A stretch of DNA of 45,502 bases, the filler included, from Sporopachydermia quercuum (Eukaryota): assembly GCA_001599295.1 (NCBI GenBank). It is 7 parts of 6 records of this genome, joined end to end, with 100 filler letters (N's around TTAATTAATTAA, not from the genome) between each part and the next. Parts side by side here need not be neighbours in the genome. Positions count along the whole stretch, not along the records: positions 2,644 to 18,269 come from BCGN01000006.1; 6 more parts are not named here. One strand, written 5' to 3'. Below the pieces are notes generated by a model that worked only from the letters and a program-made list of their open reading frames with translations, had not been told where the DNA came from and made no database searches. The translations under genes and the position numbers were made by a program. This document shows positions 1 through 45,502 of this stretch, one piece after another (positions within the stretch are counted from its first letter, which is position 1; each line of letters starts with the position of its first letter).

Positions 1-750
1 ATTCCGTTTCTCATTGGTTTAATCTTAGAAGTCATTGGATACATTGGCCGAGTTGCTTCTCATTATAACAAAACCTCCATAGGTCCTTACATCATTCAGT
101 CGATTACCCTACTGGTAGCTCCTTCGTTGTTGGCAGCAACAATTTACATGATATTTGGTGAGATTCTCAAGGCTTATGACGCTGGGAATGCTTCATTTGT
201 GAGATTAAAATATCTTACAAAGGNCTTTGTTCTTGGAGACTGTATTTCTATCTTTCTGCAATTTGCTGGCGGAGGGCTCATGTCTGTTAGATCTTCGACG
301 AATTTTAGAACCATTGGGCGATATGTTGTTTTGGTTGGCCTTATAGTGCAAGTGATCTTTTTCACTTTTTTTCTAATCAATGAAGTGAAGGTGCTTTACG
401 TCCTTTCGCAACCTAATGAGAAGTTCAGCAATAGACATCCTCCGAAACATTCCATGCGGGATTCTATGTCTTGGAAGTTTATGATTGGCTCTTTATTTGT
501 TGTGGGAATCCTAATTTTGATTCGATCTATTTTCAGAGTTATTGAATATGCTGAAGGATACGATGGAGTTTTAATGAGCAGTGAAATTTATTTATTGGTT
601 CTTGACAGTGCAATGATAACTACTGCTTGCATAGTTTTCCTGGGATCAAATTATTCTTATAGGTTGATTCGAAGGTTCAACTCAAGAGATGATAGTACAT
701 CTTTATCAATGAGTTCTGTTGAAAGTTTCACGAATGGAGGCTTAGCTTAA
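1..750 (+). CDS. RTA1/RSB1-family membrane protein (lipid-translocating exporter family), 5'-partial
   Basis: Frame is open from base 1: IPFLIGLILEVIGYIGR...PYIIQSITLLVAPSLLAATIYM...FVLGDCISIFLQFAGGG...LILIRSIFRVIEYAEGYDG...EIYLLVLD, all typical RTA1 motifs. Confidence 0.92.
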   Translation: MPFLIGLILEVIGYIGRVASHYNKTSIGPYIIQSITLLVAPSLLAATIYMIFGEILKAYDAGNASFVRLKYLTKXFVLGDCISIFLQFAGGGLMSVRSSTNFRTIGRYVVLVGLIVQVIFFTFFLINEVKVLYVLSQPNEKFSNRHPPKHSMRDSMSWKFMIGSLFVVGILILIRSIFRVIEYAEGYDGVLMSSEIYLLVLDSAMITTACIVFLGSNYSYRLIRRFNSRDDSTSLSMSSVESFTNGGLA

Positions 751-808
751 CTAGGCTGTAGAGTACATATTGAAACAATTCTAACTTCTATAATAAATTT
801 CATGGCTC

Positions 809-2235
809 TCAAATNGTCCCATCTAAGTTTCCAAAAAATGCCTCTCCAAAAATATCTGGAAGTAGAATCATTTCTCCATTGATATTTCTGGGTTCATTGT
901 TCTTGAAAAGAACTAATTCAGTGTCGATACTTCCTTCTGCTTCAATGTTATTGTTTCCATCAATCGAGCAGTTTCTGTTTCTTAATTCTTCTTCATATAG
1001 AATTCTGATATGATCGACCATCAAATAGAAACTGTTGATATCCTCCAACCCTGTGAATGGTTTCAACACGCATAGAAGGTTATTTATACGTCCTGAATCT
1101 AAATGATCAATGTTCCATTTTCTCGGATATTGAAACAGACTCATAAAAGCAGAAAAAGCATCAAAAAATATACCCAAATATTGAATTAAATCCGCCTCTG
1201 AGAAAGAAGATATGAAGCTAGCAAAGTCCAAAATACGTCTCGCAGAATCGATATAGCGTTCAAAGTAGCTCAAAACTTCTAATCGGTCGAAATTGCTTTT
1301 GTAAAGATGAAATCCACATCTGTATGAAAGCAGTTTATAGTAGAAATAGTCGATGTATAGCAGAACCAGTTGCCCTGTTTCATAGTGAGCGACTTTGGCT
1401 GTTACCCCAGGTATGATTTTAAACGTTTCAGGCACTAAATCGTACCATTCATCCAAACAGGAAACACAGTACAAAATCTTCTGTTCGATTTCATTGTTCG
1501 AACTGGAGTGAAAGTGTGTTTTTCCTTGAATTCCCAGGATTTCTGACGATATTTCAGACAGTCTGAGAATACAATAACACTTCCATATAAAAAAGTATCT
1601 CTTTGAAGTTAATGCTGCTGTTCCAATCATTTCAACCCACTGTTGTTTTGTTGAGTATGTAGAACACTTATAGGCTAGGAAAAACTCTTCTGACAACATA
1701 ACTGTGTTTCCATGAATATCACCTGTCAGCTGACATAGAAGAGAGTGTCTTCTGTTGATAATCGTACAGATAAAATTGACTATATTCCGCATTTTGATAG
1801 CGATGGAATTTTCTTCGTCTCTTGGCTTTCTATACCGCGAAATCTTTAAAGCTGTGGAGAAAATTCCAGTGGTGAAGTCATTGAGCATTAGTTCTGAATA
1901 GTAGAAATACATCGCCAATAACGATATAACACTATTCCAGGTTTGTCCAAATAGGCAAATCTTCTGGTAGAAATATATAGCGTTAACTGAGGTTGATTGC
2001 TGTATTTTCTGAAGTTGCTTATCAGAGATATCTAAATCCGAGGAATAAATTCCCTTTTTTCTTTCGTTTTTCTGGGTTGTTTTTTCTGTTTTACTTTCCG
2101 CAAATATTGATATTCGCAGACCGAAGACGCAGAGGTACTACAATTTGAACAGGGATCACCTCCGTCGCATTTGATCTTTCTTGCCCTGCATGAATCGCAT
2201 GCTTTCGCAACTCTGGAAATGTGCGATTTCTGCAT
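809..2235 (-). pseudogene. Zn2Cys6 transcription factor (Pdr1/Mrr1-like), frameshifted just after the Zn cluster
   Basis: ATG 2235: MQKSHISRVAKACDSCRARKIKCDGGDPCSNCSTSASSVC, stop at 2032. An overlapping second frame is open (…QQSTSVNAIYFYQKICLFG…) and runs into the 809..1918 ORF. The shift lies in an A-rich stretch (~2050-2095); I saw no convincing splice sites. Confidence 0.7.
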
Positions 2236-2448
2236 TTTATTGAACGGCTTATGGATTATAACTGTTAAACATGTCTTTAAGAAGTAGAGTTTGTGAGATA
2301 TGATGATAATTATCAACGCTGCGATGTTGCAGGTGACCTTTCTTATATGTTCATGGAATTCTCCCGTTTATAACTATTTAATTTATATACCTTTAGTTTT
2401 AACATTTTAACTATTTAATATCGCTCTCTTCTCGTTTTACTCTCCTAC

Positions 2449-2543
2449 AGTTGGGAGGTAGTTGGGAGGTAGTTGGGAGGTAGTTGGGAGGTAGTTGGGA
2501 GGTAGTTGGGAGGTAGTTGGGAGGTAGTTGGGAGGTAGTTGGG
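2449..2543 (+). repeat. Telomeric repeat (GGGAGGTAGTT)n, about 8.6 copies, G-rich strand running to the contig end
   Basis: Perfect 11-bp tandem repeat ending at the N gap; same unit at two other contig ends. Confidence 0.9.
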
Positions 2544-2643
2544 NNNNNNNNNNNNNNNNNNNNNNNNNNNNNNNNNNNNNNNNNNNNTTAATTAATTAAN
2601 NNNNNNNNNNNNNNNNNNNNNNNNNNNNNNNNNNNNNNNNNNN
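2544..2643. other. Artificial contig spacer N44-TTAATTAATTAA-N44
   Basis: Six-frame stop linker. The same 100-nt spacer recurs at 18270-18369, 29542-29641, 32240-32339, 41350-41449 and 43868-43967. Confidence 0.97.
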
Positions 2644-2868
2644 GAAAAGAACTTAGATATACAAGTTAGATTCAAATGGAAGGCTTCTGATAAGCCTGGA
2701 TACGGAACATCCGCTATTTGGGATAACAGAATCTCTCAACATTATCCTGTCTACGATTATGAAGGAAATGAACCTCGACATGGTACTAGAGTCACTGCCC
2801 TTGCTGAGAAGCCATACTTGGATCCTAACTCAAAGTCCAGAAGAGAGGCTCTTGGGTTGCAGGTGTAA
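2644..2868 (+). CDS. JLP1: Alpha-ketoglutarate-dependent sulfonate dioxygenase paralog (JLP1/TauD), 3' end only
   Basis: EKNLDIQVRFKWKASDKPGYGTSAIWDNRISQHYPVYDYEGNEPRHGTRVTALAEKPYLDPNSKSRREALGLQV*; close to but not identical with the C-terminus of 5941..7146. Not in the ORF track. Confidence 0.9.
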   Translation, partial: EKNLDIQVRFKWKASDKPGYGTSAIWDNRISQHYPVYDYEGNEPRHGTRVTALAEKPYLDPNSKSRREALGLQV

Positions 2869-5776
2869 AATCAAAGTTTTATTAAATTTAAAGAACGCTT
2901 CAATAATTTCTCTTCAATCTAAGTTTCATTAAAACCAATCGAAGCTTGATCTATGTAATACAATCTTATGTAAGGTATTGTAAACTTTGATAAAAATTGT
3001 AATTTGTTCGAGAAAATATTAAATCTTCCCTTAGTTATCATAACCGGATTTAATGTTTTCAAATAATGCTTTACGACACGAGCCTAAGATATTAGAAAGA
3101 CTTCCAAACCATATTAATAGCAAATGTAATATTAATTAGAAATCTGATTGATGACTTGTGGTTACTTAGGTGATCTCATTTCTTATGTTAACCATCATAT
3201 ATAACCTGAGATTCAGAGAATTTGGATAAAAAGGTCAATTATAAGAACTTGAATAGTCTAGAATGTAACAATGGTTTCAACTTCATGAAGTTCACGTATC
3301 ACATCTCATATAAAGTAAGAAGTTTGACTATTGAAGCCACTACCCAAAATTATCTTATCTCATATATTCTAAACACCTCTACTACGAAAACATCTTGACC
3401 ATTCGTTTATACAAATAAAAACAAACAATAATGATTATCTTTATACATTCATAAAGATNCTTAAAAGAAGTCTCATGGGTTCTTTTATCTCTTGCAAGCC
3501 TTTTAGCTCTCCAGGTTTTAGTGGAATGAGGTGCACTTCGCCAGAAACCATTGGTGCCATACCGCTTTGAATTCAACTTAATTTGAAGATTGCAAGAACT
3601 AAGACTCTAACATAATTATAATACCAGTGCAATAATGAGGATGAATATTGATACGATATGTAATGGGTTCTGTGTGCTTTGGGTTATTATTGTATTATTT
3701 GAACCAGAAAGCTGTTTGTTGACCAACTTGAGCTGCAATGAAGTCACTCGGTCGTCAAATGATGCTGACAAATTTNAAAACCATCCACCTAGTTAGTGCT
3801 TTTGATTCTCATTTCTTTGCCAATAAATTTTAGGAATGTATTAAAGTTGATAACCAGAATTTATCCATTTACCTTGGGACTAAAATTTGGGAAGAATAAC
3901 AAACTAGCTAATAAATTGAAAGTCTGAACTAAGTTTATTATTTTGGTGAGGAAAACAATTAAGCTTTCTTCTCCGCGATTATCAGTATGATGAAATGAAT
4001 AACTTTATGTTCCAATACGGAAGTTGAAGTTTCTGAACTTTATCAAATTAGCATTGAATTTTGGTTTGGAGTATAGAGAGGTACTAACATTGTATATGAC
4101 AGTCTAGAAACTTAAACTATAAACTTTAAAAAGTTATTGAAGAGATGAACAGTCAAAGGGAGTAAATTAGAGTTTAAAATCAATACAAAGCTTAGTGTCG
4201 TAAATGGGAATTTAAGCGAGAAATAAGAATCTTCAGAGTATTTTTGGAACTGTGAACAGAAATTAAAGTATAATGACTTGTTTTATACATTCATTTTGTC
4301 AGAATGGGATTGGAAACCTTTCGGAAACAATATACATATTCAAAGGTTGACTGAGCGAGCGTTTAACATTCAAGACTTTACGATATAAAATTTCTTTAGT
4401 TTTCTAGTAGCGCCTAGATATAATCTGATCTGCCTGGTTAGTTATCTCGATCTACGTTTAAGAAGATTTTATACTTCCATATTTAAAGTTAAAAGTTGAA
4501 ATAATTTAATTTTTTGTGTCGGTACACTCTTTTTACTTGTGGAATACAGATCCAATCTGATTGCTAAGAAGTTGATATGGTATATGCGAAAACAGTTGTT
4601 GTTTGTTGAAAAGCCGTTAGATATATGTTAGAAGATTACCATCAGACAGCTTTTCAACAAAGTTTCCTTTATCCTTTGTTGAATTGTTGTCTTGGTAACT
4701 TCGTATAGTCTCCTTACAGGCTTGTTATTCATCCTCAAAAAAGGGAAAAATAATTCCTACTACTTTCTCCAGTGAAAGCTTTGTATATCAATATTGTTGA
4801 TGTTAATAGACAAAGCTATTTACTCTTTGGTCACTTGTACCAATGTAAGCAATGTTGGCAGGGTTAAGCAAGTTCACCAAATAGATCATTGTTGTTTGAT
4901 GTATCTTTATATCATATATGTAGCAAAATTTCATTCTTTCTCTGAGTAATGTTATGAACATTTACAATTTATTAGACATATCTGCCTTCACTTACGAGAA
5001 AGTAAAGAAAAACAAAATCCAGATATCAAAATGAGAAAGGATACTTGAGAAACATAATGTGGTCTTAGTATCCAAAAGTATTCCGAGGATATCAACCATG
5101 TGATACCTCTTCATTCTTTGCCGTAGGGAAGCCTACGATGTTCTAAGTAGATGTCCTGATTCATTAGCATTCCAGCTTATAAGGACATTGATTCAACATA
5201 GAAACCTCAATTACTATACTATACTATTTGGTCAACTATTATGAAGTTGCTGTGGATTAAAAAAAAATCAGAATGAAAATGCCCTTATGAATTATATTGC
5301 TGAATAGGGGAAGAAAATCCTCTGTTTGCAAATGAACAATACTGTTTCTTAATTGCGAACACAATGGAATTGTGCAATATTATCATGATTCTATTTTAAA
5401 GTATTTGACGCAATACTTCATTCAAATTTGTACTATCAGCAGAAAATGATGCCAAGGTGGCTTTATTTCTTAAAACGTTAACTATAAATTTAACTTCCGA
5501 ATCTAATATTAGGTTAAACTAACTGGAAGCTAGTAGTAATCTAAATAGTGTTTTTTTTTTTTTTTTAATTTTTTATTTGAGTTTGAGTTTTATGTTCTCA
5601 TTAACTTTGTAAGATATCTTATTCGGTCAATATTGTGTGGTTGAAAAATTCAAATAGGAGGTTAATGTAGTCGAACCACCCTTCTTTTTCTTTCTGATTT
5701 GTAATGAGATACTTAATTCAGAGGTATTCAGGGTTAAAAAGCTTGATTAACTATGCATTTAACTTCCTATCTATAC

Positions 5777-5783
5777 TATAAAT
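5777..5783 (+). promoter_or_regulatory. Candidate TATA box of the dioxygenase gene
   Basis: TATAAAT about 160 bp upstream of ATG 5941, downstream of a poly(dT) tract near 5551-5566. Confidence 0.4.
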
Positions 5784-5940
5784 GATAGTCTCATTCCTCG
5801 TTCTTCGTTCTTCAAGGTGATAACAAAGAGAAATTTCGATCGGAACAGGACTCGTTGTATACATCAACTACATCAATAAGTAAAAATTGTTGGATAAGTC
5901 AGTACAAATATTGCAGTCAGTATTATTTAATTATTAAAAA

Positions 5941-7146
5941 ATGGCGCCTTCTATTACCTCAGTTCAAGATTTGGTTGAGACCGATCAAAAATTCCAAAAA
6001 CTTGTAATTGATCCTAGACCAAAAGTTCCTCTGGGAAGCAACGCTTCATTAATCGAATTTATCCCTCCAAATACAAAAGCCAGATTAGAGAATCATAACA
6101 TTGATCTAAGTAAAGGATATCCTCAACGATTTGAAGTTGTTCCAGTTTATTTGGATGAAGCTGAGAAAATTAGAAGCGAAGAAGTGCCTTATATCGAACG
6201 TGGTAGAAATGCTGACCCTGAAAAGAAGGCTCTTTTTGGTGCTGCTAAAGAAGTAATTGATTTGACTCCTCATATTGGTACTGAAATTGTCGGTCTTCAG
6301 TTAGCAGATTTGACTGATCAACAAAAAGATGAACTTGCTCTTTTGATTGCGGAAAGAACTGTCGTGTTTTTCAGGGACCAAGACTTGTCACCTCAAAAGC
6401 AATTGGAACTTGGTAGCTATTTTGGTCAAGTCGAGGTTCATCCTGTATCACCTTATGTTCCAGGATTACCAGGGACTACTGTTATCTGGCCAGATTATGC
6501 TACCAAGAAGGATGGACATACTTTTGGTTATAAAAAACCTTTTACAACCGCAAGATGGCATAGTGATTTGTCTCACGAGTTCCAACCAGCTGGAATAACT
6601 CATTTACACCTTGACCAAATTCCAAGTATTGGTGGTGATACATTATGGGCATCTGGTTATGCCGCTTACGATAAATTATCGCCAGCTTTGAAAGAATTCT
6701 TAGATGGAAAGTATGCAGTTTACGAGTCATTCAATGGCTATGTAGATAGAAATGATCCACTAAGTGGACCAAAGTATATTGAAAGAGTACATCCTCTTGT
6801 CAGGACTCATCCAGCCACTGGCTGGAAGGCTTTATCTATCAATGCTCATTATACTAAGAGAATTGTTGGTTTGGAACCAGGAGAAAGTGATGTTATCCTT
6901 AACTATTTGTTTAGTATCTATGAAAAGAACTTGGATCTACAAGTTAGATTCAAATGGAAGGCTTCTGATAAGCCTGGATACGGAACTTCTGCTATCTGGG
7001 ATAATAGAATTTCTGAACATTATGCTGTATATGATTATGAAGGAAATGAACCTCGACATGGTACTAGAGTTACTTCTTTAGCTGAAAGACCTTACTTTGA
7101 TCCAAAATCAAAGTCCAGAAGAGAAGCACTAGGATTGAGTTTATAA
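5941..7146 (+). CDS. JLP1: Fe(II)/alpha-ketoglutarate-dependent sulfonate dioxygenase (TauD family)
   Basis: DLTPHIGTEIVGLQL, ERTVVFFRDQ, WHSD (HxD), GGDTLWAS, HPLVRTHP, IWDNR…H facial-triad motifs; 401 aa. Confidence 0.95.
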   Translation: MAPSITSVQDLVETDQKFQKLVIDPRPKVPLGSNASLIEFIPPNTKARLENHNIDLSKGYPQRFEVVPVYLDEAEKIRSEEVPYIERGRNADPEKKALFGAAKEVIDLTPHIGTEIVGLQLADLTDQQKDELALLIAERTVVFFRDQDLSPQKQLELGSYFGQVEVHPVSPYVPGLPGTTVIWPDYATKKDGHTFGYKKPFTTARWHSDLSHEFQPAGITHLHLDQIPSIGGDTLWASGYAAYDKLSPALKEFLDGKYAVYESFNGYVDRNDPLSGPKYIERVHPLVRTHPATGWKALSINAHYTKRIVGLEPGESDVILNYLFSIYEKNLDLQVRFKWKASDKPGYGTSAIWDNRISEHYAVYDYEGNEPRHGTRVTSLAERPYFDPKSKSRREALGLSL

Positions 7147-8552
7147 TAATTTCGCTGGAGCGTTATCATAATTTTCTGAGTCTAGATTTCGTAATTATAA
7201 TTAACTAACAAAAGATGAAGCCTATGTAAAGCTCCGTAAGTTAACAAACTATTGAGTATCCAAGAAATATCGACAGAAAGCAGAGAAGTTTCGGTATTTC
7301 AGGAGCTTGTGTCACTACTGCTATAAAAGAATAGGAAAAATGATTCACCACCTTATATGTATACCACAACTTTATGTGAAGTCAAACCATTGATTAAATT
7401 GTAAAACTTTTTTTCACAAGATGGCGAATAACCCAGTTGTGAGACTAGCATTAGAAGATCCGTACAGTGAAATTTCGAGATGTGTCTACCTTGGAGATAC
7501 TAAAAAGTTAATGTATTTGCTACTTTGCCCATAACCAAATAGGTTGAGATGGTCCCAAATGTCCACGTGACTAAAAAGCAAACTTTTTGAGATTATAATC
7601 ACAAAAAACACCGTGCATATACACCTACTATTTCAACTTAAGGCATATTTCATAGATCAATAATTTTAAGATGGCATTATTATTGCAAACCTGTATTGTT
7701 ACCTTTCCTAATCTCTTGATTTCCATACATAATTCTTCAATAAAATAAAATAGCCATAAAGACTAATAGTCCTACAAAGAATTGACACTAAAATTTATCC
7801 TATAGGTTGAATTTACTTGTATTTTCTGGTTTAGAAATAGAAAAAGAGAGGAATTGACTAAGTTGACTAAGTCAGTACTTGTTCCTTAATCAATGAACAT
7901 TTGACCCTAAATAACAATCCTGATTAGTAGCGATGTCACCATTGGATTTGACTACGCCAACAAGGTGGTGCAGAGAACCTGGAGAAAAAAAAAGATTACG
8001 TGAGCAGTGATGCTAGAGTTAAAGTTTCAAAGGATTGCATTAGGATACAGGCAACCTAAGTAAGGGATGAAGCGATGAATCATATTCCCACTATCATTCT
8101 TGACTACTCATGAGAGATGATATTGAGTCGCGCGCAACAAGAAGAATCGGAAAGAGAGTGGCCAATATTGCTAAGAGCATTTGGAATGGAGTATGAAGAG
8201 ATAAGAATAGTTTGAAATGAGGGTCTCCTTGATTTCTAGTTAAATACCAGCTGGAAATATGTAGAAAAACAAAGAAAGCAGTAATGCCTTTATGAATAAA
8301 GTTATAATAAAAGCAGAATTAGGTTAGAATTAGGTTACAGGTTTCCTCCAGTGTAAAGATCTCAGTTAGAAAGGAAAAAAGATAAGAGAGTTATCAAGTT
8401 TCCGAGTCATACTATAAGAACATCTCCAGTTTTTATCTCCTATCTACGTTCATATTTCAAAATTCTCAACGACACAACTTCATTCACCGTCATTAGACAA
8501 AATTAGAATTCTATAAAACAAATTCAAAGTTGAAGCTGCTTATGATCGGAAA

Positions 8553-10560
8553 ATGTTTAGTGCCTGTGATCGTTGTTATAAAATAGTAAGTGAACCTCAA
8601 AAGATAGAATGTTATCCAGATGATTTATCATTAACCAAAACTTTAGAAGCATAAATGCTCGGGGGATCCATGTGAGAGATGCAACAGACTTGGATTACAA
8701 TGTACGCGAGCCAGAGAGGTGAAAAGAAGAGGAAGACCCAAAATATCGTCCCAAATAAATACACTCAGTTCGAGGGATTCATTAATTAACAATAAACAAA
8801 TTATTAGGAAACGAAGAGTTTCAGGACCACGAAATCGAAATGGATGTGTTGCTTGTAAGAAGAGGCATAGAAAATGTGACAGAACAGAGGATCTACTACC
8901 TTGCTCTTACTGTACGTCAAAAAAGATAGATTGCCAGGGTCTTAACTCATTATCGTCCTCTCTATCTGATGCTGACCACAATGAAACTATGATAGTTGTC
9001 AACAAAGATCAAAGTGAAAATTGTTTGGACGAAATACAAGAGCTGAGCTCTGGTTACAGTTTCGACAGTCCTTCTAATTACTCTACAAGTTTTGTTTTAT
9101 CTTCTCATATGGAGTCGTCAAAGTCTTTATCTGTGATACCCTTTGACGAACAAACTATTACTTCTCGTGCTGCCTCATGTAACTTGGCATCTGCTACTAA
9201 TAATTATACTGAGAATTCTNTTGGATTTCTACAGCCCCATTATTCCATTGATGATGTTTCAGCATCTGTATCCAACAAACTAAATTCTCGAGATAGATTT
9301 CTGTTGTATCATTTTATCAATCACGCTGCTCCAGCTACTGTTGCTATTCCTTCAGATTCTGATAACGTCTATTTATATACTATGATACCTATAGCGTATC
9401 AGGAACCAGCTTTATTATCCGCCATTTTAGCATTTTCAGCTGCACATTTGAAAACTCAATATAAGTATTACGAGTCAGATATTGAGAAATATAATTTAAA
9501 AGCTACAAGTGAGTTCAACACTTTGCTTCTAGTATCCCGGGCCTCACAAAATACTGGAAAATATCCTTCTTTCTCTAAGTCGTTGGCAATATTAGCGACT
9601 TCTCTGATGTTGAGCAATTTAGAGATTGCTCGTGATAGACCTGTTAATGGAAAGAACCACATGAGTACAGCAGCTCAGATAATAAAGCAAAATGGCGGAT
9701 TCTCTCGATTTAGGTTGATGTCAAGAATGGCACGACAACTAACAGATTTGTTTGGATATCATGATGTAATGCAAACCTTGGCTTCCGGGAAACCATGTGT
9801 GTTACAAGACGAATATTTATATCTTTCCAACGAAGTTACAGATGTAGACTTTCTTGATACTAGAATATGCGAANAGGAGGCGAAGAAACCACATTTACTA
9901 TTTGGTTTTGCGGAGAAACTTTATTATTATATAAGTCAAATACCGTTGGTGACTAATGAAGCCAATATTGATGAGCCCAAGAAAAGAGAAAGGACGAGAC
10001 AGATAGAATTGGCAATTCAAAGTTGGACCCTCCCGGATTATATAATGAACAACTCATATTTATTGGACTGCAATCAAAAGAAGTGCAAAATTTTGGATAA
10101 TTGGAGTGTGGATTTAACCTCTATAACTGAGGCTTCAATTGCCATACAGTGGGCAGGATTGTTAAGATTGTATCAAGCCACCAATGGCTTTAATATATCG
10201 CAGAATCCTAGAGTCTCTATGGCGGCTTCTTATATCCTAGAAGCTATTTCTAAAATTGAATTAGGATCGCCTTTAGAATCAATGATGCTTTTTCCTTTGA
10301 TTATGGCTGCTGTTGGGGGCGGGAATCGGAACGTAATAAAGGAAAGGTTTGATTCAATGAGTAAAACCATTGGATTTGACCATGTTCTTACCGCTCGAGC
10401 TTTTGTTCAGGAAGTTTGGGACAATTTGGATTTATTGAGGACGGGTAATAAGCATTGTTCTGCTGTGTCACTGCACGATTATGACGATGGCTCTGATGGA
10501 ATAGAGTTTGATTGGCAAACATTAATGCAACAGAAATATAGTCATTTAAGTATGGTTTAG
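8553..10560 (+). CDS. Transcription factor with two Zn2Cys6 clusters, an AT-hook and a fungal-specific (Fungal_trans_2-type) C-terminal domain; join(8553..8585,8647..10560)
   Basis: Exon 1 MFSACDRCYKI spliced in phase 0 to KHKCSGDPCERCNRLGLQC gives cluster 1. Then KRRGRPK, then CVACKKRHRKCDRTEDLLPCSYCTSKKIDC (cluster 2), then LLSAILAFSAAH, YHDV and FPL motifs. Confidence 0.88.
8586..8646 (+). other. Spliceosomal intron, 61 nt
   Basis: GTAAGT donor, CATTAAC branch-like motif at 8629-8635, TTTAG acceptor; removal reconstitutes a six-Cys zinc cluster. Confidence 0.88.
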
Positions 10561-10802
10561 AATAGAATATTGCAATAGATAAGATGTGTACATAACAGGG
10601 AATACAAGGCGTGTGATTATAAACCATAAAGAACAGGTACGATTGGAAGTTTATTTAAAAATCAATTCAGTGAAAAGCTTTTAAGAGATAACAAAGTTAA
10701 TTTAGAGACGATTGCTGGAGAATAAACTATAGGAATGTATACAGTCGAGGAAGCCAGATAAATTCCTCGGTTAGGGTTACAATATAGAATCAGAGAGAGT
10801 AT

Positions 10803-12035
10803 TCAAAACTTGGCGCTAGCTAAGATTGAATCAATATCAGCTTTTATATTATAACCGCAAACTTCTTCGACCGTAAGTTTATTTGGAACATCGGAAGAGG
10901 AGCTCCAACCAATTCTTTCATCTAAGTTTTCTCTTGCTCTGAAACTGGCCTGTTGGATTTTAGTTGCTCGTGGTTTTCTGACTCTTTCATATAATTTCAA
11001 ACCTTCTTCGGGAGAAAAGCTGAATTTGGGAGAGAAGATGTAAGCCAATGCAGCGGCATCCTCAAAAGCTTGACATGCACCTTGAGATTGATCAGGAAGC
11101 ATTGGATGAGCGGCATCACCAAGTAGACCAACTTTTCCTTTAACCCAGTAAGGATATTCTTTATGAACATACAATCTCCATTGCTTGATATCGAAAGAGT
11201 GTTTGAAGATTTTCATGATTTCTTCATCCAGCTCAGGGAAAGTTTCGCATAACTGCTCAGGGGTAGCTTCATTACCCCAACCATCCTCACGGTAATTGTT
11301 ATAAGTAGCAGGGTAAAAGCAATAGCAACTGATAATGTCGCCGTTGCTACAAGGTGATAAAACAATCTTGTTGATACCTTTACCACCCCAAAATTCAATA
11401 GATTCATTAGCAGCAAAATCCTGAATACCCAATTTTTTGGCTTCATCGGATTTAATGAGACATCTGTAACAGCATGATGAACTCCTGTCGTAAGTAGGAA
11501 CAACTCCGATGGAAGATCTAACAACAGATCTGATACCATCTGCTGAAATAATAATGTCAGCCTTGAACGTTTCTCCGTTATCAAAGATAAGTGTACCATT
11601 TTCGGGAACAACATCCATAACTTTATGATCAACAACAAGTTTGCATGGTTCACCTTTTAAATGCTTACCAGTAGCTTCATCTAACAGAGCATTATGAGCA
11701 TCAATTCTATGAAAATTGAAGTACGGCATGCCAAATTTCTTTTCGTAATCCCCAATGGGATAAACTCCTTCGACTTCTCCTGTCTTCCAGTCGTGTCTTA
11801 TGAGGGTTTTAAGAATGACTGGTTTGAATTTTTTTAAGTCTACACCCCATTCCTTCAAAGGAATTCCACCATTCGGCGCACAGCTAAGAGATGCACCAAC
11901 CTCACCAGCAAAATGGTATCGTTCAAAGATGGTGATTTTATGGCCTTGAACTCTAAGAGCGATAGCAGCTGCTAAACCACCAAGGCCAGCTCCAATAACA
12001 GCCACGTTGTAAGGTTTGAACTCNTCACAAGTCAT
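10803..12035 (-). CDS. FAD-dependent aromatic monooxygenase (salicylate hydroxylase-like, group A)
   Basis: VAVIGAGLGGLAAA (GxGxxG), DIIISADGIRS (DG motif), LLGDAAHPMLPDQSQGACQAFEDAA (GD motif). Confidence 0.93.
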   Translation of the reverse strand: MTCXEFKPYNVAVIGAGLGGLAAAIALRVQGHKITIFERYHFAGEVGASLSCAPNGGIPLKEWGVDLKKFKPVILKTLIRHDWKTGEVEGVYPIGDYEKKFGMPYFNFHRIDAHNALLDEATGKHLKGEPCKLVVDHKVMDVVPENGTLIFDNGETFKADIIISADGIRSVVRSSIGVVPTYDRSSSCCYRCLIKSDEAKKLGIQDFAANESIEFWGGKGINKIVLSPCSNGDIISCYCFYPATYNNYREDGWGNEATPEQLCETFPELDEEIMKIFKHSFDIKQWRLYVHKEYPYWVKGKVGLLGDAAHPMLPDQSQGACQAFEDAAALAYIFSPKFSFSPEEGLKLYERVRKPRATKIQQASFRARENLDERIGWSSSSDVPNKLTVEEVCGYNIKADIDSILASAKF

Positions 12036-12292
12036 TTTTTCAAAAGATTGAACCGTTGTTGAATTGTAAACAATAGGTATTAATGCAACGATATATATTC
12101 TTGCTTAGAAAATCGCTTGTTATATTGAGACGGAGTGTTCAATTTGAACTAAAACTTCTGATTAGCGTCTAGTCGCTACCTTTAATACTGCAAGCTACGG
12201 AGAATTCGTAACACGACTTGAATTCGAAACAGAGAAAGACGAATATAATAAGAAAAACATGCAATAAAAATTCTAGAAAAGCAATCAAAACC

Positions 12293-12316
12293 CGGAGACG
12301 GAGACGGAGACGGAGA
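12293..12316 (+). promoter_or_regulatory. (CGGAGA)4 array, candidate Zn2Cys6 binding element in the divergent monooxygenase/MFS promoter
   Basis: Four CGG triplets at 6-bp spacing in AT-rich DNA; extra CGGAG copies near 12131, 12198 and 12911. Confidence 0.5.
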
Positions 12317-13657
12317 AATTTAGCAATATCTACATATATATAGATATATTATATCATAATAGAAAATTGTACCCACCTTCAGTAGAGGATGATAAGACAT
12401 TCAGTCATACACCGTTTAGAATACTGGTTTGAAACAAAAATAGCTCTTCGTATCAACCATAAGTACTAGTATAGTTAACAGCCATGTCATACATCCAATT
12501 TGGATAACNATATTTTATCAGTTCGAACGTTAAGACGGACAATTTTTCGAAGTTAATGAGTTTTTAGTCTGTTCCCTTTTTCTTTATAGCAAGATATAAA
12601 GTAGATAGTGGAGCCCATACCATGAAATTCGCTCAATTCTTATTTCCGAATCCTCAATTCCAGTATGATCTGCCAAGGATTTCCGCCACAAAAAATGATT
12701 TACGCAGGAGTTTCGTAAAGTTAAAAGCCACTATAGTTTTATTTATTTGTTTGTTCTGCTCATTGGTTGAATGCTGATTGTATGTTTTGGTTTGAGGAAC
12801 TGATGTTCCCAGTATGCATTATAAATCTTACTGTGAACATGACTGAGATAAGTACGATAAGAAATTACCAAATTAAGAATATCAGTTGTTAATCTGACCC
12901 CGAGATACGCCGGAGATTATTTAAGAGCATGAAGTTTCAGCATGAATTTTCCATTGGAAATCTGAAAATAATAGTTAACTGCCGTTATAACTTTATGAAA
13001 TAATGAGTTCATATCAGTTATATTTGAGCATACATCGCGCGTTCCTTTGTAGATAAGAACGCAAAAATTTTAGAGACACGTTTGATTGTATTATAAACCT
13101 ATATTGATCGAATTTTCCAATGCTGGAAAGACATAGTTGATAGTGAATCATTTCTCTGTTTTTGTCTCCTTTACGACGGGTAGTTTAGTTGCTTCCATGT
13201 TCTAGTTCTTTTACTCCTGTAATATATTCTCTTACTTTTTTTTCTTTCTTTCTTGATTATTGGTAATTGCTGGTACATTATATAGAGAGAAGGACATATT
13301 TCTGTTTGATTTGTTCCTTCGTATCTTTTAATCCTTCTTATCTTCACTTCGCTCCATTCTTATCTCCTTTTGTTGCGTTACTAATATCTCTTACAAGAGA
13401 GTTATTTCCTCAAGAACATATAAGTATATTGAGCACTAGAGAATTCTGCTTATATAACAAGTGGTTTGCCAATTAAAATAATAATAATCTCAGAATCATA
13501 ACTCATTCTTTCTCAGGAATTATTTCTCTGAATAGTAGTGATAATCATCAGGTCATTCATAAGAAGAATATTTGAATAGTCACTTGATTTAGTTCGGCTT
13601 CTTCTCTCTTGGGTGTTAACATAATCACAATCACATAGTAATCAGATCACTGTGAAC

Positions 13658-15166
13658 ATGGCTGAAGAAAAAGATCTCGCTGTTCAGGTAAACTCGCTTG
13701 AAGAGCACCTTGAGTCTGGGTCGAGCCTCATGGATATTTCTAAGGGAGAAATTGATTTTGATAGTCCTGAGATTCAGGCTATTGAAAAGAGAATCTGTAG
13801 AAAGCTGGACTTCAGATTACTTCCCATTTTTTCTTTGATGTACTTGGCAATGAGTATTGATAGATCGTCAGTTGGCAATGCAAAGATTGAAGGTCTAGGT
13901 ACAGACCTTGGACTTGAAGGGTATCAACTAAACTTCGCTTTGACAGCATTTTTTGTTGCCTATGGTTTGATCGAAGTTCCCTCTAACATGATCATTAAGA
14001 AATATAAGCCAAAATATGTATTATCAGCTGCTGTATTCCTATTTGGTCTTATTTCTATGTGCTCAGCCTTTGTTACAAATTTTGCAGGATTGCTTGTAAC
14101 AAGAATTTTCCTTGGATTCTTTGAAGGTCCTATGCAACCTGGAATTACTTTTGCCTTATCAATGTTTTATAGAAGAAAAGAACTTCAAGTCAGAGTCGGA
14201 TGGTTTATTGCCTCAGCTGCTCTTGCTGGTGCATTTGGTGGTCTTCTTGCAACTGGTTTAAGTCGCATCCCTCCTCATGGTGTTTTGAAAAGATGGTCAT
14301 ATATTTTCCTTTTGGAAGGTATAATGACCATGATTATTGCTGGTGCCGCATTCTATATCATTCCTGGTACTCCTGGTACTGCCTCATTCCTGACTGAAGA
14401 GGAGAGAAGAGTGGCTCATCTTCGAATTGAGGCCGAACTAAAGCATTCCCATATTAAAGATGAAAAAATCGATAAAGAACAATTGAAGCTTGGCTTTTGT
14501 TCTATCATTTCCTGGGGTTGTGGCCTTGTATTCTTACTTACCGGTCTTGTTGTTCAGTCCCTCTCTCTATTTATGCCTTCTTTATTAACTGGTATGGGAT
14601 ACTCCGGTACTAAAGCACAACTGATGACCGTCCCTCCATTTGCTGCTGGTTCAGTTTTTGTGGTAGCCTCATCTTATGCTGCTGATTATTTGAATGTGAG
14701 AGGACCTTTCAATGCCTTCTTTTTCCTTCTTTGTGTTATTGGTTATTCTATGTTATACACTCAAGATGTGGTAGGGATTAAGTATTTTGGACTCTTTTTC
14801 GTTTGTCTTGGTGGTTTCTCACTTGGACCTGGCACATTGACTTGGGCAGCGAATAATGCCGCTTCTCATACAACTAGAGCTGTGGCAACTGCAATAACTG
14901 CAATTATTGGTACTGTTGGTTCTATAATTGCCATGTGGATTTATCTTCCCAAATACGCTCCTGATTACAAACAAGGTAATAAGATTCTGCTTGGAACATC
15001 TACTGGTGGTATTGCGGTATGCCTATGTTTGTCTTTTTATCTCCATTGGGACAATCAGCAAAGAGCTGCAGGAAAGAGAGATTATCTTCTTGAAAAATAC
15101 GAAAATGATGATGATGCTCAAAAGCATTTGGCTCATCGTTATCCCAAATTTAAATATATCATATAG
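13658..15166 (+). CDS. MFS transporter, anion:cation symporter (Tna1/Dal5/Seo1) family
   Basis: RKLDFRLLP, DRSSVGNAKIEGL, EVPSN, RIFLGFFEG, GAFGGLLA, WSYIFLLEG, FLTEEER, AQLMTVPP. First ATG is 13658. Confidence 0.95.
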   Translation: MAEEKDLAVQVNSLEEHLESGSSLMDISKGEIDFDSPEIQAIEKRICRKLDFRLLPIFSLMYLAMSIDRSSVGNAKIEGLGTDLGLEGYQLNFALTAFFVAYGLIEVPSNMIIKKYKPKYVLSAAVFLFGLISMCSAFVTNFAGLLVTRIFLGFFEGPMQPGITFALSMFYRRKELQVRVGWFIASAALAGAFGGLLATGLSRIPPHGVLKRWSYIFLLEGIMTMIIAGAAFYIIPGTPGTASFLTEEERRVAHLRIEAELKHSHIKDEKIDKEQLKLGFCSIISWGCGLVFLLTGLVVQSLSLFMPSLLTGMGYSGTKAQLMTVPPFAAGSVFVVASSYAADYLNVRGPFNAFFFLLCVIGYSMLYTQDVVGIKYFGLFFVCLGGFSLGPGTLTWAANNAASHTTRAVATAITAIIGTVGSIIAMWIYLPKYAPDYKQGNKILLGTSTGGIAVCLCLSFYLHWDNQQRAAGKRDYLLEKYENDDDAQKHLAHRYPKFKYII

Positions 15167-16906
15167 TTAGCCAGGATTGACTTTTTGTGATAATGCTCGT
15201 TAGTATATTCCAATACTGAATAGGTATATGTAAGTGTTTATTATGTGTTTCTTATACTTTTTTTAACATTCAGCTAATATATTCAATAATTAATAGACCG
15301 CCATCTTGAGCCTGTAGTGTTTATTTGATAGTTTTAAACTGTAAGTATTTGGTTCCAGGTTGGATACTAAAGTATCTAATTATGAATCCAAATCCATGTA
15401 AATCAACATATNACGGAACACCTTAGAAATGATAATACAAAATTCTGATCTTACTTACAAATATGAAAAGATAATACTACAATATTCTAGCATTTATCAT
15501 AATGACTCATGTCATGCTTAATATATGAGAGACTAAGACGATAAAGATAACAGTAAGCGAACATAATAAAAACGGACCAACTTTCCGAGAAACTTATGGA
15601 ATGAATTTGATAAATCAAGTGTTAATTGAAACGTTCTTTTTTTTCCTTTTTTTGTTTGCAGTACTTATTATAATATCAAAAAACCAAGATCTACCAAATC
15701 TCCCCGATCTTCTACTATTCTAGTACCTGGTGTAATAGGTTCAAGTATTTAGATACTTTGAGTAAATGAGGATGTGATTGGGTTCACTGTTATTTTAGAT
15801 TCGAAACTGGATTGATTTCATCTAGATGTCTACATAATGTCTCCTAATCAGGAACTGTTGAGCTTTAGAGTTTAGAAAAGTCCAACTTTATTTCTACTTG
15901 ACAAGTTGACAGTTATGCATGAAATCTCAAAGCAAAACGTCGTGGTGTCCATTGGGTCGGTTTAGTATACCAATTACTCGAACCACCATTTCAGTTATTT
16001 CTTCAACTACCGGTGGTCGATTTCCTGATGATATATTAGGTCGCATTACTGTAGCGGAGGTTCAGCTACTTCTTTAACTCTTTTTCAAACTCCTATTTTA
16101 ACTCCTAGCTCAACTCCTTCTTCAACTCTTGTTCAATGAGTAAGTTCACTACTACTGATGGTGCTACTAGAGTTGATGCTGAAGTGCGTGCTAAGCTATT
16201 ATTTGGCTCAGTATTTGCATTAGTTGTGGTTTGGTAATCTCGATATGTATACTCCTCTCCTTTTCCACCTTTTCTGCCAATTTTTCGTCCCCAAAGTTGG
16301 TATTGATATATGTAAGCGGAAACCCGTTCATTTCTCATAAGCCGTTCCAAGTATAATCACTTCTCAAAGAGCGAAGGAAGGAAAGAAAACAATTCCTTAG
16401 ATTTGGGGTANACCTCAGCAAGGCTTATTACCTATTGTACAGTAGTAAGACCATCAGTCAACTTTCATTTCAGCATCAGAGAATGCTCAGTATTCCTCTG
16501 CCGCTTTACTTTTATTGTTTCAGTGAATAGTTAGTGTTTGTTTCACTACATTGAGATTCCTTGGCATTTTTCAATTCTAATTCTTCGCTTACTATTTAAG
16601 TTTCAATACATAAATCCCATTGAAGTTACGTTCTACGTAAAAAAAAGCTAAGACGCATTATATTGACATGTTCATACAATGTTTAAGGCTGTTCTGGTTA
16701 CAAGCTGAGCTTAAAGCTAATTGTTAATATAGACTAATTATAAAACAAAAAGTACTATTGTAGAGTTTACCATCTAAAAGCTTGTTTTTATTTTCAATCG
16801 GTTATTTTATATCAACAAAAACATAGGAAGTAAGATAGTTTGAGTGTTGGATGAGTGAAAAATGGTTCTTTGCGGAGATAGACGAGTCCAATTGTCAAGA
16901 TAAGGG

Positions 16907-17845
16907 TCATGAGAGAACGCGCAAATTGCCAAAGCCAGACCGAGGAACGACTGCAGCTGCTCGACGTATCTCTGCTGCTACTTGCTCAGCTTTTGACATC
17001 GTGTCCTTCGCCTGATTAATGCCAGTACCTGTTGTGAGATATCCGCCAAATGCTGATCCGTAGTTTATCGACGCTGTGGAAACTACGCGTGCATTCATTA
17101 AATGCAATGTTGCTTTGCCTTCTGCATTTTGGATTCGATTGAGCAGAACAGTTGTCGGCGCAGCTTTGATCATCTCATTCAATTCCTGTTGATATTTTTC
17201 TTCCAAACAATAATTATGAGACTTGTCTCCCCAAAGAAAAAAATATTGTAGAGGATCTATTAAAGATAAGTCACAAGCTTCAAGTAACATTCCAGACGAA
17301 AATTTAGCTTGCAATATCCCTTGAAGTAAATGATCAGGGGGTAAAGACCAGTAGAACGATCCATCAATCAGCATAAAAATCATAGTGTCATTGCAGCCAA
17401 AATGAACTTCAGATATTGAACCGACCAAACCCATTTCTGTCAATCGTTCTATTGCTTGCAAGTAATATCCTTGAATATCTTCATTCCAACGTAGATGATG
17501 AGTCCTTCGAACAAACCAGTTATTCCCGGATCCTAAGGAGACTGTCTCAATCATGTCATAAGGTTCATTTCTTTCTAATTCTTTCAATAGAGAAGTGACC
17601 AATGGTTCCGCGTAAAGATTATTATCTCCAGCTGGTCCTCCTCGGGCAGCAGCATTGTATGTCACAATCCAACCTTCAAGTCCTATAGATATTCCACGAA
17701 GATTAAAAATAGGGGAGTACGGTTTTTTATTCATTTCTACCGCTAAACTGGCTGGAATACCAATCCCTTTCTGCTCAACGCCGTTAGAAAAGAAAAAACC
17801 ATCACCTCCCTTAAAGTTTGCAAATGAAAACATAGAAAACCCCAT
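16907..17845 (-). CDS. Uncharacterised 312-aa protein with internal degenerate repeats
   Basis: Long ATG-initiated ORF; recurring units ISIGLEGWIV / VSLGSGNNWFV / VHFGCNDTMIF…DGSFYWSLP / LSLIDPLQYFF. Confidence 0.75.
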   Translation of the reverse strand: MGFSMFSFANFKGGDGFFFSNGVEQKGIGIPASLAVEMNKKPYSPIFNLRGISIGLEGWIVTYNAAARGGPAGDNNLYAEPLVTSLLKELERNEPYDMIETVSLGSGNNWFVRRTHHLRWNEDIQGYYLQAIERLTEMGLVGSISEVHFGCNDTMIFMLIDGSFYWSLPPDHLLQGILQAKFSSGMLLEACDLSLIDPLQYFFLWGDKSHNYCLEEKYQQELNEMIKAAPTTVLLNRIQNAEGKATLHLMNARVVSTASINYGSAFGGYLTTGTGINQAKDTMSKAEQVAAEIRRAAAVVPRSGFGNLRVLS

Positions 17846-18174
17846 TTTTCTAATTCGACATAAAGAACAGCTATAACCCTGCTACCTGTGTGTACTGCAC
17901 CATAACAAAATAGTTTAGAATTGGTCGTGATTGGGGACAATACTCAAATTCTCAACCTGGTGACCAATTTACTCATGCGGAGTAGTTGGAACTAAGCAGG
18001 GAGGTAGGATATATGAGGAAAATTTGTGAAACAAAATCAAATTAAGGAGTGATGATCGTGATGACATGTGTTGGAGAAAAATGGCAAAGGGAACAAGTAC
18101 AGTATCAATGTAATGGAATCCTCATAGAAGCTCACTTCTACCTTGCCTCTGTAACAACCACAATAAAATATAAT

Positions 18175-18269
18175 GGTAGTTGGGAGGTAGTTGGGAGGTA
18201 GTTGGGAGGTAGTTGGGAGGTAGTTGGGAGGTAGTTGGGAGGTAGTTGGGAGGTAGTTGGGAGGTAGTT
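18175..18269 (+). repeat. Telomeric repeat (GGGAGGTAGTT)n at right contig end
   Basis: Perfect 11-bp repeat, 95 bp, G-rich strand toward the end. Confidence 0.9.
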
Positions 18270-18369
18270 NNNNNNNNNNNNNNNNNNNNNNNNNNNNNNN
18301 NNNNNNNNNNNNNTTAATTAATTAANNNNNNNNNNNNNNNNNNNNNNNNNNNNNNNNNNNNNNNNNNNN

Positions 18370-18464
18370 TACCTCCCAACTACCTCCCAACTACCTCCCA
18401 ACTACCTCCCAACTACCTCCCAACTACCTCCCAACTACCTCCCAACTACCTCCCAACTACCTCC
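18370..18464 (-). repeat. Telomeric repeat at left contig end, C-rich (AACTACCTCCC)n on the + strand
   Basis: Reverse complement of the same 11-mer, 95 bp, starts the next contig. Confidence 0.9.
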
Positions 18465-18874
18465 GATGATTTAATTATTAATAGAAATAGAATTGAAATG
18501 AGGTTTTAGGAATATAACAAAAGAAAGCAAAGAAACAGTATATGAAGAAGAAATTCGATTAATCGACGAAAGAAGATTATAATCTATTTAAGGCATTTCA
18601 AATAACATTATGTTCACCACTTAAGAAACAAACTTCAAAGACAAGTCCCTGTACGAGAACAAATAACCATCACAATTCAATCTGCTGCATACAACCTGTT
18701 ATATTACTTGCGATCGTTGATTGCAAGTAATATGTCTTTAGTTGGCGTGACCGACCACAGCCTGTGAATTATCTACAGTGCTCTACACAAGGTAGAGCAG
18801 ACTACCAACTAACTAATTCAAATTTTCAAATTTCATTGGTTATCTTTTGCTCGGATTATACTCTATAATGCTTT

Positions 18875-19837
18875 CTAAGCAAAAATAGGAATCTTTCCAG
18901 GCCAGCTATATGGATCATTAAATCGGTAATTTAAGTTGAGTGAGGAGATCTTGTCAATGTTTTCTTGAGTTAGATCGAAGTTATTGCACTGCAGATTTTG
19001 CTTTAGTCTGTCTTCATTGTTTGACTTAGGAATAACAGCGACTTTTCTTTGAGTGGCCCATCTCAATAAAACTTGCGCAGGTGTTCTTTGAACTTCTTCG
19101 GCTATACTCTTAATCAAGTCATGACTCAATAAAGATTCAAGTTTCGATGCACCACCGTGATTTAATTCAATAAATGATTGAGGTCCGAATGTTGAATAAC
19201 CAGTAACACAAATGCCATTGTTTTGGCAGAATTCAATCAATTCAAGTTGGGTAAGATAAGGATGATGTTCAATTTGAAGAACAGCTGGTTTGACCTTGGC
19301 AAATCTGAGTAAATCAACTATCAAGGCACCGTTGAAGTTGGAAACACCAATATTCTTAGCTAAACCGTTTTTATGGATTTCCTCCATTGCAGCCCAAGTT
19401 TCAGCAATGGGGACATCTTCAAAAACCATCTTTCCACTTTTATCACCACTATAGAAGGTTGGTGGGTAACATTCTTCAAAAGGGACAAATTTTTGCGCAA
19501 TTGGGAAATGAATAAGATATAAATCCAAGTATTCTAATTTCCAATCGTTTAATGACCTTTGGAAAGCGGGGAGGACGTTTTCCTTTGCATGATAGTTGTT
19601 CCAGAGTTTACTGGTAATGAATAAATCTTCTCTCTTAACCAAACCATCTTTGATGGCCCTGTTCACACCTTCACCGCATTCTTTTTCATTACCATAATCA
19701 GCAGCACCATCAATTAATCTATAACCTGCCTTGATTGCATTGTAAATGGTGTCTGCGCAAGTTTCCTTGGTTACTTTCCAAACACCAAAACCAACTAATG
19801 GCATTTGAGCTCCTGTGTTGAGAGTTAATGTAGCCAT
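18875..19837 (-). CDS. XYL1: NAD(P)H-dependent D-xylose/aldose reductase (aldo-keto reductase, XYL1/GRE3 type)
   Basis: [58 protein letters not shown]…IPIF. Confidence 0.93.
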
Positions 19838-20995
19838 TGTTATCTTATGTTAGTTATCTTGAGTGTAATATGAAAGCAGAACAATCAAAGTAAAAGACGC
19901 AAGAAAACTATATTCACAGAAATTTCAACAGCTATAGATTAATGAAAGAAGACAGCGATTCAGAAATCCTTTATATATAACATAATACCTGTGTGGAAAG
20001 TTTGGAAATCCTTCATGCATTTACTCTAACAAATGAGAAACAATGGAATATGCTGCGAAAGTTTGAAACTAAGTTAAAAGAGCTTAAGTAGCGAAGTAAG
20101 CTATTTAGAATTCTCTTGGGTACACATCTGGGATCCGGATCATAAATTTTAGATAATACTTATTATATGTTAAAAGATTGAAATGTACTAACTATCCTTA
20201 ATGTGTAGATATTATCTAGTTTATTTCCAATCAGTAAATTGAATCTCTTCAATCTACGTTCAAGTAGAACTTNTTTATCACCAGATATAAAAGAGACAAT
20301 TATCAAACCCTGACANNANGAANNATATTATAAATGACATACTTTCTAGTAGAACATTTATATTATTATTCTTAAAGCAATAGCAAGAATTATACTATGA
20401 TCTTATAACCAAACAATAAATAAAAACAATAGGCATTAATTGATTCTCGGTTTTACCTTAATCAGAAGCTATATCTTAATCTGTACACTAATGTTTCATA
20501 AAATTTGTACGTAAAAGTATTAGAAACTGTTAGGGTATGAACTTTAGAGTTTAGTAACGCTTAAAAAAACAAGCAGTGGATAAACTATAGTACTAGCTAA
20601 TTTTTTATCTAATCGAACCCGCAAAAAAATAAAGTTTAGGATCCACCTTCCTTTGAACCACTATTAGATGAAAGGAACTGAGAAGGTCGCCTTTTCATAC
20701 TCAGGAGCAAGTAGGAAAATTGGGGAGTGGGTGGACAATAGTTCACATGAATTAGTAAATAAGCTATTTTAGTATACGTGCATTCATCATTAATAGGTTT
20801 CCGTTTTGTCGTAAAGGTATACGAATCTTAAAGCCTAAAAGCCATAAAGAATTTTGACATAAAAATCATGTTTTGAGATCTACTAAACGCTTTCAGGCAA
20901 TTTCTAATATAGAAAAATTTCGTACGTTGTAATGCTACATAATTCAGTCACAAAAAAAAAATTAATAAACATTAGGGATAAAAAATTTTTTGAAT

Positions 20996-21090
20996 TGAGA
21001 CGTTAATTGACTCGTTGATTCACTTCAGACTTCTATTTCATAATCAGAATTTGATTTGAAAAATCTACTCTTGAAAATACAATCAATGCC
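20996..21090. repeat. 95-bp P450 3'-end sequence duplicated across a scaffold gap
   Basis: Identical to 21191-21285 and 29447-29541; flanks the plain 100-N gap at 21091-21190. Confidence 0.9.
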
Positions 21091-21219
21091 NNNNNNNNNN
21101 NNNNNNNNNNNNNNNNNNNNNNNNNNNNNNNNNNNNNNNNNNNNNNNNNNNNNNNNNNNNNNNNNNNNNNNNNNNNNNNNNNNNNNNNNNTGAGACGTTA
21201 ATTGACTCGTTGATTCACT

Positions 21220-22779
21220 TCAGACTTCTATTTCATAATCAGAATTTGATTTGAAAAATCTACTCTTGAAAATACAATCAATGCCTGTTTGTTTAACNAA
21301 CCANNTNTTCTGCAAAGTCCATTCTCTCTGAGGATTCTCTAACTCAATATCAAAATTCAACAATAAAGTAGGTATGAATTTTGAAATTTCCATCATAGAA
21401 ATATTCTTACCAATACAAGTTCTAGCTCCGGCACCAAATGCAAGAGAGTATTTATCCATAAATCTAATTTGGTCAGGCGAAGAGTCAATCCATCTTTCTG
21501 GGATAAACTCATCAACATCCTTGCCGTAAATGCTTTCTTTACGTTGTATGACCCAAGCATTCACTCCGATTGTTGTCTTGGCAGGGAAGCTCTTATCAGA
21601 AATAGTATCACCTCCTTCAGGAACATATCTTGGTAATGTCAATCCAACAGCAGGGAACAGTCTTAGCGATTCTTTAATAACAGCTTGTAAATATGGCAGC
21701 TCTAGAGATTGAGCAAATGAAATCGGGNGAGAAGCTCTACCTTCATCATAAGCAGTTTGAATCTCTTTTTTCAATTTATTCATACATCTTGGATTCTTGC
21801 ATAAGTAATAAATAATTGCTCTCAATGTGATACCAGTTGTATCGGAACCTGCGANAACATTGATTGNACTTGTTGTTGCTACTTCCGCCATANTAAAAGC
21901 CTTGGGATCTTTGTTATGCTTTTGAAGTAGTTGTGATAACATATAATCTTCTTCCTTCAACCTTTCTCTACTCTCTGGCGTACTATCTTCTTCAATGCAT
22001 TCCATTGTGAAAAGGAACACTGCATTGAAAGGATTTTGAATTTTCATGATCTTATGATATATTTGTTTTAAATGAAATAATTCGGGGAAAGTTGAAATAA
22101 AAACTCCTTGCTTTAAGAAGTCTTCAATGAGACCAAACATTCTCTCAGTCTTTGGAGGGTCATCGATGCAACCAAATCTTTTACCAAAAGTCAATTGATT
22201 AATAACATCGAAAGCATAAGCTTGAAACCAAAAACTAATGTCAACAGGTTTTCCTGCAATAGCCATATCATGAAATTCTTGCATATAAGCAGCAGAGCAA
22301 GCATCAACATATTTTTCAAATTGTAATAAATTTGACATCGAGAAATAATTTGCAACTTTACGCTTTGCTAGTGAATGGATCTTCTCGTTAGTTTGCGAGA
22401 ATAAATCTACTGGTTCTGTTGGTTTACCTAGATCTTTATAAAATGTTGTTTTCCTATATTTAGTTCCTGCAGAATATTCTTTAACCACAGCATCAATAGT
22501 ATTAGCAGAAACTTCATTTGGGCCAATTCTAACGAAATCACCATATTTTTTGTGTAGTTCAATAAGAGTGAATTGAAAATCTCCTTTAGCAATCATGTAA
22601 CCTTTCCATAATCTGGTGAATTTTGCTAAGAATGGACCAGGGATATGTCTTAAAGGTGAAAACAGTGTGTAATATGAGATATAGATTATTGAAACAATAA
22701 TCAGAACTAATGTGATTGACAGCTTAGCATTTTCGAAAAATGCGTTTCTGATGAGTTCGATGCTCAATTGATTTGCCAT
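21220..22779 (-). CDS. Cytochrome P450 (pisatin demethylase / benzoate 4-monooxygenase-like)
   Basis: N-terminal TM anchor, SPLRHIPGP, VRIGPNEVS, AGSDTT, KESLR, PERW, FGAGARTCIG heme motif. First ATG 22779; seven single-N sites. Confidence 0.95.
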   Translation of the reverse strand: MANQLSIELIRNAFFENAKLSITLVLIIVSIIYISYYTLFSPLRHIPGPFLAKFTRLWKGYMIAKGDFQFTLIELHKKYGDFVRIGPNEVSANTIDAVVKEYSAGTKYRKTTFYKDLGKPTEPVDLFSQTNEKIHSLAKRKVANYFSMSNLLQFEKYVDACSAAYMQEFHDMAIAGKPVDISFWFQAYAFDVINQLTFGKRFGCIDDPPKTERMFGLIEDFLKQGVFISTFPELFHLKQIYHKIMKIQNPFNAVFLFTMECIEEDSTPESRERLKEEDYMLSQLLQKHNKDPKAFXMAEVATTSXINVXAGSDTTGITLRAIIYYLCKNPRCMNKLKKEIQTAYDEGRASXPISFAQSLELPYLQAVIKESLRLFPAVGLTLPRYVPEGGDTISDKSFPAKTTIGVNAWVIQRKESIYGKDVDEFIPERWIDSSPDQIRFMDKYSLAFGAGARTCIGKNISMMEISKFIPTLLLNFDIELENPQREWTLQXXWXVKQTGIDCIFKSRFFKSNSDYEIEV

Positions 22780-23005
22780 TTTTGAGAGGTTGTTACTCTT
22801 GGTAAATAGTAATAAGTAGCTGAACTCTAACAATTGTTATGGATTACTTCTATTTGTTTCCTATTGTTTATCTACCCCAGNTGAAAGCAAGTAAGGTACT
22901 TGTCGTAGTAGTTTTCTACAACATTTAACATGAGAATAGATAGCTGATGATGATACCTATATACAGGTTTTTATATAAACCCATCTAGTATCAAGTATCA
23001 ATCTG

Positions 23006-23379
23006 TATTCCTTCATCCATTGAGTCAGATCGCTCTAGCTAGCTTGAATTGCTAACAAAATAACAGATTCAACAGGTGGATCAAAAGTTAAACTCCAATA
23101 TGATAGTTGAGTATCCTCCTTGTATTTCTTTTTTCATATTAAACTTGTTCCGATGTGAACTTGGTACTGTCATTGTTATAAGAAAATTTCATTCTATATT
23201 CCTTCATCCATTGAGTCAGATCGCTCTAGCTAGCTTGAATTGCTAACAAAATAACAGATTCAACAGGTGGATCAAAAGTTAAACTCCAATGTGATAGTTG
23301 AGTATCCTCCTTGTATTTCTTTTTTCAAATTAAACTTGTTCCGATGTGAGCTTGGTATTGTCATTGTTATAAGAAAATT
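23006..23379. repeat. Tandem duplication (period 191 bp) in the P450 upstream region
   Basis: 23006-23188 vs 23197-23379, four substitutions seen; each copy contains TGAGTCA. Confidence 0.92.
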
Positions 23380-24307
23380 CTCTCCGCATCATAGAAAATC
23401 AAGGGTTTCAAAGAATTGAATTTAATGAAATTAGAATACGTCGGGAATTGTTCAAAGTGCTTATAGAGATAGGGTTGAAAATAAATACGCAGAAGGATTA
23501 TAGCAAACTGATGGACCATAAAAAAGTCAATTGCTAATTATGAGCTAAACTTAATACTAGAGTTAACGTAATAACTGTATGAGAAGCTAGCTCGGATGGG
23601 GTCCGGATGGGGTCCAAACCTTCCTATAATAGTAGTTCTCACCAAATAAACTTCATGTGTCGAACAAGTATTTCTGAAAAGCTTACAAGCTAATGTCCTA
23701 AATAATCTAGCTCGTAAAGCCTATTCTATAGAACCTAACTTGCTTTGCTGATTGCATTTCTTTTTCCCTGTGAATCTAATCAGAAAGGTTCAAACCTTAA
23801 TCAGGACGGTCGGTTATTAAACGCAATACTATTATGTTTAATATTAGCGGCAAGTTGGTATACTGGTAGGTAACCATCAACTCAACCCATAGAGCCATCA
23901 AACTTAATACCATATAAGTAGTGAGAATTATAGTCATTATTTTGTTTGAAAACAGTCAGGCAACAAATAGAATTCCCACTTCTCGGATACGATAGCCGAT
24001 TGAAATTCAAATTGACATTGAAACAAATTAGCTTCTGCTATCATTACTTTTGAATAATCGTTGGTTGGTTCTTTGGTGTACCAATGATTGATATTCATGG
24101 GTTAGCTTGAAGCATTCTTCCGGTAACACGGAAACTCCAATACCTAATTATCCTTTTCATAACAAATTCTCAAATTATCAGTGATATACAGGATTTACTT
24201 CATTGGCTCATTCATCCAGTTCTAAATTTGAATGCTGGACTGTAAATCAGAACATTAGGTAGAATATTGGGGATGCTGCAAGATTTAGAATCTATTCTTA
24301 TTATCTA

Positions 24308-24850
24308 CTATTTTCCTGTAATTTTGTACACTATTATTGAACGGTATGTTCCCCCTTCTTTATAATAACCCAATCTCTCCATTTTTCATTACTGATCGCA
24401 TAAATGACTCTACCAGGTTGTAAACAGAACCCTGACCAAGATTCGAAATCATTCACATCAGTAAAATCTCCTGTATAAAACTGAAAAGCTGGTTCAGTGC
24501 TTAAACATCCTAATCCAATACCACTTTCTTGACATTGAGTGACTTCAATTATTTTCAATGCATTATTTCTAGTATCAATACATGGTTGGATACTATTATT
24601 ATTAGTTGTCCGGAAACAGCAGTTCAATATTGGCTCTTCATTATTTGATTGCAGATATTTTTCATTACATATCACTGGCATATTTTCCCCAATTCCAATT
24701 TTACCAGTTGGTATTGAGTTATCGTTCAACAAGAAGAATTCATTGTTTCCAATGATTACTCTGCTCCTTTAGTAGTTGTGTTATCATTAACGTTGAAATA
24801 GGGATTATCAGTTAAATTAAAAATTCTATAATTCTCTAAGCACTCTTCAG
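24308..24850 (-). pseudogene. Aldose 1-epimerase (galactose mutarotase, Gal10 C-terminal-domain-like) relic, 3' half
   Basis: FNLTDNPYFNV (cf. NLTNHSYFNL), IPTG, STEPAFQFYTGDF, GFCLQPGR…W…KKGE, then after a frameshift TYRSIIVYKI. Has stops/frameshifts; catalytic His and Glu appear lost. Confidence 0.85.
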
Positions 24851-24913
24851 GTAAAATTTGGAACACTCGTATTCGACTCAATACTATAGCTACTTCCATT
24901 TCCTTCATTTTCG

Positions 24914-25141
24914 AGCTACCGTGGTACTTTGATTTTCGCAACAGGTGATAGTGGTCATGGTTATAAGTACACATCAATTATTGGTAAATACATTTCCAAG
25001 CTTAATATTGGGGATAAAGGAGGACTTTCAGGGGAGATACAAAGAAACTGGAGGTGGAGACCAGAACAAGAAAGAACAAGTATCAGATTTGGTAATGATT
25101 CATTTAAAAAAGAGTTGAATGAGATGAAAAAGCTGAACTGA
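24914..25141 (+). pseudogene. Sarcosine/pipecolate/fructosyl-amino-acid oxidase family relic, C-terminal fragment
   Basis: LIFATGDSGHGYKYTSIIGKYI…WRWRPE; no ATG and an in-frame TAG at 24887. Confidence 0.85.
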
Positions 25142-25370
25142 AATTATATCAATAATATTTTGAACAGCTAACCAAATAGATATAATATCTCTCTAATATT
25201 CTCCAATGATCTTTTACATTAGTAACAGGGACCACATACTATTACTAGCTAAATCACACGATTGACAAATTAACTGACCTTAATCCTGATGCCATATTTA
25301 TTAAACATATCCTAGAAGTAAAAAGAAAAATGAATTAATAAAATTTTAAAGTGCAGTAGTAGAAACTTCT

Positions 25371-27410
25371 CTATGCCAATGATATCCTATAATTAACATC
25401 TGCAATATAAAGATTCCAATCATTGATCTCACTACAACCACCAAAGAAATCCTGTTTATTTTGTTGTTCGTTAGCTGCTGCCAAATCTCTCTTTGTCCAT
25501 ATTGAAACAATAATGCTTCTAACACTACTTAAATTACCAAGAGTATGTAGTTCTAGATGATGAAGTAAATCAAGACATAACGTCCTCAAATCTTCACAGT
25601 CATCAGAGAATGAAGATATTTCTGAAGCACATATAAATATTGGCCATAAAAAGAATGAACCCCATAGTCGTCTTCGATCAATAACAACAAAGTTAATGTA
25701 AGAGAGAATCTTTTTAACTAGAGTTTCAATCTCCTTATCTTCTGGAGCTTTATCGCATATTGCACAGTAATAGAATACTAGAGTTGCTAGTCTTTTTACT
25801 TCAAATGAGATCAAAAAGCATAACTGATCAGCATTAATATTGGAACCATCAAATACTGTGGAACATTCAGATCCAAATAATGTATTGACAGGAGATGCTG
25901 AAAATAAACTAGTGGAAACAGTCGCTGGTATAAAAGCATCAAAAGAGGTTTCAATTGCTGGTGATGTTAATTCCAATAGTTGTTCCTCTGGATGTAAAAT
26001 GAATGGATCATAAGGAGATGCCATGAAAGAAGTTTCGGTATAACACTGTTCTATTATACTGAAACTTGTTAAATCAGACACAGGTGTCAGTACAGCTTTA
26101 TCTATCTCAGAACTTATAGCAGTGTTCCCTCTATCAATAATATTGTCAATATCGACTTCCACTTCAAATTTCTTTAGCATAGATTCTAATGTTGAACACA
26201 TTTGCGTGTACATCTCGGGACGCTTTTCCCATCTACCAGACTTTTCAAACGACAAGTCAGTGATATCAGAAATTATATCAACTAAAGAAGTTGAGCAACC
26301 CATCCATGGAACTAGCATGGTATTTTGTTTGAATCCTAGGTTATCAGCAATATCAACTAATACGCTNACATCTTGACATGCTGTTCTACCCATCGATTCT
26401 TGATAAACTAGGAACTCGACAATGAATTTGAAAATAGGATTACTGTTGTATAAATCAAATGCTGCTGATCCTGATTGATTCAAGTATCCATTCTTTAGTA
26501 ATTCACACGTAAATTTTAAACTCTTCGTCCAGTTCAAATCACAGTTGTTTCCAATCTCAAAGATTATTATAAGAGTTAGACATAATAATATATCTAACGT
26601 TAATTCGCCACCAGCTTTCAATTTTTCAGTAACATAGTTTTCCGAGTACCTTTTAAACCGAAGAGACCAAGCTTTCCATTTGGATACTTGCTCCATATCA
26701 TTATTCAATTCGTGTACTCTAGCCTGATATAACGATCCTAGTGCAAGCATTAGATAGTAAATATGAGAACAAGAATAACTGTATTGGAAGATATCGTTGA
26801 AGTGAATAGATCGATCAACAGAAATATCACCTAGATCTGAAGCAGGTGTAATGAAATTGGTCAAATATTTCACTGAGCAATCCGAAGAATTCCGAATCAC
26901 TTGCTCAAAATCACTATCAGATATTTTCAATCCCAAAGTTACAGCATCGCGCGAATTTAAAACATCCATGGGGATGAAACTATACCTTGGAGATTTAATA
27001 GTCAATCTTGCATCTATTTCATTATTGATCAAGATGAAATGAAGTTGAGTACTGTTCATGGGAACAAAATGAGCTTTTCGTAATTTTTGTTCCAAAGAGA
27101 GTGAATCGTGATTGTCGTCCTCATTTTCTTCAAAATCAGAATCACTTTTCGATTTCTTTCTGTTATTTTTCTTTTCTTTTTGCGGTTTTTTCCATATTCC
27201 TTCTCGACCGAATGCTGACCCTTTGTTTTCTAGGTCTTCTCTAAATTGTAGTATTAATCTGTATGCACATTTCACTCCTTTCTGCTGACAACGTGTACAT
27301 CTCGGCTTCTGCTCATCACATTTTATTCTTGCCTTCTTACAAGCATCGCAACCGTTTCTTGATCGAGTTGTCTTCTTCACGGGATTTGTAGTCATAGTTG
27401 AGGGTGTCAT
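25371..27410 (-). CDS. Zn2Cys6 transcription factor with fungal-specific C-terminal domain
   Basis: TRSRNGCDACKKARIKCDEQKPRCTRCQQKGVKC; PWMGCS and LWPIFICASE motifs; 679 aa. Confidence 0.93.
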   Translation of the reverse strand: MTPSTMTTNPVKKTTRSRNGCDACKKARIKCDEQKPRCTRCQQKGVKCAYRLILQFREDLENKGSAFGREGIWKKPQKEKKNNRKKSKSDSDFEENEDDNHDSLSLEQKLRKAHFVPMNSTQLHFILINNEIDARLTIKSPRYSFIPMDVLNSRDAVTLGLKISDSDFEQVIRNSSDCSVKYLTNFITPASDLGDISVDRSIHFNDIFQYSYSCSHIYYLMLALGSLYQARVHELNNDMEQVSKWKAWSLRFKRYSENYVTEKLKAGGELTLDILLCLTLIIIFEIGNNCDLNWTKSLKFTCELLKNGYLNQSGSAAFDLYNSNPIFKFIVEFLVYQESMGRTACQDXSVLVDIADNLGFKQNTMLVPWMGCSTSLVDIISDITDLSFEKSGRWEKRPEMYTQMCSTLESMLKKFEVEVDIDNIIDRGNTAISSEIDKAVLTPVSDLTSFSIIEQCYTETSFMASPYDPFILHPEEQLLELTSPAIETSFDAFIPATVSTSLFSASPVNTLFGSECSTVFDGSNINADQLCFLISFEVKRLATLVFYYCAICDKAPEDKEIETLVKKILSYINFVVIDRRRLWGSFFLWPIFICASEISSFSDDCEDLRTLCLDLLHHLELHTLGNLSSVRSIIVSIWTKRDLAAANEQQNKQDFFGGCSEINDWNLYIADVNYRISLA

Positions 27411-29475
27411 AATTTGCTATCAATCTGATTCTTGATGCTGTTGAAGACGTTCAGTACAGCCTCGTTCAATAATAAAATCTGTTCGGAACAAAACTATTTG
27501 CGACTTTTCATATTCTTCAAATTTTGATCTTTTGGTTAGAACTGGTAAAGTACCCCAGATATACTGGATCAAGAACAACAAAAACCAACAGGTCGGTGCA
27601 ATCTGATAGGAGCTGAAAAAGCAATGAATTGTTGGAAACAGAATCAAGAGTACTATATTGGCCAAAAAAAAAAACCAGAAAAATCATTCAATAGGAGAGA
27701 GTATAGCCAGACAAGTATCAAACTTAATTACATTATTCTCAATAACACTCCTTTTCCTTATAACCAATAGCTTGCGAAGCTGAGCTTTTGATAGGCAAGA
27801 GAAAGCATTTGTTGGAAATGAGCGAATGTTACTCCTATGGTACTTCAATACATTTAAAGTTCAGAAGTCTAAAACTTAAATGAAACATATACATGATAAT
27901 GCCGGGTAGAAAAGAATGATCCAACAATAAAGGAGAAAGAAACAGAAGAGCAAACCAAATTGAATTGGGAGTTTCTATAGCTTGTGAGAAGCAATATTTG
28001 CTGAATATAAAACAACTCTTTGTTAAGGGAACAAAACTGATGATTCATTGGTTCTATCAAAATTGCATCTACATACAAAACATGAAACTATTACCGCTGG
28101 TTTTTACTAGAGTTAGGACGAATTGGTAACGCTCCNAAAGGACCCGGGCCAATACTTCAACTGAAGTAAACTTTTGCTTACTTATACTACTTACACTGCG
28201 ACAGAATTAGCCTTTATTTATGTAATTTACCTCTTACTGTGAGTCACTTCTAATGATACTTATACTTAGACTTTCCTGTCCATCCTATCCGTTTCACTTT
28301 GACTTACAATCCACTTATCGTATCTTCTCCGGAATAATTAATTAAAGTTCGGTACTGTACCGAAGCCTATCCAAATAAGGTCTCTATAAAGATTAATAAG
28401 TAGCTAATAATTCTAGATTCTTTCAAGCTAACTCCACCTTATGCTTCCGATAAGGTTGAATCAGATCTAAATCTGGAAAAATTCGAGTGGTAAATGAAGC
28501 GAACCCTTATCATTATTCATTAAAAAGGAAAGAAATGGAGATGGCAATGGAGATGGAAATGAGTATTTGGTTTGAAGAAGGTACACGAAATTGGCATTTT
28601 TCTACATACTGTCGAAGGAGATCTATTTTGGTGCAGACAATTCATCAAAGGCGGAATGGGCTATATAAGAGGATCAATATAAATAGATTGATTGCGCCAT
28701 TTGGCAAACTAAGCAATTCGTTCAGGTGTTAGGAATTCTTATCGGTGGATATGTCATTTCTCGAATTATACCTTAGAATANAAGCTTATATTAATTGAAA
28801 TCAATCATTTATTGAGGGATCGAAAATTGAGCAAAATTAATAATGTGCAAGAAAAATGTAGTCCTAATAATAAGTACTACTGCATTATCCATTAGCAATA
28901 TAATGCTCTTGACAATTATCAATAAATCGAAAGATCTTTACCAGAGAATCATTGTTGAACATGGTTCTCAGGGCCGTTTGCCAAACCTATCTCTAAAGAT
29001 TAATTGTCTAATCACTTCAAAGAGAAATTGCTCAGCCTTGCCCAAAGTTAGTCAAACTTAAAGATAAGAGAGAGATCAGGCATTATTCAAATGTTATTCA
29101 AATATTATTGGTAAATGTGTGCCGTGTTTTGATAGCCAGACTCATTACCGGTATTTATTATATTTTTGAATCGTTTCTCTTGAGAAATTAAAACGCTAGA
29201 AATAAGATTGTTATGTCTGATGAGCATCAATGTTAATGCTCAAAACGAACTTACCGTCCTCTCCCATCTTCCTATTCGATGAGATAGGATAGATAGTTAT
29301 TATACAGTGCTTAGACTCATTATTGCAATTATGCACTAAGATCTACTAAACCATTTCAGACAGTTTCTAATATAGAAAAATTTCGTACGTTGTAATGTTA
29401 CATAATTCTGTCATAAACAAAAGAAAAACAAAAACTATACACAAAATGAGACGTTAATTGACTCGTTGATTCACT

Positions 29476-29541
29476 TCAGACTTCTATTTCATAATCAGAA
29501 TTTGATTTGAAAAATCTACTCTTGAAAATACAATCAATGCC
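29476..29541 (-). CDS. Second cytochrome P450 copy, 3' end only (cut by contig end)
   Basis: Encodes GIDCIFKSRFFKSNSDYEIEV*. Its downstream flank (29339-29420) is a diverged copy of 20876-20955. Confidence 0.8.
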   Translation of the reverse strand, partial: GIDCIFKSRFFKSNSDYEIEV

Positions 29542-29641
29542 NNNNNNNNNNNNNNNNNNNNNNNNNNNNNNNNNNNNNNNNNNNNTTAATTAATTAANNN
29601 NNNNNNNNNNNNNNNNNNNNNNNNNNNNNNNNNNNNNNNNN

Positions 29642-30390
29642 TACTGAACTAACAGTATCAAATAGACCCATGAAGAATATATTGGTATAAGGATATGAAA
29701 ACATATCCTGGAACTAGAAAGGGAGATGTGTTAGTAGTCTGATAAAATACACTACGGTGAGTCTGTCCATCAAAGGCAGAATATCGTGTCAGTCATTTTT
29801 ATTCTTCTTCTTAGTTCGATACCTAACTTAACTAATCTTTATCAGAAACATGCCTTATTTTGGACGATGCGTATTCCATTGATGACTTTTTCTTTTCCTT
29901 GTTTTCGTTTCCATGAAGCATACAAATTCCATGCTGTGGCAATCAATTCAGTTAGTCCATTACGTAGAATCCCACACACTTCAATGAGTCCTGCTAACAC
30001 TCTAGCTGTATATGATCCTCTACTAAATCCAAAAATATATATTTTATCACCAGGGTTATAATTTGATACCAAATAACTATAAGCTTTCAATACGTGAACC
30101 TTGAAAGAAGTAGCAAATGCTTCGTCTGCGAGTCGACTTGGCCATTGCAAGCCAGTTTGATGTTGAAATTTCAAGTCATTGCCAATTCCTGGCTGATAAT
30201 AGCAAATTTGTTGGTCAGCATTTTCTTTAAAAAGTTGTTCAAATATGATGAGAATATTTGTTGGTTTGGTGGTATCATAATTATTTGCTGTACCATCTAG
30301 ACAAAGGACAATTGATTTCCCAGGGTACTTGTTATCAGTTGGTGTTTCAGGAGTAGGATCAGCAGAGGCTTCTTTGGTTTTGTCTGACAT
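29642..30390 (-). CDS. DUF2235 / Tle1-like alpha/beta hydrolase (YEL023C-like), 3'-partial; complement(join(29642..29713,29854..30390))
   Basis: IVLCLDGT, PTNI, YYQPGIG, YNPGDKIYIFGFSRGSYTARVLAG; exon 2 FQDMFSYPYTNIFFMGLFDTVSSV supplies the GLFDTV motif. Confidence 0.9.
29714..29853 (-). other. GC-AG spliceosomal intron, 140 nt
   Basis: AAG|GCATGT donor, perfect TACTAAC branch at 29736-29730, pyrimidine tract and CTAG acceptor; phase 0 and restores the frame. Confidence 0.85.
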
Positions 30391-32031
30391 TATGAAGAAA
30401 GTGTTGAAAGCTGAGAACCTATATAAGAGTATCCTTCGGGCTTAAAAATGTCAGAGTAGAGAAGATGGTAAGCTAAATGATGGTCTTTTATATACGATGC
30501 AACTTGATGTCCTGTTTCCTCCCGTTTGACTTTACAAGTAAGTTGAACTAATGAAAACGAAAACCATCTAAGCAAGCGAAGGCAGAATTCCCTTGTAATA
30601 TATACCTATTGTTAGACAAGGTAAACAGCAATATAGGCCATTTACTATTGCACATCACAATGTAGCATAGCATTCGCAACACAATTTTAGTACATTTTTG
30701 AGTTTATATTTGATATTTAACTTAGTTTAAAGGTTTAGCTGTTATGATGCCTATATTCAAGATATGCTTTATATTATATTGTTTTAGTATTGTTGATACT
30801 CCTTTAAGTTCTAATTTCTTAGGGGAATTCTTAAGTATTAATGGAGTTACCAAAGAAGTTTAAGATCTTGCCAAGAGAAGGTTGGAAGACGCAAACATGG
30901 GCAGTCTGCCACTTATCTGATTGGATCGTTGATTATCGAGTTACGTGAGGTCAATCGTATTTAAATACGATTAAGAATAGGTGCCCGAAGTATGGATAGT
31001 TATAAAACTGAGGATGGGATCCAGAAAAAGGGAATTATCTAGTANTTAGAATCAATTGCCCTGCTTAAGGAAGTTTGATCAGATACTTATTCCTATATAA
31101 ACACTTTAATGTTATAGTTCAAAGCTTCTACCATATATACAATTAATAGTGTCACTCCAATCTGAAGTATAATATGAAAGAATTAGCTGTCACTAAAAGT
31201 TTAGTGTTACTCCATAATGCTTTTTCAGTAGAAGTTGATTTGCCAGAAAGACCAGTTGTAGGCCGATAATTGAACAAGTAAAGTTTGGAGGTAGACAAAT
31301 ATTAGAAGTGGTTTAGTAGTGTGAAATAGTGGCTAATAAGGAGTTTAGTAAACGATTGATGTTAGTTTCATTCTTGTCTGCAAGGAGTTATTTGGGCTAC
31401 TGAGCTACAGAGCTAATGAAAGAGTTGCTCATTGAGTTTAATTGTCTTAGATATAAGATTAATATTGTGAGATATAAAACAAGAGATGTGATGCAACCCT
31501 AATTATTTGTACTCCCACTTCAATGTCATTGACTTCTATCAGGCATTGATTGCATAAGCTCTGCAGATATCTATTCAGTCACAATTATACAATATTCAAC
31601 TGTAGAGGACAGAAATTGACTCAAAGTATTTCAAAATTTTTATGGATATAATACAAATATTTGAAGAGAGCATACTCTCAACTTTTTCTACTATTACAAA
31701 GTGAGAGAACCATTATAAACGCTATAATTAAAGTTGAACGTTAATTTGCTGTGGAGTTGGAGTTTATTCTTGGTTACTTGATAAAACGTCAAATCCTTTT
31801 CACTCACTACTGAAAAGTCTAACCATGAGCATGAACTTTAACTTCCACGTCTCATCAAGTCTCATCTGGTGGAGAACGTTAGTCAAGCCTTCAGTGTTTT
31901 GATTAACAAATAGCCGATTGATTCATCTCTGTCTTTCCTTGAAAACACAGTAGTAGCTTCAATAATCAAGAAATATACGGATGGCCCAAATCAGAACTGC
32001 TTTAGAAATTGTGAATAGTTCTTTTTGATTG

Positions 32032-32238
32032 TTAATTTGTGCCTTTCTCCTTCCGATTGCTTGTATGCCTCGAAACCATCACCTCATAGCATGACTCAAT
32101 TTCTCTCTTAGATCCAATGAAATTTTCCTCTTCATATGCGTTCAATATATTATCAGGAGCCAAATCTTTATTTGCATATCGCAGTTTCACTGATGTATGC
32201 AATTTTGCAAATGACGGAAGTTGTCTTTTCCTTCCTAA
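32032..32238 (-). CDS. Probable C-terminal end of an upstream DUF2235-family paralog (5'-partial)
   Basis: Open from the contig edge: LGRKRQLPSFAKLHTSVKLRYANKDLAPDNI…*, resembling the LGRxRxxP…HxSVxxR…PxN tail I recall from fungal DUF2235 proteins. Not in the ORF track. Confidence 0.6.
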   Translation of the reverse strand, partial: LGRKRQLPSFAKLHTSVKLRYANKDLAPDNILNAYEEENFIGSKREIESCYEVMVSRHTSNRKEKGTN

Positions 32239-32339
32239 ANNNNNNNNNNNNNNNNNNNNNNNNNNNNNNNNNNNNNNNNNNNNTTAATTAATTAANNNNN
32301 NNNNNNNNNNNNNNNNNNNNNNNNNNNNNNNNNNNNNNN

Positions 32340-33360
32340 ATTCACCATCTTCCTCTGGTACGTCTGTAGTTGGTGCTGGCACACTATTAGTTTCAGTGTT
32401 GCTTAGACTGTCGCTGGTCAGTATTTCACTGGAACTACTTAATGCATCAACATTTGCTGGCCCATCTAAAGTTTGTACATCGCTGTAGTGAAAAACTGAT
32501 CCTTCAAAACTACTGAGAGCAATTGTAGATGATGTTTCTTCTAGACTAGTAGTCTTATCTGTTGTCGATTCACCTAAGCTAGTAATATCGTCTTTGAACG
32601 ATGATTCTTTGAGAACAGTTTCAATAGTAGAGCTTTGAATTTCACTAGAAGAACTCGATTTTTCATCAGCAGCAACAGTCTGTGAAGAACTAAAAGGTTG
32701 CTCACTGTCCTCTGATGAATCTTCCGGTACGTCCGATTCGGATTCACAGACTTTGGGAATGCAATATATAGCAGACTCATGATCAGCTATTTTATTGTTA
32801 TCGCAACTGCATGACATTACAGGATCGATTGATAATGATCCGGATGCGTCTTTTTTCTTTGAATAGTTATCACCACCGGGGCAAATGCCAAACTGGAAGT
32901 CATACTGAATTTTTATACTAGGGGTACAATATAAATCGCCTTGTTCCACAAAATCAACTGATACTGTAAATTCATAATCATTGATATCTTCTACTTCCCC
33001 GGTGTTTGTCTCAAACTTGCAGGTATTGGGTCTTGACAATAGAATCTTCCGATATGGGTCCATCATCTTTAATTCACGTACATCAGCAAGTGAGTAACTT
33101 TCTTCAGGGAGCTGAACCCTTAGTGTCAGATCAAACGTTGACCCCGATGTTTTTGAGTACGAGACTGGAGTCATCTGAACGAAGGGACCTCCACTTTTTG
33201 GAGGGTTTGGGAATATCACATCAGGACAATTATTTACAAAGTTGCAGTCCTTAACATCCCTCGACCTGAGTGAGCCTTCTCTCACACCAGTAGCAGAAAC
33301 AGAAGGCACGCAGAGCTGTAAAATGGCATACAATGCCGTCAGTACTAAGTACTGTAACAT
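32340..33360 (-). CDS. Flo11-domain-like adhesin, N-terminal part (signal peptide, domain, Ser/Thr linker), 3'-partial
   Basis: MLQYLVLTALYAILQLCVPSVSA signal; CNFVNNCPDVIF…FDLTL…LADVRELK…LLSR…INDYEFTV…PSIKIQYDF pattern parallels Flo11A; acidic S/T-rich tail. Confidence 0.8.
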
Positions 33361-36300
33361 AGTTATTAGTAGCACGTTTGACTCGAACTCCTAATGCTTT
33401 GAGTCGTCTAAAATTAAAATCTAATTATTCTTCCGAGATTCCTCGAATGATATTCAAAACTTTTGTCTTGATACTAGTAATCAATATGTGAACTAGTTTC
33501 TAATGGTCACTAACAATATAAATGCAAAAACTGGTTCTTATTGTTTAAAGTGAAGATAATATTCAATACGAAATTCGTTCTTTATTACCTTCATATTCAT
33601 ACTCGAAAAGAAAAAAAGAATGCTTCAAGAAGAATCGTTCTTCTTGCTAAGGGAGAGCAAGAAATTAGTTTAAGAATCTATGTTCAAACTTTAACCCTCT
33701 TAGCTCAATATTTGAATAATCTAATAACTTATATTCTTCAAGTTGGTTTAAAGTGTAATGTCAACAACTAATATTAAGTACTAATTGGGACAAGTGTCGA
33801 ACAATGTTACCATTTTGAGAAGCCCAGAACTTGTTACAATAACCATGATCACCTTTAAGGTTTTTTCCAAAATTATCTTTTAGGTTTAACGAATATAAAG
33901 AAGTGACATAGGAAGACTTAATAATTTATTTCGAGAAAGATGAGTCGCATTAGCGAAAAGTCTCTAATCGGTTACATAATGAACTAAATAGGAAGGGACG
34001 TTAGAATAGTAGCCTCAAGTAACCTCAAGTGTGGGCATGTTTGACTAGTTCTTTGCGTGAATATGTTACGTAACCACCATTTCCAGGCGTCCCTCTTCTC
34101 TTGATCAACAATCTCAAACAAAATGGAAACAAAGGAGTAAAAGAAAAAACGAACAAACAACAAACAACTTAAATATTCTGTTGTAATTTTCATGAAAAGT
34201 GATAATTCTCAACAATCTAATCAATGCCATAAAAAAGAAATTTAAATAAATAAAAGCTCAAGAAACAGTGATTTGTAAAAATCTACTAAATTACTTAGCA
34301 CACCAAGAAGTACATTTTCAATTGCTTTGATAGAATCGTTCAATCAGTTCCAAAGAACTGACTGATCCTGACTCGACACTGAAGGCCCATCTTCTAAATA
34401 TACAGATCATCTGTTATATCTGTATATAGACTATATGTATGTACTGTTCTCTTGAAATAGAGAGAATGCATTTGTTAATTATGACAATGACAAGGCAACA
34501 AAGCATCCATCCTATATTACCTTCAATAATTAATAAGTTGTGGAAAACGTGGAGTTCTCCTTTTAGAATAGATATTATTATCAGGGTACTATAGGAAAAA
34601 CATCAAAGTAGTTCATTACTACAGTAATAAGTAATTCGACAAATTGGGAGGCACAACTTTCTTTCAGTAACTGATTTCAAGACTCTGTTCTTATTACCTG
34701 TTTAGGTAATTAGATTTTACATAGTTACCCTTTACGACTATAATTCCTAAGCTATTACCCTATCAGGATATCATGGAAACTTTTTTTTACCCTTTCAGAG
34801 AGTAACTACTCTTTTAGTGCACTACTAAAATTACTCAGTAATTTTTTGCTATTAACGTTTACGTAGTTTCACATCAACAGGAAGGTATTATTTGTCTAAG
34901 TGGTCTTTCTTTCTTCAAACATTAAGTTATTCTAATTCTGGTCTGAAGCTAGAACATGAAATTGTCTTGAAAGTTAAAAGTCAAGTGATGAAGACAGGAA
35001 ATACTTTGGCGTTTATTGTCTCAACTTAAATCCAACCTTCATTCCGAACCTTTTAGTCATGGTAAAGCAAAAATCAAAATGTTGTATAGATCCACCACCA
35101 TGATGATAAGAAAAATTAAGAGATGAAAATACCGGTTGGAATAAAATCGCATATTTGGTTAACCTGAAGCAGAATTTATATAGCAAGAAGAAGAGATATA
35201 TAGGATTTGATTGAACTTGATGAGTCTTCTAATGAATTATTACAAATAACACTACTAATGTCCCAAATGGTAATATTTCAAGATCATTTCCCTTTCCATA
35301 TGAAACAATCGTATCATAACGTTCTATTGATTTCAGTAAGATGCATATTTTTTCATGTTGGTGGAAGTGCGTGAATTAATTGGGCAATCAAACGAGTCTT
35401 CCATCATTGCCATTTTTGAATAATGTAGAAATAATCAAGATAAGTTCTTAGTTTTCACGATTGAGAAAATAGGTTCCAGAAGATTGAGGTGGATTCTGGA
35501 ATTTCGGCAAAAGAGGATTCAAGTCATAGAACAGTGATCTCTCAACCGAACAAGGCAATTTAACTAGGGGCCAGTTGTTCACTAAGACTTAACTCTATTC
35601 AGAGGACCTCTGGTTGAAATCACATCATTTTTACAAACCAATCTCCACCGATAAAGGTATGTCATCAATCTAGGTAGGTATTCAAAGAATTTGAAATAAT
35701 CCGAAAGATGATGTAAACATTCTTCTCTTCGTTCTTTATTGCACATATGATTCATTTAAAGTTAGTGCAGGTTCCCCCCTCCCCTAGAGTAATATGCAAG
35801 TCTCACGTACAACTCATGTTATATTGATAGTGGTGCATAGTCACATGACCAAAATTCGATTATTCAGAGATTTCCTCAAATGAAGATTTACATAATCTCG
35901 TTATGTTTCGTTGTTGGATCACATGGGTCCACAACCAATACAATAGGCAACAAGTAGGTATTGAAAATATAATATAGAAATAATAACGAAGCAAATTCGA
36001 GTTTCTCTCTTTTGATATATAAGAAAATTATGAACCAAAAAAATAACAATCAAAAACAAAACTAAGAATGCGAAATTCACGTCAGCACATGGTGTGAAGA
36101 TAAAGTATCTGGAATTGAAATTCAATGAAAATGAAAGGATTGAAAAGTGCAGATAATTTAACACGACATGAAAAAATCTTTGATTGCAGAACAAATCAGC
36201 GGCATGAAAGAGAGCAAATAAGTATGCTGGCGAAAAGATGTCGAATGAAACAATGGAAAAGAATGATTAACTATTTGAACAGACAAACACTGACATAGCT

Positions 36301-36365
36301 GTTGACTGAAAAGAAATTTTGAAAGAAAGATGGAACTGATTTATTTGATTCAAGTCATCTCTTAC

Positions 36366-38120
36366 TCAATGAAGCCATATGAAAAACCCTAGAAGCATCA
36401 TGTCTATAAAAGAAGAGATTTTACTTCATTTGAGAGTGAATTTCCCTTATCTTTGTGCATGGGTATATTGTTTGTTCCATAAGTATGTGGACCAGCTCAG
36501 TACCTCTGTTGCAGAACTTAAAGATCCAAATTTTGACTCGATTGGAATAGTTAGAAAGTCCCCTGTAACTGTAGCACGAACATCAGGAGAAACTACAGTA
36601 ACGGCACAAGGGGGAAGAACGGTAGTCACATAAGGCTCACCTGGTCTAGTGATAGAGCAGGTAATTCTTAGTTTACTGGAGACTGTTATCTGTATGTCAG
36701 ATTCACTAGCGCTTGAAAAGGCAATTGTATATGTAAATAGTGGTTCTCTCTCAGTATCGCTAGTAACTGGAGGTTCAGTAGTGAAGGATGAGGGTTCATC
36801 GGTGGGGGTTGACGGTTCATCGCTATTGGATGAGGGTCCAACAGTTGTGGTTTCGGCGCCACTGCAATCTTTTGGAATGCAATATATCAGTGAATATTTT
36901 TGCCCAATGTTAAAATTGTCGGCGTCACATGACGTTTCAGGGTCAATTGAAGGTATAGCTGTTCCCCCTCTGTCTTCTTCAATTTCACCGTTTTGACCGA
37001 TGTTTAGTGTCAAATCATACTTCATCGAGATTTGAGGAAAACACCACTTGTCATCGTGCGGCTTCTAATTCCACTGTAACTGTCGATTCAAAGTGTGTCA
37101 GAATGGAAACTTCATGGGTATTGATTTCAAAAATACAATTGTTACGGCGAGCAAGAAGTACTTTGTGAGAGTTAGTCCATTTCAACTCACATACATCATT
37201 AAGGCCATAGTCTTCATAAGGCATTTCCTCTCGAATATCCAAATCAAATGTCCTTCCTTCCTTCCTTCCTTATGCTTGAAATCAAGAGGTGTAAGTTTCA
37301 CGAACAGACCACTTCAAGGTATATACTTTGTTAATAAACTTTACTTCTGGTCTATTGATGAAATTGCATCCGGATCTGCTTGGAATTTCGGGAAGAGGCA
37401 CAAAATAGTATGTAGAAGGCGAAGGCAAGTTGCCATTTGTAGTGGATGACGGTTCATCCGCAGAGGTTGACAGTTCGTCGGTAGAGGGTTCATCACTCGA
37501 GGAAATTTCTTGTAAACAGCTCTTGGGCAAATAATAACCAGGTGTTTGACGAATAAGGAAACTACTTCTGTTAGTTGCACATTTCAACTTTGACCCAATT
37601 TGAAACATTAATTGCTATTACTATAGCCTTCATTTTTTACCCCGTTTGGACAAATACCAAACTTGAAAGTATATTTGACCGTAATCTGGGGCAAAAAAAG
37701 AACAGGCTCGTTTTGTTCAAACCTGGGGAACTAATGATGTCTTTCTCAAGATCATGAAAGTCATTCACGTCGCTGATATCGATTTCTTTTATCAAAAGGA
37801 GCATTTCTTTCTTTTCGACCGCTCTCGTGATAAGGTGTCACCTGAAAAGGTTCAGTTATTTCTATAACCTCCACGTCATTCAAGGAGTATCGGGTACTAG
37901 GTAATCGAAAGTTTAACTCGACATCAAAACTGGAACCAGCATTATGTTTGGGTGACACAGGTGTGATAAGAACAACGATTGTGCCCCATCTTCCACCTGG
38001 TGCTAAATCTGGGCATTCATTTTGAAAGGTACACTTATGATGTACGTCTATTGCATTAGTTTACCAAACAAAATGATGTAACAATGGCATAATGAAAAAC
38101 AATGGCCAATGATTCGGCAT
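36366..38120 (-). pseudogene. Degraded two-domain Flo11-like adhesin
   Basis: MPNHWPLFFIMPLLHHFVW*…CTFQNECPDL…SFDVELNFRLP…YSLNDV; second domain YGLNDVCELK…LLARRNNC…IDPETSCDADN…IYCIPKDC; hydrophobic tail MMLLGFFIWLH*; many stops and frameshifts. Confidence 0.85.
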
Positions 38121-39954
38121 TGTCAGATACGTGTATATTGAAGAATAAGTAAGGTCCATTCAATGATTCATGGTTATTGACGCTTACAGTTTTTGGTACA
38201 CCTTGTTAATCATACTCCAATTCTGAATGGAGCAACTAATGATATCATGGTGATTTTGAGGAGCTTTGCTTCTTTATTTATATCAATGTGCTATGGTTTT
38301 TTTTTTCTTTTGAAGTCCTATGTGTTATAGTAACCATCATGTTTTTATTGTATCAAGTCAATTAGTTGCGTTATCCTTTCACCAATTTGTGGTTTTTCTC
38401 CTTGGTAATTAAGATTTGTAAGGTCCATTTCATTCTTTAGTGGTCAAACACAAGTGCAGAGATACAATACCGAACGTTTCGTATAGTCACTTGCCGAAGT
38501 CAGTCGCGGTAAAATAGTAGTCAACAGAATAATGGGAATTCTACGGCAAAAGGGGACAACTCGTTTATATATTGAACAGAATGTAGCGATGCCAAAATTT
38601 ATTAATTGGGAACATTTTTACTTTAGTTAGGTAAGACTACACCATTTCATAATTCTGAATGAACAAAAACAGAGAAAACAAAGAAATAAAAGAAAAAAGT
38701 CTCAAATAGATTCTCAAGCAATTTAACAATATCAATGATCAAATAAAAGTTCTAAAAAGGTATGGAGCCCAAGTTTTTCTGTTAAATGGATTGTTAGTAA
38801 AACCTGGTTGCTAGAATATTAGGCTCTCGGAAATCATTCAAAATAAAAGTGCTTAACATCAATGTAGCCTTTATTATTCCTCAAAAGCAACATTAGGTGT
38901 TTATAAAGATAGTTTGTGACGGTTGAAAATCAATCCTTTTGAACTAAGAACATAAGTACTTGCCTGGTTACTTAGGCAATTGAAGATTACTGTAGAGTCG
39001 TGTAAATAATAGATCAAAGACACTGAAACTAGAATCTCGTATCTTGGAAACTTATACGAAAGAAGGCTTTCAAACGAAATGGAGTTTTATCTATATATTT
39101 TGCAATTAAGATTGTTGGACGTACATCTCTCTTGGCGTTTTAATTCAGCCATATTGTTGATGAATAAACAGATTGTGAGACATATAGCATACATTACAAC
39201 ATCAGAGAATATAAAGATTGTTATATCGTAAAGCTGAGTTAGGTTTGGTTTTAGTTTACACAAGAAAGTGAAGTTTCGCATATTACATACATATACAACT
39301 ACATTACACCTCAGTAGAAGGTGGGTGGATGTTTATAACGACGTGATTGTAATAGGCTACATTCATTCATATTACTGAATGTCTTGATAATTAGTCATAC
39401 CTGATGTGTTCTTAAAACAAGATACTTTCGAATGATGAGGAATGTCTACCGCCGGCACAAAACTTAATGAGATAAGACTAAAGGTAGCTCGACATAAACT
39501 TTCGATTCCAATCTTGTCCAATGACACATACACTCCAAAGCTTTTTCCATGGTTTTAATTCCTGTTATGTTACTGTGATTAGCGACTTTTTGTGTTTGTG
39601 TTTTTGGGTTTGTTTTCTTATCACCTTTCTTCAATCGGAATGCACAGTTTTTTTCTTGCCTACAAGTTGCTGATTGATTTACGATATGAAAGAATGCAAA
39701 TAATATATTAGTCTATGAATTTAATGTAATAATCGTAGTTAAATGACCAATGGAGTCGACAAGAAGAAGTATTAGAGTACAGTATAAAAAGAAGGATGAA
39801 AACCCTCTAAACGAAGAAAACAATAATCAATATCGAACAGTAAAATGAGAACACTTAATAAGTGATGAATAATGAGACTTGTCAACAGCATTAATCACTG
39901 AGAAAAAAAATTCAAGTCATAAAATGCTTAAGATTTAATATAAAACCAAGTGGT

Positions 39955-41349
39955 TTAGAAGAAGAAGATTGTAGAAAGTAAAGGTAAGATGAAAGCACCA
40001 ATTCTATAAGAAAGAGTTGATCCCTTTCCTTCATAAGTTGGAATTGATCCAGGAGTAGATGTAGCTCTAGTTCTTTCTTCACCAGCAATTGTTGGAGCTC
40101 CTCTCAGTATAGTTGCTGTGGCTCCTTGTTCACCGCCATCGATAACGGTGGTAAGTTGTTCAGCATTACCACCGTTGTAAACAACTGTAGTAGCTTCACC
40201 AGCTGGAACAATGACTGTTGTAGGTAAAGCGCCTCTAGTTCTTTCATCACCAGCAATTGTGGGAGCTCCTCTCAGTATAGTTGCTGTGGCTCCTTGTTCA
40301 CCGCCGTTAATAACAGTGGTAAATTGTTCGGAATTGTCACCATTGTAAACCACGGTAGTTGCTTCACCAGCTGGCACCTCAACCGTTGTAGCAACACCAG
40401 CAGGGACAACAGTGGTAGGTAGTAAAGGGTTAGTAATTGTGGTACCGTCTCCACCAACAACAGATCGAGTTCTTTCTTCAGCTGCAATGGTTGGGATACC
40501 TTGAGAAATGGTAACAGTGGTACCTTGTTCTCCGCCTTGAACGACTGTAGTAGATTCAACAAGTGGAACAGTTACAGTTCTTGCAATGGCAACGGGAGCA
40601 GTCAATGTAGTAGGTGCAGGTTGACCTGGGATTGTGATTGTGGTAGCGTCGCCAGCTGGGATTACTACCGTAGTAAGAGCACCTGGGACGGTAACTGTTG
40701 AAACTTCATTGGCAGGAACAGTAACGGTTATAACTGCAGGATTGACAACTGTTGAAATAACTCCTTCGAAGACAGTGGTTCTAGTTCCCTCCAAAACAGT
40801 AATTCTTGTTCTTTCCTCACCGGCAAGTGTTGTTCCACTTCCAGATAAGGTAACAATTGTTTGACCTGAGACTGTACTAGTTTCACCGGGGACAGTGACA
40901 GTACTTCCTTCACCGGGGACAGTGACAGTTTGGCCTGGAAGGGTAATAGTACTTCCATCAACAGTAGTTGTGATGTCAATCACAGTAGTAGTAAAACTAG
41001 TAGAGATGGTGTTTGTGACACCTGTGGTTTCAGTAGCAGTACCGGCTGTAATTGTTTCAACTGTTTCGATACTTCGGGTGGTTATGGTAGTGGTTCCAGG
41101 AATATCGGCAGTCACGGTTGTTCTGGTTCTTCCGTTGGGGACATCCATAGTAGAACCGGCACTAGAAGGAACAGCGGATGGAATTAATCCAGAAGCGGAT
41201 GTAGTTGGTTCAACAGGTGCAATAGTGGATCCCCGGGTTGTTTGAGGAACGGTGGCAGAGCTCTGTACTGGGATATCGGAGGTCTCGGTTGTTCTTGTTC
41301 TTTCGTTGGGGACATCCATAGTAGAGCCGGCGCTAGATGGAGCAAAACT
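39955..41349 (-). CDS. GPI-anchored Thr-rich cell-wall adhesin, C-terminal part (5'-partial)
   Basis: Open to the contig edge; T/V/P/G-rich 56- and 57-aa repeats; C-terminus IPTYEGKGSTLSYRIGAFILPLLSTIFFF is a typical GPI signal. Confidence 0.9.
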   Translation of the reverse strand, partial: SFAPSSAGSTMDVPNERTRTTETSDIPVQSSATVPQTTRGSTIAPVEPTTSASGLIPSAVPSSAGSTMDVPNGRTRTTVTADIPGTTTITTRSIETVETITAGTATETTGVTNTISTSFTTTVIDITTTVDGSTITLPGQTVTVPGEGSTVTVPGETSTVSGQTIVTLSGSGTTLAGEERTRITVLEGTRTTVFEGVISTVVNPAVITVTVPANEVSTVTVPGALTTVVIPAGDATTITIPGQPAPTTLTAPVAIARTVTVPLVESTTVVQGGEQGTTVTISQGIPTIAAEERTRSVVGGDGTTITNPLLPTTVVPAGVATTVEVPAGEATTVVYNGDNSEQFTTVINGGEQGATATILRGAPTIAGDERTRGALPTTVIVPAGEATTVVYNGGNAEQLTTVIDGGEQGATATILRGAPTIAGEERTRATSTPGSIPTYEGKGSTLSYRIGAFILPLLSTIFFF

Positions 41350-41449
41350 NNNNNNNNNNNNNNNNNNNNNNNNNNNNNNNNNNNNNNNNNNNNTTAATTA
41401 ATTAANNNNNNNNNNNNNNNNNNNNNNNNNNNNNNNNNNNNNNNNNNNN

Positions 41450-41785
41450 ATTGTATGCTTCCGTGATGTAATTGATACGCAGCATGCTGGTGATCCCAAA
41501 ACAATTGTTTTAGAGGCAAGATTGAATGAACCTGAAGATTCGTATAATACAGGGAATGGGTTAGGAAAGGTTATACAGGGATGGGAAAAAACACATGACG
41601 GAGAATTGAAACCAAAGAGATTCCAATGGAAGTTCCAAGAGATATATCGTTTCTCCAGAAGAAAAATTTTGTATTCAAAACTAAAGAATCTTAGGGTTAG
41701 AGTTAATCAGAGCCCCATTACTCTGAGACAAGTTAAAATAAGATTGCGTTTATGGATTATCTACTTAATGTCTTCTACAAATTAA
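41450..41785 (+). CDS. 3' end of an unknown ORF with weak similarity to the Atg7 N-terminal domain (5'-partial)
   Basis: Open from the contig edge: IVCFRD…KTIVLEARL…QGWEKTHDGELKPKR; no GxGxLG adenylation motif follows. Confidence 0.4.
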   Translation: MVCFRDVIDTQHAGDPKTIVLEARLNEPEDSYNTGNGLGKVIQGWEKTHDGELKPKRFQWKFQEIYRFSRRKILYSKLKNLRVRVNQSPITLRQVKIRLRLWIIYLMSSTN

Positions 41786-43186
41786 TACCTGGACAAATAA
41801 CTTATATGGCCTTACCGGAGGTTTTTGTTTTTCCACATTGATCTTTAGTGTCTTTATCGGGCGTTTTTCTTAATAATTCAAATACTTGGTGGAAGAGGCA
41901 AAAAATTCTCTTTTTTTTTTGTAGCCAAGTAGCCCCATACGTTTGGTGAACAGTATAAAGCTGTTTCATAGCAATTTAATGTTTCTTCTCTTTCTTAATG
42001 AGTATCTTATTTTCTTATCGTCCTGCATGCCACACATACCAACGATTTACGTATTCCCAGTGGACAACATCTAGCATAATGTAAGATTTCAGATAGAAAT
42101 GGCGAACATCCATTATATATTTACTTCTTGTTTCTCCAATTTATTAAATAAAAGGTTTAAGTCATGATTTCCATTCTTAGGTGACAGCTTATATATCCGT
42201 CAGACATCAGCATCTCAATTCTTAGACCAAAACAACCATTCTATGAGCTAAGAAATCGGCTAAACCTCGTAACTTTTCTTTTTCCTTTATCTTTTACTTT
42301 TTATTTCTTTGATAAATTTAACTCAATAGCCCCAAAAAGAGGGCATAATTCAACGAGGTGTTACCGACAGAGTTGTGGTATTTGAGAGGTATACGAGTGT
42401 AATTAGAGTTCGATATATAGTCGTTTATATTGTATGTGAAGGCGCAAAAGTATGTTGCATCATCAGATAGTTAATTGAATTTGGAAGTATTCTTCTCTAG
42501 AAGAAAAGGAACAAACAGGGGAATGTCTCATTATTTATACCAACATTCACGAGAAACCTAAAATGAGAATAGGTTTCTGTCCCAACACATATGCATCAAT
42601 AGTTTCCATTTGTTCCTGTATAATTGATACTACTTATTTACTACAACCTTATTACGATTGATAGAATCTACGCTAATGGTACCAAACCCTTCGAGGACCA
42701 GACATCAATATCAAAAATTTATTCTACCTGCTATGTTTAAATATTTGAGCTTTTCAAGCTCTCACAACTCAATTTCAATCATCTACATGGAGTTTCATTC
42801 ATAGTGACGTGCAATGTATTGATATCATGGCTTGATACTATATTATCTAATGTAACTATGTCACTAACGTGACAGCTCGTTTGTGTATTGAGAGGGGAAA
42901 TAATAGCCTATTTAATTAATCGAATGGCTCTCTGTAGTTGTTGATGCAGTTGGTAGTTAAAGAACAGAAATATGTATCGACTATGACCCACCGGCCGCTG
43001 GCTCATAATCGATGCTACGCCTGAAGTGTTGACTTTGCAACAGTAAAATCTTGATTGATGTTAAAAAAGTGAACAGAATGCTCTCTTGACTCAATACTCT
43101 CCAGTGGGATATCTTTTATTTCGAATTTATTCTTATTATATCAATCATGAAAAGACATACTATTATAACCATTACACCGTTAAAGA

Positions 43187-43867
43187 TTAACCACGAATTG
43201 ATGAAACAGATTCTGATCCTGATCCAGGTGTTGGACTAGAAGAATGGACTAGCTTTGATCTACTCAACTCTCTTGAATGTCTGATTTTTCGCCTGGAGTT
43301 TGATATTCTTGACACTTGAGTTTCAGTCGAATCTTCTGATACAAGCCCTAACAATGGATCCTCATTTCCTATAGTATATTTGTCCAGCTCTCCTTCTTTC
43401 TCTTCTTTGCTATCATCATTTTCTTCTAAATCTTTCTGTATCTTAACACTCCTTTTCTCTTCAACTGCGGTCTCCTTGATCGCCTTTGATAGAAATGAAG
43501 AGTCAGGTGGTAATGAGCTATCAAGTAAACATTCCAACACATGATTCAATCCCTTGACGCTGTTCTCATACTCTTCTTCATTCGTACCATCTACATCATC
43601 TCTCACTTTCTTTATAGTCTTTATACATGATTTCAATACTTCCCCTAGTACCATATTTCTTGTTTCATTAAGCTTGATAGTCTGCTCCTGTTCTTCTATA
43701 TACTTCTCTAAAGCTTTAGTACCGTATCTACTCAATTGCTTCATTGATTTGGCTTTCACATCGTTGACCAGTTTGCTCATTTTCTTTACTGTGCCATCAC
43801 TGTCATTTATCATCTTAGTTAAGCTAGAGAAAGATGTCTCAAGAGGCTTTATAGGCTGTTGAGGTAT
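43187..43867 (-). CDS. Unknown protein, charged coiled-coil-like C-terminal part (5'-partial)
   Basis: Frame open from the contig edge (IPQQPIKPLETSFSSLTKMIND…); K/E-rich helical segments and an S-rich tail. Confidence 0.65.
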   Translation of the reverse strand: MPQQPIKPLETSFSSLTKMINDSDGTVKKMSKLVNDVKAKSMKQLSRYGTKALEKYIEEQEQTIKLNETRNMVLGEVLKSCIKTIKKVRDDVDGTNEEEYENSVKGLNHVLECLLDSSLPPDSSFLSKAIKETAVEEKRSVKIQKDLEENDDSKEEKEGELDKYTIGNEDPLLGLVSEDSTETQVSRISNSRRKIRHSRELSRSKLVHSSSPTPGSGSESVSSIRG

Positions 43868-43967
43868 NNNNNNNNNNNNNNNNNNNNNNNNNNNNNNNNN
43901 NNNNNNNNNNNTTAATTAATTAANNNNNNNNNNNNNNNNNNNNNNNNNNNNNNNNNNNNNNNNNNNN

Positions 43968-45502
43968 ATTCACCATCTTCCTCTGGTACGTCTGTAGTTG
44001 GTGCTGGCACACTATTAGTTTCAGTGTTGCTTAGACTGTCGCTGGTCAGTATTTCACTGGAAGCGAGGCTTGCAACACTTGTGAGCTCAGATGCTTGTGG
44101 AATGCTGCTTGGTCCGTTAGATTGCTCTTCACTAGCTAAGGTTGTTCTTCCTTCAGAAACAGTGGAATCTTGGCCAGACTGTGTAGCAAAACTACTAGAA
44201 GTTGTTGGGGAGATTGAAGAAACACCCTGTGAGTTTTGGAACTCAGAGCATCCGGCAGGAATACAATAAATAGAACTTCGAGCAGTGTCCCAGTCCAAGC
44301 AGTAGGATGAAATTTTGATTCCAATGTATGAACCCCAGTTTGGTGTTCCTCCAATTCCTGCTGGGCAATGATTTTCGAATCCTGTGATCTGTAGACTGCC
44401 TTCTGGTAAGCAGAGGCTTTCACCGTCATTCACTAAATCAATCTCCATCTCAACCTCGAAACTTGCAGGATCAGAGATTTCATCAACTTGCCATGGGTTA
44501 CAGTTATCTTTTTGCAAAAGCGTTTTTGTCGAACTGCCAAAATTGATGTTCATGCTGTTCACGTCTAATTTATTAGTCACGGAAGACTTTGCTTGCAAAG
44601 TAACAAGATACTTGTTCCCCGCCACTTGTTTGTAGTCTATAGGAATAATGTCATCAACATCTTTCAAAGCGTTCGGACATTTTTGATAAGGCTTACACTC
44701 GCTTGTATCTTTGTCTGTCTCTGTATTTTCTGGATCTAGTGTCTGTGCTGGGGTTGGTTCTGCAGAAGTAGAAGGTTGTAATGAACTACTAGCTGCTGTA
44801 CTTGTCACAACAGGCGATGCTTCACTTTGCTCTCCAGCGTCAGTTCCAGTTCCTGAAGGTGCGGGTGAGCTACCAGCTGATCCGCATGATCCACTAGTAG
44901 ATGTTTTTGGAATGCGGTATAAAGGTGAATACGCTTGCGCCAAGTTGTAATTGTCTGCACTACATGAAGTCCATGGATCATACGAATTAAGATTACCTGA
45001 ACATTGTCCAGGAATTTCCAGCGATTCACCATTAGGACACATATTTCCACAGACATCAAAATGTATCTTGACAGAAGGAAATTCAAGCTCATCTCCTTTA
45101 TCAACTAAATCCATATCCATAGTGAATTGGAAATCTTTCACATCACTGATTCCTGTGTTTACCTTGAACGTACAGTCATTTGCTCCTTGTCTACTCAATA
45201 GTAAGTAGGTTGAAGGATTATCGACTCGTATTTCTCTGATATCGTTCAGTGTCATTGACGTATTAGGAATCTTGATATTATATGTCACAGAGTATCGGTT
45301 GCCCGAGACTTGGGAGTACGCAATTGGCTTCATAATGGTGTATGGTGTATTAGCAGCTCTGGGTATATCTCCGAAAATGACTTCAGGACAAGCATTTGTA
45401 ATAGAACATTCACCATCTTCCTCTGGTACGTCTGTAGTTGGTGCTGGCACACTATTAGTTTCAGTGTTGCTTAGACTGTCGCTGGTCAGTATTTCACTGG
45501 AA
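43968..45502 (-). CDS. Internal segment of a multi-domain Flo11-like adhesin (linker-domain-linker-domain-linker)
   Basis: Open throughout; two Cys-rich domains (CSITNACPEVIF…PSVKIHFD; CKPYQKCP…ISDPASFEV…IYCIPAGC). Both ends carry the same 95 bp (SSEILTSDSLSNTETNSVPAPTTDVPEEDGE) as 32340-32434. Confidence 0.85.

Follow-up and report, generated by a model that had tools for sequence, protein, structure and literature searches.

Comparison with homologous proteins supports a predicted two-exon gene model at positions 8553-10560 (+) of the window, the whole 45,502-nt stretch of Sporopachydermia quercuum DNA that was analyzed. The two exons would encode a 648-aa transcription factor consisting of a Zn2Cys6 cluster (cluster 1), a disordered basic linker, a second Zn2Cys6 cluster (cluster 2), and a Fungal_trans_2 domain, a reading to which we assign a probability of about 0.75. 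The architecture is not new; the gene is a divergent, intron-split addition to a widespread two-cluster subfamily. Because this arrangement is already catalogued in many uncharacterized fungal relatives, the result is a gene-model correction and not a new kind of protein.

The predicted gene opens with an ATG at 8553-8555 (+) in the context AAAATG. Exon 1 (8553..8585, +; 33 nt, 11 codons) carries cysteines 1 and 2 of cluster 1 in the motif CDRCYKI and is followed by a predicted spliceosomal intron of 61 nt in phase 0 (8586..8646, +; GTAAGT…CATTAAC…TAG), which interrupts cluster 1 after its second cysteine. GT…AG ends, a 5' consensus (GTAAGT, 8586-8591, +), a branch-like CATTAAC near the 3' end (8629-8635, +, 11 nt before the end of the intron, which closes with TAG), and a restored frame were all present. 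Exon 2 (8647..10560, +; 637 codons plus stop) encodes the rest of the protein, from cysteines 3 to 6 of cluster 1 through the linker and cluster 2 to a disordered region and then the Fungal_trans_2 domain, and the predicted join of 8585 to 8647 is in phase, giving 1947 nt for 648 aa plus stop. The exon-2 frame is closed directly upstream by the intron's own TAG and contains no ATG before residue 115, past both clusters; without splicing, no ATG precedes them. A bacterial-style ORF list begins this frame at GTG 8719, and the GTG start that the initial annotation ascribed to the ORF track was thereby borne out. All sequence elements of the hidden 33-nt exon and of the intron at 8586-8646 that it proposed are likewise at the stated positions, and homology backs the predicted splice.

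Alignment to relatives showed here that collinear homology spans the predicted splice junction. The exon-2 part of cluster 1 (Cys 3-6; 8647..8703, +) begins at position 10 of the 39 positions of the Pfam Zn_clus profile and covers positions 10-37, scoring 18 bits by itself, under the cut-off of 21 bits. In BLASTP, residue 1 of exon 2 aligned collinearly to residue 34 of the relative P0030; the seven P0030 residues just before residue 34 are CDRCYKL, closely resembling the CDRCYKI of exon 1. We compared 37 open ATG/GT/AG splice models around the site, using a home-made cluster-1 profile of 31 positions that was derived from 24 relatives and did not include the window. The model of the initial annotation ranked at the top of the 37 (44.5 bits, profile positions 2-30 of 31), and exon 2 alone scored 23.3 bits (positions 10-30). 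There is also an out-of-frame upstream ATG (8542..8544, +), 11 nt before the proposed start and with C at -3, which would open a 15-codon frame overlapping the main ATG at 8553; models starting at this ATG with nearby GT donors reached 21.5-28.4 bits or less, versus 44.5, and were rejected.

After the predicted splice, cluster 1 (aa 5-30) has all six cysteines in the arrangement C-x2-C-x6-C-x4-C-x2-C-x6-C. Cluster 2 (8845..8934, +; aa 78-107) reads C-x2-C-x6-C-x8-C-x2-C-x6-C, scored 28.6-29.2 bits against Pfam Zn_clus (PF00172; cut-off, 21), and fits the pattern C-x2-C-x6-C-x5-16-C-x2-C-x6-8-C, its x8 loop being in range. The presence of two tandem Zn2Cys6 clusters, as first proposed, agrees with the Pfam profile, the P0030 alignment, and the splice-model scores, and both loop spacings are as described. 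The x4 middle loop of cluster 1 lies below the x5-16 of published screens, among them the pattern given in the available text of the CeGAL survey (10.1101/2022.06.15.496365), and would evade the usual C6 search pattern. Its description as unusual is not supported as it stood: the loops of the two-cluster relatives are usually x5 and x6, in contrast to x4 and x8 in the window, but x4 is shared by one relative, P0030 only, which nevertheless yields two Pfam Zn_clus stretches.

Searches for relatives returned 332 matches at E<=1e-3, 150 of which were listed, and two clusters were found in 24 of those 150. All 10 two-cluster relatives tested with Pfam contained two Zn_clus stretches together with Fungal_trans_2. 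The initial annotation had treated two clusters per chain as exceptional; this does not hold, since the arrangement is normal in a widespread Fungal_trans_2 subfamily and is already in print: the accessible part of a 2019 catalogue of C6 genes gives "two C6 zinc domains" for the PF11951 (DUF3468/Fungal_trans_2) proteins CCG_02279 of Tolypocladium guangdongense and CCM_00582 of Cordyceps militaris (PMC6471507). Further members are Scheffersomyces stipitis A3LSF1 and Clavispora lusitaniae CLUG_05613. Like the window protein, these proteins have the order cluster 1, linker, cluster 2, PF11951 and a lysine four residues after the second cysteine of cluster 1 (Cys2+4), the yeast members share its G-R-P linker motif, and the alignment is collinear over the full length. 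The window cluster 1 has I at Cys2+3 and K at Cys2+4, in agreement with the signature of the two-cluster subfamily, a hydrophobic residue at +3 and Lys at +4 ahead of a cluster 2 of the basic type. The window protein differs from the subfamily in an identity of only 22-28% and in its intron-split cluster 1; relatives with DNA or contiguous ORFs are unsplit, and the intron was found in none of the three with available DNA (L001, P0161, and P0156, all contiguous).

A tree computed from the sequence downstream of the last cluster (63 rows; rows of <430 aa, P0008, and P0080-P0151 omitted) placed the window's orthologue trio as sister to, and not inside, the main two-cluster clade, which has an SH-aLRT support of 96 and contains all 20 two-cluster rows. 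The branch joining the trio to this clade has a support of 82 under a midpoint root, which is arbitrary; the other half of the tree holds 22 single-cluster and 2 clusterless rows. Because the subfamily carries both clusters, the tandem clusters appear to be inherited and not peculiar to this gene, and the window protein belongs with a widespread, functionally uncharacterized ascomycete two-cluster subfamily. The source names of its members were generic or automatic in 26 of 26 cases (20 clusters of relatives looked up). Literature retrieved on tandem or double Zn2Cys6 consisted mostly of papers on two separate factors, and the phrases queried were absent from the accessible part of an in-silico survey of Candida albicans (PMC2447501).

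In the protein predictions for the two closest relatives, cluster 1 is missing. The closest one with a name, P0002 (Priceomyces carsonii XP_062811039.1, 438 aa), has neither a cluster nor any other DNA-binding domain in its annotation, and P0171 (528 aa) begins MKKRGPKRK and has cluster 2 only; cluster 1 may have been lost in the lineage of these two. Annotation does overlook cluster 1 among the relatives, in line with the initial annotation: the entries P0160 and P0154 are truncated versions of two-cluster proteins and start at internal Met residues downstream of cluster 1. A metagenome scan with a yeast alignment (A3) found one locus, L001, which is from a yeast and encodes both clusters and the linker motif KTVGRPK in a single uninterrupted frame. 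The orthologue trio of the window (A2), used for a scan of the same kind, gave 64 pattern matches, none of which was confirmed by tblastn, and a 28-row alignment (A1) contained no stretch conserved enough for scanning. Word-index searches with the exon-2 protein returned no match at E<=0.001, and those with P0030 residues 22-114 returned only P0030 itself.

An alternative that accepts the splice holds that cluster 1 does not read DNA and is a structural, regulatory, or protein-contact module, with cluster 2 alone recognizing DNA and any dimerization occurring via the C-terminal domain; we consider this possible, if on the whole rather unlikely. It is in keeping with the missing basic run between the second and third cysteines of cluster 1: K/R among these six residues average 1.46 in cluster 1 versus 5.25 in cluster 2 (3 versus 5 in the window protein), and strong DNA binding by cluster 1 is in question because of these low numbers. 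Single-cluster relatives from the same searches keep the cluster-2 type only, the linker varies in length, and the C-terminal domain is weakly similar to domains that are known as dimers, all of which would fit a cluster 1 without a DNA-reading role. Against this, the Cys2+4 lysine is invariant in cluster 1 of 24/24 relatives and the window protein, at the position of the base-contacting Lys18 of Gal4. A basic G-R-P segment is conserved after cluster 1, and in 4 of 10 relatives scanned with Pfam (P0037, P0031, P0034, and P0011) cluster 1 is the best Zn_clus stretch, both of which also speak for a role at DNA.

In the DNA-reading mechanism that we tentatively propose, at somewhat less than even odds, cluster 2, which is strongly basic, would be the main reader of a CGG-type site, and cluster 1, which keeps only the invariant Cys2+4 lysine, would provide the chain with an additional but weaker means of reading DNA. 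The basic G-R-P segment that follows cluster 1 might run inside or alongside the minor groove, as the Arg/Gly tail does in Pho7, and the single-chain arrangement would replace the coiled-coil dimerization of the Gal4 type. The C-terminal domain would serve as a ligand- or signal-responsive regulatory domain, and a speculative target would be two adjacent genes, one of them aromatic-acid hydroxylase-like and the other for an MFS transporter. That the window protein is a pseudo-dimer reading two half-sites, as initially suggested, is something that we continue to infer; the lack of a predicted coiled coil after either cluster speaks for it, and the much lower basicity of cluster 1 and the variable linker length speak against it. 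We hold with considerable doubt the broader idea that the whole two-cluster PF11951 subfamily is a natural single-chain alternative to coiled-coil dimerization, with a G-R-P arm in the minor groove; the two nonequivalent clusters would then sit on two CGG-type half-sites, possibly direct repeats. If so, the DNA-binding logic of the subfamily would be undescribed, given the generic or automatic names of its members. How two unequal clusters per chain read DNA is a question for the family and not for this locus.

The linker between the clusters contains the AT-hook-like basic motif KRRGRPK (8722..8742, +; aa 37-43), which aligns with the G-R-P motif of the subfamily. G-R-P follows cluster 1 in 11 of the 24 two-cluster relatives, and its G and R are invariant in 8/8 yeast members. 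The reading of this stretch as an AT-hook can be kept in part. An RGRP core flanked by K/R is present, as in the HMGA-type AT-hook (PF02178), but the window has a single copy, and the complete core occurs only in the window among the relatives compared; those with G-R-P carry M, I, N, or V where the window core begins with Arg. The Pfam AT_hook profile gave no match to the exon-2 protein at E<=10, a threshold at which HMMER filters may drop weak matches, and literature queries pairing the AT-hook with Zn2Cys6 found nothing. The KRRGRPK region has a pLDDT of <50 in the structure model. A minor-groove role for this stretch is plausible by analogy, the precedent being Pho7, whose Arg/Gly-rich segments flanking the zinc module are described, in the accessible text, as penetrating the minor groove during monomeric DNA binding (PMC6265462). 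Because the linker ranges from 23 to 99 aa across relatives, it would provide no fixed ruler for the spacing of half-sites.

The Fungal_trans_2 domain (PF11951; 9298..10548, +; exon-2 residues 218-634) was matched at a Pfam E value of 2.1e-42 with 145.8 bits (cut-off, 21), over profile positions 1-381 of 384, and is modeled mostly at >90 pLDDT. About 100 residues predicted to be disordered separate it from cluster 2. Fold comparison of the C-terminal domain found weak similarity to Cep3 and to the ligand-binding domain of Upc2 (best E, 0.018-0.028) and no match at E<=0.001. The Upc2 and Cep3 domains form dimers. The modeled cluster 2 of the window has two short helices at a pLDDT of 81-85, and the AlphaFold model of P0030 has two short helices per cluster at 74-93. 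A coiled coil was not predicted after either cluster in the AlphaFold models of the window protein and P0030; exon-2 residues 105-201 and P0030 residues 116-175 are modeled at a pLDDT of <50 without a helix of >7 residues, so that in both models 60 to 100 residues after cluster 2 would be without a helix.

Homodimers of the Gal4/Ppr1/Put3/Hap1/Leu3 type share the six-cysteine cluster fold with the window protein, and in P0030 the sequence of cluster 2 is similar to those of Lac9 and Ppr1 chains, but these factors have one cluster per chain and a coiled coil that pairs two chains, whereas the window protein has two clusters per chain and no helix predicted after either. Zn2Cys6 factors are expected to recognize CGG-type triplets, according to the part of the Pho7 study available (PMC6265462). 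Pho7 of Schizosaccharomyces pombe (PDB 6o19, 6e33) and AlcR have no coiled coil and bind DNA in monomeric form; unlike the window protein, Pho7 contains only one cluster and recognizes one CGG, and its sequence similarity to P0030 is marginal (E, 0.28-0.37). Two PF00172 domains per polypeptide are also reported, in the accessible text of the respective sources, for Bhr1 of Dichomitus squalens and PoZCP55 of Pleurotus ostreatus (PMC13532241, PMC7295025). As described there, these are basidiomycete proteins that differ from the window protein in having their clusters near the C terminus, septin-like NTPase domains, and no PF11951.

A further alternative questions the intron itself: the ATG-CxxC piece would be a relic or coincidence, and the locus would be a pseudogene or encode a clusterless protein starting at exon-2 residue 115. 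The splice-signal pattern by itself is not rare; it has one match in the whole window, that of the predicted intron, with 0.34 expected by chance, and of 100 shuffled versions of the window, 22 contained at least one match. The yeast branch-site consensus is TACTAAC, from which CATTAAC differs by two mismatches, and the annotation of the closest named relative without a cluster would also suit a clusterless protein. The placement of the pattern, however, is specific, as the ranking of the 37 splice models showed. With exon 1 joined in phase, cluster 1 becomes complete and agrees residue for residue with the relatives, and the frame at 8647-8991, open over 114 codons without an ATG to start them, codes for cysteines 3 to 6 of cluster 1, the linker, and a cluster 2 that is significant in Pfam. 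Moreover, the CeGAL survey, in its available text, ascribes >90% of some 17,000 "domain-only" ("MHD-only") proteins to annotation errors and describes zinc clusters missing from gene models via missed short 5' exons or wrong starts (10.1101/2022.06.15.496365). We regard the absence of a functional intron as improbable and retain the spliced two-cluster model. Short yeast introns are usually removed constitutively. This and the lack of the intron in every relative with available DNA make it most improbable that regulated splicing of the 61-nt intron acts as a switch, in which removal would give the two-cluster factor and retention would stop translation after 33 codons, leaving at most a clusterless protein from an internal start, even though the intron sits within the DNA-binding domain, the exon-1 frame read through it reaches a stop at 8652-8654, and there is a precedent in Xlr2, for which the accessible text describes a microexon whose inclusion decides the presence of a GAL4-like domain (PMC11121469).

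For annotation, the 33-nt exon decides what kind of protein is recorded at this locus. An ATG-only model without it would hide both clusters and yield a regulator without a DNA-binding domain, and a GTG-type start would hide one cluster of the two. The cases described in the available texts of the CeGAL and Xlr2 studies differ from the window gene in concerning PF04082-type middle-homology-domain proteins or a regulated microexon. Missed-exon errors distort catalogues of fungal transcription factors, as the part of the CeGAL survey available indicates (10.1101/2022.06.15.496365).

The window contains a second zinc-cluster gene, at 25371-27416 (-), at which a hidden first cluster was sought and none was found; this gene starts at an ordinary ATG and encodes a single cluster. 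The genes of the speculative target pair lie at 10803-12104 (-) and 13625-15166, and a (CGGAGA)x4 element is present at 12293-12316. The first of the two is the hydroxylase-like gene; its best matches, at 3.2e-45 and 8.5e-44, are a decarboxylative vanillate 1-hydroxylase and a 4-hydroxybenzoate enzyme, respectively. In Candida parapsilosis, zinc-cluster regulators lie inside hydroxyaromatic catabolic gene clusters, according to the accessible text of PMC8929692. Another neighbor is xylose-reductase-like, with an identity of <=66% among the matches listed, the best of which are spread across several yeast families.

Sequence reading confirmed the initial annotation of this region on the plus strand: the first exon starts at ATG 8553 and runs for 11 codons (8553-8585), the predicted intron spans 61 nt (8586-8646; 5' GTAAGT, CATTAAC 11 nt before the 3' end, 3' TAG), and exon 2 is open from 8647 to the stop codon at 10558-10560, with a phase-0 join that gives 648 codons. 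The spliced protein carries the two six-cysteine clusters that had been described, cluster 1 at residues 5-30 (C-x2-C-x6-C-x4-C-x2-C-x6-C) and cluster 2 at residues 78-107 (C-x2-C-x6-C-x8-C-x2-C-x6-C). The remark that the gene had been started at a GTG traces to a bacterial-style ORF list, in which the frame begins at GTG 8719. Upstream, the TAG that ends the intron closes the exon-2 frame, whose earliest ATG encodes exon-2 residue 115, beyond both clusters; an unspliced, ATG-started model would therefore have no DNA-binding domain.

The gene model with the spliced 11-codon exon is very likely right, and the case for the exon rests on comparison with other proteins. In Pfam, the exon-2 protein matched Fungal_trans_2 (PF11951; E 2.1e-42) and Zn_clus (PF00172); its first 27 residues aligned to Zn_clus positions 10-37 of 39 only (18 bits versus a 21-bit cut-off), and the start of exon 2 reads as a Zn_clus domain that lacks its N-terminal part. 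Exon 1 encodes this part as CDRCYKI, the counterpart of CDRCYKL in a related protein, P0030, and the BLASTP alignment of exon 2 with P0030 opens exactly one residue past CDRCYKL. Every open ATG/GT/AG model in the vicinity, 37 in total, was scored against a cluster-1 profile built from 24 relatives (window excluded); the initially annotated splice model ranked first at 44.5 bits (profile positions 2-30 of 31), versus 23.3 bits for exon 2 alone. The splice signals by themselves are weak evidence for an intron: their pattern matched once in the window, with 0.34 matches expected and at least one in 22 of 100 shuffles. The branch-like CATTAAC is two positions off the branch-site consensus, TACTAAC. 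An out-of-frame ATG, with C at -3, lies at 8542. The window encodes a second Zn_clus and Fungal_trans_2 regulator (25371-27416, minus strand), which has an ordinary ATG and one basic-type cluster; a check for a hidden cluster upstream of it found none.

The two-cluster architecture is not new: it is an inherited one and had been catalogued before. Two PF11951 proteins, CCG_02279 and CCM_00582, are listed with "two C6 zinc domains" in a 2019 C6-gene catalogue, with x5 and then x6 in their cluster patterns (PMC6471507). As described, Bhr1 (PMC13532241) and PoZCP55 (PMC7295025) also have two PF00172 domains per chain, but their architecture differs; two such domains are mentioned for an Alternaria factor too. 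The window gene adds a member to a known two-cluster kind and is modest in interest. An exhaustive HMMER search gave 332 matches at E<=1e-3; among the 150 listed, the search pattern found two clusters in 24, one in 68 and none in 58, and Pfam recovered two Zn_clus stretches plus Fungal_trans_2 in all 10 two-cluster matches tested. Two-cluster members occur in Scheffersomyces stipitis (A3LSF1), Clavispora lusitaniae (CLUG_05613), Candida zeylanoides, C. jaroonii, C. anglica, Ogataea haglerorum, Penicillium, Aspergillus ochraceoroseus, Geopyxis, Rhizina, and Dactylella. Single-cluster relatives carry the cluster-2 type only. All 26 source names looked at were generic or automatic.

In a quick, arbitrarily rooted maximum-likelihood tree of the sequence after the last cluster (63 rows; rows <430 aa, P0008, and P0080-P0151 left out), the window protein formed a trio (support 100) with its closest match, P0002 (Priceomyces carsonii XP_062811039.1, 438 aa, only 40% identity), and another close relative, P0171. 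The trio was sister, through a branch with support of 82, to a clade (support 96) that took in every one of the 20 two-cluster rows; 22 single-cluster and 2 clusterless rows lay in the tree's other half. P0002 and P0171 are predicted with no cluster and one cluster, respectively. Probably, 5' coding sequence was missed in these two as well, although genuine cluster loss is possible. Overlooked zinc-cluster exons and misplaced starts are documented as common annotation errors, reported for >90% of ~17,000 "domain-only" entries (CeGAL preprint, 10.1101/2022.06.15.496365), and P0160 and P0154 are shortened annotations of two-cluster proteins, opening at an internal Met past cluster 1. In L001, a yeast locus from a metagenome, a single intronless frame codes for both clusters and KTVGRPK.

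The AT-hook proposed between the clusters held only in part. Its RGRP core is present in KRRGRPK (residues 37-43 of the spliced protein), in a linker predicted to be disordered, and Pfam AT_hook gave no match in the exon-2 protein. G-R-P stands at the aligned position in 11 of 24 relatives, usually in the form K-x-M-G-R-P-R, and the G and R are invariant in all 8 yeast members; where the window has R before the G, relatives have M, I, N, or V instead, in no case R. Given this conservation and the missing AT_hook match, KRRGRPK is best taken as a motif conserved in the subfamily, whose RGRP reading in the window is incidental. A minor-groove role for it would have a precedent in Pho7, described as a monomer on DNA that inserts Arg/Gly-rich segments beside its zinc module into the minor groove (PMC6265462).

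The suggested pseudo-dimer, in which a single chain with two clusters would read two sites, is a hypothesis about the two-cluster subfamily as a whole rather than the window gene alone. In its favor, predicted structures have no helix after cluster 2 in P0030 (residues 116-175, pLDDT <50) or the window protein (exon-2 residues 105-201), each P0030 cluster is modelled with two short helices, as is typical of the fold (pLDDT 74-93), and the cluster-1 Lys at Cys2+4 is present in 24/24 relatives. Against it, basic residues between Cys2 and Cys3 average 1.46 in cluster 1 versus 5.25 in cluster 2 (3 versus 5 in the window protein), and the linker varies from 23 to 99 aa across relatives. Fold matches of the C-terminal domain were weak (Upc2 ligand-binding domains and Cep3, best E 0.018-0.028), with none at E<=0.001.

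Adjoining the regulator is an FAD monooxygenase gene (10803-12104, minus strand); among solved structures, the best matches to its product are decarboxylative vanillate 1-hydroxylase and a 4-hydroxybenzoate enzyme, and the gene shares its intergenic region with a divergent MFS transporter gene (13625-15166, plus strand). The two genes have the look of a small unit for aromatic-acid catabolism. In the shared region, CGGAGA occurs in four tandem copies (12293-12316), with CGG triplets 6 bp apart, ~260-280 nt upstream of the hydroxylase-like gene's ATG; these copies are a candidate zinc-cluster binding site, or merely a microsatellite. In Candida parapsilosis, zinc-cluster regulators are reported within hydroxyaromatic catabolic clusters (PMC8929692); that the window regulator targets the hydroxylase/MFS pair is speculative.

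The spliced coding sequence has four CTG codons (144, 230, 331, and 620), none within the clusters; codons 230 and 331 align with leucines conserved in P0171 and the P. carsonii protein, which hints that the source yeast may read CTG as Leu. A xylose-reductase-like aldo-keto reductase (18875-19849, minus strand) is only 66% identical to its best match in the searched collection, and its best matches are scattered across several yeast families; no sequenced yeast in that collection is therefore closely related to the source yeast. Two runs of 44 N with 12 bases between them occur at 2544-2643, 18270-18369, 29542-29641, 32240-32339, 41350-41449, and 43868-43967, the places of filler between joined parts, and a single run of 100 N at 21091-21190; several N-run places coincide with ORF ends, and so regular a pattern points to masking or scaffolding rather than random sequencing gaps. 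An ORF of this yeast genome at 29842-30441 (minus strand) strongly matches the T6SS_Tle1-like catalytic domain family (PF09994; E 4e-47).
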